Shown piece after piece: positions 1 through 64,000 of a stretch of DNA of 64,000 bases. This stretch comes from Azolla caroliniana (Eukaryota; Plantae; Polypodiophyta): positions 16,430,001-16,494,000 of the forward strand of contig JBHGNT010000016.1 in NCBI GenBank assembly GCA_043228905.1, given 5' to 3'. The translations under genes were made by a program, and so were the position numbers. Positions within the stretch are counted from its first letter, which is position 1; every line of letters starts with the position of its first letter. The notes below the pieces were generated by a model that saw only the letters and a list, made by a program, of their open reading frames with translations, searched no databases and had not been told where the DNA came from.

Positions 1-23
1 CGCATGCGCGTAGTAACGCGACA
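1..23 (+). repeat. 3' tip of an LTR, same family as LTR 25371-25873
   Basis: cgcatgcgcgtagtaacgcgaca resembles the reverse complement of 25371-25393 (cgcacgcacgtaacaacgcgaca) and ends in CA. Confidence 0.5.
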
Positions 24-314
24 ACGGAACACAAGAAGAAATTGAGAGAGAACAGAAATGAAAGTAGACAAGATATATCCTAGAAAACTCCAAATAGGGT
101 AAAAACGCACGGGTGCCCACAGACACCAAACAAAATAACTATAAGAGAGATATACAAAGCAACTAACACATACGCACCAACTTGAGTTCGTATACCCGTA
201 TCTCTCTCTCTCTCTCTTTGTCTCTCCCGCGTAGTGTGTGTGTCCAAGCTCTGCATTAAACCTGTGTTTTCCTACGATCTGTTTTTTGTTGCTTCCACAC
301 GTTGTCTTTTGACG

Positions 315-326
315 TGGTATCAGAGC
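315..326 (+). promoter_or_regulatory. Primer binding site, tRNA-iMet
   Basis: TGGTATCAGAGC directly after a CT-rich U5. Confidence 0.9.
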
Positions 327-1076
327 GCGAGGGTTGAGAACTTCTGCAGCTGACTTAGCTCAAGGAGAAAACCTAACCTTCATAAAGAACAGGAAAAACA
401 AAATGGATAGAGGCATGGCTAGCTCGCTTCCGACCAAGAAGCTCAAGAGAAACAACCACGCGTCTTGGTCGTACAAGATGCACCAGTACCTGCTCGGGCA
501 TGGATACTGGAGCTATGTCGACGGAGCAAATGACACAACACCCGATTCGACACACAAAGACTTCCTGACTTGGGAATAGTCCGTGAGTAGAGTTCTCTAT
601 TGCTTTGTGTCTTGTGTGGGCGAACAACTTTTGAGCTATATTCGGGATGTGAAAATGCCGAAGGATGCTTGGGGAAATCTCAAAAAGATTTTCGCCACAA
701 GCACCATAGCCAGAAAACTCTGACTCCGACAAGAGCTGAGAAACTTAGAACAACACAACTTGTCGGTGGCTGATTACACCTCAAAGATCGAAGATATATG
801 CAACTCCTTAGCCTCCATCGATGTGAACATCAATGAAGGAGAGATGGTGCAAATCTGTCTCGGGGGATTGGTGTCGAAGTTCGGAGCGTTCCGAACAGTT
901 GTGGGGAGAATACGCCGTTGTTTTTCTACCTACAATCAATGTTCCTTATAGAGGAAAACCACGCAGGTGCGCCGACGAGTACGCATGCCAATAGGAAGAT
1001 GTTATACACGGAGGGAAATAGGCTCCGTGGTCGTGGCAGACCAGGCGAGTCGGTGCGCAATGGAGGTGGTCGATGG

Positions 1077-2072
1077 TGTCGTGAAGATTTTCGGCGATAG
1101 TGTGAAACTTGTGCGGAACATACGAAATATAAAACAATAATAGTGAAGATACTATTTTAAATAAGTTTAATATCTTGGTACAAAAAGATGGAGGTCTGGA
1201 AGAACTTTTGAATGCACTTTCCGACATAACAAACAGTCAACTAAGTGTGAAGTTATGTGGGTATGAAGTTGCGAGAAAAAAGAAAAGAAAAGAAAAGAAA
1301 AGAAAAACAAACCTATGAGATGTCCCACATAAATAGGACAAACAAGGATCCTACAATATATAAAGCAAAGCGAAAAGCTATTATTTTGTGTCTATGTGTG
1401 GAGCATAAAGAGTTCAAGGTGACTTGAATTAAGTTAATCAAATGAATGGGTGACGGAACCAGCTCGAGATGCGAACGGAACTGGATCGGGATGCGGCGAC
1501 CGGTTGGGGATGCGGACCAAATGGGTGCAAATCGGACGGATCGGTTGATCGTGGTGCATGGTGTCTTAAAGATATTTGGTATAATTACAAGACCAAAAGC
1601 CTAATAGTATTTTGTGCTTTAAAAAGGGATGTATGCAAGACTTAAACATTGCATCTCCAAGTTGAGAGTCTATAGGCTTAACATTAAGCCAAATCATTTC
1701 TTTAGGGATATATTTTTTATTACTATACTTTTACATGTAATTCTCATACATGAGAGGTTAGATGATGACATGCCAAGCATGCATTGCATCCATTTCATGC
1801 AATTCGTGCATGTCTTGCACCCTCACATGCACCATATGCATGGGGGCATCTATAAAAGAGTGGAGGAATCAAGAAAGTGGACAACTATGCATTAATCAAG
1901 AAATTAAGAGGAAGAAAATTCGTTATTCCATTTTTGTGATGTATTAATTTTGTCTCTTTCAATCTATCTTAAATACTTTCGCGCTAAAACTTGTGCAAAC
2001 TTTGAATTCTTCTGATCCCGAACCCGACAGTTCCGCCTCACGATCCACACGTAGTGACGGATCTTCATGACA
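1077..2072 (+). repeat. 5' LTR
   Basis: ~1 kb direct repeat of 7499-8524; TG...CA ends; TATA-like ctataaaag near 1850. Confidence 0.95.
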
Positions 2073-2082
2073 TAATTAAGCA

Positions 2083-2098
2083 GTGAACCCGACGTGAA
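2083..2098 (+). promoter_or_regulatory. Primer binding site complementary to tRNA-Trp 3' end
   Basis: GTGAACCCGACGTGAA is complementary to plant tRNA-Trp ...TTCACGTCGGGTTCAC(CA). Confidence 0.8.
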
Positions 2099-4344
2099 AG
2101 AGGCGGCAAGAAGGACCAAATCGAGGATTGACCGATATTTGGAGATGGCGTCCTCAAGCAATCAAGCGGGAGAGTTCGAAAGGATGATGTTGATCGTCGA
2201 ACAAATGATGAGATCTCGAGACAACGATGCGAGCGTGGAGAAGGCTGTCGACCGTGTCGCTGAGCTGGAGGGTCAATTTGATGGAAGGAACATTACGAAG
2301 TTCCTTGATGCATACAAAAGGGAGATGAATCAGAGGGACATGTCTGAAGTGCATCAAATCACGAGTTTCAAGAGAGTGGTAGCCAAAAACATCCAAAGAC
2401 GCGTGATCGAGCTTCAAGAAGGCAAGACAACGTGGTCCGAATTTGAGAAAGTGATATTAGCGAAGTTTGCGATGGAATATTTGTCGAGGTTGACTCAACA
2501 TGGCTTGATGAAGTGGATAGAGAAGAAAAATAAGAAGATGAGCACCTCGAGGGTGTACGATGAATTCGACCAAGTGTTTCGTCATCTCCCCGCCACAGAC
2601 CAAGTGCTACTTGAGGAGGACAAACCTTTGTACTTCCTAAAGGCTGTGGATATAAAGGATAGACGAGAAGTGGGTACTCTCCTCCAAGATGATACCCAAG
2701 CGAACGGGCTTGTGGCGGACTGGGTTGCGGTGAAGCGAGCATGCAATAGGCTCGACAAGCATCGTTAGTGGGTTGATGACACCGACTTGGCGGGATCAAC
2801 TATCGCGGAGAAAACAAGACAACCGAAAGTAGCTCAGTCGCCCAAACAAAGCAGCCCGGAAGAAAAGAAGATTGATGACGACATCATCGAAGAGCTAGCG
2901 AAGAAGTTCAAGATGGTCACACTAGCCAACATGAATCGTCAGGGCCCCAAAGGAAAAGAACCCTTTAGATGTGTGTGGTGTGATAGCCTTGACCACATGA
3001 GAAGGGATTGTGCGAGCCTTTGAGAGGCGATTCGACAAAATATCGTATACATGGATGACAACATGATCTGCTGGACTGAAACTCGAAGACCCTTGCGGGT
3101 GAATTTTGGAAGAGGGGGAATGAAGAAATCTATGGAAGATGTTGAGGCGACTCATGTGGATGCAATGCACTATGTTGCAACGGCTGGAATTAGAGTCAGA
3201 AAAGATAAAAATGAAGCTGCTAGAACGGGAACAAAGTTTTGGTCTACCGTTTTCGAGTATGAGAAGAAGGGAAAAGTCACTTTGAACAAGGTAGAGCTTG
3301 CGGATAGAAGTGTACAAAGTATACCCGGATGGTCGGATCTGGTAGATGACAACACCATACTCGCAGAAGTGATGTGTGACAACCATGAGGTGTTCGTGGA
3401 TGAAAAGAGAAAAACAATGGAAGGGCAAAGATAGCCCATCAAAAAGACATGAAACAAGGATCATGAAGAAGAAAGAAGATGCAAAAGCAACTCAAGCTTT
3501 ACAAACGGAGGATGGAGACTCAAGACGGAAAGAAGAGTCAAGCAAACGAGTCGAAGAAACGGTTCAACCCGTGAAGGTTGGAGTTGAAGACCCCGCTCGG
3601 AAGACAAGAACTATGCCTACCTATAAGCTAAGGTCGGGCATAGAGCAGACGACAGACCTGAAGAAGATTCTCGAGGAACACGTTCTTGATAGCCATGTCA
3701 CTTTGTCCTTGAGGGAATTACTCGGCATTACGAAGGAGTTCCATGACACGATCGTGGACCTTGTAAAGAGAAAACGACAACAATTGGACGAGGAAGAAGA
3801 GAAGCCACAAAAAGCAAAAACAAATTCCATAACGATGGCAAGGGACAAAGTCGATGAAGATATGGTGGACAACCACTATACTCGACTTCATTGGGCATGA
3901 GCGACAACGAAGACGCTGGTGAAGATTGGGGAGAAGAAAGAGACCGTGGTAGCCTTGATCGACCATGGCTCCGAAATCAACCTTATGTCGACAGAAGTCT
4001 ATAGGAAGGGAAGATGGCCCATAAATACAAATCATGGGTGGAAGATCCGTGTTGCTACAAAAGCTACCGAAGACTTGTACGGGGCATATCCTAACATCCC
4101 CATCACGATTGGCAATGTCGAGATAGATCAACATTTTTTTGTTCAAGACTCGGCGTCCCATCCCATCATTCTTGGGCAACTGTACATAACATCATCACGG
4201 ATGGAAACCAAAGTGTTCGACAATAGTGCGGCATTTGCTCGAGTAAGGAGTCTTGATGGGAAGAAGGTCGTACAATTCTTGATTGTATGTGCCAACCATG
4301 AAAGGAATCAGGATTTTCTCGAAAAAGATGCTTCGGATTTTTAG
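2094..4344 (+). pseudogene. gypsy gag plus aspartic protease, with stops and frameshifts
   Basis: FDGRNITKFL gag motif; knuckle CVWCDSLDHMRRDC; protease LIDHGSEINL...PIILG. Confidence 0.88.
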
Positions 4345-4514
4345 AGCGGACTATTGAAGCATGATGCACAAATAGTCCGAGCAATCACAAGTCCCCACAA
4401 GAAAATAGAGCGCGTGGATTGCGAGGAGAAGCAACATATGTCACAACTAGTGGCGCATGTAAACTAGTACTACCCGACAAGAGGGACTAGTGTCGGATAC
4501 AAGACTTCGAGAAG

Positions 4515-7426
4515 ATGCTGAAAGAAGAAAACATAATAGAAGAAGAAGAGTTTGTGACCCATATTATGGAAGAAGCCTCATTTAACGACACCATCGGCGA
4601 AATCGAGGAAGTCATGGACTTGAGTTATCTTCATGATCAACACGTGATTTCGGTTCATTCCATCAACATGTATGCTATCAACAATGAATACCATCGTGGC
4701 ATCTTGATGGAGGAAGCTGTAGTCAACACAATATATAAAACGGTGGATAAGAAGATCAAGCTAGTTGTGGTTCCGCTACCGGAAGATAGCTGGCAAAAGA
4801 TGAAGGAAGTTGTTAATGATCCAAGCTTAAGGGATCCAAAGGTCATGTCTTCACCGAAGAGACGAAGGGAAAGCTATGAGTTGGAAGGGAGGATTTCCTC
4901 CTCCCTGAAGAAGAGGGAATGTTTTGTGACATGCTTGAGAGACATGGGAAGGCTTTTGCATTTTTCCCACAAGAAATCGAATGTGTTGATCCAAGGATGA
5001 TAGAGCTGATGGTGATCTTCACGGTGCCGCATGCACCTTGGAATTTGAAACCAATATCGGTTCCGAGAGCACACCTACCAAAGTTGATCGAGCTCTTAAA
5101 GGAGAAGGTGAATATGGGAATTCTGGAACCATCGAATGCTCCTTTTTCTAATAGGTGGTTCACGGTGCCAAAGAAGGATAGATCATTGCGATTCATCCAA
5201 GATCTTCAACCCGTCAAAAAGGTGCCAATTCGGAATGCTGGAATCGGTCCGAGCATGGACGAATTTGCCGAAGCGTTTCCGGGGTGGTCCATCTACTCCA
5301 TTGGCGATCTCTACTCTGGATATGACCAATTCCAGTTGGCGATCGATAGTCGTGACATTAGAACCATGAGGAATCCGATCGGGCTCGTGTGGATGTATAC
5401 CTTACCTCAAGGTGCAACGAACTCAGTTGTTCATATGGTGAATACCATGAACAAGGTCTTGAAGGATTGCATCCCGGACATCACGATGTTGTTCTTGGAT
5501 GATATTCCGATAAAAGGATGTTCGGATGAGAAGAAAGATGAATCGAAAGATAAGGAAGGGTGTAGAAAGTTCGTCGCGGATCATATGAAAGATTGTGAGA
5601 AGGTGCTCCAAAGGCTCGAAGATGCGAATTTGACATTTTTGGGAGAAAAATCTGCATTCGGGCAACCAGAGATCTTGGTGGTAGGTCACTTGTGCGGAGC
5701 ATACGGCCGGAAGCCTTCGCCATCTAAGGTGAACACGATCCAGGATATGAAAGAAGAATGCGTAAACCAAACGCAGGTTCGAAGGTTCCTTGGAGCATGC
5801 GCATTTTATCATATCTGGATTCCGCACTACGCCCATGTTGTCGAGCCTTTATATGGATTGCTAAAGAAAAGAATGAAGTTGGAATGGCAAAACAAGCACA
5901 CAAACGCGATGCGAAGATTGAAGAAACTACTACTTGAAGCTCCAGCACTAAGAAAGGCCGACTATACCGAAGGGAATCCGATTTATCTGACTGTCACCCT
6001 TGACTTCTTCAAGATGGCCTGACTATCAGCGGAAGACAAGGATACGCTAACCCTCCACGCCTTCAACGAGGATGAGTATGAAGGAGAGTGGTTACTGATC
6101 GGTAGATTCTTAAGAACTATGACGACGGATGCTTCATTGACGAAGGAGGAGGCTCTACGAATTCGGAAGAAAGCCTACCAATACTTCTTGAGGGGAGGAT
6201 TCCTTTGGCGACACCCAAAAAGCAGGACAGGAATGCCACGTCGAGTGGTGGTAAAGAAAGCAGAGCAAGTGACGCTAATGACCGAATTCCACGAGAGTGC
6301 CTGGGCAGGTCATAGAGGAACATGGGCGACGTTCGAGAAGTTGAAGGAGAAGTACTAGTGGCCAAGTATGTACAAAGATGTACTCCATTTCGTGTCCACA
6401 TGCGAAACATGCCAAGTACATTCGAATGTACGTCATTGTGGCGAGCTACGATCAACATACCCGCTCACCATACACTTCAAATGGATGGTGGATCTGGTCT
6501 CAATGCCAATGGGAGTGGGACAAATGAAGTACTTAGCTATGGTAAGAGAAGACTTGACAAATCAAGTGGAAGGACGGGCCTTGACAAATAAGACGACGTC
6601 GGCTGTTTGCAAATTTCTACTCGAAGAGGTTGTCTACCGATACGGATGTGTGGGAAAGATAGTCGCCGACCGAGGGGAGTTGGATGCACACGAAGCAACA
6701 AAGCTTTTCGAACGACTAGGTGTGAAGCTCTCCCTCACGACTGCCTACAATCCAGAAGCGAATGGGAAGATCGAGCGAGGGCATGAACCTATCGTCAAAG
6801 CCATTGTACGAGCATGCAACAGTCGAGTCGGGAATCGGCCATGACTATTTCCCTATGCCTTGTGGGCTGACAAAACGACACACAACTCGATGATAAGGTA
6901 AATGCCAATGGAGCTTATGTATGGACAAAAGTTGGTAATGCCCATCAAAAGGACGATCGCCTCATGGGTAGTGATACCATGGGAGAACGAGATGAGCCAA
7001 GAAGAGTTATTAGTGGCACAGATAAGGCAACTTGAAAGAAGACCTGAAGATCTAGAAAAATCGCGAAAGATGATGGAGGAAGCCCGGGTGAAGAACAAAA
7101 TTATGTTCGACAAGACGCATCGACTGCGTCCCACGAAGATTGAAGAAGGAGATTGGGTATTGGTCTACGACAACAGCCTTGACCATCAACACAGTACAAC
7201 AAGAAAGTTCACAAGAAGATGGTTCGGACCGTATGTGGTGACAAGTGCCAACGATAATGCCACATACCACCTTGCGAAGCTAGATGGATCAAGGTTGGCT
7301 ATACCCATTGTGGGGAAAAGAGTAAAGATTTTCAAGAAAAGACAGGACGAGGATCCTGACCTTGATCACCTTGATGATGAAGATAATAGGACGGATGTGA
7401 ATGAGGACGTGGAAGAATCTGATTGA
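4515..7426 (+). pseudogene. gypsy RT and integrase; most of RNase H deleted near 6000
   Basis: RT motifs DLYSGYDQF, LPQGATNS, FLDD; integrase H..GH...C..C, VDLV, DRGE, YNPEANGKIER, WFGPY; RH breaks off after IYLTV. Confidence 0.9.
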
Positions 7427-7498
7427 TCACCATAGCCTAAATCTCGCACTCTCTCTTCTTGGCACGTACCGGAGGACGTGCGGTTTGGTGGGGGTGGA

Positions 7499-8524
7499 TG
7501 TCATGAAGATTTTCAACGATAGTGTGAAACTTGTGAGGAACATACGAAATCGAGTATGGTTCTTCTCACGAAATATAGAACAATAATAGTGAAGATACTA
7601 TTCTAAATAAGTTTAATATCTTGGCACAAAAAGATGGAGGTCTTGAAGAGTTTTTAAATGCACTTTCCTACATAACAAACAACCAACTAAGTGTGAAGTT
7701 ATGTGGGTATGAAGTTCTGACAAAAAAGAAAAGAAAAGAAAAACAAACTTGTCAGATGTCCCACATAGATAGGACAAATAAGGATCCTACAATATATAAA
7801 GCAAAGCCAAAAGTTATTACTTTGTGTCAATGTGTGGAGCATAGAAAGTTCAAGGTGACTTGAACTAAGTTAATCAAATGAATGGGTGTGGCCTAGCTAC
7901 TTGAAAAAGTTCTGGCCAACTAAAACCGGACCGGTGGCGGCCACCAGTGACCGGCCGGTGATGAAACCGGCTCGGGATGCGAACGGAACCGGCTAGGGAT
8001 GCGGACCAAACAGGTGCAAATCGGACGGATCGGTTGATCGTGGTGCATGGTGTCTTAAAGATATTTGGTATAATTACAAGACCAAAAGCCTAATAGTATT
8101 TTGTTCTTTAAAAATGGATGTATGCAAGACTTAAACATTGCACCTCCAAGTTGGGAATCTATAGGCTTAACATTAAGCCAAATCATTTCTCTAGGGATAT
8201 ATTTTTTATCACTATACTTTTACATGTAATTCTCATACATGAGAGCTTAGATGATGAAATGGCAAGCATGCATTGCATGCATTCCGTGCATGTCTTGCAT
8301 CTATAAAATAGTGGAGGAATCAAGCAAGTGGAGAGCTATGTATTAATCAAGAAATTAAGAGGAGGAAAATTCGTTATTTCATTTTTGTGATGTATTAATC
8401 TTGTCTCTTTCAATCTATCTTAAATACTTTCGTGCTAAAACTTGTGCAAACTTTGAATCCTTCCGGTCTAGAACCCCGGCGGTTCTACCTGGCGATCCGC
8501 ACATAGTGACGAATCTTCATGACA
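7499..8524 (+). repeat. 3' LTR
   Basis: Copy of 1077-2072 preceded by PPT. Confidence 0.95.
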
Positions 8525-9311
8525 ACGGGATCAAGGAAGAAGGCACCGTAGTGATGCCGACAACAATTCCGGACCCTCCGGAAACAAGGGGGAGTCGAGG
8601 TGACGAGAACAGGCAAGGGAAATCCGTCACGGAATGCTGGTACTATGGCAAGAAAGGCCACAAGGAGAGCGAATGCTAGAAGAAGCGCGCCAATTCGAAG
8701 AAAACCGGATCCAGATTCGGACGAACCGACAAAGGAAATCGACAGCGATCGCACTACGTCGAAGGATCCGAAAAAATCGGAAAGGGGTTAGCCTTCGTGA
8801 CAAGACACGAGGCGAACTCGATGAAGAAGACCACCCTGAAATCGGACGAGGTGTGGTACGTTGATTATGACGCGTCAAACCACATGACGAGCCATAAGGA
8901 GAGGTTCTGATACCTTGAGAAACCGATGCAACTAGGAGTAGTTGCAACAGGAGACGACAGTCTGCACCTGATCGAGAATGTCGGTGAAGTTCCCTTGAGC
9001 CATGTAGGGCCAAAAGGGAAACTCATGAACGTGTTACATGTCCCAACAATCACGAAGAATCTAGTGTCAGTCGAGAAGATCATCGACTAGGGGATGCAAG
9101 TCCGATTCACGCATCTCGGGTGCTTCATCGAGGAGGAAGGCCAAGTTATTTCGCAAAGGCGTAGAGACGAGAGGATGTTTATCCTCGACACCAATGTCAT
9201 TCGGATGTATGGAAGCCGTCATAGAATGTTAGTCCTGGCGGGAGTTGATATTTTGTTTCCTTCATCAAGGACTACACGTGGCACATGTGGATCTATCTCA
9301 TTGAAAAGAAG

Positions 9312-11160
9312 TGTTACGGGCATGACCATTTAATATCCCGTGGTGAGAATTTACCGTAGTATTCTATACACGTGGATAAGTGTGAGTGTTAAACGAGAGT
9401 GTAAAGAAGGGGAGGATTACTTTTAATCCTCGGGATTGAGACAACCCATTAGGTCAAGTGTGAACTTGCCTGGGGGCCTTGGGTATCACTATAAATAAGA
9501 GGCCTAGCTACCCTCATTTCTTCATCTTTTGACTACATCGAGACTTTGCTCTTGTGGTGGGTCAACTCTTGTAGCGAGCGCGCCAGCACCAGGTACGACT
9601 CGATGCCACGGCGGTGGTATGGGACGCTGATCGAGGCTCGAGTCCGTCTCGATCCCTTCGCTCGGGGGTGGTCGGGTCGATCGGCACCCTTCTTTCTCTT
9701 TCTCCTTTCTATCTATCATTTGTTTATCCTTATCTTAAGCTTACTTTATTACTTAGATCTCTAATATTTGGTATCAGATTTATGTACTAATGTTTCTTTG
9801 TTTTTCATTTGTGTTTTGATTGATGCTGATCGATTGATGTGCGGTCGGCCTTGATCCAGACAACGATCAACAAAGAACTTCGGTAACTCTTTCCATAATT
9901 TTTCTTTCTATTCTCTCTTCTCCCATCTAATCATGTGTTTAGTTTATATGTCATTTTTTTTCATTAAGTCAATGATGTTGTAGTGGTCTTTAATTGATTA
10001 TCTAAAATGTTTACATATGTGCACGAGGTCAATACCTCGTTTGACATATTAATAATATGTGATGAGTGTCATATGTGTACGAGGTTAATACCTCAATTAC
10101 GTATTACGTTCACGAACATATGTTACGTTTGCGTATGAGTTTAATACCTTGATTTGTTGTAAACGATATGTGGTTGGTCTCGTATACGTAAGAGGTCAAT
10201 ACCTCAATTGTGTATTACGATGATCTCTTATTTGTGGATGTTTCGTGTGCGTAGAGGTATATACCTGGATTACGTATCTCGATCACATCATTTGTGGCTA
10301 TTTAATATAACGATATGTTAATATAGGCATATGTGGTCACGTATATACGTATTTGATCGTATATATGTGATAAGTAAACATATGTGTATATTCGTTATTA
10401 CGTGATTATATCGAAAGTTGTCCTTGTCGGGAAAAGGATGTTAGTGGCCGTCCTCACATTTTTGTGAGAATGGCGTTGTCACCATCCCTTTTTCAACAAT
10501 TTTTTATTGTTGACAACCCCGTTGATGACCTCGATTTCGTTACGTAAAGAAACGCCTATAGCCATAACGATGTTGAGTACATAGGGCTTGACCCACTTCA
10601 AGTGAGGTCGCTCCAATGACACAAGTATCCAACATCCCTCCCTCGTTACATGGATACGATGCCACCATGAGCTCGTTCTTACGAGAGGCATTCGTAATGA
10701 CGTGACCATGTGATGGGCCACATGGGCCTACTACGAAACGAGGGCTCATTTGGCTTGACCATTAGGTTGCACTTTGGTGTATGCCATCGTAATTACGAGA
10801 CTTGAGGTTAGGTAACGTACCAACATAGTTTTGGTAAATGAGGGCGAAATAAGGACCCGTGACATATATGTTCTTTTAGAAAAAACATATATGATCAAAT
10901 GCCTCACATATCTCTTATACGCATCAAACATTAAGCATTCAAGAAGAGCAACTTACTTGGTTGGCTCAAGTGTTTAATGTATGTGTTCTCGAGGTCTCGA
11001 GTTCAAATATGACCAAGACCATACAACATCCTTGATACATATGACTATAACACATGTTTAGACTTAAGGTCTAAGTGCACCTCGGGGTCCTCGTAATAGG
11101 ACTTAAAGAGCCGAAACCACATATGTGGGCACCGAAACATAGTTTATTGTTTACATTTTT
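9312..11160 (+). mobile_element. 5' LTR (9312-9766), Met PBS (9769-9778) and long non-coding AT-rich leader of a further LTR family
   Basis: TGTTAC start; homologous to LTRs ~16023-16486 and 16969-17427; tggtatcaga PBS. Confidence 0.8.
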
Positions 11161-11175
11161 TTGAAGACTGTTAAA

Positions 11176-12570
11176 TGGACCCAAGTCGAGTTACAAAAGG
11201 CCAACGCACGCATTGCGGAGTTGGAACGTAACGCAACTACGGCACAGTAGGCAGCTGAACCAACAGTCAACGCTGTCGAGACCTTGAGAGAAGAAATTGA
11301 GGCCCAGACCACCATTGCCTCAAAAGAAAAACGGGTCGTGCAACTGGCGGAATCAGAGATTGACGATCTCAGCTCCAAACTTCGCCAGTCCTCGGATGGA
11401 GAAAAGGATATCCGGGCCAACGGCCAAAAGGTAGTGAGGACCCTTGAAGAGAAACTCGCAGCGGAGGCAGCACAGCACACTCGGACGAAGGAAGAAAACA
11501 CCCAATTACGAGAGGAAACGAAAAAATCGAAAGCAGCGATTGTGGGACTCTAGGCCTTATTGGAGAAGAAGAAAGTAGGGTTTGACGAGCAGCTTCTAGG
11601 GGAACAAGAGAGAAGGCACCAGCTCGAAATCCACCTGAACAATGAAATGGGAAAGCTGGAAGAATTACATTCAAAGAAATCTCAGCTATGGGCAGGAATG
11701 AGGAGCACTTATGAAGAAGCGACGGCGGTTAGTAAACAAGAAATCGAAAACCTCAAGAAAACCGTAGAAGAAGCATGCAACCGTTGCCAAGCAATAACCG
11801 ACGATGTGCGCATACTTCTTCAAACAAATCGGGAGAGATTTACGGTGCAATTAAAACCGGTGCTAGACAAAGGCTGGATGGCGTGGGCCACACAAGCGAC
11901 GGAATTGCATACATATTGGACGGACTGGGAGAACTGAAGGAAAGACGGCCGAGGGTTCTACAAACTCAATGAAGAAAGCATTGCGGCCATACGCGAGGAC
12001 CTAGCGCAGGACTATCGCACGCTAGCGGACCAACACTCTGAGGAACTCGCGTAGCTACTAGACGATTTTGGCGAAAGTTAGGAGGACCTATTTCACCAGA
12101 TCGTGCAAGCCGGAAGCACGCGAACAAAAGAGGAATCCATCGCAATACCAATCCCCGATACTGCCGACCAAGAGGAACCTCAACCCATGTCATCGAAAAT
12201 AACCACTCCAGTGGACAGCACGGAACGGCAAGTGGAGCCCCCCGCGATACTAGAAAGCGAAACCACCATCCAATAGGAACCCCAGCCCCATTCACCAGGG
12301 CGTACGACTACGGCCGACACCTCAAAGGAAGTTACGGACGAGACAGAACCTCGACCTACCGCAAGCCCGCCGACGCCGGAACCAACCACAATAGCACAAG
12401 ATGAGCCCGCAGAGCCCGGACCGCCCACACAAGAAACCAACGACACCAGGGGAAGTCCTACCCATCAAGTAATGGAACCACGCAACGACGCGCCTACGGA
12501 CATACGCTATCCCCGAACCCGGACACCCGAGCAGAACCAAACATCAGGGACATTTTGGAGGAAGATTAAA
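11176..12570 (+). pseudogene. C-terminal part of the extra coiled-coil ORF of an Athila/Tat-like gypsy element
   Basis: Heptad-rich translation; WMAWATQATELHTYWTDWEN*RKDG...IREDLAQDYRTLAD aligns with WMKWAQNTAELQLLRADVENRRKEG...IRDELAEDFTALAD of ORF 32165-32698. Confidence 0.75.
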
Positions 12571-12616
12571 GGGGTGGGTCTGACGTGCCATGGCACTGTC
12601 CCACAGGCGTGCCAGG

Positions 12617-13098
12617 TGTTGTCCGCCGGAATAGTAACCGACGGACAGGGAGCGCAGAAATATAGAATATAGTATAAACCTAACGCATGTAAACGGTTCA
12701 CGCGGGAAGCGTGAACAGCTAAAAGACCATGTGTATATAAAGGGCAGAAATCCTCTGATACAGGTAGCGTGTAAATTTTGGTGCATAGAGCGTATCTTAA
12801 TAGAGTTTTATCTTCTTTGATCACTTGCGCAAATCTATGGTTAATCTACTGTGTGTCTGTGATTCTTGGTGGCGTACTGTAAGCACTATAATCGTAAGAA
12901 ACGTAGGCGTGAGTGCGAGTGTTGTGACTAGAGCACTGTCTAGGGAGTTCGGTTGTAGTCATCTCCCTTATACGCTACTAGGATATGGAGAGTTATCTCG
13001 TTACGTATTACGGTATGACGGTACCATTCGTGGCAACGCAGTCACCTTGAGGTCTAGGTCAAAGGACTGACTGAAGACCGTGTTCCTAATCGGTAACA
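12617..13098 (+). repeat. 3' LTR of Athila/Tat-like element
   Basis: TGTT...AACA ends; tatataaagg on + strand near 12734; U5 end similar to LTR starting at 61537 (minus). Confidence 0.75.
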
Positions 13099-15263
13099 AT
13101 ATGCCAGTCAATGCATCCTCTTGATTGATGAAAGTGAACCAAAGTGCAATGATGAAGCCATTGTTGATGAGCACAGAGAGAAATGGCTGAGTGCGATGCA
13201 AGATGATATGGACTCCTTGCATGAAAACTACACCTACGACCTAGTAGAGTTGTTGAAAGGTAAGAGAGCACTCAGGAACAAATGGGTCTACAAGGTAAAG
13301 ACAGGAGAAGCCGACAACACGCCCAGGTGTAAAGCCCGTATAGTGGTGAAGGGGTTTCAACAGAAAAAGGGCATCAACTTCGACGAGATATTCGCACCAA
13401 TCGTGAAAATGACATCCATCCGAACTATTCTGAGCATAGCTGCTAGGATGAACTTGGAGATCAAACATCTGGATGTCAAAATGGCATTCTTACATGGGAA
13501 GCTGGATGAAGATATTTACATGCAGCAACCCAAGGGCTTTGTAGAGAAAGGGAAAGAGAACCTGGTATGTCGACTGAAGAAAAGCTTGTATGGTTTGAAA
13601 CAAGCTCCACGCCAATGTTTCAAGAAGTTTGAATCCTTCATGGTGGAACATGGGTTCTAAATAACACAGGCTGATCACTGTGTGTTCGTAAAAAGGTACA
13701 ACGATGGAAACTTCTTGATTCTCTTGTTATATGTGGATGACATGTTGATAGTCGGTAAAGATACAAAGAAAATCGGAAGCTTGAAGAAAACTCTGCGCAA
13801 ATCTTTTGCCATGAAAGATCTTGGACTGGCTAAACAAATCTTGAGGATGCACATAGTTTGAGACAAAACTAAGAAGTTGCTATGGTTGTCAAAAGAGAAG
13901 TACGTGAAGAAAATCCTTGAAAGATTCAACATGTCGAATGCAAAGCCGGTTGGCTTGGTGTTTGCCAACAAACAACAGGTTGAATGCTAAACAATGCCTG
14001 AAAGGGGAGAAAGAAAAGGCTGAGATGAGGAAACTACCATATGCCTCAACCGTCGGCAATCTTATGTATGCTATGGTTTGCACAAGCCAGACATAGCATT
14101 TGTTGTGGGAGCAGTAAGCCGATATATGAGTAATCCAAGAAGAGAACACTGGGCAACAATGAAATGGATACTGAGGTGCTTGAAAAGCACCTCGCAGGTA
14201 TGCCTTAGGTATGGTGTTGGAAAACCTATGCTCAAAGGATTTACTGACTCAAACATGTCGGGGGATGTAGACTCAAACATGTCGGGGGATGTAGAGTCAA
14301 GTCAAGGGGAGCAGTGTTGTGGCAATCATGACTGCAGAAATCTGTAGCCTTGTCGACTATAGAGGCGGAGTATATGGCAGCGGTAGACGCCAACAAAGAG
14401 CTAATTTGGATGAGAAATTTCCTCAGTGAGTTGGGAATGAAGCAAAGGGATTTTTTGCTTCATTGTGACAGCCTGAGTGCCATACATCTAGCCAAGAATG
14501 TTGCATACCACTCCCAGACTAAGCATATACAAAGGAGGTATCACTGGTTGCGGGAGAAAGTCGAAGAAGGAGAGTTTACTCTCTTAAAGATCCATACCGA
14601 TGAAAATGGATCCAACATGATGACTAAGAGCCTGCCAATGAATAGACTTAGAGTTTGTCGACAGAGGACCGAACTAACTTACTCCCTCGCACTGGAGTGA
14701 AGGGGGAGTTTGTTGGGAATATGTCCCTCCAGTGGGCAAAGCTGACTGATCGAGCCGACCAGAGCCGAAAATTGAAGACAAGGAGGAGCCGACTGTTCGG
14801 AAGTAGCTGACAGTCGAAGAGTCGACAATAGAGAGTCAGCTATTAAACTGCTTATTATTATTATAGTTAATAGTAATAGCAATGATATGTATCCGTGGCT
14901 CCATTTGTAAACAATCCATATAGGGTATGAGTATAAATACACTTAGGGCAATACTTTTATATGTGTGTGTAGCTGTAGAAACAGTTGGTGAGCGAGAGAA
15001 CAAGAGTGAGTGAGAGCGGTGCTACAGCTATGTGTGTGCAGCTATAGACGACAAGAGCCATGTGTGGCAACTACACTCGACAAAAAGAGTGTTGTAATCC
15101 TCTCCAGATTGTATACCCACTATATAGTGAAGATTCGTTCTCCCGTGGTTTTCTCCCGTTTTAGGCTTTCCACGTTAAATATATGTGCACTATTTTGCTA
15201 GTGAGTCTGTGTTGTGTAATTCAGGGCATTTGTTTTCATGGATTCACAATTTGATTCTCTACA
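13099..15263 (+). mobile_element. Tnt1/Tork-like Ty1/copia 3' half: RT-RNase H pseudogene, PPT and 3' LTR (14711-15263)
   Basis: KARIVVKGF, LDVKMAFLHG, LKKSLYGLKQAPR, LLYVDDM, KHIQRRYHWLRE; PPT gaagggggag then tgttggg. Confidence 0.9.
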
Positions 15264-15399
15264 TGAGAGACAAATAGAGAGAGACCTCAGAAGAAGAAGC
15301 TATATTAGTGAAAATATAATTACATCCAGCAATAACTAAGTTACAAAATGTTGGTTTAAATACCAACTAATTTAGGGCAAATACCGATTCAAACAAGAC

Positions 15400-15950
15400 A
15401 TAAGATGAATTGGAAATAGTCGATTCAATCGAGGAGTTTGATTCGGGAGAGCCGAGTTGTATGACGAGCAAGCGGAGGAGAGGGCAGCCGAAGCCAAACA
15501 TCAAAACGAAGGATTAGACGTGTCAAGGGGCACCGATGTCATGACAACGAAGGAGCTGAGATGAGCCCGACAAGCAGACAAGCCAACCGTAAGGGTCGAG
15601 GTGCAAAGAACTAAATGATTCAAAGGAGCCTTGGACCTTAGGGATCATGGGATGAAGAACTAGACTGAACATGCAATGTGAGCTAGGTGGGAGGATGCTA
15701 GAAGGAGTCGGTTACAAAGACTGGCTACATCTAACAGAATGGACCGACGTCAAGTTGAGCTTCAGGGGGAGCGTTGAGCAAGCACACTCAACATGGGTCC
15801 AACTAGCTAGACAAGCTGGTAGGTAAGACCGGAGTCAATCTTGTTGGCTAGGCCAAGTTTCTGGACTAGATGCTAGATCAACTATAAAAGCTAGATACCA
15901 GATCTGGATGATGGACCGGCTGAGGACGTCGTCCAGAACGTCGCACATGC
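15400..15950 (+). mobile_element. Degraded copia 3' UTR, PPT and LTR start
   Basis: gtcaagttgagcttcagggggagcgttgagcaagc near 15750-15785 matches the PPT/LTR junction at 57425-57460. Confidence 0.55.
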
Positions 15951-16022
15951 CAACCTATTTTATTAAATAGGTCCAACGTAGGCAATTAGTGTCAAATGCT
16001 TCTTTAAGAGCATTGAAGTACA

Positions 16023-17427
16023 TGTCAGTACTTCTTAACCTTTTTATAGGTAGTTTGTATTGTAGTATTCTATACACGAGGACAACACTGTGAGAGTTGA
16101 CCGAGAGTGTAAAGATGGGAGGATTACTTTTAATCCTAGGGATTGAGATAACCCTTAACAGCCATGTGTGAACTTGTCTAGGGGCCTTAGGCCTGCTTAT
16201 AAACATGAAGCCTACCTATCCTCATGGAAGACATTATTCGACTATTCGACTATGTTGAAACTGTGATTTTGTGGTTAACAAACTATTGTGGGGAGCGCAC
16301 ACTGGTACCATGTATGATTCAATGCCATGGTGGTGGTATAGGATACAATACAAGGAATCGGGTCCTTCACAATCCCTTCAGTCAAGGGAGGTTGAGTGAA
16401 TTGACACTCCTCATTCTCTTTGTTTCTCTTTACAATCTTTTATCTATTTCCTTATTTTATGCCGACATTAAAAATACTCTCTAATATGTGGCATTAGAGT
16501 GACTTTCCTATGTTTCTTTTGTTGATTTTTGTTTTCTTTTTTATTCTGATCAATCGATGTTCGTCTGAGGGTTGATCCAGAAAGTTATTCACAAAAGAAC
16601 TTCAGTATTTCCTTTTTTTCATCAAAAAAAATAATATTTTTATTCTTTCTTCTCTCATTCTTAAAACATGTTTAGTTCAACTATGTTGTATTGGTCATAT
16701 TTATAAAACATACATAAATTATGTATATGTATGTGTTTTATGTCGTTATTGCGTATTACATATGTTATTACATTTGATATGACGTCAATACCTCAATTGT
16801 GTATTACCTACGCTTATATATTTTGGATGTTGTATGTGCGTAGAGGCTACATGTGTGGATAACATTATTCATTTGTTTATGTTTTGTTAATGATTTTTTT
16901 GTATATTCATCTTTAAAAACTTTCCTAACTTTTCATTACAAGAGTGTGATATTTTAAAGAGGAGAGTATGTTACAAGCATTACTATAATTTTATCATGTG
17001 GTAACTTGTATTGTAGTATTCTACAAGTGAGGATAAAAGCGTGAGAGTTAATTGAGAGTGTAAAGAATGGAGGACTATTTTTAATCCTAAGGATTGAGAC
17101 AACCGATAAGGCTAAGTGCGAACTTGCCTGGAGGCCTTAGGTTTGGTTATAAATATGAGGCCTAGATATCCTCATGGAAGACATTATTCGATTATGTTGA
17201 GATTGTAATCTTGTAGTGAATCAACTCTTCTGGCGAGCGTGTGCCAATACTAAGTAAGACTCAATGTCATGGTAGTGGTATGGGACGCCATTCAAGGCTT
17301 GGGTGTGTCTCAATTCCCTCACTCGGGGGTGGTCGGGTTATTTGACACCGTTCTTTCTCTCTCTTTCTCTTTACAATCTTTTATCTATTTCTTTATTTTA
17401 TGCTTAGACTAGAAATAATCTCTAACA
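16023..17427 (+). mobile_element. TRIM-like non-autonomous LTR element (two ~460-bp LTRs, ~480-bp non-coding interior)
   Basis: LTRs ~16023-16486 and 16969-17427; degenerate PBS tggcattagag; PPT aaagaggagag; left boundary uncertain. Confidence 0.75.
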
Positions 17428-18999
17428 AGAAGCCATGGGCTCAAGGTGAAGCACGACATTGTTTATCCATCCTCGTGACAACATTTAGTACACCAATTAG
17501 ATACATTCCATCTATTATAGCCAATGCTTGAATCCAATTCATATATGATGAAGAGTCGTGACAAAGAACATCCCTATGTAATCTTCACGCCAAAGAATGA
17601 CATCCCAATTGAACTCCCAATCGTCATTGCGATGCAAATAAGCACGTCCACTTCAAACTCACTCATAATTGAATGATATTCTACGAGGAAACATTCCTTT
17701 TGCTTTGTTGAGATGAAGATGTGTGGACTCTTTGAATGTTGTTGAATCAACACACCATTACACTATGAGGAGCACAAGTGTATTTCCTAAACATACTGCG
17801 TAATAATCACACACAAAGTATAAACGTTCACAAGCATACTTGTACAAACTAAAGAGGGAAGATCACATGAATCATGATTGACACCAACATGCCCATTCAA
17901 ATTTCGTAATCCTTCATGGAAAAAGCCATCAACTCCATCTCCTCAAGTTCAAGTTCGTACATCATTCACACCCTTCTCATCAGTTCTCCCGTCATCAACT
18001 TTATCTGTGTGTAAATGTGTGTGTTGTGGTTGTCTAATTGAGTAAATATGGTTGTGCAATGTCCAAATGTACATGCTAATATATATGTGTATGACGTGAT
18101 GTTTTTATTAGTAAATGATGGTAACACAATATCACTATGCATTGTATATGTTTCACTAGAAATGTGAGCATTAATTTGTCTATCTAAGTGTGTAGTTTAT
18201 GTGAATTTAAACATGGGTTTTAAGTGTCTAGGGGTCTTGGGATGAGTGTTTAAGTTTCTCGAAGAGATGAGGAAGCTTTACATAGGAGTTTTGATATTTT
18301 CATGGGGGAACAAATTAGCATTCCAAATAAACGGAAAGACCCTTGTAGATCTTGGACATAAATATTTAACCCCAAAATATGATGAGAAAACAGCATAAGA
18401 GAAAATATGGTTCAACTTTCTCTTTTCTTGCTCAAAAAATGAATTAATATTTAAATGGGCAAGTGGTTGGTTAGGAAACGTGCAAAGCTCCTAAGCCCGT
18501 AAAGATGGCATTCTAGCCAAGGTCAATTTTATCGCTGACAATAGAGAGGTCATGAAAGAAGCTCATTTTGTTCTTAAACTTCAAGGAATTTGTGTGGAAC
18601 TGGAAATAGATATTGGCCAAGTGAATCATATGTAATTAGCCAATTTATACTAATGAGATGTGTCATGCTACTTGATTGCCCAATATTGACGAGAAATTAT
18701 GCGTATGTAGGAGAAAAAGGTAGGGAAACCTGAATCCGTGTGAGACTTACGGCTCAATGTCGAGCCTATAGGCTTGGTTCCTATAGAGTTTGGTGAGAAG
18801 GATCCATGTTTATTTGCTCTTGAGTAACCCTTCATTCGGGTGGTTTGTAGCATGAAATGATGGCCATCCATGGTGGCTTTTTTTTACAAGGGAAATCTCA
18901 CTCTCAAGACCTCCCTTTCGTAATCTATCTAGAATATTAGCTTCCCACCACATGCTTTTTTTGAGGACGACTAGAGTGGCTTGGCTCCACCATCACTTT

Positions 19000-20180
19000 A
19001 AATTCAAGTCTCACCACGGAAACATGGAACTTGCTAACATCCTAACATGTAAATTCTTGTCACAATTTATATTTCAGAATCATAGATGTGACCTTTGTTA
19101 AGCGCTCGTGCCATTCGAAGTGGTGCAATGTCAAATAAATTACAAGGTTGATCCACATGCCAAATTGAACGCAACGAAGGATTTCCTACTTTGACAATGT
19201 AGAAAGAAACATCCACCCCAATTGCTAAGAAAGATGACGAGTGGTGGTAGGGACCCGTAGTTATGATGGTGGTTGAGGGTGAGCTAGAAAAAGGCATCAA
19301 ACTCGACAGGTTCATATTTTGATCACGTCTCGTCGGATTAATCTCCTCTAACTGCTCACACCCTCATAAATTCAAAAATCTCATGACTTCAAACTAGACG
19401 ATTGCAAGCCCAACTCTTCATTTCCTCTATCCTTGAGCTCCATGATTCCCAAAAAAGCAAAAACTCAAACCACTAAGTGCTCACCAATGGGAAAAAATGA
19501 ACCTAAAAAACCTAGCCTAGATCTTTTATAAGAGTTTGGAGCTTTCTCGTCCATCACTTAACTTTGTGTCTGCATTCATATCTATGCACAGGACCTAGTT
19601 CAATGTGTGTAATTTGTTTTAACGTCATGGCTGCCATATGCTATTTTTGGTCTTGAGTGAGATTTGGACCTCCATCTTTAGTTCAAACAACCATTTACTC
19701 TAACAAATTGAAATAATATCATTCCATTCTTCATATCTCCTTATGCATATTCATTTTTTTTCCAAAATAAAGCTACTTTCCCATTAGTTAGGAAGGATTA
19801 TTACAAGGAGACTATACAAGGAAGCTTCTTTCACACCTCCCTCCCTTCGATGTAGGCTTAGGTGTGCATATTCATTTTTATTATCATTGTAGATTCTCAA
19901 CTATTTGCTTTCTAGTTAGGGGGCATCTATATCATTCATTACGTACATAGAATAGTTTGAACTATTGACTCTTTAGTCCCTTTCAGCCCATGACAAGAAC
20001 TCCAGCTTTCCCACACACCCAATTAAATGTTTATCTTTGTGACATTTACGGGTTTCTGACTCAATTTACCCAAGTCCTTATTATGTCAGTTGTATTAATA
20101 AGAGATTTAATCATTTCAACAACTTCTGAAGTTATTTACAATATTGTTTAGTGGAGTTTGATAACTTCCACAAATGCAAA
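19000..20180. repeat. Diverged ~1.1-kb direct repeat, copy 1
   Basis: Colinear similarity to 23560-24545 (e.g. tgtcacaattt.tatttca.aatcat, aaaactcaaacca, tagattctcaactatttgctttct, ttaatcatttcaacaa). Confidence 0.85.
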
Positions 20181-20487
20181 GGCTATTTCAGAAATTATTG
20201 CAAGTTAATATAGAATGTGCCATTGCTTGTAAAATAGCTTATATGAATTATTATTACCTAAACTTAATAGATTTGACAATAAGTTCAATAGCATGTTATG
20301 ATTTCATCATTAATATCATCAATAGTTCAAATTCACAGAAGACCAAAGCTTGAGCAATTTGGCTTTTCGAAATATGATCAGGTGATTTACATACATGGAC
20401 AATTAGTTGATGAACCAAAGAAATATGCATGTTATGTATGTCTTATATATATGTTTTTCTTTATGTGTATATATATAATATATATAT

Positions 20488-20732
20488 GGGAAAAGTACCA
20501 GGATACCCCTGGAAGTTCGTCTATTAGAATGCCCCTGGAAGTTCCAAATTTACCAAACTACCCCTATGTCCAAAAAATTACACTTTATAAAATAATAATA
20601 CACTCAAAACTTTGGTAAATAAGGCTAGTTCGGGTCCATTTTTTGGACATAGGGGTAATTTGGTAAATTTGGAACTTCCAGGGGCATTCTGGTAAATAGA
20701 CGAACTTCCAAGGGTATCCTAGCACTTTTCCC
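20488..20732. mobile_element. Mutator-like MITE, 245 bp
   Basis: ~90-bp TIRs starting GGGAAAAGT and ending ACTTTTCCC; 9-bp TSD tatatatat/tatatacat in a TA microsatellite. Confidence 0.88.
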
Positions 20733-21353
20733 TATATACATATATATATAGACACATCTACATACAAAATACGCATAAACTTTTTATGGGTATGTGATGT
20801 ATCATATGTTTACACATTTGAAGGAGTATCCTTCAAAACATCTAAGTTTGAAGTTTAGATTGACATATGATTGCCCCCTTAATAATGCAAATGGTGAGTG
20901 ACAACAATTGAATTATGTTTGGCAAAATATAAGATGGTTGGGATGAACATAACACAATCATTCACCACATAACTTTCTTCGTCAACCACTTGGATGATTC
21001 TTCAAAATGCAGTATGCTTCGATAACAAGAAATCAACACTTTCAAGCCTAACAATCTTATTAAATTGCCGAGAAATAAATCCATTATTATTTTCATTATT
21101 TATTATCCATGCCCTAAACATAAACTCCCTCACTATTGAGACCTTGTATTCATTGTAATAATTTATGATGACCACACCACGCCAATGATCAATGTACATT
21201 AGTCATCACATAAGTTCTACTTATACTCAAACTTCATGATTTCTTTTTTCATGAAAACTAAACTGAAGGAAAATAGAGCAAAGTACTTAACTAATAACCA
21301 CACACAGTTTTAAGAAATTACTGAATATCTCTCCATAATACAGAAACATTTAA

Positions 21354-21521
21354 AAACTTATAGTTACTCTACAGAGTACCCAACACAGTTGTGTTGTATT
21401 ATTGTGCCCTCCGTTAACTTTGTGATGAGCTAATCAAAACTTATGGTTAGTCTACAATGTACCCAACACAGTGGTGTTGTATTATTGTGCCCTCCATTTA
21501 ACTTTGTGATGTACTAATCAA
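21354..21521. repeat. ~83-bp tandem duplication downstream of the AKR stop codon
   Basis: aaaacttat.gtta...gtacccaacacagt.gtgttgtattattgtgccctcc...aactttgtgatg..ctaatcaaa occurs twice. Confidence 0.9.
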
Positions 21522-21629
21522 AGAGGACATTTCACCATTATTGAGATAAACCGGGCTCCAATGCAATTGGCTCATGATGATTTGTGGAAGATGTACAAAT
21601 GAACCATGTGCAAGAAACATTGTCCCAAG

Positions 21630-23305
<1,676 letters not shown>

Positions 23306-23559
23306 AGTTGCTGCTACAGTAACCGATCACTCTACCAATCCTCGTATTTGTTTGGAACAATCGATCCCAACTCACAACTATATATTACATCGCCGCCTCT
23401 CAAGTACATAAATGCAACTAGCCAGTCAAACAATGATAAACGCAAATACTTTGGAACACAAGCAAACACCAATTTGTTTCTCTAAGAGGATAAAGAGAAC
23501 CGTCAAAAACTGTTTTCATAAACCAAAATTTGTCCTTGACTCTACCTCACTTTAGATTG

Positions 23560-24545
23560 GAGTCTCTTCATTAGAAACATAGAGCTCGCAGATATCCTAA
23601 CTTTGTAAATTTTTTGTCACAATTTGTATTTCAAAATCATGAACATGACCCTCATCGTGCGTTCATGCCATTAACAGTGATTCAAAGTTGGTCGGTCCAC
23701 ATCCCAAATTGAACACAATTACTGGTTTCCTATTTGATAATGTCGAAAGGAAAATTGTCCCTATTGCGCAAGAAAGATGAAGAGTGGTTGTAGGGACCCA
23801 TAGTTATGCTTATAGTGTTCAAGGGTGAGTTAGGTGGAGACATGTGTTCATATTTCAATCACATCTCATCGGATTAATCTGCTCTAACAACTCATATCTT
23901 CAAAAATTTTAAAACCTCACAAGTCCAAAGTAAACTTTCCAACTCTAAATTTCCTCCATCCTTGAGCCCCAAGATTCCCAAGAAATCAAAAACTCAAACC
24001 ATCCACTAATCGAAAAAACAAAACCTAAAAACACTAGCCTAGACATTTTATAAGACTTTGGAGCTTTCTTGTCCATTAGTTGAGTTTGTATTTGTATTCA
24101 TATCTATGGAGGGGACTTGGTTCGATGTGCCTGCATATGATATTTATGGTCTTAAGTGAGATTTGAACCTACACCTTTAGTTTGGAGTCTAGACAACAAT
24201 GTATTCTAACAAATTGAAATAATATCTCTTCATTCTTCATATCTTTTATGCATATTGATTTTGATCATTCTAGATTCTCAACTATTTGCTTTCTGATTAG
24301 GAGGTATTCATATCATCTTTACAAAAAATAATTTGAACTTTGGACCTTTGTGTCATTTGAGAGCCCATGAGTCATGACAAGACCTCCAACTTTGCCACAA
24401 CACCCCATTAAATGTTTATGTTTGTGACATTTGTGGTGGCTTTATCATGATAGTTGTATCAATATGATATTTAATCATTTCAACAATGTTAGAATCAACC
24501 TACAACATTGTACAATTGAGTTTGAAAGTTTCCACAAATGAAACA
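23560..24545. repeat. Diverged direct repeat, copy 2, upstream of AKR
   Basis: Homologous to 19000-20180; 24745-24785 also matches 21198-21235. Confidence 0.85.
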
Positions 24546-24852
24546 TCATTTGTTAAATTTAAGAAAAAAGAAATTATTAATGGAAGAGACTTAAATTATC
24601 TTCCATTGAAAGGGTCAGAGATGGATGTAGTATTATTTTATACCCTAAGAGTATAGATCAAACCCAAAACAATTTATTAACAAGAGAAGCATAAATTCTA
24701 ATGTATAGCATATCATAATCACGCCACGCAAATTATCAATGTGTATTAGCCATCACATAAGTTTTACTTATACTCGAACTTTGGCATTGCATTTATTTTT
24801 CCTTCATTTTCCCTCACCCTCATCCGTATCCATATAGATTTCTATATGTAAA

Positions 24853-25370
24853 TGTTAACGTGTGGAAGCTTATGACAAACCGACTCAGCCAAATAGCAAC
24901 AGAACTCAAATACAGGTTTAATGGAACCTCGTGAACACATAGTGCACACAGGAAGAGACAAAGAGAGCAGAACATAAACTCTATATTCAAAAAATAACAC
25001 TCTGTACATACATCGTGCTTCCACAACACTATTTATATGAGTCCTTAAAAGGACTAACAGAAGTACTTATGTACTTCAATGCTCATACGAGCGGCTGGCA
25101 CTAACTATGAAGATAATGACTACCTAGTTGTCTAAAAGCATAGGCCCCTAATAGCCTTTCGTTTCACACTTGATCCGGCTCTCTGATCCGGATACAATCA
25201 GGCTGAAGCTTGTACAGTCGATCCGGATCCGGTTGAGCTTGTCCACCCAACACTCCCCCTCAAGCTCAAGTTGAGGTCGGATCGTGGTATTAGTGTTTGT
25301 GGTAGCCGGTCCTTTCCTCCGGCTCCTTCTGGCGTCCTCTCGCCTTACTCGCGCTCCTTGTCCAGTCCGG
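24853..25370 (-). mobile_element. copia 3' LTR (24853-25252), PPT and 3' UTR fragment
   Basis: tgttaac...caaca followed by ctccccctcaagctcaa (minus-strand PPT); same family as 28514-28956 and 57448-57854. Confidence 0.85.
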
Positions 25371-28210
25371 TGTCGCGTTGTTACGTGCGTGCGTGTAGAA
25401 GGGGCGGGACCACGGGGGTCTTGGACTAGGGAGTGGAGGAGGAAGAATAAGACCAAAAATGGAAGTTTAGCTCAAGACGAGGTGAGAAAGAATAAGACAA
25501 TAAAATAGAATAGATGGGCAAGATGCTCAACAAGTTAGGTTAAGGAAACATGAACCTTTACAATGGTGGCCGCCATGGCTGCACCAAACGACTATGAGAA
25601 AAACCCTAAAGGAAAACCCTAACCGAAACCCTAAAACCGAATAGGAAACCCTCGACCTAAGTGGTATGCCTCTCTCCCTCAAAATAGGCAACCCCTCATA
25701 AGTGACCCCTCCCTTCCTTTTATAGCCCAAGGAAGGGGGGACCTTACAATGTGGGATAAAATTCCCCTCTTCTTTCTACATACCATTTCCTAGTATACAT
25801 GTGCACATATTGCACACCATCGATTTGCCCATTCCACCCCGGTTTCACACTATAGCTGGAAATCTTCACCACATCCACCCCCACCAAACCGCACATCCAC
25901 TGGTATGTGCCAAGAAAGGAAAAGGGTGAGAGATTTCGGCGACGGTAATCAATCGAGTCTTTCGCCTTACCGGCACCCAACCGTCTTGCCGGTCCCTTGC
26001 CAGTCCCTTGCCGGCGTCGATCCGTCTTGCCGGCTCCTTACCGGCCCCGACCCGCCGGCTCCATCCGATCCACCATGTCCGGCGCACGCACCTTCTTCTT
26101 CGACCGGCCATCCCGAACACCGTTGCCGATCCGGTCTCCCTTCCTTCGCTCACCACGCATGTCCTCCGGTTAGACCCCCGATTACTTCGATTGCTCGCCG
26201 GGTGCCGCTCCTCGCGTATCACGTGTGTTCCACCTCCAGCTCGACCTTCTCCTTGCCCTGAACACCTCGTACCGACTCCCTTCGTTCTGCGCTCGGCTTC
26301 CGTAGGCACTTTCCGTGCGTCGTTGTCGTCCATCAAATGCGCGCTCGTGCTTTGGTCCTTACGTGACCCTGTTACGCACTCTTGGCTTCTCCCTCGCTCG
26401 TCGTGCTCTCTCACCGTAGAGCGTACCATCATCCCGACCACCATGTCAGTGTCCTTCGCGACTCCCGTCACCGCTTCATCCCGACTCTCGTCCTCTTGGC
26501 ACGCTTGGCCTGGCATGCCTTCCGGGACGCCACGCTTCCTCTTCCCGGCACGTAGCCCGTTGCTCTCCACGCACCTCCTCCGGTTCTCAAGACATAGCCT
26601 TCCATGTTCGCCGATTATCCGTTGATACCGGCACCTCACTGCTCCGTCTCTCGCCGCGTGCATTCCTCGCAAAGGCTCGTATGTCCTCCGGGTGCGCTCC
26701 CGAACTCTCTGATCGCACTCCGGATTCCGCCCTTTTCGTGCCGCGTATGTTCCTCCTCTGGTTTTATCGTCTCTGCATGCCGAACACCTCAACGTGTCGA
26801 CTCTTCCTGCTCCACGCTTGCCTTCCATAGGCTCTTCTCGTGCGCCGATGTTGTACCCCGAATATGCGCCCATTCTTTGGCCCTTAGGTGACCCCATTCC
26901 GCGTTCCTTGCCTCTCCTTTGCCCGTCGTGCTCTCTCGCCGTAGAGCGTACCGTCATCCCGACCTCCGTGTTGGTGTCCCTCGAGGCTCTCGTTACTGCC
27001 TCGCCTCGACTCTCGTCCTCTTGGCCCATTTGGCCTCGCATGCCTTCCGGGACGCCGCACTTCCTCTTCCCGGCTCGTAGCCTGTTGCTCTCCACGCACC
27101 TCCTCCGGTTCTCAAGACATAGCCTTCCATGCTCGCCGATCATCCTCGTGCTTGTCGTTCGGCCTTTACGCGGCCACATCGCATGTCTCGCACTCCGCTC
27201 CACTCTGCGTACCCTTTCGAAAAGGTACATTGCTTCCCCGACATCCGTGTCGGTGCTCTCGTCTTCGGTGTCCTCTGAAACCTTCGATGTTGCCGCTTCG
27301 CCTTCAGGTACACCCTCTTGGTCCGCCTGGCCTGCTCGGCCGCACACATCCTTTGGGATGCCCCGTTTGCTCTTCACGGTACGTGACCCTCCGTTCTCCA
27401 TGCATCCCCTCCGTTTTCCCAGACACAATCCTTCGTTCATGTCGATCACGCTCGTCTCGATTCGTCGATCTTGGCATCTTGTCGCACTGTCCGTCGTCCT
27501 GCACTTGCCTCTCGAAGGCTTCCTTCGACCGTCATCGTCGATCACTCGTTGCGGCTCCTTCGAATGCACGCTTGCTTCTTGGCCCTTCGCCGGCCGTAGT
27601 GCATGCTCCGTTTCACGCCGTAGTGCATACTTCGTATTACGCGCCTCATCCACCGTAGACCCGACCTCCGCGTTGGTCTCTTCGTCCTTCGTTGCCGTAG
27701 CCCATTCCGACTCGTGCTTGCCGTCTTGGCCCCGCTCGTCCATTATTTCATACCGGATATCTACACTGGTCTCCAACTCCACATCGGCCTCTAAGTCCTC
27801 ACCGCCACCCGCCATCTCTTCGGTCTAATGTTGATCCGCAACCGCCAAAGTCTCAAGAATAGGTGTGGAGGGTTTCCCTTGCTCTCCGTCTTCCGCCAAG
27901 CCGTAATCACCGTGCCCGGTTAGCCTCCTTCTCGCGCTCACCGGCTCCCACCGCGTGTTGTGGCTCGTACGCCTCGGCCTCCAATCATGCCGACTTAGCC
28001 TTCGCCCGGATCGGTCTCGGCCGATCGAGTTCCGGTTTGGTCGACTCCCTTCCGTAACCGTAACCGACCGTTACAGGTTTGTCCGCACCAATCCGGCCTT
28101 GCCGGCTCTTCTTCGGTTCAGGCCCGATTGACCAGACCCCGCTCCAATCTTCTTCCGCCTCGTTCCAGGCTCTGACCGGCTGTATTCCTTGCGCTTCGTG
28201 CGCGGGTCCT
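25371..28210 (-). mobile_element. Truncated gypsy-related element: LTR 25371-25873, PPT, and GC-rich repetitive interior with a 649-codon ORF
   Basis: PPT and U3 start (ggtgggggtgga|tgtggtgaagattt) plus ~60 bp upstream match the 3' junction of element 1077-8524; no pol motifs in the interior. Confidence 0.7.
25866..27815 (-). CDS. Long low-complexity ORF with internal repeats; coding status uncertain
   Basis: 649 codons without a stop; repeat IGEHGRLCLENRRRCVESN.LRAGKRK.GVPEGM; no recognisable domain. Confidence 0.3.
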   Translation of the reverse strand: MAGGGEDLEADVELETSVDIRYEIMDERGQDGKHESEWATATKDEETNAEVGSTVDEARNTKYALRRETEHALRPAKGQEASVHSKEPQRVIDDDGRRKPSRGKCRTTDSATRCQDRRIETSVIDMNEGLCLGKRRGCMENGGSRTVKSKRGIPKDVCGRAGQADQEGVPEGEAATSKVSEDTEDESTDTDVGEAMYLFERVRRVERSARHAMWPRKGRTTSTRMIGEHGRLCLENRRRCVESNRLRAGKRKCGVPEGMRGQMGQEDESRGEAVTRASRDTNTEVGMTVRSTAREHDGQRRGKERGMGSPKGQRMGAYSGYNIGAREEPMEGKRGAGRVDTLRCSACRDDKTRGGTYAARKGRNPECDQRVRERTRRTYEPLRGMHAARDGAVRCRYQRIIGEHGRLCLENRRRCVESNGLRAGKRKRGVPEGMPGQACQEDESRDEAVTGVAKDTDMVVGMMVRSTVREHDERGRSQECVTGSRKDQSTSAHLMDDNDARKVPTEAERRTKGVGTRCSGQGEGRAGGGTHVIREERHPASNRSNRGSNRRTCVVSEGRETGSATVFGMAGRRRRCVRRTWWIGWSRRVGAGKEPARRIDAGKGLARDRQDGWVPVRRKTRLITVAEISHPFPFLAHTSGCAVWWGWMW

Positions 28211-28513
28211 AACTACTATTGATAATCTATTATGTTGCTTTACGTTGTTTTTCTACTGTGTCATTCTCATGGGTGAAGAAGGTACAATGTTGAGGAGGTT
28301 GGCCAAGAAGATGGTTTGTGTAGAAGATAACGAGGAAAAAAACCAAGAAAAAGAAGTATGTTGAAGTGGTTTATCCTAAAAACTTCTCCACGAGTTTGGG
28401 TTCATCCAAAGCACTTTATTTTGGTAAACAAGTTTTGTAAGATAAAAGTAGTATATATAAAGGAAAATGTAAAACAAAAGATTACCACAAAAGTTCTTTT
28501 TCCTAAAAGAGAT

Positions 28514-31501
28514 TGTAAAAGTAAGTACGTGGAAGCTTATGACAAACCGGACAACAGCAGAAAGAACGAAGAAAGATGGAGACCTTGAAACACACACACA
28601 CACACAGACCTCGGGAGAGACAGAGAGAGTAGAACATAAACTCTATTCAAAATAATAATACTTTGTGCTATTTACAACGTGCTTCGACAACACTATTTAT
28701 ACAAGTCCTTAAAAGGATTGACAGAAGTACTACGTACTTCAATGATGATACGAGCGGTTGACTTACACTAACTACTAGGACAATGACTACCTAGTAGTCT
28801 AGAAGTGTAGGCCTCTACTAGCCTTCCGGTTCACACTTCAGTCCGACTCTCCGATCCGTCTCCTGGTTTTGGATATCATCCAGACACCGATCCACATATG
28901 ATCCGACTCAAGCTTATACAGCCAATTCGGATCCGGTTGAGTTTGTTCGCTCAACACTCCCCCTCAAGCTTAACTTCAGGTCGGATTGTGGTGTTCGTAT
29001 CTGTGGCAGCCAGTTCTTTCGTCCAGCTCCTTTTGGCGTCCTCCCGCCTCGCTCGCGTTCCTTGTTTGGTCCGATTCCTCCTTTTACGACCCGTCTGGTT
29101 CTGCGCTCCTTGACCTCCTTGGTTAGCTTGTTTGCTCAACAGGCCCATCTAAGCTCCTTTGTTGTTGTGACTCTGACGTCGACTTCATTGCTCGCAACAA
29201 AGACTCACATTATTAGAGGCAACGATACGATGAGACTAGCCTCAACCTCAACATGGACCAAACTTGCACACCACCTCCAATACAACTAGTAGCATCCCAT
29301 AATTGGGACAAGCTCGGGAATAACTTCATTCATGGGGCCCAAATGCCAACTCGAGAGAAGGCTAGAAGACTTGGAGTTGGCACTAGGAAGGTGAAAAGTA
29401 ACAATGGTGCAAAAAAAAAAGCAAATTTAACAAGATGCACCAACAATGCCCAAAGAAAATCGAAGACGGTGACGATATGATGGTGACAACTACAACTTGA
29501 CAATCAACATAGCTCAATGATGAAGATTGCAAGAAAGTGGTTTGGACCATACATTATGACAAATGCAAATGACAACACCACTTACGACCTCTCTAAACTC
29601 AACATCAAAAGACTAGTGGTTTCGATAGTAGGAGAACGAGTTAAGATCTTCAAGAAGTGGCAAAAAGATGAGTTGAACCTCAATGACTCAAGAAGATGAA
29701 CATAAAAGGAACAAAGGATTGAGACGCTCACAAACGAAATGGTAGTGCACCTCAATGTGCTTAGTCTGGGCATTAAAGACAGGGTTCTTTGCTACCTAGA
29801 TGTTGTTGAGGTTGTCACAGTAGATCGTTGTTGGATCGGACACCTCCTCCTGCAGATCCTAAACTGGCCCGTGTCAACCTTTCCGGATGAATAGTGACGA
29901 GTCCGATTTGGACGTCGCAAAGCCCATCCGATGCAATCGTTGTGTGATCTTCGCGTTCCAGGCACGTGGGGCTTGCTTTAGTCCGTAAAGGGACTTCTTC
30001 AATTGGCACACCACCGAAGTGTTCGTTCTGGAGTGAAATCCGGGGGGTTGTACCAAGTACACCTGTTCCTCAAGTTCACCTTGCAGGAACGCATTCTTTA
30101 CATCCATCTGATGTAAGTGCCACCCCTTTGCCGTAGCTACCACGATCAAAACATGGATGATCGTCATCTTCGCGACCGGCGCAAATGTCTCATCGTAGTT
30201 GATGTCGTGTTTCTGCACATAGCCTTTTGCTACTAATCGGGCCTTGTATCGGTTGACCGAGCTGTCAGTGTTGTACTTGACCTTGTACACCCACCTACAT
30301 CCGATCGGCTTCACACCTTTCGGTGCGTCAACTAGGTCCCAGGTTTCATTCTCCGCCAATGCGTGCATCTCTTCCTCCATTGTGGCACGCCAATTTGCAT
30401 CCTTCGCCGCTTTTGCGTAGCTCTCTAGCCCATGCATTTCCGCTACATGGGTCATGTACGCATAGTGATGTGCCATGTACTCGTTGTATCCGAACCACAC
30501 AACAGGGTTCTTCTAGTAGGTAGATCGGCGTAATTGCTCATTAGCCGATGTTGAGCCTTTCTTGACTCACGCGGACTTCGCTCTCAAAGGCCCGTCATCA
30601 CTTTGCTCGGAGTCAGATTCGCGTCGATCCGACTCACCCTTATTCGTGCCGTACTCCGGCATCTTCTTCTTCCCTTTTTCCTTGCGCGTAAGTTGTCTCC
30701 TCGGCTTTTTGCGCGGAGAATGCACGGACGAGTCTCCACTACTCGCCTGCTCTTCTTCGAACCGACTTAGTCTTCCATTCAGTCCACTTAACGGAAACGA
30801 GATCGGGCTCTCTTTGAGGGTCCTGATTTCACCCTCATCCGAAGGCACTTCAGCCTCGTTGGCCTCATCGTCAGAGCTCGGATTGGAGGTGAGGTCTAGA
30901 GTCGGAAGCAAATACCAGGACGTGGACTCGTCAAACACAACATCACGACTCACGTGAGCTTGTTTGGTTCAGGGGTTATAACACTTATAACCCTTCTGCT
31001 CGTCCGAATAGCCGACTAGGATACACTTCTCGGCCTTCGCGTCCAGCTTCCTCTATTTCTCCTTCCTCACATGCAGATACGCAATACTACCGAAAACTCT
31101 CAAGTGTCGTAGATTCGGCTTCCTTCCGAAATATAGCTCATGCACCGACACTTTGTCTCCGATCCGATTCTGGATGTACACCGCGGTTCGTACTACCTCG
31201 GCCCAATAGAACTTGGACAAGCTCTTTTCTTCAAGCATTGCCCGCGCCGCTTCCACAATCGACTGATTTTTCCTTTCAGCCATGCCGTTTTCCTCTGGCG
31301 TATATCTGCAACTGAATTCGCGTTGAAGTCCCATCTAATGCAGATACCCGTTGAATTCACCTAAAAAGTACTCTTTTCCGCCATCCGACTGCAGGCACTT
31401 GATCTTTCTTCATGTTTCCATTTCGACGAAACTCTTGAGGTCCCGGAAATAGTCGAAGACTTCACTCTTCTTCTCAATAAGGTAGATCCACTTGTGCTGT
31501 G
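28514..31501 (-). mobile_element. copia 3' LTR (~28514-28956), PPT and decayed IN-RT; contains a plus-strand gypsy integrase fragment (~29490-29700)
   Basis: YTPEENGMAERKN, YKARLVAKG, QMDVKNAFL, LKKSLYGLKQAPR; fragment WFGPYIMTNANDNTTY matches the integrase C-terminus near 7220. Confidence 0.85.
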
Positions 31502-32019
31502 TGTTAATCCTAGGGGTTGGACAATAACCTAACATAGGGTGTCCACTTAAGACACTTCTCTAAAGGGTGGTACGACAGAATGACTTACGACACAACGCTT
31601 AATTAGACCTTAATTGGTTACTTAGCAATCCATAATTAACACGCGTAAGATATAACAATGACTACAGAACGGTAATCAACACTGAGAGATTAAGACAATA
31701 AGCTCTATTAATTATCCGTTTCTGATTACATTATAACCGGGCCTTTATATAGGTCTCCGGTGCGAAATACAAAACGGTGCCAACTGGCACTTTTACGGGA
31801 TCGGTCCGGATCCGGATCGGCATATCGATTCCGGTCCGTCCGTCCACATCTTCTCATATATTAATATCTCTATTAAGATTACTAATTACAACAATTCCCG
31901 AATAAACTATTCCTTTTCACACTTTGATTTGGACCTCCTTAAGCCTTCTTGTTAGCCTGTAACACATGGCATGCCCGTGGGACAGTACCTTGTACGTCGA
32001 ACCCATTATCCGGCCCTTT

Positions 32020-34775
32020 TATGCTTCGTCCAAAATGTCCAGAATGCTTTGCTCCAAAATTTCCAATGGCTCGTCGGGAATCTGTTGTTGCTATTGTGGC
32101 TGCTGCTGCTATAGCTGTTGTTCCGTTGGGGCTGTTGCTACTATTCTGTTTGTGGTTGTGGGTGCTACTCCGTTTGTACCTTCTTCGTTTGGGGTTGCGG
32201 CTCCGTTTGTTGCGCTAGCATCGGCATTTCCTTTGTTGGTTCCTCCGTCGGAGTTGTATGTGGCTGACTAACCCTGGCCTGGTCCCTGTCTGGTCCTTGC
32301 ATCGGTGACGGTTCCTCATCACTAAGGTTGACCGTTGCCGCCTTTCTCGCTTTTTCTTCCCGCAGCCAGGACCGCTCATAGCTCCCAAACTGGATTTGAG
32401 CCTCCAGCCGATCGTCGTCCAGTTGAACTACGAGCTGCCGGACCTGTACCAGTTGTTCATCCGCCAAGGCTGTGAAATCTTCGGCCAACTCATCCCTTAT
32501 GGTGGTGAAGTCCTCCGAGGTCATCGTATAACAGTCGTCGCCCTCCTTTCGCCGGTTTTCCACGTCTGCCCTAAGCAATTGGAGTTCCGCCGTATTCTGC
32601 GCCCATTTCATCCACCAACGCACAGAGCTGTCGTCAATCAAGCTTTTGGTCTTAGTGAGCCATGACCGGAGGATGCATTGGATCCGTTCGGCTCCCATCT
32701 GTTATTTATTTTCTGTGGCTTGTCGCTCTTCCTTCAATTTCTTGATGATCCGAACCGTGTCCGCCTCCTACTCCCTATAATGCGACAATTGATTTTGATA
32801 GCTTGTTTGCAACCTTTGTAATACCATTGTCGCTCTTTCCTTGTCTTCATGGTTCTGTTTGTGGAGCTCCATCCGGTCATTCGCCGCTTCCTCCAATAGC
32901 CTGGAACTTTCCGCTCGTTTTTCGGCGAGTGCCGTTGTGGCCCTATCAACTTCTTGCCGGAGCTCGGCCATCCGTTCCTGCTGCTGCTTATACTCCGTCT
33001 CCAGCTGCTTGTAGTCCCGATGAAGATGATCGAAATCATCGGTCTTCTGCTTCAGCCTCTGATTGATCTGCCGGCGCGCGTGGTCCTCCCAGTCCTTCTG
33101 TTGACGGAGCTCTTCCTTCAGCCTCTCGATTTCCGTTTCCGCCATCCGTCGTAGCTTGTCTTTTTCCTGCAACAATTTCTCTTTTTCCTCCTTCAGTCGG
33201 TCGTAAGCATGACGTCCTTTACGCAGGTTTTCCTCTGCTCGGCGAAGGTTCTCAGTAGTCTTTTTTAATTGTTCTTCGGCCGCCTTCTTCAAGTCGCGTT
33301 CGTGGCACCGTAATGCTTCTTGTGCGGCGAGCTCATCTCGTAATTCCGCAAGCTCTTGGGCTTGCGCCGCATCTTTCTTTGGGACAGTTTGTGTCTCCGG
33401 GGTCTTATTCCTCTGTACATTAACCGGAGTCACCGGTGCTTGGATCTACGTTGCGGTTAAGGCCATTTTGGCCATATCTCCTGTGATCCGATCCAAGTCT
33501 TGTTCGAGGCACCAGATCCTTGACTGGGCCGTCTCCAGTTCATCGGTTGTGACAAGCAACCGTTCCGTTTGCGCTCTTTCCTCTGCCTCTATGCATCCGA
33601 CTACTCCGGCAATTTGTTCTCCTATCCATCGGAGCCATTGGCTGCCGGTGCACTGTTGTTGCGCTTGCACGGAGAGTTGGCTGATGGGTTCACTCGCCGG
33701 TGGCTGGTCCCGCTTTACTGCGTCGAGTTGCGCTTCTGGTTCTGCCAGCTGACTGTTTTGCCATTCCGGCTCTGAGTGTGTTTTGGCTAGTCGCCCTAAA
33801 CCCTACTCTTGAGTTACGGGGCTTGCTGGTGCTGCCTGTTGTGCAGGGACTTCTGTGACCGGTTTTCTCCGAACCGGTTCCGGTACCTCCCTTGGCGTGG
33901 GATGCTCAGCGTGAGTTGTGGGCGTTCCATCCTTCTGTGGGTCCAAATGCTTCCGGGCTGATTCAACGGTGCTCTTCACCGGCCGCCGCTGGAGGTGCTC
34001 CGTGGGTTCTTCCTCCATTTCTTCCGCCTGAGTCCCGGCATTCATTCTTGCCGCCAGGGTGTTCGTTTTCGGTTGCACCGGTCGGTGGAGTGGGCTCTTC
34101 AGGGGCCGTGCCGGTGTCTCCTCACTTGCATTCGTCGGCCGCTTTTGGCTGGCGCGCTCCTTTGCCGCCTTCTCTGCGTCGGCCGTCTTCCCCTTAGTGG
34201 CCTTGGAGGCCAATAGTTGTTGTCGTTTTGAAGCAGGTTTCGGGGTGCCATCCGTTGCTCTTCCCCGCTTCTTGGTTTGGACAGGCTCAACCGGTGGCGC
34301 CAACAGGGTGAGCCATTGTGTCACCGCATGCCATATTTTCCGGCCTTCCTTGCCGTCCATTCCTCTTACTATATCAATGGCCGTACACAGCCCGTCGGCG
34401 ATCAGCACCGACCAATCTACCTTGACCCCTTCGTACGTTGCGATGATCAAGCCTGCTCGGTTCTAAGGCATGACGGGGGGTCGAGGGTACACATGGCCGA
34501 ACTCATGGAGCACACGGGCAATTTCGCGGAATAGCATATCTTCACCGCCCTGTGTCTTGTAGCCCTTGTTGGCTAGAGAGTACGCACCGAAATATTTGAT
34601 GAATTGCTCGGAGGTAGGATTGTCGATCGTATAGATGCCTCGCTCCGGAAGGCCTATTAACGCACAGATCGCCTCCTCCATGATCACCTCTGTGTCGATT
34701 TCTTTTATAATCTTTTCGGCCTCCTTGTGTGGCCCCGCCTCCATGATCATTAAAAAACCCTCCAATCCATGCTGT
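32020..34775 (-). pseudogene. Extra 3' ORF (env-position), main part; its first codons lie at 46410-46458
   Basis: Removing the chromovirus rejoins MDCQTLSEAAKK*LR*HGLEGFLMIMEAG; then EEAICALIGLP, VDWSVLIADGL, a long coiled coil and a Trp-rich domain. Confidence 0.78.
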
Positions 34776-35233
34776 TGTTAGGAATAGTACTAAAGCAGAG
34801 ATGGAATTAGTACTAGAGAAGAGCAGTACTATTAGTACTAAGAGGACGGGACTGCGTAAGACTCCTGAGAGAGAGAGAAAGAGAGAAGCAAAAAGAGAGA
34901 TAGCGAGAATGAGAGAGAGAGAAGGATGATGACAACAGCTCTTATATTATATGAAAGATAAGTACAAATTGGCTAAGAGGCTTAAGACTGGTGTTGAACC
35001 AATTTGGTTCAACATAATGCCTAGTGCCTTCTTTTATAGTGTTGTCAAGAGTAATCCTGAAACTTCTAGAATGTTCCAGAGAAATCTGGAATATACATTA
35101 CTTTCTTATAATAAAACATAAATGAAAATAATATCCAAGGAATTACAATGGATGGTGTGATGGTTAAGAGCTCGACCCATATGCCATAAGGTTATGGGTT
35201 CGAGTCTTGCCATATCATGACACTATCTCCCCC

Positions 35234-38200
35234 TTAAAGACGACGAGTGGAACGAGTCGGCGCTGATTGCGGACCGGGTTTGTCCGGATACTTTCGATGG
35301 AAATCAGCAAGCAGATCCTGAGCATTGGCAACATGCTCGACGGGTTCCCAAGTGCGTTCGCTCGAACTATAACCAAGCCAATCGAGCAAATAATAAAGTT
35401 TGTTGCGAATAAGTTTGGAATCGAGGATGGCAGCAACTTCATACTCCGGGCCGACGTCCAACTCCAGCGGGGGCGGCGGTAGTGTAACATGATCGGGAAT
35501 GGTGTTTGCTTTATAAGGTTCAAGAAGAGAACAATGGAAAACCGGATGTATCTGAAGCTGTGGAGGGAGATCGAGGCGAAATGTGACATCATTAACCTTA
35601 CCCGTAATACGAAAAGGAGTGAGTCGTCGATAATCCAACTTGTCACACGGTTGAGTAGTCTTGATGTGACGATGTAAGAGCCATACTCAATCTCCGATGG
35701 CAAAAGAGAGGGGAAGTCGATGACGATCCGCGTAAGTCTTCTATGTTTGTTGAGCATGACGAAGATGAGTCGAGAGATCTGTTTGGATCTTGCGTAGTCT
35801 CTCCAAATGATCCCCGGCACGAGGATTGGTAGGTAACTCCGGGGTGTCGATCACCGACCAGCGAGGATGAGAACCGGTATAAGCGTAGAATGGGGAGACT
35901 CGAGTCGAGGAGTGAACAACATTATTATACGCAAACTCTGTAAAGTGGAGAATCTCGGCCCAATCGTCCTGTTGATAACTCAGGAAACACCTGAGATATT
36001 GCTCCAGCTTTTGGTTTGTTCGTTCCGCCTGCCCATCGGTTTGAGGATGGTACCCGGAGGAGAGGTTGCAAGAGACCTTGAGCATCTTGAAGAGATGCTG
36101 CCAAAATTTGGAGACAAATTGCGGTCCTCGGTCACTGATGATACTGTCTAGGAGGCCATGATGCCGAAATACCTCACGCATGACTAGGGTGGCGGTTTCC
36201 TCGCTAGTGATGGCCTTAGTACACGGAACAAAATGTGCCATCTTCGTATATCGATTGACGACGGTTAAGATAGCATCGAACCCCTGCGAGACCGGCAAAT
36301 CTGTGATAAAATCAAGACAAATAGACTGCCACGGCTTACTTGGAATCGGTAAGGGTTCCAACAAACCATATGGATGGTGTCGTGGCATCTTTGCTCGGCA
36401 GCAAGCATCACAAGTCTGAACGTAGTCGTCGACAAAACGACGCATGTGGGGCCACCAAAAAGATCGCTGCACTAGCTCCAACGTCTTAGTACTACCGAAA
36501 TGTCTCGCCGTATGGGTGTCGTGACAATGTTGGACGATTTGAAGGCGGCAGGAGCAATCGGGGACATATACGCGCTTTTTAAAGAATAACAAACCATCAT
36601 GATATTCGAATTGTCGGTAGTCAATACCTGGTTGTTAAGACTGAGAACAGGATGCCCGAGAAGTATCAATGTGGGCCAGGATGTCTTGAGCAAAACTATC
36701 CGTCTTCAAGTTTGCACGTATGTCATCGGTAATCCGTGAATCCATCAGGGTGTGAAAAATCTGCGTCGTGTGCAATCGTGTTGGCCCCAAGATTACTTGC
36801 TTTTGATTATCAAATGTTGGATCACCAGGACGAGGTGCAAGATATGAATGCCGTGATAGTGCATCTGCTTTTCCTTGCTGCTTCCCCGGTCGATATGTGA
36901 TTTTGAAGTCGAAATGCGTGAGGAATTGCGCCCACCGAGCTTGCCGTCGATTTAGTACGCGAGTGTTCTGGAAATAAGCAAGATTTTTATGATCACTAAA
37001 GACAATGACCTGATGTGGAGAGCCCTCTAAGAAATGCCGCCATTGCACAAATGAATCCACGATGGCTAATAACTCCTTGTCATGTATTTCGTAGTTGATT
37101 TCCGCGACATCGAATTTGTGCGAATGGAAAGCCACCAGATGCAACTCTTCTTTATCTCCTTGTTGAGAAAGGATGCTACCGAGGGCGAAATTTGAAGCAT
37201 CGGCCTCCATGATGAATGGTTTGCTGGTATCCACATGAGCTAGAATCGGTGCTGATGTAAAGGCTTTCTTAAGATGCCGAAAAGCCATATCTGCTTCGAT
37301 GGACCAAAGAAATGCTTGGCCCTTCTTCGTAAGTTGTGTGAGGGGTAAAATAATCTTTGAATAATCCTGTATAAACTTACGGTAGAAGTTAGCAAAACCT
37401 AGAAAACATTGTACATCTCGTACCGACCGTGGAATTTGCCACTCTAGTACAGTTTGAACTTTAGCTGGATCCATGGCGATGCCCTTTGAGGAGATGACGT
37501 AGCCTAGAAATTCCACTTGCTTGCAGTCAAAGCTACATTTTTCTAGCTTGGCATAAAGACCATTCTCGCGGAGCCACTTTAGTACTAATAGTACATGAGA
37601 ATCGTGCTCTTGCTGGGTCTTCGAATAAATCAATAGATCATCCAGATAGATGATCAAATAGATATCCAAGAGGTCTCTGAATATATCATTTGCCATGTGT
37701 TGGAAGACTGCGGGTGCATTGGTTAAGCCGAACGGCATAACAATATACTCGAAATGCCCATACCGCGTGCGAAAGGCGGTCTTCCATTCATCTCCCGGTC
37801 GGATCCGCACGAGGTTATACGCTCCTCGTAGATCGATTTTGGTAAAAAACTTGGCACCATTAACTCGCTCTAAAAGACTTGGTATAAGAGGAAGTGCATA
37901 CCTATTCCGGATGGTGACCTTATTCAATCCGTGGTAATCAACGACGAGACGAAGTGAGCCATGTTTCTTCTTGACAAAGAAGATGGGTGCACCGGCCAGA
38001 GATTTCGAATGACGGATGAACCCGCTTGCCAAGTTCTCCTCTATGTAGGCTCGAAGGACTTCTAACTCGGTGGGTGACAAGTTGTAAATTGGTCCCCATG
38101 GTGGCTCGGTTCCTGATTGTAAATTGATGGGACAGTCATAGGGACGGTGATGAGGAAGGGTACCGGCTTTTACCTTGTCAAATACATCGGCATAAGGATG

Positions 38201-39789
38201 ATATTTTGCCGGAAGTTGTACTGAGGAGTCCTTCTTAATAGTGTTGGAAGGATGTACTGATATTGCAAATAGGAACATTGCCTCCTTGTGTCCTTCTTCG
38301 CGTAATTGATGGAGTGAAATGGTCGAAACTCGGTGAGTAGATTCTTGGGGTGGTCGATATCAGACTTCTCTTGTTCTCCAATCTATGGCTAGATTATGTA
38401 ATTCAAACCAAGGTAATCCTAGGACAATGGGATGCTCTGGACTACTACTTATATTAAATGATATTACACACACAAAACTACCTAGGACAACTTGAATGGG
38501 TTCTGATTCTTCTACAATATTCCCGGAAGCAATGGGACGACCATCAATGACTACTACAGATGCGGGACAAGGAAGTTTTCTTAGGGATATCTGAGAAGCT
38601 TGGGCAAAATTTCGATCCATGAAACAGGAATTAGCTCCGGAATGTAAAAGTGCTAGGACGGGTACTGGGAGAGTACTTTTAGTACTAACAATGACTTGGG
38701 CTAGGAACACATTGCTAACTTGCTTGGAAGGAATGGAATCACTAATGGGCTGTACAGATCTAGGGCTGCTGTCCAACCAAACGGCTCCTATTTTGGATGG
38801 ACTCAATTGTTTAACTCTTCATCTAATTGACTAAGGATTTCAAATTTGTTTGAGATACTTGGGCTATTAGTACTATGAATACTATCTGACACTCTATTAG
38901 TACTATTAATACTATCTGACACTCCGAAGGGAAGAATTGACTCGGGTTTAGTACAGGCAACGATTTGATTTACCTGTCTTCTTGGCCTATGGGGACAATT
39001 GATGGCGATATGCCCTGGTCCACCGCAATAAAGACATAATCGATTGGCACGTCGTCGTTGCTTTTCTTCTTCCGATAACGGGCCGCGTCGACGCATGGTA
39101 TCTTTCTCCATCGGTGTCGAAGTATTTGCTTGAGGTATGTCTCGTGCAAACGGTTTAGCCACGACTGCGGCGTAAGTGGGCTTTGGCCTAGAGCGTGGTA
39201 TCTGTAATTGACGTTCCGAACGCCGTTCGAAAAGGCGGTTGTCACATCGGACCGCTCAACCGATTGCCTCCGTAAGAGACTTTGGTTCTTCGGGGAAAGT
39301 TAGAAGTAGATCTTTGACATCGTTTCGCAGGACATAGCAAAACTGCTCCATTAGTGCTTGATCATCCCAGGGTATATCTGAAGCGAGTAGGCGGAAATCC
39401 GCAGCATAGGCAGAGGCTGGACGATCGCCTTGACGCAATCGCCGGATCTTCTTGATCGCCGTCCTGATGTTGTCGGTGTCTCGAAAGCAGGCTTTAAACT
39501 CACTAATAAAATCTTCAAAGCTATTAAGCAAGGGCGATTGTTTTTCTAGAAGCGGAGCGAACCATGCTAAGGCTGAGCCGCTAAGCAACGTGCCAATTAA
39601 GCCGACTCGGGATGCATTAGTGGGATATCGGGAAGGATGCATTTGGAGGATTAATCGTACCTTATTAAGGAATCCCCTGAATTGCGATCGCGTTCCATCA
39701 AATTTCACAGGAAGTCCAATCTTCGGCTCTTTATGAAATCCTTGGGGACTTGATCCTTGTTGTTGCAATGCTGCTTCGAGTTGTTGCAC
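35234..39789 (-). pseudogene. gag-pol of chromovirus A, with frameshifts and stops
   Basis: ORFs 39256-39789, 38803-39162, 38360-38806, 36635-38278, 35741-36592, 35234-35638. Confidence 0.93.
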
Positions 39790-40346
39790 TCCTAATGCTA
39801 ACTGTCGTGACTCTTGAGTAGGAAGCAGAGAGAGAGCGATGGCGATAGAGATAACGATAACGATAGAGATGGCGAGAGCGGTAGAGATAGCGATAGTGAT
39901 AGCAAAAGAGAGTGAAAAAGGGAGAGAGTGCGAGAGAGAGAAAAGTATAAGTGAGAGATAAGAAATGGGAATGAGATTATATTATGAGAAAGAAGATTAC
40001 AAGGAGTAGGCTAAGGGCTAAAGACTGGTGTTGAACCGAATGAGTTGTGATGAGTGTATGGACTCTTATTTATAGGCCCTTATGGAGTATTCTAGAATGT
40101 TCTAGAATATTTTAGATATTTATGAATAATAATAATAATAATAAATATAATCATGAAATATTCAAGAGCATTCTAGAATAATCTAGAATGTTCTAAATAT
40201 CTCGTAATAACTAAACATATAATTATTATGATTACATCTCACATATGTTATTACAATGGTTAAAGTACAATATGTAAACCAAGAGGTTATGGGTTCGATT
40301 CCTGGTTCGCCAAGATGAATGTCATGATAAGCCAAGATGTATGTCT

Positions 40347-43300
40347 TCATGACATTATCCCCCCTTTTCGATGACGAGTTGCACGAGTCGGAAGAAAAGA
40401 TTTCAGACTTGGTTTATGAGGATATTGGTTGTGAAATGCAACAACCATGTCGGAGGCATTGGCAAGATGTTCGGCAGGCTCCCATGTTCGATCATTAGGT
40501 GTATAGCCTAACCAATCAACCAAGTAGTATAGTTTGTTGCGAATGATCTTGGAGTCGAGGATAGCGGCAACCTCATATTCAGAGCCATTGGAAACGTCAA
40601 TTGGAGGTGGGGGAGGTGTAACACGACCCGGAATAGAGCTCGTTGTGTAGGGCTCCAAAAGTGAAACATGGAAGACCGGGTGAAGACGCATATGAGGAGG
40701 AAGATCAAGACGAAATGTCACATCATTGATCTTACCACTTATGACATATGGGCCAAAACGTTGATAATCCAATTTGTAGCAAGGTCGGGTCGTTTTAATG
40801 CTACCTTGTAAGAGCCATACACGATCGCCTACTTGAAATGTAGTCGATGAATCACGCCGATGACGGTCAGCAATCTTTTTTTGAGTGTTTTGGGCTTCAC
40901 ATAAATGATGCAAAAGCATATCCTGAACTTCTTGGAGTCGAGTGAGCCGATCTTCAGCAGCTGGGTTTTTTGGGAGTTCAGGATGTTCAAGCATCGTCCA
41001 ACGAGGATGGTACCCAATGTTTGCAAAAAATGGGGAATATCCAGTAGAAGAATGCTCGGAGTTGTTATAAGCAAATTCTGCCAAAGGTAGTAAATCCACC
41101 CAATCATCTTGTTGATAGTTGACAAAACAACGTAGATATTGCTCGACTGTTTGGTTGGTGCGCTCACTCTGCCCATTAGTCTCTGGATGGTAACCGGAAG
41201 AGAGTTTACAAGAAGTATGTAAGAGTTTGAACATGTGCCGCCAAAATTTCGAGATGAATTGGGGACCCCGATCACTGATAATATCATCCGGAAGACCATG
41301 ATGGCGAAACACCTCCCGCATGAGTAAATCAGCTGTCTCTTGACTAGTAATGGTCTTTGTGCATGGAAGGAAATGTGCCATCTTCGTAAAACGATCGACA
41401 ACCGTGAGAATCGAATCAAATCCCTTGGAAGGTGGAAGATCCGTAATAAAGTCCAAGGAAATAGATTTCCATGGGCTCTCCGGAATAGGCATTGGCTGTA
41501 ATAAGCCATATGGATGATGTCGAGGCTTTTTTGATCGGCAACATGTATCACAGCTACGAACATAATCCGTAACAAAATGGCGAAGCCGTGGCCACCAATA
41601 TCGGCGAGAAATCAACTCAAAAGTCTTGTGGATGCCGAAGTGTCCCGCCATTGGTGTGTCATGACATTGTTGCATGACTTTGAGTCGAGAAGGACCGTCA
41701 GGCACATACAAGAGAGTTTGTCGAAAAAGTAACCCATCATGCCAACTAAACTGGGTGTAGTCTAGACGAGGATTTTGAGTTTGGGAGCTAGATGCACGAT
41801 TTGGGATAATATGGCTCAAAACCTCTTGGGCGAACGCATCAATCGCAATCTGCTCACGAATGGAATCAAGAAGCCTTGAATCTCCCGGTGTGTTGATGGT
41901 ATGCATTGCCATTATTCGTAGACGATCAGGACCTAAGAGGATTTGCTTTTGGCTTTCAAATGCGGCCTCTCCAGGTTGAAGTTCCATATACGAACGTCTA
42001 GATAAAGCATCTGCTTTTCCTTGTTGCATCCCAGGGCGATATAGAATTACAAAATCGAAACGAGTTAAGAACTGCGCCCAACGAGCTTGTCGTCGATTCA
42101 AGACTCGAGCACTTTGAAAGTATGTTAGATTTTTATGATCATTGTAGACAATAATCTGCTGAGAAGAACCCTCCAGAAAATGACGCCATTGTTGAAAAGA
42201 ATCCACAATGGCAAGAAGCTCTTTGTCGTGAATCTCATAGTTGATTTCTGCGGCTTCAAATTTTCGTGAGTGAAAAGCCACCGGGTGCAGTTCACCATCA
42301 TCACCAATTGGGATAGTACACTTCCGAGTGCGAAATCCGATGCATCAGCTTCAAGTATAAAGCGCCTCATTGGATCGACATGGATTAAGATTGGTGTGGA
42401 TGTAAATGCTTGCTTTAAACCCTCAAATGCAGAGTTCGCATCTATACTCCATACAAATGGTCGATTCTTGTGCGTCAGTTGAGTGAGGGGCAACACAATT
42501 TTTGAATAATCTTTGATGAACTTGCGATAAAAGTTTGCGAACCCCAAAAAACATTGCACATCTCGCACGGACTGTGGTGTTTGCCAATCCAAAATTGTTT
42601 GAACCTTTGATGGATCCATAGAGATGCCATTTGAAGAGACTATGTACCCCAAAAACTCCACTTGACATTGGTCGAAACTACACTTCTCCAATTTTGCATA
42701 GAGACCATACTCTCGTAGCCGTTGCAAAACTTGGCGAACATGTATATCATGTTCTTCTTGAGTTTTTGAGTAGATCAAGATATCATCCAGGTAAACAATG
42801 ATGAAGATATCGAGGAAGTCTCGAAAAATATCATTCGCCATATGTTGGAAGACTGCTGGTGCATTCGTGAGGCCAAAAGGCATCACTGTGTACTCAAAAT
42901 GACCATAGCGAGTGCGGAACGCCGTCTTCCATTCATCCCCAGGACGAATTCGAACAAGGTTGTAGGCACCTCGAAGATCTAACTTCGTGAAATACTTTGC
43001 TTCACTGAGGCGTTCTAGAAGGCTTGAGATCAATGGGAGAGCATATCGGTTTCTAACGGTCACTTTATTCAAGCCTCGATAATCCACGACCATACGAAGC
43101 GTACCATCTTTCTTCTTAACGAAAAAGATGGGTGCACCAGCAGGAGATTTTGAATGTTGGATAAAACCATTTGCCAAGTTCTCATTGATATATTCTCGAA
43201 GAACCTCTAACTCCGTGGGCGAAAGATTATAAATTGGTCCCCATGGAGGCTCTTTTCCTGGCTGCAAATCAATTGGGCAATCATATGGTCGATGCTCTGG

Positions 43301-43951
43301 TAGTCTATTAGCCTTCACCTTATCGAACACATCGGAGAATTCTATGTACTTCTTTGGTAGTTGGACCCCCAATTCTTGTGAGCTAGATGAGGGAGTTGCT
43401 AAAACCGCAAATACCATCATGTCTTCCTTTCTTCCATCCTCTCGTAATTGATGTATAGAGATTGTTGAAATTGTGGGGGATCCTAGATCCTTAGTTGGAG
43501 CTTCAAGAGACTTGGATTGTACGGTGACCTCTTCAATAGTTCTTTTTCTCCAATCAATGGTTGGGTTATGTAACTCAAACCAAGGAAGACCAAGAACTAG
43601 AGAGTGCTCCGGACTACTAATGATGTTAAATGAGATGACACTAGCCAAATTACCTAGGACTACACGAATTGGTTCAGACTCTTCGACTATATCTCCTGAT
43701 GCTATAGGGCGACCATCGATGACTCCTACAGCTACTGGGTTTGGGAGTTTTTTCTAGATGATGTTTTGAGTCAATGCAAACTCGTGATCCATGAAACAAG
43801 AATTGGCTCCGGAATCTAGGAGGGCAGAGGCTAGGGCGCGATGACCTGTAGATGTGCTAAGCTCGACTTGTGCAGAAAAAACTCTACTAACTTGATTTGA
43901 TGAAATGGAACCACAACTAGGTACTGACTCTACATAACTAGGATGGTCCAA
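40347..43951 (-). pseudogene. pol (PR-RT-RH-IN-chromodomain) of element B; one stop at 43754 and a 1-bp deletion near 42307
   Basis: LLDSGA, MPFGLTNAP, YLDD, DASD, HDKELLA, HPETNGQSER, FGPY, YEVAAILDSK...WEP. Confidence 0.95.
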
Positions 43952-45104
43952 CCAAATGACTCCTATTTTGGCCGGACTTATTCTTTAACACATCCTCTAA
44001 TTGGCTCAAGACATCAAATCTATTCTCATGGCATGGGCTATTAGGCTTAGTACTTAAGTTATTAGAAGTGATAGTAGAACTTGATGTAGGGTTGTCATGT
44101 GCACTTACTTGGTAAACTTGACGCCTGGGTTTATGTGGACAATTCACAACTATATGTCCTGGACCACCACAGTAGAGGCATAGGCGATGCGCCCGACGTC
44201 GTTGTTTCTCAGCATCTAATAAGGGCCCTCGACGTTGTGTCGACTCTATTTCCATCGGAGTGGGACCATCCCTCGTAACGGGTCTAGAACCTTGTGGCGG
44301 TGTGGCGACTATAGAAGCGTATGTCTGTTCCGGTTGGCGGCGTAACATTTGTTGACGTTCAGAACGTCGCTCAAATAGGCGATTATCACATCGCACAGCT
44401 CGGCTAATAGCTTCAGTAAGAGACTTTGGATCTTCATGGAAAGTAAGAAGAAGATCTTTGACATCGTTACGCAAACCCTGACGGAATTGATCCATTAAGG
44501 CTGCCTCATCCCAAGGGATGTCGCATGCCAAGAGACGGAAATCTGCGGCATAAGCTGAAGCGGGACGATCTCCTTGTCGGAGTCTTCGAATCTTGTTTAT
44601 TGCAGTCCTAGTGCTATCCGTATCTCCAAAACTAGCTTGAAACTCCTTAACGAATGCCTCGAAATCCTCCAGTAATGGTGATTTCTTCTCAAGAAGTGGT
44701 GCAAACCTTGCTAACGCTGTACCGCTTAGCAAGGTTCCTATTAATCCCACACGGGCAGCATCAGTTGGATACCGATTGGGATGTAACTGAATCACCAAAC
44801 GAACTTGATTCAGGAAACCTCGAAAGAGAGATCTGGTACCATCAAACTTGGCAGGGAGGCTAATCTTTGGTTCCCTTGGGGAGTTTTGAACCCCCGCCGC
44901 TTGTTCTCGTAATGTTAATATAGTAGCCTCAAGTTGATGAACCCGTTGTGATAACTCCTCATATTGATGAGCTTTCTCAGTACTGACTTGTTGAAGATCC
45001 CCGAGTAGCCTTTGATTTTCTTGCTCTAATGCCACAAACTTAGTGGTGAGCATATCGAGCTCCGAAAGGACACGCATATACTCTTGCTTGCTGACCGACT
45101 CCAT
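43938..45104 (-). CDS. gag of element B (388 aa)
   Basis: PAKFDG, LRQG..SAYAADF, PMEIE, knuckle CLYCGGPGHIVVNC. Confidence 0.92.
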   Translation of the reverse strand: MESVSKQEYMRVLSELDMLTTKFVALEQENQRLLGDLQQVSTEKAHQYEELSQRVHQLEATILTLREQAAGVQNSPREPKISLPAKFDGTRSLFRGFLNQVRLVIQLHPNRYPTDAARVGLIGTLLSGTALARFAPLLEKKSPLLEDFEAFVKEFQASFGDTDSTRTAINKIRRLRQGDRPASAYAADFRLLACDIPWDEAALMDQFRQGLRNDVKDLLLTFHEDPKSLTEAISRAVRCDNRLFERRSERQQMLRRQPEQTYASIVATPPQGSRPVTRDGPTPMEIESTQRRGPLLDAEKQRRRAHRLCLYCGGPGHIVVNCPHKPRRQVYQVSAHDNPTSSSTITSNNLSTKPNSPCHENRFDVLSQLEDVLKNKSGQNRSHLVGPS

Positions 45105-46921
45105 AACCGCGGGGGAAAAAGAAAGAAGGATAAAGAAGAAAGCTTGCTAGGGTTATTGGAGAAAGGGAAAAGAAATATTCGGTTCAAATTGTCGTGACTC
45201 TTGAGTAGGAAGCAGAGAGAGAGCGATGGCGATAGAGATAACGATAACGATAGAGATGGCGAGAGCGGTAGAGATAGCGATAGTGATAGCAAAAGAGAGT
45301 GAAAAAGGGAGAGAGTGCGAGAGAGAGAAAAGTATAAGTGAGAGATAAGAAATGGGAATGAGATTATATTATGAGAAAGAAGATTACAAGGAGTAGGCTA
45401 AGGGCTAAAGACTGGTGTTGAACCGAATGAGTTGTGATGAGTGTATGGACTCTTATTTATAGGCCCTTATGGAGTATTCTGGAATGTTCTAGAATATTTT
45501 AGATATTTATGAATAATAATAATAATAAATATAATCATGAAATATTCAAGAACATTCTAGAATAATCTAGAATGTTCTAAATATCTCGTAATAACTAAAC
45601 ATATAATTATTATGATTACATCTCACATATGTTATTACAATGGTTAAAGTACAATATGTAAACCAAGAGGTTATGGGTTCGATTCCTGGTTCGCCAAGAT
45701 GAATGTCATGATAAGCCAAGATGTATGTCTTCATGACACTAACTCCCCATGTTGTTGCTGCGTTTGTTGTTTTTCTAGAGCGATATGTTGCAGATCCCCT
45801 ATCAGTCGTTGGTTTTCTTGTTCCAAGGCAACAAATTTTTCTTTTAAGCACTATAGCTCGGAGAAAACGGATTGATATTCTTGGGCGCTAACAGTAGCCA
45901 TAGTATAGGAAAAAGGGTAGGAGGATGAGGGAGAACGACAAGTAGGTTGGAGGACCGGCAAAATTGGTTCAAACTGTCAGGAATAGTACTAAAGCAGAGA
46001 TGGAATTAGTACTAAAGAAGAGCAATACTATTAGTACTAAGAGGACGGGACTGCGTAAGACTCGAGAGAGAGAGAGAGAAAGAGAGATAGTGAGAATGAG
46101 AGAGAGAGAAGGATGATGACAGCAACTCTTATATTATATGAAAGATAAGTACAAATCGGCTAAGAGGCTTAAGACTGGTGTTGAACCAATTTGGTTCAAC
46201 ATAATGCCTAGTGCCTTCTTTTATAGTGTTGTCAGGAGTAATCCTGAAACTTCTAGAATGTTCCAGAGAAATCTGGAATATACATTACTTTCTTATAATA
46301 AAACATAAATGAAAATAATATCCTATGAATTACAATAGATAGTGTGATGGTTAAGAGCTCAACCTATATACCATAAGGTTATGGGTTCGAGTCTTGCCAT
46401 ATCATGACAGCTACCGTAGCTATTTCTTTGCAGCTTCAGATAGCGTTTGGCAGTCCATTTCTGCGTCGAGGTCGGAGAGCGTTGGCGAGGTTTGGTGGTG
46501 GGGAGAGTGCAAGAGAGAAAGTTCTGAGGGAGGGGGTTCACTGTGTGCGAGCTCTCTACGATTGATCTTCACGCGTCACTCTGCGTCTGTTCTCCTTGGT
46601 TCGCGATAGGAGAAGGTCTCGATGCGTGGGGCTTTTTCTCTCTGCATCTTGGCGCCTTTTTCGAGCCTCCGCATGTGCAAGTCGTGTACTATAATAGCAT
46701 TGCGTGCCATGTGGGGGTGGTTTAATGTCCTATTCATAGCCCCTCGTACCCTTTTTGACGTGCCTCTTTACTCCTCGTGTGCATGGTCGTTTCCACCACT
46801 CCTTTTCATGATTTATTTGTGACGGTTTGCCGTCGTTAAGCTTTCCCCGGTTGGCAACTCGTGCTCCCCCTTACCGGCTTGGTGGTAGCCGTTTTCCTCA
46901 CGGGTTGCCGTCGTGGTTGGC

Positions 46922-49900
46922 CTACCGGCGTCTGATTCGGGAGCAGCCCTTCTTGGGCATAGAGCCTTTGTATGGCTTTAGTCTAAATCCGTTGACCCAT
47001 TTACCCTGCACTTCGCCGACAACTATCCCTAACTGGTAAGACCCATTAAACTCGCGTGTGATCCAGTACGGTCCGGTCCATCTAAACCGTAGTTTGCCTG
47101 GCATTTTACCCATCCGGGTCTGGAACACTAGTACCGGCTTGCCGATGCCAAACATTTTCTCGTTGCCCTTCCGGTGCCGATCTACAAACACTTTCTGTCG
47201 TCGTTGTTCCAATTCCAGGTGCATGATGCTCGCCAGTCGGTGTTCTTCTAGTTCACACAGAGCCTTTAACCGAATTGCCTCTGATTCCTTTTCATTGAGT
47301 CGTTCCCGAATCTGAATCCGTAAGCTTGGTACCTGGAATTCGACCGGCATGACTGCCTCTAATCCGAATGCTAACCGAAACGGTGTTGTTCGAATGCTTG
47401 TCTTGTACGTTGTCTGATAGGCCCAGAGCGCACTATGCAGCTTCGTATCCCAATCCGTCCGGTTTTCGTTGACGATTTTCCGGAGGATATTCTGGAGTGT
47501 TTTGTTCGTCGACTCAGCTAACCCGTTTGCTTGCGGATAGTACGGTGAGCTTCGTTTATGTACTACCGCATAGAACGTTGTCAAACATTCTACCACCTGT
47601 CCAAGAAAGTGCCCTCCTTGGTCGCTTATCAGCTCTATGGGGCATCCTTACCGGCACCAAATGCATTCGTATAAGAATTTCTCCGTTGACGCCGCGGTGT
47701 TGTCTCGTTGGGCTTTCGCTTCCACCCACTTAGTGCAGTAATCCGTCGTGACGATTACGTACCGGTTACCGGTTCTCATTGCCGATGGTTTAAATGGCCG
47801 GACAAAATCCAGCCCCCATTTCTGGAATGGTTCTAGTGGTAGGACTGGCTGATGCAACATCCTAGCTTGTTCCGTTGGTTGGCCCATTCGCTGGCATAGA
47901 TCACACTCTTTCGCGTACCGGACTGCGTCTTTCAATGTAGTCGGCCACCATAAGCCACTTTGCCATATCTTCCTTGCCGTCGCATCCCCGACATAATGAC
48001 CTCCGGCGACTCCGCAGTGTGCCTCCCGTAGTATTACCTCTTTCTCGTCGCTGCGCACCGCTCGTCGCCAGATACCATCCGCACCTTTGTGGTATAGCGT
48101 GTCCTATAATAAACAGAAGTGTCGGCTTTGTACCACCAGGCGTTTTCTCTCGTCTCGGTTCATCTCCTCCGGAGGCAATCCGGTACTCAGAAACTGGTGC
48201 ATATTAGTTAGCCACTTATCTTCCTGTGCCAACGTTTCATCTGTTGCCGTTTCCATGGTGACTCGAAAAAGCTCTGCATCCGGAAACTCGTCCGGTACCC
48301 TGTCACCCATCTCCCCGGAATCTAACCGGCTTAGATAATCTGCTACCGCATGCTGTATGTCGGGTCAGTGGAATATCTCGAATTCGAACTCCTGCAACAG
48401 CAAGGTCCACCGGGCCAACTTACCGGTACGTGACGCTTTGGATACTAGGTAGAGGAGTGCCGAATGATCTACATGGAAGGAGAACTTTCTTCCTAATAAA
48501 TAATGCCTGAATTTTGTTACACTGTAGATCATTCCTAAAGCTTCCCTTTCCGTGGTAGAATAATTTCGTTCTGCTTGGTATAGCTTCCGGCTGGCATAAT
48601 ACCCTGGCCGGTACCACCTTGGCTTGGTAAGCTGCATGAGCGCGCTGCCGATTGCGATGTCGGAGGCGTCCACGAACACATGAAACTCTTTACTCCAATC
48701 CGGAGGCTGCACTACCAGTGCTTGTGACAATAATACCTTTAGTGCCCGGTATGCCTTGTCTTCGACGTCTGTCCATTGGAATGGTGTTCGGTGTACTGCC
48801 ACATGCAGAGGTGTAGCCAGGTCCGCCAAATATCAGAGCATACAGCTATGCCAACGGATTTGTCCTAAGAAACGGCTCAATTCCTTTGCCGTTGTCGGTG
48901 CCGGTGCTTCTAGGATTGCTTTCACTTTGTCCAGATCTACGGCAATGCCTTCCTTGCTCACAATATGCCCTAGTAGCGTTCCGCTGGATACTCCAAATAC
49001 ACACTTCACTGGATTCAGGCTTAGCCAGTACGCCCTACACTTCTCTAGACATAGTCTGAGATGCTGCAAATGATCTTCTTCTCTACTATAGACGGCGAAG
49101 TCGTCAAGGAACACCTGCATAAAGGTCGGTATGTATTCGCTAAAGATCTCCATGATGATCCGTTAGAATGTTGTTGGTGCCGTTTTCAGTCCGAACATCA
49201 TCACCACGGCAACAAACACTCCCCATTCGGTGACGAAAGCCGTTTTCTCTTGATCATCAGGGTGCATCCGGATCTGATTATACCCGTTGAATCCGTCTAA
49301 GAAATTATAGACTTCATGGCCGGCGACGGCATCCAAAACTCCATTCGTAAACAGAAGTGGAAATGCATTTGTTACCGTTGTCGCATTGAGCTTCCGGTAG
49401 TCAACACAAACTCTAATTTTGTCGTTCTTCTTCTGTAGGACTACGATCGGGCTCAACCATGTAGATTTCTTTACGGGATGGATGAAGCCAACCCTCAGCA
49501 ATTTGTCGATCTCCTCCTTGACTTTGGCGGCGTAGTTTGGGTTCATCCGGTACCGACGCTGTGCAACCGGCTTGGCATCTTTGCTCAGATGTATCTGGTG
49601 CTAATACAACTAAGGATCCAGGCCTCTCATATCCTCATAAGACCAGGCAAATACGTCGCGAAACTCGTTGAGGAGTGTAATTATCGCCGTTTTGTTCTCT
49701 GCATTCATTTCTTTGGCGATGTGCACCGGTTTTGCCTCCTCCGTCGTTCCTAGATTTACCTCTTCTAATTGAGACGCTTTTACGCGCTATGATACGGCCA
49801 TTTCCCTTTCCAACGCCTCCTGTGCTTGCCATAACTCCCGGATTGCTTCTTTATCCGGTTCCCCTTCGGTTCCATCCGGTTGCAGTAAGTAGGGTGATAC

Positions 49901-51732
49901 CGCTTCGGCGATGTCAATTTCGAATAGGGGTACAATCTTCGGGCTCTCCAGCAAGTACTGATCTTCTTCTTCGTCTCCTAATTCTTCCAGCATATTGACG
50001 CACTCCGCATATAACGGTGTCAGATCCTTGCCGGTGCCCTTCCTTGGTTGTGTTGGTACCCGTACCTTCGCTTTTTCCCGCCGGAACGTAATCATATTCC
50101 TCCTCCACTTCTGCTTGATGTGTGCTGTCTTTAACCAAGGGCATCCCAATAATAATGGGTACGCTCCTTGAGCCTGCAACTTGAGAACTATGGCTGAGAT
50201 TTGGAATGTGTGGCCCCCGATGGTTACTTCTAAGTCCCGTATTAATCCTGTTGGTCGCACCGAGCTTGTGTCCGCCATTCGGAGCCAGAACAGACATGGC
50301 TCCCACTCTTGGATTCCAAGAGCATCGCACGTCCGGAGGCTGATTACATTAACGCCGTAGCCTCCGTCTATTATCGTGCCAAGGAGTTCTTTCCCTTTCA
50401 CAATGGCCGTAATTGCCAGACTGTTGGTGTCCACCACCGCCGGTCCCTCCTCCGGATTTGAGAAGAATGTTGGAGCCGGTGGTGTTCCGCCTGTCGACAT
50501 GCCAAACTTGAGTCCTTCTGTGAATCTTGGTACTAGCTGCAAGAGTCGTCCTAATGGTAGCACGATCTGGCATTCCTGCAATACCTGCCATGTCACGTTT
50601 TCGGACTGACTGCCATCGGCGAGCTCTTCGGTGTTCTCCTTTTGCTGCGCAAGTTCTGCTACGTTTCGCTCATTTGCCTTTTTCACCCATTCTGTTGCCT
50701 GTTTTCGGATGGCCTCTTGTGTCTCCCATTCCGTCGTCTTGCCCTTCGACCTTGTGGTGACCTGCTGTAGGTCTACGATTTCAGCGACTACCATGTTTAC
50801 TGCCGATCGCTTATCATAGCTCTTTGCCAGACATTGATTACTGTAATGTCCTTCTTTCCGGCAATAATAGCAATATGCTTTCTAGGTATTGCTGGATTCG
50901 GCATTGTTTCCTGGACATGGTGGAGGGCCTGTGGTAACCGCGGGGCTCTGGTCCGGTTGGTTGCTTGAGGCGCCTTTTTCCGGTTCACGTGGGTGGCTCC
51001 CGTTTTTGAAATGTTGTTTTTTATTAAAGTTCTTTTTGTTACGGTACCATTGCCGGGGTTGGTCGTCATACCTCCCGTAATCTTCCCGTCGTTGGTGATA
51101 ACCGGGGGAGTGATCTCGGTTGTGATGCTCGTACTGTCCATTGTAATCTCGGTACTTGTCATATCTCTTGTACCGGTCATAGTTGTCTCACCGATTGTCG
51201 TACCGGACATCCTGTGCCGGTCGATATCACTCCTCTCGCCGCCAGCGTTCGTCTTCTTCGTCTCAGCTGCTACGTGGCTCAATTTGCCGGACTGGTGGTG
51301 CTTGCTGATTCAATAAGTTATATTCACACCGGTCCATCGTGTGGCTCGTAGATTGGCAGAGTAAGCAGTGCGTCCGCATGGTGCACTCCAGTGACGAGTG
51401 TCCGGAATTCAAGCAAGTTGAACATTGGATTGCTTGCCAGAAACGGAGATCCTCATCGGTTGGTAATGCTCGTTGGAGGGCTCCCATTGTTAGCCAAGAG
51501 CTCGTTTTCTCCATTTCTCTAACCCGGTCGATGACCTAGTCGACAGTGCTTGTGTGAAAGTCGATGACCATGCATACCGTTCGTAGAGGTTCCCGAAGCG
51601 CGGCTAAAAATATAGCCCACGTTTCTTCCTCCGGAGGTGCGCGGGTAAGCTGATTGTGCATCCGTTGAAACCGGATGACAAACATCACGATGTATTCTTT
51701 TGGTGGTGGTTTCACACTATGTATTGAAAACA
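46922..51732 (-). pseudogene. gag-pol of the Athila/Tat-like element
   Basis: Fragmented ORFs 46922-47596, 47648-48058, 48365-48829, 48833-49153, 49163-49546, 49787-50794, 51263-51736. Confidence 0.92.
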
Positions 51733-53204
51733 TCACGACACCGGCTTTTCCGGATCCTTCGGCATAGTGCGATCACTGCCGATCTCCTTTGTCGGTATAT
51801 CCGGAACCTGATCCGGACCCGGTTCTCTCCGAATTGGCACGCTTTTTCTAGCACTCGCTCTCCCTATGGCCTTTCTTGCCATAGTACCAACATTCCGCAG
51901 CGGAATTCCCTTGCCTGTTCTCATCGCCTCGACTCCCCCTGTTTCCGAAGGGTCCAGAGTTGACGTTGGCATCACTTCGGTACCTTCTTTCTTGATCCCG
52001 TCAGCTGCCTCCATTGCGCACCGACTCGCCTCGTCCGCCACAACCACAAGGTCTATCTCCCTCCATGTATAGCATCTTGTTGTCGGCATGCGTGCTTGTC
52101 AACGCACCCGCATGATTCTCTTCTACAAGGAGCATCGATTGTAGGTCGAAAAACGACGGCGTATTCTCCCGTGTACACACAGCCGTTCGGAACGCTCCGA
52201 ACTTCGACACCAGTCCCCCGAGACAGATCTGCACCATCTCGCCTTGCTCGATGTCCACATCGATAGAGGCTAGGGAGTCGCATCTCTATGATCTTCGAGG
52301 TGTAATCAGCCACCAACAAGTCGCGTTATCGTAGATTGCTCAGCTCCTGTCGGAGTTGAAGCTTCCTGGCTATAGTGCTTGCGGTGAAAATCTTCTTCAG
52401 ATTTCCCCAAGCATCTTTCAGCGTTTTTGCATCCCGAATGTAGCTTAGGAGTTGTTCACCCACACAAGACGTGAAGCAGTGCAGTACTCTGCTCGCCTAC
52501 TATTCCCACGTCGGGAAATCTCTATGTGGCTATTCAGGTGCTATGTCATTTGCTCCGTTGACATAGCTCCAGTAACCGTGCCCGAGCAGGTACTGGTGCA
52601 TCTTGTAGGACTAAGACGCGTAGTTGTTTCTGTCGAGCTTCTCGGTAGGAAGTGAGCTAGTCATGCCTTTATCCATTTTGCCGTTTTTTTTCTCTGTTCT
52701 TCTTGGTTGGTTTTCTTTTCAAGCTATGTCGGTTGCTCTGATACCATGAAAAGAATAGTGTGCGGAAGCAAGTAGAAAACCGAACACAGAAAATACGCAG
52801 GTTTAATGGAGAGCTTGAATATACACAGCACATGAGAGAGACAGAGAGAGAGTGATAGAAGACACGAGACTCTATTCAAAAATAATACTCAGTCTCTACA
52901 TACACCATGCTCAGTGAGCACCTTTTATACAAGCCCTGACAATCGGGCTGACACAAGTACTGGCAGTACTTGAATGCTCATAAATGAGCCTACTAGACTA
53001 ACTCCCAAAATTATTCCTTACGAGGAATATCTTCCCAACGGCCTCACGGTTTACGCACCGCTACGACCTCTCGTTGCGAACTGGTTTGCATAATAGTTTA
53101 TGCACCTGGTTTACGCACCAGTCCGGCCTAACCGATCGGTGCCAACCGATCCGGTTCTCGGCTTGCACAGTCGATCCGACCAATGTTGAGCTTGTATCTC
53201 AACA
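51733..53204 (-). mobile_element. copia 5' end: gag pseudogene, Met PBS (52735-52746), 5' LTR 52747-53204
   Basis: gctctgatacca; gag homologous to 403-1076; possibly the same copy as 28514-31501, but no matching TSD seen. Confidence 0.88.
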
Positions 53205-56200
53205 CTTTCATCGAGAACTCGATGCACTGCATTGAGATCTCGTTGAAAGAGGTGTCCCTTTGAATGGGACTCGATGCACTACGTCGAGTTCCTGCTGAAA
53301 GGGAGACTCTTGATTGGGCGACATGCTGTTAGATGGATGGAGATTTATTTCTCGAAGCAATGTGATGTAATACCCACCACTAGAAGGTATTGAGCGGCAA
53401 GCTCAACCAGATCCAGATCGGCATCCCGAAGGATGAGCTGGATCGGTGAGCCGGTGAGCAAGCGAGCCGGTGAGCTGGGGAGCCAGTTAGCCAGATCCAG
53501 CAATAACTGGAAGCCTAGTAATAGCTTAGATTATTAGCTAGTTAATAGTCTCGTAATTAGTGTCAGACGCTCGTGTCAGCATTGAAGTATGTTGTATTTC
53601 TATCAATCCTCTACGGACTTGTATAAATAGTGTTGTTGAGCACATTTCATGTACAGAGAATTATTATTGTTTTGGAATAGATTTAAAACCTTTTGCTCTC
53701 TCACTCTCTCTGTCTCTCCCGCGTACACTTTGTGTTAATCTCTCTCTCTCTCTCTATTGCTATCTGACAAGGCCGGTTTGTCTAACGCTTCTGCACATAA
53801 ACGTTAACATGGTATCAGAGCGCGAGGGTTGAAAACCTCTACAACCGACATTTGCTTTCACAAGACAAACCCTACAGGTTGTGAGAACATAACAGTAGAC
53901 AGAGAAAAGAAAAAATATGGACAAAGGTATGGCGAGTTCACTTCCTACAAAGAAGCTCGACCGGAGCAACTACGCGTCCTGGTCATACAAAATGCACCAA
54001 TACCTACTGGGGCATGGGTATTGGAGTTTCGTGGAAGGAACGAATGAGGTAGCACCAGAGACTGGACACAAGGACTTCCCAGTATGGGAGCAAGGAACGA
54101 GCCGAGTATTATACTGCCTCGCGTCCTGTGTGCACAACCAGATGCTCGGTTACATCAGAGATGCAAAGACACCAAAGGAGGCTTGGGAAAATCTACGTAA
54201 GATTTTCGCCGCAAGTACCACAACTTGTAAGTTGCAGCTTCGGCAAGAGCTGAACAACATCCAACAAAGAGATATGTCGTGCGATGCACTTGGGTCCATC
54301 AACGTGATGGTGGACGAAGAAGAAATGGTACAAATCTTCCTTGGTGGTCTAGCGTAAAGGTACGGACCAATCCGGACAGCGATTTGCACCCGGAAGAAAC
54401 CACTGACCTTCTTCGACTTGCAGTCAATGCTGATGGTCGAAGAAATCCACGCAATTGGGTCCAGGACCACTCAATCAAACAACCGGATGCTGTACACAGA
54501 GGTGGATAGGCCCCGTGGGCATGGAGGACAAGGTGGGTCGGCACACACTGGAGGCGGCCGGCAAGAGCAGGAAAGAAGGCACAGAGAACGCACCGACAGT
54601 AGTTCCGGAACATCCACAAGCAGGGGGAGTCAAGGTGGCGCCAGAGGCCGGCAAGATAAATCCGCCACGGAATGCTTGTACTGTGGCAAAAAGGGCCACA
54701 GAGAAAGCGTGTACCAGATGAGAAGCGTAGGAAGTTGGATGCAAAGTCGGAGAAATGCATCCTCGTCGGCTACTCACATGAGCAAAAGGGGTATAAGTGT
54801 TATAACCCCAGATGATGCAGGTCCGAGTTAGCCGCGATGTCGAGTTCGATGAAACGGCTTCATGGTATTCCTTACCAACTCCAACTTCCAACCCCAACCC
54901 AATGCCGGAGGATGAGGCTAGTGAGCCTATACCGGCCCAAGTAGAAGATGATGAATCCGGGACTCAAGAAGAGAGTCCAGAATCGTTTCGGTTGAGTGGG
55001 CCGAACGAGAGACTGGGTCAATCCGACCAGTCCAATGAGGATCCGGCGAGTAGTGAAGACTCTGTCATGCTCTCCCTACGCAAGGAACCGAGGAAACGGT
55101 TCACACGCAAAGAGAAGGGGAAGAAGAAGCTGATGGAATACGAAACCGGCAATGTTGAGTCGGATCGGAGCGAATCCAACTCTGGTATGGAAGAAGGCGG
55201 ATCTTCGGGAACGAAGTTCGAACCAGCCAAGAAGGGCCTCAAACCGGGTAACGGTGGATTACACCGGTCTTCCCGCCAAAAGAACCCCGTGAAGCAGTAC
55301 GGGTACAATGAGTACATGGCGCATCACTATGCGTACATAACCAAGGTAGTAGAATTGCGTGAGCCGGAGAGCTATGCAGAAGCAGCAAAGGACGCAAATT
55401 GGCGTGCCGCTATGAAGGAAGAAATGCAGGCACTCGATGCCAACGACACATGGGACGTAGTCGACCCTCCCCGACACTATAAACCGATCGGATGTAAGTG
55501 GGTGTACAAGGTAAAGTAAAATGCTAATGGTTCGGTTAACCGGTACAAGGCCCGGTTAGTGGCGAAGGGATACTTGCAGACCCACGAAATTTACTACAAC
55601 GAGACCTTCGTTTCGGTAGCAAAAATGACGACGGTTCCTGTGGTACTAGCGGTTGTTGCGGCAAGGGGGTGGCATCTTCACCAAATGGACGTGAAGAATG
55701 CATTTCTTCAAGGTGATCTTGAAGAAGAGGTCTTTATGACCCAACCGCCCGGTTTCCAGACGGAGATGAACAAGTCGGCGGTATGCCGACTGAAGAAGTC
55801 ACTTTATGGCCTGAAGCAAGCCCCCCGAGCTTGGAATGCGAAGATCATGCACCGGTTGCGTAAGATGGGGTTTGCTGCCTCCAACTCTGACTCTTCGTTG
55901 TTCATTCGGTAAGGTCCAAACAATCCAGTTTGCATCTTGTTGTACACTGATGATCTAGTCATCACCGGACCCGGACTCGATGAAATCAGCCGAGTCAAGT
56001 CCCAGCTGTCGGATGCATTTGAGATGAAGAACCTGGGAGACCTTCACTATTTCCTTGGGATCGAGGTGATCGAGGTGATCCTTGTATTGAATATGTTGTA
56101 CAAGTTCGGCATGACGGAATGCCGACCGATCTCCACACCCCTAGACCGGAACCAGAAGCTCTGTCCTGACTCCGGACCGGCCTGTGATGAGAAACGGTTT

Positions 56201-58729
56201 TGACAAATGGTCGGAAGCCTTATATACTTGACCATCACCTGACCCGACATCAACTATCCGGTCGGCGTGATCAACCAATATATACAGCAACCGACCGTGG
56301 ACCACCTTCTGTGCGCGCATCGAATTTTGCGATATGTGAACAACACGGAGGAACTGGGACTGTTATACCAGCATGGTATAACCGAAGAGATAGTTGGCTA
56401 CACCGATGCCGACTTGGCCAACGATGCATCAGATCGCCGATCCACCTCCGGATATATGTTTTCCCTTGGTAGCGCGGCTGTTGTGTGGAGCGGCAAAAAG
56501 CAGCCAACAGTGGCCCTTTCGAGTATTGAGGCTGAATATCAGGGCGCTACCGTCGCCACCTGTGAAGCCATTTGGCTTCGGCGACTGCTGCAAGACGTAC
56601 GGATCAAGGTACCGACCCCGATCCTGATCCACTATGACAATATGAGCAGCATGCAGCTCACCAAAAACCTTGTATTCCATGCTCGCACAAAGCACATAGA
56701 AGTGCACTACCACTTCGTGTGTGAGCGTGTCCTGAGCGGTGACGTCGAACTTCGGTATGTTCATATGGATCGGCAAGTTGCCGACATCTTCACCTAACCG
56801 CTCGGATCGGACAAGTTGCAGCACTTGACCGAAATGCTTGGTGTTCAGCATCTCGACGTGCCACACTTGAGGGGGAGAATGGGCAAAGACACCGGAACGG
56901 GAAAAGGCAAAGAGATTGTTGATTGCACTGGTAAGGGAAGAACCGTCAAGGGGAGAGACAAGAAGAAGAAAGGAGTCGATTCAACAAAGGAAGTTGACAC
57001 ATCCGAACAAGTCGGAACAAGCGGTAGCAGTGGGAGAATCAAGAAGGACAAAGCTGACCGGAAGAAGAAGGCAAAGACCCGGACATGGTCCGATGTGGTG
57101 AAGGGCCTGAGACAGCCGATTCAGTTCAACAGAAGGATTCCTAAGAACCGGATCAATCCAAGGCCAAGAGGACGAGAAGGTAGCGAAAGTCGACACCAAC
57201 ACGAAGGAATCGGCGAACGGGTACGCGTCGAAGTCACAGCAGCGAGGGAGCTGAATTGGGCCTGTTGATCAGATGAGCCGACCGAGAAGGTCGAGGTGCA
57301 CAAAACCAGAGGGGTCGCGGCAAACGGGACCGGACCGGACGAGTAGCATGCGCGAGGCGGGGTGACTCTAGAAGGAGCCGGGTGGAAGGACCAGCTACCA
57401 TGGAGACTAACACCACGATCCGACCTCAAGTTGAGCTTGAGGGGGAGTGTTGAGCGGCAAGCTCAACCGGATCCGGATCGGCATCCGGAAGGATGAGCCA
57501 GTGAGCAAGCGAGCCGGTGAGCTGGGGAGCCAGTTAGTTGGATCCAGCAATAACCGGAAGCCTACTAATAGCTTAGATTACTAGGTAGTTAATAGTCTCG
57601 TAATTAGTGTCAAACACTCGTGTGAGCATTGAAGTATGTTGTACTTCTGTCAGTCCTCTTAAGACTTGTATAAATAGTGTTGTTGAGCACGTTTCATGTA
57701 CAGAGAACTATTATTGATTTGTAATAGATTTAAAACCTTCTGCTCTCTCATTCTCTCTGTCTCTCCCGCGTACACTCTCTGTTAATCTCTCTCTCTCTCT
57801 GTTGCTATCTGGCAAGGCCGGTTTGTCTAATGCTTCCGCACATAAACTTTAACAAAAGGTTACATTTGTCGGATAACTTCACTCTTCGTGAGTTATACCA
57901 AGTCTATAAGGATGACATGTTACTGGAAGGTGTAGCTTATATACAATATAGGCATTTCAATCGTTTATGGAGATCGAAGTTTAACAATGTGGTCATACCC
58001 CGCAAGGTCTGGATGGGTGTTTCTTTGATCTGCGCAAGTTTAAAAAGCTTGGCAAAGAGTGGGACAAGAGATGAAGAAATAACAAAATATAAGACTTTAT
58101 TGAGAGACCATCGAGAAAGCCAAGGATTGGAAAGATCTAAAGCTATGTACCATCGTTAAGAAGTGATTCTATCACTAGAAAGATACATGTGCTTGATTAT
58201 AGATGGGATGGATCAGAAGAAAACTTGTTTCCCACATTTTTGAAGATTGCCCAAGGATATTGGAGATGAATGCCTAGTGCAGATGCAATTAGTAGGATGT
58301 CTTTTGTATTTTCAGACAATAAGGCCTCAAGTGTTCTTAACATATCCAAATATCCACAACGACCCTAATCTTACAGTTACAGTCATGCAAAGAGTTATGC
58401 AAAATTGGCAAGGTTTACTTCCACCAGTACTATACGTGCAACTTCACAACACGGCGAGAGAAAGCAAGAACTCAACTATGTTTGGTTACCTGAGCATGTT
58501 AGTAGACATGAGTATTTTCAAAAAGATTAAGGTCAACTTCTTGCTAGTTGGTAATACACATGATCACATAGAACAAATGTTTAGTAGGTTCTCCAAGAAA
58601 TTAGCGAGGTGCAATGCTTTCAAACTTCCTATGCTATCAAGGTTGATTACTAAAGCTTATACCCCCAAGCCAGATGTGCAACATTTAGATGAAGTATATG
58701 ATTTCAAACGCTTCTATTTGGATGGTGAT
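53205..58729 (+). pseudogene. Sola-type DDD transposase relic, split by the copia insertion and truncated by chromovirus C
   Basis: Reads through the TSD as RWMEIYFSKQCDVIPTTRRLHLSDNF; then C..C-like region, LIIDGMDQ, LYVQLHNTARESKN, FLLVGNTHDHIEQMFS. Confidence 0.72.
53388..57854 (+). mobile_element. Internally deleted Ty1/copia element
   Basis: LTRs 53388-53809 and 57448-57854; PBS 53810-53821; PPT gagggggag; TSD gaagg/aaagg; gag 53917-54710 joins the integrase C-terminus directly, then RT-RH. Confidence 0.94.
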
Positions 58730-60155
58730 TGTCAAGAGAGAGAGAGAGAGATAATTCAAAGGGAATTATTATATTGAAGAGTAAAATGGATTACAAAGAG
58801 TAGGCAATAGAGTGCTACAAAATAGTGTTGAAACCATTTAGGTTTGGGATAAGTGGTAGATCCCTATTTATAAGTAATAGAGAATACTCTAGAATATTCT
58901 AAGTTCTCCTAGAATGTAGAGTAATCTAGAAGATTTCTAGAGTATTCTAAAAGGTTCTAGTGTATAGAACACTCTAGAATATTCTAGGTTATTCTAGAAT
59001 GTAGAGTAATATAGAATATTCCTATGATATTAGATTTCATATTCTAAAAACTACATATAAGAATGTTAATACAATGGTTAAAGATTTGACATGTGTACAA
59101 CAAGGTCATGGGTTCAAATCCTTTTGAGGCATAATGTGAGTCTCATGATCCTTTAGATGCATGATGTGAGTGTCATCATGACACTATCCCCTTTCTTCGA
59201 CGACACGTCGCACAAGTCGTAGGGTTTGTATTAGGACCTTTTTTACGAGGATATTGCTGATGAAATGCAGTGACAAGTTCCGCAGCATTGGAAAGATTTG
59301 CAGCAGGTTCCCAAGTTTGATCATTGCGGGTATAGCCTAGCTAATCGACTAAGTAATATAGCTTGTTGCGCACGATTTTATAGTCGAGAATGGCATCAAC
59401 TTCAAATTCGGCTCCATCCAAGAACTCGACAGGTTGTGGGGGTGTCGTAAAACGGCCTGGAATTGAACTTGTAGTATAAGGTTCCAAAAGGGATAATTGA
59501 AACACCGGATGAAGATGCATGTGCGGAGGGAGACCAATACGAAATGCAACATCAAGTATCTTACCAGTGATGATGTAAGGGCCAAAACGTTGGTAATCCA
59601 ATTTACTGCAAGATCGAGTGGTCTTGATGTTGTGTTGGAGAAGCCATACATGATCCCCAACGTAGAACTTTTCTGAGCAGTCTAGACGATGACGATTGGC
59701 AAGCCTCTTGTGTGTAACTTGAGCATCCTGTAAATTGTGGAGAATGGTTGTGTGAATTTTTTGGAGGCGACTAAGATGATCCTCGGCAGTAGGGTTCGTA
59801 GGAATGTCTGGATGTGCATTCATCGTCCACCGAGGATGACAACCCGTATTTGCGAAAAATGGGGAATATACTATAGAAGAATGGGCTAAGTTATTGTAAG
59901 AAAATTCCTCCAAGTGCAAAATATCAACCCAATCATCTTGTTGATAGTTGATGAAACAACGAAGATATTGCTCCAACGTTTGGTTGGTACGCTGAGTTTG
60001 GCGATTTGTTTCGATATGATAGCCCGAAGAAAGCTAAACCGAAATGTGGAGAAGTTTGAACATGTGCTTCATAAACTTTGAGACGAATTTTGTAGCACTT
60101 TGTTGCCTACTCTTTGTAATCCATTTTACTCTTCAATATAATAATTCCCTTTCAA

Positions 60156-60197
<42 letters not shown>

Positions 60198-60311
60198 TAA
60201 CAGTTTGAACCAATTTAGGTTTGGGATGAGTGGTAGATCCCTATTTATAAGTAATAGAGAATACTCTAGAATATTCTAGGTTATCCTAGAATGTAGAGTA
60301 ATCTAGAAGAT
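58730..60311 (-). mobile_element. Chromovirus C remnant: 3' LTR 58730-59183, IN-chromodomain fragment, rearranged 5' LTR piece 60087-60311
   Basis: ORF 59341-59976 homologous to the integrase/chromodomain of B; PPT ctatccccttt on + strand. Confidence 0.88.
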
Positions 60312-60808
60312 CCGGTCCAGTTCTGTACAGCCCAATTCGGTCGCCCTCCGGTTCTGGTTCTATCCAATCCGGTTCTGTCACCGTCCTTCAGTCCAACCCG
60401 GTTCGATGGCCATCTGGTCCGATCTGGTTCTGTCTTCGTTCAGTCACCATCTGGTTCCGGTTCCATCGCCGATTCCGGCAACTTAGCCACATCCATCCAT
60501 CAAGACAAAGTGGCCCAAGTTCAACCATTGCTTTTGTGCTCTCAACACATAGATAAAAACTAATGGTTTTCAATCTGTTTATATAGCTGGATCCTAAAGT
60601 TTCCTATCTATGTGGGATATCTCACAATTTTGTTTTCCTCTTCTTCTCAAACTTCACACACAGCTAACTTGATACTTGTTTGTTTATTTCATGTGTAGTA
60701 AAATGCGTTATGAAGCTCTTGAAGACATTTATCTTTTAATAACAAACCATGTAATCTTCAATAATTATTTTACTAGTTTTCATATCGTGTGTGAAGATCC
60801 ACATGACA
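60312..60808 (-). repeat. Partial LTR related to the 1077-2072 family
   Basis: Reverse complement contains tgtcatgtggatc..., gagatatcccacatagatagg and ggatcc.gctatataaa, like 1077-1500. Confidence 0.6.
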
Positions 60809-61960
60809 ACGTTCTTTTTGCTTCGTCTTCTGAAGGCACTCTTGTTAACTGACGCCATAGATTTTGGAACCGTAAGTTGAATTCAACGACAAACTCCTAT
60901 TGCAGCTGCAGAATAGTGTAAACATCGCCAATAATCTCACATTGCGGAATGCTTCGGTGGAAGAAGCGGAGAAACGTTGAGCTTAGTTCGTCGACGCAGG
61001 CCAAAGTTATGAGATCGATCTGGGAATGCCAATGGGCGGCGCGTCCGTCGAGGGTGAGGCCAAACTCCGCGATTTTGGATGCATGGGCTTTAGCTTCTGG
61101 CAGCCGTTGTGACAGATGGTTTGCGTTCCACACATTTAGAAACGATTGTATGTGGCCTTCGGCGTCGGTGTCTCCGCTGAAGCGGGGGTATGAAAAAGCC
61201 ATTGTCATAGACTGACTAGTGTTGAGGTAAATACTGTCGGCACGATGTGGGGAGGTTTGTGATGTGGTGGTGGTTTCACTATACTGGTGAAGTGGGGATA
61301 GGATGTCTTGCTGGGTACCGCTTTGCTCGGTGAGCGTCGACTCAAGTGTATTTTCCGAGAACGTCGGATGTAGTCGTTGAGGCATCGTTTTTGCACAGTG
61401 TGTTCCTCCACCTTGCGGGTTATGGATCTAGTCTACGGTCTATCCTAAGGGATTGGTTCACTAATGCGTCATCGGCTAAGCATCCATTCTTTGATTATCG
61501 GCTGTGAGAATCACAGATCACCAGGCGTGCCAAAAGTGTTACCGGCTAGGGTAAACATGGCCTACCATGAGTTCTTCGGGGTACGCCTCAAGAAGATTGC
61601 AATGTAGAGAATGGAGGGTGTATACAGCCTATCACGGATAATTGTGAATGTATTACGTCACGTGGCGTAAGAGAGGTGAGAAGCGGTATTCGGGAGACGG
61701 CTACAACCGAGCTCCTTCACACAATACGTCACTTTTACACAAACACGCTTAAGCAATTACCACACATAGGGGATACGTAAAAGAAGAGTACAGACACAAT
61801 AATTCGGAAACAACACAACTATATTTCAGAGATTACCAAAAAAACTACGCTAGTTCTTACAAGTTTCCCATGCCCTTTATATACAGGTTCATGGATGGTT
61901 ACGCTTGGTGCGTGAACCGTTACAGACATTTACATTGCAAACTGCTTACTCATTATTATG
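60809..61960 (-). mobile_element. 5' end of Athila/Tat-like element: gag start (60897-61385), tRNA-Arg PBS 61519-61532, partial 5' LTR from 61537
   Basis: YPRFSGDTDAEGHIQSF...LDGRAAHW gag motif; PBS tggcacgcctggtg on minus strand; LTR U5 similar to 13040-13098. Confidence 0.8.
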
Positions 61961-61964
61961 CTAC

Positions 61965-62530
61965 ACCTACCCTTCTTTTCTCCTTTCCCTACTAGGCTGA
62001 CCTTGGCAGACAACATCGAATGGGACATTGCCAATGTGCCAAATTGGATGTGTAGTGTCTTCTTTGGTTTCGACATAGCCGGATCGATCCAGATCTTGAA
62101 GGTTTCAGAACCATTCTTGATGATATGTCATATGGTTCGAAGCATCCGAGTCGATGAAACATACATCTTCCAGACTGGAGGTACTAGTTGAAGTAAAAGC
62201 CGACATAAAATTTTCTCTATGTCTCATTACGAACATTCTGCCATGGTCGTCATAGTCGGAGTTGGTGAGTTGTCGGCTTGCTTCTTCTTCGACACTCTTC
62301 TTGATGGTCGCTAATATTGCCACAATAGTTACAGCTAAGTGGCATTGTTTGTCGAACTTGTTTGGCATGGAAGCTCCCCTTTCTTCTGAAGGTTCCTTGA
62401 TGGCTTCCCTCTTGTTGGCTGAATCTACCTCGTCTTGCTCAGTCGCGTCCTCTTCCTCCGTCCGAATGTGTGTAGAGCATGTTGCCTTCCGAGGCATTTC
62501 TCTTCGTTCAAACATGATTTTCTTCAACCA
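61965..62530 (-). pseudogene. copia gag/protease fragment
   Basis: VCFIDSDASNHMTYHQEWF. Confidence 0.7.
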
Positions 62531-62603
62531 ATAGCTTTGATTGAAGATCGACGGAGGGAGGATTCTCCCTTGCTAGAACGACGGTCCTCATTGTGCTGAA
62601 CTA

Positions 62604-64000
62604 TGAAAGTTAATATGCGGAAGCTTGAGACAAAACCGGCTCTACTGGGTAGCAACAGAATATTGAGAAGAAAGGTTTATAGGTTTAATGGAGGCCTTAC
62701 ACGGGAGAGACAGAAAGAGCAGAAAGCATAAAACTAATTCAAGATAACAACTCTTTGTACATAGAATGTGCTCAGAGAGGAATTTTATACAAGTCCATAA
62801 AAGACTGACATGTACTTCAATGCTCATACAAGCGACTCACACCGACTCCCAAAAATATTCCTACGTACTAGGCTAGATCCGTAGGCCTCTAACGGACTAC
62901 TGGTTTCAATCCGATCCAGCTCCTGGTTCTGGATACCGATCCGGCTCTGCCTTATTTAACCGATCTGGATCCGGTTGAGCTTGATTGCTCAACACTCTCC
63001 CTCAAGCTCAACTTGAGGTCGGATCGTGGTGTTAGTATCTATGGTAGCCAGTTCTTCCGTCTGATTCCTTTTGGCATCCTCCCGCCTCGCTCCTCGACCT
63101 TCTTGGTCGACATGTCTGCTCAACAGGCCCTTCTCAGCTTTCTTGTTGTTGTGACTCTAGCGCTTGTCGACCCTCCTATTCCTCCATGTTGGCATCAACT
63201 TCCGTTGCCTTCTCGTTTGCTTGGCCTTTAGTTGATCTGAATCATCCGAATCAAAGTGTTGAACCGAATCAGATGCCTCCGATTCGTTCTAGATCTTGTC
63301 CAAGTTGGTCGTCTCCAACTCGTCTTCCATTTTTAGGCCTTTAACAACATCGGACCATGACCGAGTCTTGGCCTTCTCCATCCGATCAGCTCTATCCTTT
63401 TTGACTCTACTGCCCCCACCACTTGTTTCGACTTGTTCGGATATGTCGACTCTTCCAGTAGACTCGGCTTCCTTTTTCTTCTTATCTCCCCCTGTTTTGG
63501 TTCGTTCCTCTTTCTCTCCGGATCCTTTTCAAATGCCATTGCTTGTTTCCATTCCCGTTCTCCCCATCATGTGCAGCATGTCGAGTTGCTAAATCTCAAG
63601 CATCTCCGAAAAGTGCTGCAACTTTTCTGATTCGAGCGGCTTGGTAAAGATGTCATCAACCTGCCGATCCGTGTGAACATACCGAAGTTCAACTTCACCA
63701 CTCAGGACCCACTCATGGGCAAAGTGATAATGTAGTTCTATGTGCTTTGTCGGAGCATGGAATACAGGGTTCTTAGCGAGTTGTATGTTGCTTACATTGT
63801 CGCAATAGATCAAGATCAGGGTCGGCACCTCGATCCGAAGGTCTCACAGCAGTCCCCAAAGATAGACGGCTTCATAGGTGGCAATGGTAGCGCCCCGGTA
63901 TTCAGCCTCAGTGCTCGAAAGAGCCATTATTGGCTTCTTTTTGCTGCTCCATGCAATAGCCGCGTTACCAAGAGAGAACATATAATTGGACGTGGATCAA
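62604..64000 (-). mobile_element. copia 3' LTR (62604-62994), PPT, 3' extension and RNase H, running off the window
   Basis: IYCDN...AKNPVFH.PTKHIELHYHF...DIFTKPL; LTR like 28514-28956. Confidence 0.88.

Follow-up and report, generated by a model that had tools for sequence, protein, structure and literature searches.

To our knowledge, priming of plus-strand DNA at a polypurine tract (PPT) counts as an invariant step in retroviruses and LTR retrotransposons, and the PPT is taken as universal. Lineage-specific departures in primer use are known, such as self-priming in Tf1 and Tcn1 and half-tRNA priming in copia; the three primer types all serve the minus strand, and none is described for the plus strand in the available text of the source (PMC6317226). 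In yeast Ty3, a bipartite primer-binding site (PBS) holds one tRNA on the RNA for minus-strand priming, and a PPT primes the plus strand (PMC5371799, accessible part). Drosophila gypsy carries two sites complementary to tRNA on the RNA, of which the 3′ one binds the anticodon and T stems and is dispensable (PMC1635307, accessible part).

The Ty3/gypsy lineage described here, from the fern Azolla caroliniana, resembles canonical elements such as Ty3 in its gag–PR–RT–RH–INT order, in a tRNA at the 5′ PBS, in a primer site abutting U3 and in primer tRNA copied into strong-stop DNA; the plus-strand site of Ty3 is a purine tract, whereas the putative one of the Azolla lineage matches a tRNA 3′ end (PMC5371799, same part). 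It shares with gypsy two tRNA-related sites near the genome ends (PMC1635307, as above). Unlike that of gypsy, its 3′ site runs in the tRNA sense, contains the CCA and stands in the place of the PPT. Like the self-primed and half-tRNA-primed elements, it would be a lineage-specific primer departure (PMC6317226, text as available). No tRNA-primed plus strand was found in the literature searched, mostly outside subscription papers, in keeping with the earlier note's statement that it knew of no such arrangement.

The window, a 64,000-nt stretch of the A. caroliniana genome, holds GTCCCACAGGCGTGCCA at 12598–12614 of its + strand, followed by GG and by TG at 12617, exactly as first reported. The copy that carries it is a 5′-truncated fragment only (11163–13098; Table 1). 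A DNA search of its own genome (523 Mb) gave 42 scored matches. Relatives that match only from the equivalent of 12617 are 5′ LTRs, followed by CTTT and a PBS, and 5′ and 3′ LTR partners have 5-bp target-site duplications (TSDs) in common (TAAAC/TAAAC on C13, AGCGG/AGCGG on C14). Because the 5′ LTRs of full-length relatives begin at the equivalent TG with TSDs, the LTR spans 12617–13098, which places the motif outside it, in the internal region. Both readings that the earlier note had set against its own proposal fail here. An LTR start at 12581 disagrees with these 5′ LTRs, and most copies have CG, not TG, at that point; a 5′ LTR in reverse orientation is contradicted by the TATA side, extra ORF and gag-pol, which are all sense to the LTR. 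In full-length relatives gag, RT, RNase H, integrase and the extra ORF all lie on the sense strand of the LTR.

Table 1. Features of the motif-bearing copy and of related elements, in window coordinates.
Feature	Position	Strand	Basis or remark
Internal region, 3′ part, of 5′-truncated Ty3/gypsy copy	11163–12573	+	88% to full-length relatives
Remains of sense extra ORF, coiled-coil-like	11347–12066	+	tblastn to intact 993-aa extra ORF P0002
tRNA-Arg(UCU) T-arm match, positions 49–58	12574–12583	+	8/10 in window copy
4-bp hairpin between equivalents of tRNA positions 58 and 59	12585–12596	+	
tRNA-Arg(UCU) 3′ 18-mer minus one C; putative primer-binding site on minus-strand DNA	12598–12614	+	
2-nt spacer, CCA to LTR	12615–12616	+	NN-TG after 1,940/1,991 17-mers
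3′ LTR, 482 bp, TG...CA	12617–13098	+	5′/3′ LTR pairs and target-site duplications
Same motif, 2 nt before 3′ LTR of second family	31967–31983	−	relatives with tRNA-Arg(UCG) PBS
Ordinary 5′ PBS of related element	61516–61532	−	14-nt match to tRNA-Arg(UCU), 4 nt behind 5′ LTR

The surrounding stretch is itself repeated: five units (C16:16.44–16.77 Mb, L001–L005) at ~80-kb spacing and 98–100% identity constitute a recent tandem segmental duplication. An assembly artefact at the motif junction was considered and rejected, the junction being spanned by contigs from four sequencing runs (two studies, four organism labels), of which one may be the source sample.

By domain content the element is a non-chromovirus Ty3/gypsy lineage, on sequence grounds best left outside the named lineages. 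A Pfam scan of an intact 1955-aa ORF gave the order gag–(PR)–RT–RH–INT, with no chromodomain after the integrase and a single RNase H region, without the aRH domain of Tat elements (Ogre, Retand, TatI–III). LTRs are direct (TG...CA) with a 5-bp TSD, and the 5′ PBS is complementary to host tRNA-Arg(UCU) or tRNA-Arg(UCG). The extra ORF (P0002, L114:1237–4215, minus strand) is intact, 993 aa long and sense to the element; it has no Pfam match, and an Atlas search returned plant clusters together with ATHILA ORF1 as a weak lead (score 0.85). In an RT–RH tree of 42 proteins, built without a curated Athila reference and with P0018 left out for short coverage, the element and its 60–89% relatives form a group (100/100) that joins Riccia and Marchantia sequences weakly (87/75), apart from angiosperm matches.

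Athila/OTA non-chromoviruses are alike in having no chromodomain, a non-Met tRNA primer, a several-base spacer before the PBS, a 3′-side sense extra ORF and a 5-bp TSD (PMC6317226; 10.64898/2026.03.20.713144), as far as the accessible portions of these sources go. Athila has a conserved PPT junction and an Asp or Asn PBS, according to the part of the ATHILAfinder preprint available (10.64898/2026.03.20.713144); the Azolla lineage has neither. Phygy and Selgy differ in a 4-bp TSD, a Trp or Ala PBS and no extra ORF, against 5 bp, Arg and a 993-aa ORF here, and TatI differs in TSD, PBS and extra ORF as tabulated (both PMC6317226, in part).

The motif is, as proposed, the 3′ 18-mer of tRNA-Arg(UCU) minus one C. 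A pattern search gave 17 candidate sites for this tRNA in the host, with an ARAGORN call at 7 of 10 loci scanned; the gene ends read CAGGCGTG or CGGGCGTG, and both forms are found in the motif. The tRNA likeness assigned to 12598–12614 is correct there, but that extent proves too short, and the match continues to 12574 as a T-arm split off by a hairpin. The full layout is T-arm 49–58, an insert of 13–14 nt and bases 59–76, which lack one C where the T-stem meets the acceptor (numbered by us in the standard scheme). Over 147 distinct junctions, related sequences from the same genome and from metagenome contigs, the T-arm segment matches at a mean of 8.2 of 10 positions, compared with 4.6 in an upstream control window. 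The insert forms a 4-bp hairpin whose stem is fully Watson–Crick in 96/147 junctions, against a mean of 28.6 (maximum 41) in 1,000 shuffles, a contrast that is not a probability, as the junctions are related sequences. Eight stem types occur, with compensatory changes. The commonest T-arm changes, G53>A (34/147) and T55>C (42/147), would still pair with the tRNA on the minus strand and would break a T-stem or T-loop formed in cis; among neutral changes, too, G>A and T>C are the most frequent. One locus (L052, C1:895,949) has lost the hairpin cleanly, leaving T-arm and 3′ end almost contiguous. Three others (L039, L066 and L355) have insertions ending in CGACA at the same spot before the hairpin, interrupting the motif region; these may fit an NCGN target preference, Phygy-like in the accessible part of PMC6317226.

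Exact matches to the 17-mer number 1,991 in the genome, a lower bound that leaves out a young family with one 17-mer change, and its reversed control has none; the motif is therefore not a chance match. NN-TG comes next in 1,940 cases, and a longer gap to the LTR in 21, mostly from families with 4–5 nt spacers. Short-LTR, apparently non-autonomous families (L065, L066, L089 and L157-like) have the same 3′ motif, some with 4–5 nt spacers. Selection by the motif is avoided in that young family, which a motif-blind protein search brought up and from which 20 of 43 loci were taken. The motif stands 2 nt before the 3′ LTR in 19 of the 20 (the remaining one has no LTR in range), and neither the motif before a 5′ LTR nor a PPT was seen at any of them. 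Their 17 resolved LTR pairs are 99.2–100% identical, with an exact TSD in 15 by script and in one more on inspection.

That a PPT is lacking beside the 3′ LTR, read originally from one copy, holds throughout: the adjacent 15 nt contain 7–9 purines in 147/147 motif-picked junctions and 7–8 in the protein-picked set. Further upstream of the motif many families are T-rich. A purine-rich run is not conserved across families and is absent from many; the sole one in the window's family (11 nt) overlaps the T-arm match, 38 nt from the LTR. Ordinary PPTs are present in three of four other LTR elements checked within the window. Nested inside the second copy (34776–46409) are two gypsy elements with clear PPTs and, behind the 5′ LTR, a TGAACC-type stretch that is not a tRNA PBS; they are possibly self-priming. 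The motif and its compensatory hairpin persist across families whose LTRs are 67–91% alike or unalignable; family counts are of related sequences and not of independent events. The motif is real, lineage-wide and conserved. A sister lineage with a PPT, sought in the same genome with a 60% relative as query, did not appear, only another motif-bearing family being returned. In IMG/VR, none of three pattern matches encodes a relative, and no related loci came up.

The two ends of the element are uncoupled. Among 20 motif-picked loci, seven have a full matching 5′ LTR within 11.5 kb, one a partial LTR and 12 none. In four of the seven full elements the PBS is TGGCGACCAC, a match to host tRNA-Arg(UCG), yet the 3′ motif is of Arg(UCU) type. 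The earlier note proposed to look for internal regions bounded by inverted tRNA-Arg PBSs with fixed spacing and no PPT; the spacing is mostly 2 nt and the PPT is missing, with the qualification that the 5′ PBS is UCU or UCG by family. With RNA parameters as proxy, the minus strand is predicted to pair with tRNA-Arg(UCU) at −41 to −48 kcal/mol and with tRNA-Arg(UCG) at −26 to −32 kcal/mol. In one family (L109, L120) LTR and PBS are separated by 11 nt, a spacer that would need trimming by integrase.

Copies of the tRNA itself are fossilised at LTR ends. The true tRNA-Arg(UCU) 18-mer, complete with its two Cs and a CCA that the gene does not encode, occurs at 46 places in the genome, all of which we examined: 36 are at right LTR ends, eight at left ends (five events), one is internal in plus-sense gag-pol and one is unassigned. 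Ends were called by orientation, the 2-nt spacer being insufficient (L046 and L108 are right ends). The 36 at right ends represent normal copying of the minus-strand primer; a few of them were assigned from incomplete matches or from ends that are shared. Only something joined to the 5′ end of plus strong-stop DNA, or within reach of it, can template sequence that lies before a 5′ LTR, and for that reason the left-end junctions point to tRNA-Arg(UCU) as primer. m1A58 makes RT stop after 18 nt or misread A58.

On C2, 57/57 nt identical to a host gene plus CCA precede TG and the 5′ LTR of an intact element with a UCG-type PBS and a normal motif at its 3′ end, present three times through local rearrangement. 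On C20, an exact 18-nt stop is followed by TG, a 5′ LTR and a UCG PBS. A second event on C2 is a read-through in which A58 was read as T, with the native 4-nt spacer and a UCG PBS. Two LTR–LTR junctions on C16 have, between right end and left end and in this order, the spacer, a T, the 18-mer and AG; the element has an exact TSD and a diverged motif of its own. The fifth event, on C3, is a tRNA/hairpin chimera before a lone LTR. Four of the five have a PBS behind the LTR and a 3′ motif of their own unlike the tRNA copy, and three belong to Arg(UCG)-PBS families. As a control, copies of tRNA-Arg(UCG) lie at right ends in 30/30 examined (of 100), and the pattern UCG+NN+TGTT has only two matches, one a right end and one unassigned.

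Other junctions record strand-transfer errors. The 100 right-end tRNA-Arg(UCG) 17-mer copies (L310–L339; L389, L409) run into unrelated or internal sequence in the 30 examined; mis-transfers are common at these ends because the PBS matches fewer bases than RT copies. Inverted chimeras (L090, L091, L096, L107, L116 and L119, the last with two matches) join 3′ internal region and hairpin, the full tRNA 18-mer and a reversed right LTR end, which suggests that the design may carry a cost, plus strong-stop DNA sometimes annealing to the motif of the plus RNA. For the fossil junction L123, no bridging contig was found among the matches listed in sequencing runs.

Tying these observations together, we regard it as likely that host tRNA-Arg(UCU) binds the minus-strand DNA and serves as primer for the plus strand. 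RNase H would clear RNA from the minus-strand DNA; tRNA bases 59–76 would pair with the exposed site, one C bulged, and bases 49–58 beyond the looped-out DNA hairpin. RT would extend the CCA through the 2-nt spacer into U3, after which RNase H would take off the tRNA and integrase would trim 2 nt. Speaking against this scheme, RNase H accepts tRNA paired to DNA as a substrate, and the enzyme of this lineage has its four acidic residues. Were removal to fail, RT would copy the tRNA, for 18 nt to m1A58 or by read-through, and leave the fossils. The minus strand would be primed at the normal PBS by tRNA-Arg(UCU) or tRNA-Arg(UCG), depending on family. The idea of tRNA-Arg priming of the plus strand, put forward in the earlier note, survives each test made of it, with the left-end tRNA copies and the two-tRNA families as support.

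The main rival, which we hold to be unlikely, is a self-RNA primer: a tRNA-like piece of element RNA escapes RNase H and takes the place of the PPT by virtue of its structure, and real tRNA is copied through occasional jumps. The motif occupies the PPT position, folding of the plus RNA comes to −10 to −17 kcal/mol and the covarying hairpin fits RNA or DNA. The fossils, moreover, amount to five events, and an RT jump by homology from a retained self-RNA primer to free tRNA could yield them; the L125 junction, where tRNA is joined to internal element DNA with almost no homology, indicates that joining of tRNA ends by RT does not require a proper site. Yet the left-end remnants are true tRNA and not the element's 17-mer, and no self-type remnant was met, with an intact PBS behind the LTR in 0/105 junctions and an LTR–LTR junction with self motif in 0/15 pattern matches. 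Such a primer also leaves the tracking of both host isodecoders and the T-arm unexplained. A tRNA-like structure cut from plus RNA by RNase P/Z to give a primer end seems more improbable still: both T-stem halves and the CCA are present in cis, but the 5′ acceptor strand was not found in two young elements searched, the T-loop takes a 13–14 nt insertion, G53>A breaks the T-stem in 34/147 junctions and no Rfam match exceeds the threshold.

Pairing of the motif with the 5′ PBS, which would circularise or gate genomic RNA or shield it from tRNA fragments while some other, cryptic primer starts the plus strand, has a similarly slender chance. Bridging of the two ends has been described for Ty3 and Drosophila gypsy (PMC5371799 and PMC1635307, accessible parts), and in Arg(UCU)-PBS families motif and PBS share 11 complementary bases (−33 kcal/mol). 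The claim that the motif is the reverse complement of a related 5′ PBS is right to that degree; against 61516–61532 only 11 contiguous bases agree, and the tRNA fits better. In Arg(UCG)-PBS families the predicted duplex of plus motif and own PBS falls to −12 to −17 kcal/mol (RNA parameters throughout), while the Arg(UCU) motif is unchanged. Because those families keep it, end-pairing is not the general role, and the suggestion that the two sites circularise the RNA is largely refuted by them. End-pairing also accounts neither for the fixed 2-nt register to the LTR nor for PPT absence, and known 3′ PBSs, complementary to tRNA on the RNA, have the opposite polarity. Least credible of all is the reading of the motif as a leftover, without function, from a single tRNA capture, the plus strand being primed at the purine run 38 nt upstream. 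The window's family has that 11-nt run, but many families lack it and are T-rich instead, while motif and compensatory hairpin persist; the conservation pattern contradicts a relic.

We therefore return to tRNA-Arg(UCU) on the minus strand. A recently active plant lineage probably uses host tRNAs, often a pair of distinct arginine tRNAs, to start both of its cDNA strands and has given up the PPT; to judge from these sequences, a tRNA-primed plus strand is likely a new variant of LTR retrotransposon replication. If true, the PPT step would be replaceable, as demonstrated by a successful lineage with thousands of copies and LTR pairs up to 100% identical. The elements would offer a natural system for primer selection and sparing by RT and RNase H, and the plus-strand site would be a second target for tRNA-fragment silencing. 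Annotation tools that score PPTs or read PBS orientation would miss or misorient such elements.

Follow-up and report, generated by a model that had tools for sequence, protein, structure and literature searches.

A split, inverted tRNA-Arg(UCU) site takes the place of the polypurine tract in Athila-like Ty3/gypsy elements of Azolla caroliniana and probably serves plus-strand priming by host tRNA

The window analyzed, a 64-kb stretch (64,000 nucleotides) of contig JBHGNT010000016.1 of Azolla caroliniana, is a nest of LTR elements. On its minus strand lies a 463-nt LTR (31502..31964) that starts with TGTTAC at position 31964, has TG...CA ends, and contains a TATA-like box, TATATAAAGG, at 31751-31742; full-length and solo copies of this LTR are flanked by 5-bp duplications of the target site (TSDs), which fix its boundaries. 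Upstream of the LTR, in the sense of the element and on the same strand, are found a 2-nt spacer, TG (31965..31966), and the motif GTCCCACGGGCATGCCA (31967..31983), which corresponds to bases 59 to 76 of tRNA-Arg(UCU), including the terminal CCA but minus one C. The motif is preceded by a hairpin of 4 bp with a 3-nt loop (31985..31995), which is placed between tRNA bases 58 and 59 and shows compensatory changes across families, and by a block (31997..32006) that matches bases 49 to 58 of the same tRNA, namely, the 5' strand of the T-stem and the T-loop, at 9 of 10 positions. Farther upstream, the region of an extra 3' open reading frame (ORF) of the same element (32019..34775) is interrupted by stops in the window copy, and since one in-register stop lies ~15 nt before the module, the module in the window is read as noncoding. 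Nested chromovirus-type Ty3/gypsy insertions, which have LTRs of their own and are foreign to the element, occupy 34776..46409, and the element's own gag-RT-RNase H-integrase remains follow at 46410..51683, all on the minus strand. The 5' LTR is deleted in the window and is present, with a tRNA primer-binding site (PBS), in a local duplicate. An earlier note on this sequence had reported the motif, the spacer, the LTR start, and the TATA-like box at these positions and had taken the LTR for a 3' LTR because pol, the extra ORF, and the TATA-like box are on the same strand. The nearest pol (35.2-40 kb) turned out to belong to the nested chromovirus-type element; the element's own gag-pol remains (46.4-51.7 kb) are nevertheless also on the minus strand, so the 3' LTR assignment stands. 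The minus-strand DNA complement of 31967..31983 is likely the plus-strand primer-binding site of the element.

A second family in the window carries the same arrangement on the plus strand (12574..12614), with the T-arm block at 12574-12583, the hairpin at 12585-12596, and the motif at 12598-12614, followed by the spacer GG and a 3' LTR (12617..13098). The sequence of this LTR is unrelated to that of the first one; the two cannot be aligned over more than 12-nt words (best E value, 0.027). Despite this, the motif, the missing C, and the 2-nt spacing are common to both, as had been noticed earlier, and the motif matches the window twice at up to 3 mismatches, against 0.08 matches expected. The earlier description of the two copies as independent is correct for the LTR families, which differ, but not for the sites, which have a common origin and represent one shared module, each locally duplicated. 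Near-identical local duplicates of both window copies are present on the same contig, and the nested array of the window is repeated 3 to 5 times with 94 to 100% identity at C16:16.44-16.77 Mb, as a local segmental duplication.

The order of gag, RT, RNase H, and integrase between two LTRs, together with the TG...CA termini and the TSDs, is that of Ty3/gypsy elements. The catalytic D, E, and D residues of RNase H, which the earlier note had proposed to inspect, are present, in the motifs DAS, E, and DH. In the 1,861-amino-acid polyprotein of a related family (one polyprotein, taken whole), no chromodomain was detected at E values up to 0.01, and there was no match to the second, archaeal-type RNase H that defines the Tat clade (TatI-III, Ogre, and Retand); its RNase H domain ends at residue 1367 and its integrase zinc domain starts at residue 1481. 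The same family has an 877-amino-acid sense ORF after pol, in agreement with the additional ORF, or long noncoding 3' stretch, of Athila and the OTA superclade. Phygy and Selgy are short elements in which the polyprotein fills the internal region, which does not agree with the ~2.7-kb extra ORF region found here. Taken together, the element may be classified as a non-chromovirus Ty3/gypsy element, Athila-like by the features described in the available part of PMC6317226. The features shared with the Athila side of the OTA superclade in that part of the source are the lack of a chromodomain and of a second RNase H, a large sense 3' ORF, 5-bp TSDs, and a tRNA-Arg PBS; no tRNA-like site at the 3' LTR is mentioned there. 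Named RT relatives, compared as proteins only, are 43 to 58% identical; they come from Adiantum among the ferns, from Riccia and Calypogeia among the liverworts, and, among the seed plants, from a conifer set and Pyrus. The extra 3' ORF (L176:7022-9655; window 32019-34775) has a weak match, below the cutoff, to a coiled-coil-type Pfam family.

Canonical elements have a polypurine tract (PPT) directly before the 3' LTR. Among the 30 best LTR matches, 7 had the motif upstream and no PBS, 21 had a PBS downstream and no motif, and 2 were solo LTRs; no LTR of the 30 combined motif and PBS, and none had a purine tract. A tRNA PBS thus follows all 21 5' LTRs. In the seven 3' LTRs, which had been selected by LTR sequence, the motif takes the position of the PPT, and the longest purine run in the last 20 nt before the LTR is 3 nt; short purine runs of 3 to 9 nt occur within 60 nt upstream. 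A purine-rich tract before the nested chromovirus-type LTR at 35222 provides an internal contrast. The earlier note had seen in the motif a selected cis-element at the PPT position, a view that the analysis supports, and had named a normal PPT abutting the LTR and a motif before 5' LTRs as observations that would speak against this. Neither was made: a purine tract was absent in 7 of 7 3' LTRs, and the motif, which lies outside the LTR and is kept across many LTR families, preceded 0 of 21 normal 5' LTRs. The LTR start is fixed at TGTT by the 5-bp TSDs of three full-length copies; TSDs of this length were also found for one copy of another family and two solo LTRs.

Genome-wide, 2,094 sites carry the exact C-less motif with two further bases and then TGT (control, 0), and the C-containing form gave 8 matches with a strict and 11 with a CpG-tolerant pattern. 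Of 196 sites, 189 have a 2-nt spacer and the other 7 a spacer of 4 nt. Host tRNA-Arg(UCU) genes have the same 3' letters as the motif plus one extra C. The PBS of the window family matches tRNA-Arg(UCG) genes over 13 nt, while its 3' motif is of the UCU type; the second window family has a UCU-type PBS. The motif had no match in viral contigs. In metagenome contigs, at least 124 stretches were matched, and the same module was recognized by eye in 78 of the 79 loci listed; since these 78 belong to one accession series and resemble the families of this genome, they do not show a wide taxonomic spread. The stretch is also covered by contigs assembled from three DNA runs that bear three organism labels, most deeply in the bin of the module; such contigs cannot show ends or primers.

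The motif is the end of a longer module, a divided copy of the 28 bases at the 3' end of tRNA-Arg(UCU), which consists of bases 49 to 58, a covarying 4-bp hairpin, and bases 59 to 76. Across the LTR clusters, the order is T-arm block, 13- to 14-nt insert, and motif. Of 146 distinct sites, 123 have a block that matches tRNA bases 49 to 58 at 8 or more of 10 positions when the best of 7 offsets is taken, and the match includes T-loop bases that are unable to pair within the RNA. The hairpin pairs at 4 of 4 positions in 118 of the 146 sites (G-T allowed, better of two loop sizes), and its stems are exchanged as whole pairs, namely, GTGC/GCAC (50 sites), GTAC/GTAC (23), GGAC/GTCC (23), and GGGC/GCCC (5). 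As these exchanges are Watson-Crick pairs, the hairpin can form in DNA. Over 21 family representatives, 94% of the cells were paired, and none of 500 shuffles reached the observed percentage paired, the number of cells with changes on either side of the stem together, or the score for covariation; the pair count and the type count, the other two of the five measures, were unexceptional (reached by 188 and 489 of 500 shuffles). The earlier note had proposed that the preceding ggYactgt folds back on the motif and that the region upstream of 3' LTRs be aligned for covariation. This alignment did reveal a covarying structure, which is the small hairpin inside the insert; the proposed fold-back can form in the window copy, but it shows no covariation over the 21 representatives, its values being reached by 107 to 168 of 500 shuffles. 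Pairing of the T-stem within the element RNA was rejected as well (80% paired, but without compensatory change). In the related family, the 877-amino-acid ORF stops directly before the module, and coding therefore does not explain its conservation. Cofolding of module and tRNA gives a three-way junction, which, being based on RNA energies, is a sketch only, and the sense RNA of the module is predicted to fold stably.

The position and conservation of the module, its bipartite match to the tRNA, the covarying hairpin, the separate ordinary PBS, and rare fusions of tRNA to left LTR ends are direct observations. In the element RNA the module is identical to the tRNA, so that a tRNA can bind only to the complement on minus-strand DNA, and the CCA end of the module lies 2 nt before U3, which is where a plus-strand primer must end. 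We consider it likely that host tRNA-Arg(UCU) anneals to this complement and initiates plus-strand synthesis at a point two bases ahead of U3. In the proposed sequence of events, (i) the minus strand would be primed at the 5' PBS, by tRNA-Arg(UCG) in the family of the window and by the UCU isoacceptor in others; (ii) RNase H would clear the RNA over the module; (iii) the tRNA would pair through bases 76 to 59 and 58 to 49, with the DNA hairpin extruded at the 58/59 junction, an extrusion that would open the acceptor and T stems; (iv) RT would extend the CCA end through the spacer into U3; and (v) the primer would usually be removed, failing which RT would copy it onto the left end of the cDNA and stop at, or misread, m1A58. 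Since the element RNA, and never the primer, is the template for the internal site, this site would go on lacking the C. In its broader form, which we judge likely, this reading applies to a whole clade of plant Ty3/gypsy elements, in which the PPT would have been replaced by a second, inverted, bipartite tRNA site, host tRNAs would prime both strands (two Arg isoacceptors in some families), and the DNA hairpin at m1A58 would produce a three-way priming junction. It is probably a plus-strand priming route so far undescribed, in a known element class. No description of a tRNA site at the PPT position or of a tRNA-primed plus strand was found in the accessible portion of the literature searched, and the available text of PMC3185511 has no match for the word "tRNA."

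A primer that escapes removal is copied onto the left end of the cDNA, and left ends thus record the primer. Of the 11 C-containing matches, 7 places, corresponding to four independent events, are located at left LTR ends in LTR sense. The remaining four are ordinary PBS ends that match when the opposite strand is read, one with a 4-nt spacer. Matches at L127/L182, L128/L183, L184, and L188, as well as L068, L069, L071, L072, and L195, had been considered left-end captures and were rejected as such PBS ends. Each of the four events contains a true tRNA copy, with the C and CCA, followed by the spacer of its own family. (i) At C2:12014867, tRNA bases 20 to 76 are followed by TG, a 5' LTR, and a PBS; two duplicates lie nearby, the element is full-length, and its own 3' site lacks the C. 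(ii) At C2:12742726, bases 26 to 76, in which only A58 is changed (read as T), precede the 4-nt spacer of the family, a 5' LTR, and a PBS. (iii) At C16:17527333 and 17527821, exactly bases 59 to 76 plus AG are found where two LTRs join; in this family, the element's own 3' site is not identical to the tRNA. (iv) At C20:881280, bases 59 to 76, with one CpG-type change, precede TG, an LTR, and a PBS, with gag-pol after it. In two of the four events the copy hence ends at base 59, and in one base 58 is misread, which would be the pattern expected at m1A58, a modification that we assume, from general knowledge, to be present on tRNA-Arg(UCU) of this organism. A stop of RT after 18 nt of primer tRNA at m1A58 is known behavior in HIV-1, according to the part of PMC13191261 available.

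None of the 11 C-containing matches had the hairpin module upstream, which argues against a random insertion of the C at 3' sites. A search for the C-less motif joined directly, on its upstream side, to foreign or tRNA sequence gave 4 matches, none of this kind and all of them ordinary 3' sites, with a pattern that detects about half of random flanks. As to tRNA-Arg(UCG), a left-end copy was found in 0 of 5 matches (control, 2), one being an ordinary PBS and four unrelated sequence; three of the four left-end events are in families with a UCG-type PBS. At ordinary PBS ends, UCU tRNA read-through accounts for 16 of 29 matches to a T-loop pattern, classed by eye, and the number of such copies of the minus-strand primer indicates that these fossils form readily here. 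Read-through copies of both UCU and UCG tRNAs are numerous at PBS ends (L068, L069, L071, L072, L193-L195, L198-L201, L203-L207, L215, L216, and L218), several stop near the anticodon arm, and they appear to constitute a fossil record of tRNA modification stops. At L218:30-130, two right LTR ends are joined head to head via a UCG tRNA copy and its PBS, and at L127 (G000:C4:4077071) a full 18-nt UCU-type PBS is followed by the sequence usually found after the UCG-type PBS, an apparent primer switch.

Other left ends speak against tRNA priming. A search for LTRs of 445 to 475 nt that are preceded by the final bases of the motif and followed by the PBS spacer yielded 5 matches. Three were 5' LTRs that retain the C-less module plus 56, ~227, and ~261 nt of internal sequence, in full or near-full elements and beginning at three different places, and the other two were 3' LTRs with look-alike flanks; no tRNA-type left end was found in this length-restricted search. 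Upstream plus-strand starts, or recombination, are thus apparently about as frequent as tRNA retention, of which there are only four independent events. These C-less ends fit upstream mispriming or recombination and keep the rival explanations alive. According to the first, which we consider unlikely, the element's own module RNA survives RNase H and primes as a non-purine PPT would, the likeness to tRNA reflects ancestry or mimicry for RT, and the fossils are later template switches. The stable fold of the sense RNA and the three extended ends agree with this, as do the UCU copies at PBS ends (16 of 29), which place this tRNA in the particles, available for switching. Under such priming, however, C-less left ends should have a fixed start and C-less/tRNA hybrids should occur, and the four C-less matches contain neither; the three extended ends do not share a start, and a fourth candidate, L152, with an apparent 34 nt of retained C-less primer, was rejected because another LTR has inserted in its module, with a later inversion. 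Moreover, RNA folded off the DNA cannot prime. A jump of RT from a finished left end onto a tRNA may also account for the fossils, though the UCG control makes this less likely.

Still less probable is the second, in which plus strands begin at RNA fragments scattered upstream and the tRNA site has another role, either defining the left end or binding tRNA, or 3' tRNA fragments, in regulation or packaging. The extended C-less ends and the purine runs of 3 to 9 nt would suit it, but normal 5' LTRs begin exactly at TG with 5-bp TSDs, the left end at the LTR-LTR junction holds only tRNA bases 59 to 76 plus the spacer, and a site that is identical, not complementary, to the tRNA cannot bind it in RNA. 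Pairing of the site with the element's own PBS, for self-priming or circularization of the RNA, would require complementarity, which exists in part in families with a UCU-type PBS (the second window family and one other); we regard it as very improbable, since the 13-nt UCG-type PBS of the window family has only 4 bases in common with the site, which stays of the UCU type, and such families contradict it as a general rule. That the motif is the ordinary PBS of an oppositely oriented element, as might be thought because the plus strand reads CA, 2 nt, TGG and the genome does contain true PBSs with 2-nt spacers (they gave 4 of the 11 matches with the C, one with 4 nt), is refuted by full-length copies with gag-pol, the extra ORF, the TATA box, and a separate PBS on the strand of the motif, and with TSDs.

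The reading with host tRNA as the plus-strand primer can be compared with known systems. Yeast Ty3 (PMC5371799) and HIV-1 (PMC13191261), in the parts of these sources available, share with the element a tRNA PBS after the 5' LTR, the order RT-RNase H-integrase, and a primer site just before U3; in both, a purine tract of the element RNA that resists RNase H primes the plus strand, whereas here the LTR is not preceded by a purine tract and the module in that place is identical to a tRNA. Apart from the plus-strand primer, the element would replicate as Ty3 and retroviruses do. In the bipartite PBS of Ty1 and Ty3 (PMC5371799, in part), acceptor stem and T-arm pair with two blocks, as proposed for the module, and Ty1 has a small internal loop between them; those blocks are complementary to the tRNA in RNA and prime the minus strand, whereas the module is complementary only on minus-strand DNA. 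The Helenus TRIMs, as far as described in the available text of PMC10886601, also contain tRNA-derived sequence in an LTR element, but there it lies within the LTR, where it is a Pol III promoter, and the PPT is kept, whereas the sequence here is outside the LTR, terminates in CCA, and stands in place of the PPT. The nested chromovirus-type LTR (35222-35150 and 46409-46335, minus strand) starts with a tRNA-like stretch in antisense, in which words resembling an A-box and a B-box were recognized by eye; this stretch recalls the Helenus promoter, but the element is autonomous. In hepadnaviruses, the virus's own RNA supplies the plus-strand primer, namely, its 5' end, which is moved to a complementary site on minus-strand DNA; a transferred RNA primer on minus-strand DNA is shared, and the difference lies in viral RNA versus host tRNA.

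In the teaching on LTR retroelements and retroviruses, priming from a purine tract counts as an invariant step of replication. If the proposed priming is true, a successful clade without a PPT (more than 2,000 sites in one genome) indicates that this step is replaceable, a natural alternative makes plus-strand primer selection testable, and both strands would be tied to the supply and modification of host tRNA. Annotation software that relies on the presence of a PPT would overlook or misorient such elements. A non-autonomous internal region of ~2 kb without pol matches (L038, L039, L125, L126, and L351) is paired with LTRs of different families and keeps both the PBS and the 3' tRNA module. 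Finally, the window contains at 58244-58777, on the plus strand, an ORF fragment with a DUF7869 match, unrelated to the tRNA module.

Follow-up and report, generated by a model that had tools for sequence, protein, structure and literature searches.

Three Related Chromoviruses in the Window

The DNA analyzed here (64,000 nucleotides of an Azolla caroliniana contig; hereafter the window) is plant DNA rich in LTR retrotransposons, and the datasets that contain it comprise, among others, four species labels and metagenomes of leaves or plants. Three related elements on the minus strand, termed A, B, and C, carry the module described below. Element A (34776-46409) possesses a 3' LTR of 447 bp with TG..CA ends (34776-35222) and a 5' LTR (45975-46409), which differ by 16 substitutions in 432 aligned bases, and its TSD is GCTGT/GCTAC (3/5). 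A TATA box was found at 35032-35038 of the 3' LTR, a polypurine tract (PPT) at 35226-35235, and the region for gag, PR-RT-RH, and integrase-chromodomain, in which in-frame stops are present, at 35228-39732. The primer-binding site (PBS) at 45961-45972 comprises 12 nt complementary to the element's own LTR (46181-46192). Element B (39803-45738) sits within the 5' gag region of A, where its TSD is CTAAC, and its 3' LTR (39803-40354) and 5' LTR (45190-45738) differ by 2 substitutions and one 3-nt indel. It encodes gag, PR-RT-RH, and an integrase that bears both SH3 and a class I chromodomain (40347-45146; one RNase H frameshift), and its PBS (45177-45187) comprises 11 nt complementary to the start of its own R (45418-45428). 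Element C (58730-60090) is a truncated 3' end with a 3' LTR (58730-59183), a PPT, and the integrase C-terminus. A DUF7869 reading frame (58244-58777) is broken by this element, at the end of which part of its own U5 recurs in inverted orientation (60087-60175; 97% to 58735-58823); its PBS region and then a direct U3 piece follow (span 58730-60330).

The carriers show the Ty3/gypsy order gag-PR-RT-RH-INT with a C-terminal chromodomain (Chromo E-value of 9e-12 in B). The chromodomain of B (EYEV...VDWLGY) retains all of Y24, W45, and Y48 of the class I aromatic cage, the roles of which are described in the available text of PMC3350952. The PBSs of A and B are complementary to their own LTRs just below the TATA box, and no tRNA primer site was found in either element. 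A self-priming PBS is given as a mark of Tcn1/Tf1-sushi chromoviruses, the known plant hosts of which are mosses and lycophytes (PMC6317226, available text). Domain order, cage, and self-priming are the marks by which we provisionally assign the carriers to the Tcn1/Tf1-sushi type. Two Anolis Gypsy integrases, with 51% identity, were the sole homologues that bore a name.

Arrays of TTCTAGAA / TTC..GAA..TTC, which we take to be akin to heat-shock elements, were seen at 35055-35090 (between the module and the TATA box of A), 40085-40200, and 58880-59020, and occur in U3 of A, B, L002, and L010; such arrays suggest that these families may be heat-inducible. The LTR ends TGTCATGA are common to the chromoviruses and an unrelated Gypsy element in the window (40319-40354, 7500-7512, and 8512-8524), and B and C bear internal repeats of this end word. 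Separately, a MITE-like long inverted repeat was found at 20510-20690, with a weak Rfam match to MIR2599 (43 bits against the cut-off of 120).

A tRNA-Derived Module Close to the Outer Edge of U3

In the 3' LTR of A, the plus strand of 35153-35206 comprises an A box (35153-35163), the equivalents of tRNA positions 44-48 (35189-35193), and a B box (35197-35206). The corresponding modules lie at 46340-46393 in the 5' LTR of A (found by both pattern and profile), at 40249-40301 (A box at 40249-40259, G53 at 40293) and 45633-45685 (G53 at 45677) in the 3' and 5' LTRs of B, respectively, and at 59067-59120 (G53 at 59112) in the 3' LTR of C. All five modules are on the plus strand and gag-pol is on the minus strand, so that the boxes indeed run opposite to element transcription, as the first-pass annotation of this DNA had described. 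The five B-box words cited there were in place as well (GGTTCGAGTC at 35197 and 46384, GGTTCGATTC(C) at 40292 and 45676, and GGTTCAAATC(C) at 59111), and G53 is 25 (A), 62 (B), and 72 nt (C) away from the LTR edge, in accordance with a position near the end of U3. Two details needed amendment. The A-box word TGGTGTGATGG does begin at 35153, but the copy at 46340 reads TAGTGTGATGG; the spacing of 35-36 nt holds as the distance from G18 to G53 (36 in A, 35 in B, and 36 in C), but becomes 36-37 when counted from the start of ATGGTTAA to that of GGTTCRA.

A pattern fitted to the five copies matched five times in the window and never in 100 shuffles. In IMG/VR, the same pattern with one base relaxed had 11 exact hits; 10 of these sit in register inside tRNA-Glu genes called by ARAGORN, and G18-G53 was 36 in all of the five tRNA-Glu matches measured. 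The spacing of the module equals that of real tRNA genes, as had been claimed; the matched genes are phage genes that testify to the spacing only and do not name the donor tRNA.

From the host DNA inward, the order along U3 is the LTR edge, B box, A box, AT-rich tract, enhancer-like repeats, TATA box, and R, and the element's own Pol II promoter is located 114-207 nt further in than the module. Inward of the A box lies a tract that in A (35118-35148) is 80% AT and constitutes a candidate TFIIIB/TBP site. Across 12 clade rows (see below for the clade), the 30 nt next to the A box on this side were 80-93% AT even where the deeper U3 was 42-50% AT, a composition such as a TFIIIB site would be expected to have.

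The self-primer at the start of R (45418-45428 and 46181-46192) itself conforms, in sense orientation, to the consensus of the B box; this holds for 8 of the 10 rows in which the TATA box was seen, and in those rows the Pol II promoter is thus flanked by two B-box-like words. Since families outside the clade show the same, the self-priming motif probably resembles a B box by coincidence. A hand-made A/B score, which gave some outside loci 13-14/15 in the sense direction on account of the self-primer, was abandoned for a profile score that removed these hits.

Distribution of the Module among Related Loci

We retrieved 94 loci by searching with the integrase C-terminus, so that the LTR had no part in their selection (the best 80 of 598 metagenome loci and 14 genome loci), and subjected them to a quick maximum-likelihood analysis with IQ-TREE (95 rows; L076 and L078 were left out as too short). 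A, B, and C fell into a single clade of 18 rows with an SH-aLRT of 97, to which L078 was joined by 84% identity, and three of the clade rows end before the position of the module. In the profile scoring, which leaves out the family of the row being scored, 15 of the 16 assessable clade rows possessed the module with 22.9-43.4 bits, and the module was antisense in all 15; L078, a rearranged contig, retains only the B half. Outside the clade, none of 72 loci scored above 6.4 bits on either strand, each with at least 170 nt available below the chromodomain (of the 78 outside loci, 6 lacked this length, and 51 had a called LTR start with 150 nt or more). All of the clade contigs came from one assembly series and represent one host group; L046, which is from the same series yet branches outside the clade, scored 4.2 bits. 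No chromovirus relative was found in the viral contig collection.

The first-pass annotation had spoken of three divergent LTR families. Three families do carry the module, but they are related rather than independent, since their integrases form one clade, and the simplest reading of the tree would be one gain in the ancestor of this clade. Several of the metagenome contigs (L004-L011) run in the order integrase-LTR-gag, as would be expected of collapsed or circularized assemblies of high-copy families; their flanks do not represent true insertion sites.

Both LTRs of an unrelated, non-chromovirus Gypsy element in the window (LTRs at approximately 1078-2072 and 7500-8524; RT 27% identical to that of B) contain an A/B-like match that is likewise antisense, though weaker, with the G53 equivalents at 1647 and 8136 on the minus strand and scores of 16.6 and 21.5 bits. 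The match lies about 110 nt above the TATA box, is followed by a T run, and has T at position 56 in both copies. Shuffles gave 0.025 hits above 18 bits per window, and a 19.2-bit match inside the coding DNA of L010 indicates that such scores can arise by chance.

Conservation of the Boxes and Drift of the Spacer

We compared 11 lineages with one row each, leaving out the near-copies (the A copy of the window, L004, L005, and L011) and the broken L078. Their integrases were 0.65 identical at the protein level and 0.41 identical at four-fold sites (range 0.19-0.81), the synonymous sites being near-saturated. Positions 53-61 (the B box) and 44-48 showed identities of 0.81 and 0.84, respectively, values inflated by the anchoring of the alignment on G18-G19 and positions 44-61. 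T8, A14, and T16 were not anchors, and the spacing of L013 and L002 was set by hand. In the A box, T8, R9, and Y11 were kept in all 11 lineages and A14, R15, T16, G18, and G19 in 10, while G10 was mostly lost (kept in 4/11); the box bases counted 147/154 without G10 and 151/165 with it. GTTCRANNC of the B box was complete in 8/11 lineages and one base off in L002, L007, and L013. The anticodon region has diverged, as had been noted earlier, with an identity of 0.33-0.40 at positions 24-43. The 3' flank was 0.33 and the 5' flank 0.41-0.43 identical, and the sequence after C61 was not conserved. G18-G53 was 35 or 36 wherever GG was intact, and the distance to the LTR edge varied from 25 to 72 nt. 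Thus, the conservation check that had been proposed for the module, under which boxes no more conserved than the flanking U3 would speak against it, placed the boxes far above spacer, flanks, and synonymous sites. The kept boxes, set against the drifted spacer, give good support to a tRNA-derived Pol III promoter module under selection.

Single rows with lost box bases do exist (L002, L005, L013, and L078). Deeply covered contigs matched the consensus in 82/84 cells and low-coverage contigs in 37/42, and most of the broken boxes lie in low-coverage contigs, which are probably single-copy. The inner U3 turns over, with heat-shock-like arrays in five rows and RY/G-box arrays in four, and the module was retained throughout.

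Among four DNA runs of four species labels, family B showed six variable sites within 12 nt of the spacer (40266-40277). One variable site fell in 40284-40301, whereas 40249-40265 had none, and neither had the final 46 nt of the LTR. For family A, within 40 of 198 variant rows, the B box had no variant, and A14 was canonical in 36-76% of the depth of three DNA runs, the window copy having G there. The CpG of the B box was retained in 7/11 lineages, and the CpG observed/expected ratio of U3 was 0.68, a comparison that we do not take as informative. Of the C/G sites in the 5' LTR of A, 5/20 were changed at positions 1-43, 0/9 at positions 44-61, and 9/135 further in (Fisher p of 0.02 for the first against the last). 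In this old copy, the changes of C-to-T type on the A-box side indicate that the module enjoys no shielding of its own from such decay.

The Module Is Not a tRNA Gene

ARAGORN detected no tRNA gene in the window or in the 33 related loci scanned, and with Rfam neither the window (E ≤ 1) nor 35100-35240 (E ≤ 10) matched a tRNA. The cells of the four cloverleaf stems were Watson-Crick in 19/77, 18/44, 18/55, and 24/55 cases, none above shuffles, and the Levitt pair 15-48 was kept in 3/11 lineages. We therefore rejected the module as a tRNA gene, on the basis of the lacking cloverleaf and the negative ARAGORN and Rfam searches. There was no fixed terminator, the distance from C61 to the first T4 run ranging between 1 and 1027 nt in 16 rows, and no shared fold, z being -2 or below in only 2/11 lineages. 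Contigs of one run that we guess to be RNA cover the modules of A and B and are silent on strand and ends.

In family A (35150-35222), the spacer repeats the B-box region imperfectly in inverted orientation and forms a long hairpin with it (z of -4.5 and -4.0). Relative to 500 shuffles, the spacer-B box pairing stood at 0 and 2 for A, 3 for L007, and 14 for C; the hairpins of L007 and C are weaker than that of A, with matching changes on both arms. This pairing is found in these 3/11 lineages and absent in 8/11, and a model acting at the level of DNA does not explain it.

A44, G46, and T47 are invariant. In the yeast TFIIIC structure, tauB makes contact with a base that precedes the B box on its upstream side, and both binding and transcription respond to changes at +44 to +47 (PMC11724288, available text), by which the invariance of these bases is accounted for.

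Comparison with Known Pol III Promoters in LTRs

Among the closest parallels we found is Helenus (TRIMp3; Kojima 2024, PMC10886601), both LTRs of which likewise contain a sequence of tRNA origin that is conserved at and near the A and B boxes and yields no functional tRNA; SINE capture has been proposed as the origin. According to the available text of the same paper, Helenus is non-coding, 311-1263 bp long, and equipped with a tRNA-type PBS, and its Pol III promoter would, as proposed there, transcribe the element. Unlike Helenus, the carriers found here are approximately 6 kb in size, encode gag-pol, prime themselves, have a Pol II TATA box, and bear boxes that face away from the element. 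Of the features of Helenus, the carriers thus share the A/B boxes in both LTRs, and neither the short non-coding form nor the tRNA PBS nor a Pol III promoter placed to transcribe the element, the module being antisense in 15/15 carriers. Kojima also remarked that "not a few LTRs" in Repbase resemble a part of a tRNA, in an analysis that, in the text available, covers TRIMs only and leaves the orientation unstated (PMC10886601); such LTRs may therefore have been seen without being analyzed.

The Cassandra and Ajax TRIMs likewise have an LTR-internal Pol III promoter from a small-RNA gene. Unlike the present carriers, they are 5S-derived and non-autonomous and drive the element's own RNA, which the text available describes as shown for Cassandra (PMC10886601). 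The Pol III miRNA cassettes of foamy virus LTRs also place A/B boxes in the LTR of an autonomous Pol II element, but comprise hairpins, fixed terminators, and miRNA products (PMC3993851, available text), whereas the module here has no conserved hairpin or terminator. Yeast tDNA/ETC barriers and mouse B2 boundaries likewise set TFIIIC-type boxes beside a Pol II promoter and, as far as the available portions of the sources go, function without need of a tRNA product (PMC12409998, PMC7990762, and PMC8136502). These are host loci or SINE copies, whereas the putative TFIIIC site here is a heritable part of an autonomous LTR. The B2 boundaries of mouse have been linked to CTCF (PMC8136502, available text).

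Tcn1/Tf1-sushi chromoviruses share with the carriers the domain order, aromatic cage, self-priming without a tRNA PBS, and LTRs of 440-550 bp; the available texts mention no A/B module for them (PMC6317226, PMC2864245, and PMC3350952), and, as described above, 0/72 outside-clade loci have one. In the literature searched, which barely extended to subscription papers and Repbase, we found no A/B module described in chromoviruses or in the LTRs of any other autonomous plant element; such cases may be listed in the supplements of PMC10886601 and PMC6317226. We regard the module as a further variant of Pol III promoters in LTRs, real and selected, to which a function can be assigned only by inference.

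Alternative Explanations for the Conserved Boxes

If the module were a working Pol III promoter, selection may act on an antisense RNA running from the 3' LTR through the PPT into the chromodomain region, the product of which would limit the copy number or seed small RNAs in the manner of the foamy-virus LTR Pol III cassettes, the precedent for this explanation (PMC3993851, available text). The A box, the B box, and the AT-rich upstream tract are all kept, which is beyond the needs of a bare ETC site; family A has its long hairpin, and a T4 run is found at the PPT in four rows (B of the window, L001, L002, and L078). Nevertheless, the first T4 run wanders, few lineages fold, the sequence past C61 is unconserved, and G10 is mostly lost; moreover, the copy in the 5' LTR would run into unrelated host DNA. 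We consider this explanation unlikely, and a defined antisense Pol III transcript, as the first-pass annotation had offered as one option, is disfavored by the scattered T4 runs and the lack of a shared fold. The conserved bases could also act as RNA, with the genomic RNA pairing with a host tRNA or forming a hairpin behind the PPT and thereby aiding strand transfer or packaging. A tRNA-like sequence is present in U3 of HIV-1. Positions 44-61 form an almost unbroken conserved block, and A, L007, and C show pairing between spacer and B box, but the elements prime themselves and need no tRNA, and the pairing is missing from the majority of the lineages. Furthermore, positions 10, 12, 13, and 59 and the anticodon arm vary freely, which a promoter read by proteins allows and pairing with one tRNA would not. 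An RNA role of this kind appears quite improbable to us.

We hold it equally doubtful that TFIIIC at the end of U3 tethers the pre-integration complex (the unintegrated cDNA), or that the LTR serves as a landing pad for elements targeting Pol III. The B box is indeed within 25-72 nt of the cDNA end, but its distance to the att end is not fixed, and no tRNA gene was found in the window or in the 33 loci, many of which are collapsed contigs without true flanks. In addition, B was inserted in the gag region of A, away from the module of A, and an insertion upstream of the A box was seen in 0/5 window copies. As for a neutral SINE or tRNA relic inherited by descent, a donor exists, since degenerate tRNA-head copies with the same A-box word are found in the host DNA of L013, and box bases have been lost in the single copies L002, L005, L013, and L078. 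On the other hand, the boxes were kept although synonymous sites have fallen to an identity of 0.41 and the inner U3 has been replaced, the kept columns are those of the promoter type, and the saturated spacer argues against a recent exchange of LTR ends between families. A neutral relic is thus largely refuted and has very little probability left.

A Putative TFIIIC Site as a Possible Barrier or Opener

From the pattern of conservation, we regard it as highly probable that the module is a selected TFIIIC-type site, and this site likely acts at the level of DNA. TFIIIC recognizes the B box together with bases 44-47, and the A box positions TFIIIB. That the site serves as a barrier or an opener for the element's own Pol II promoter is, in our estimate, about as probable as not. 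The fuller proposal, that the promoter of a tRNA gene was domesticated as a cis anti-silencing device, a self-carried TFIIIC insulator that would shield the LTR promoter, and that this was possibly achieved more than once, is put forward tentatively, as somewhat short of probable. The possible repeated gain is based on the plant clade and the weaker copy in the unrelated Gypsy LTR of the window. An insulator, offered by the first-pass annotation as one of two functions, would fit the anatomy of the module by analogy.

The steps may have been as follows. A tRNA gene or the head of a tRNA-derived SINE would have been captured once, ancestrally, into the 3' U3, and each round of replication would then copy the module to both LTRs. 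TFIIIC would sit at the LTR edge and load TFIIIB toward the interior, so that these factors and the Pol II promoter stand back to back. Copies probably come to lie in H3K9-methylated chromatin through the class I chromodomain, and there the module would amount to a gain in transcription; by keeping new copies transcribable, the site would be selected at the level of the element and not of each copy. The class I chromodomain of MAGGY binds H3K9me and steers to such chromatin (PMC3350952, available text), and tDNAs and ETC sites block the spread of heterochromatin in yeasts (PMC12409998 and PMC7990762, available texts).

Capture of a SINE head is plausible as the origin. Degenerate, SINE-like host copies of a tRNA head, some in tandem, are present at 290-540 of L013 and on the minus strand of the window at 19640-19720 and 24150-24230. 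One copy on L013 bears the same A-box word as the families L001 and L009, and these SINE-like copies are a candidate donor family.

Some observations weigh against the barrier. TFIIIC tolerates A-B spacings of 32-93 bp in yeast, according to the part of the source available, and the spacing of the module seems tighter than TFIIIC would require. G10 is mostly lost, and the carriers are from one host group. The analogy draws on barriers in yeasts and mammals and not in plants, and no plant evidence for tDNA-type barriers was found in the literature searched.

How chromoviruses inserted in silent chromatin get transcribed is an open question, and the module offers a short, defined candidate that can be tested base by base. 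The boxes face outward in the carriers and cannot drive the element; their presence extends Pol III promoters in LTRs from small non-coding TRIMs, in which they drive the element, to full coding elements. If the proposed explanation is true, an abundant family of plant retrotransposons would be a source of mobile TFIIIC sites, very many of them across the host genome.
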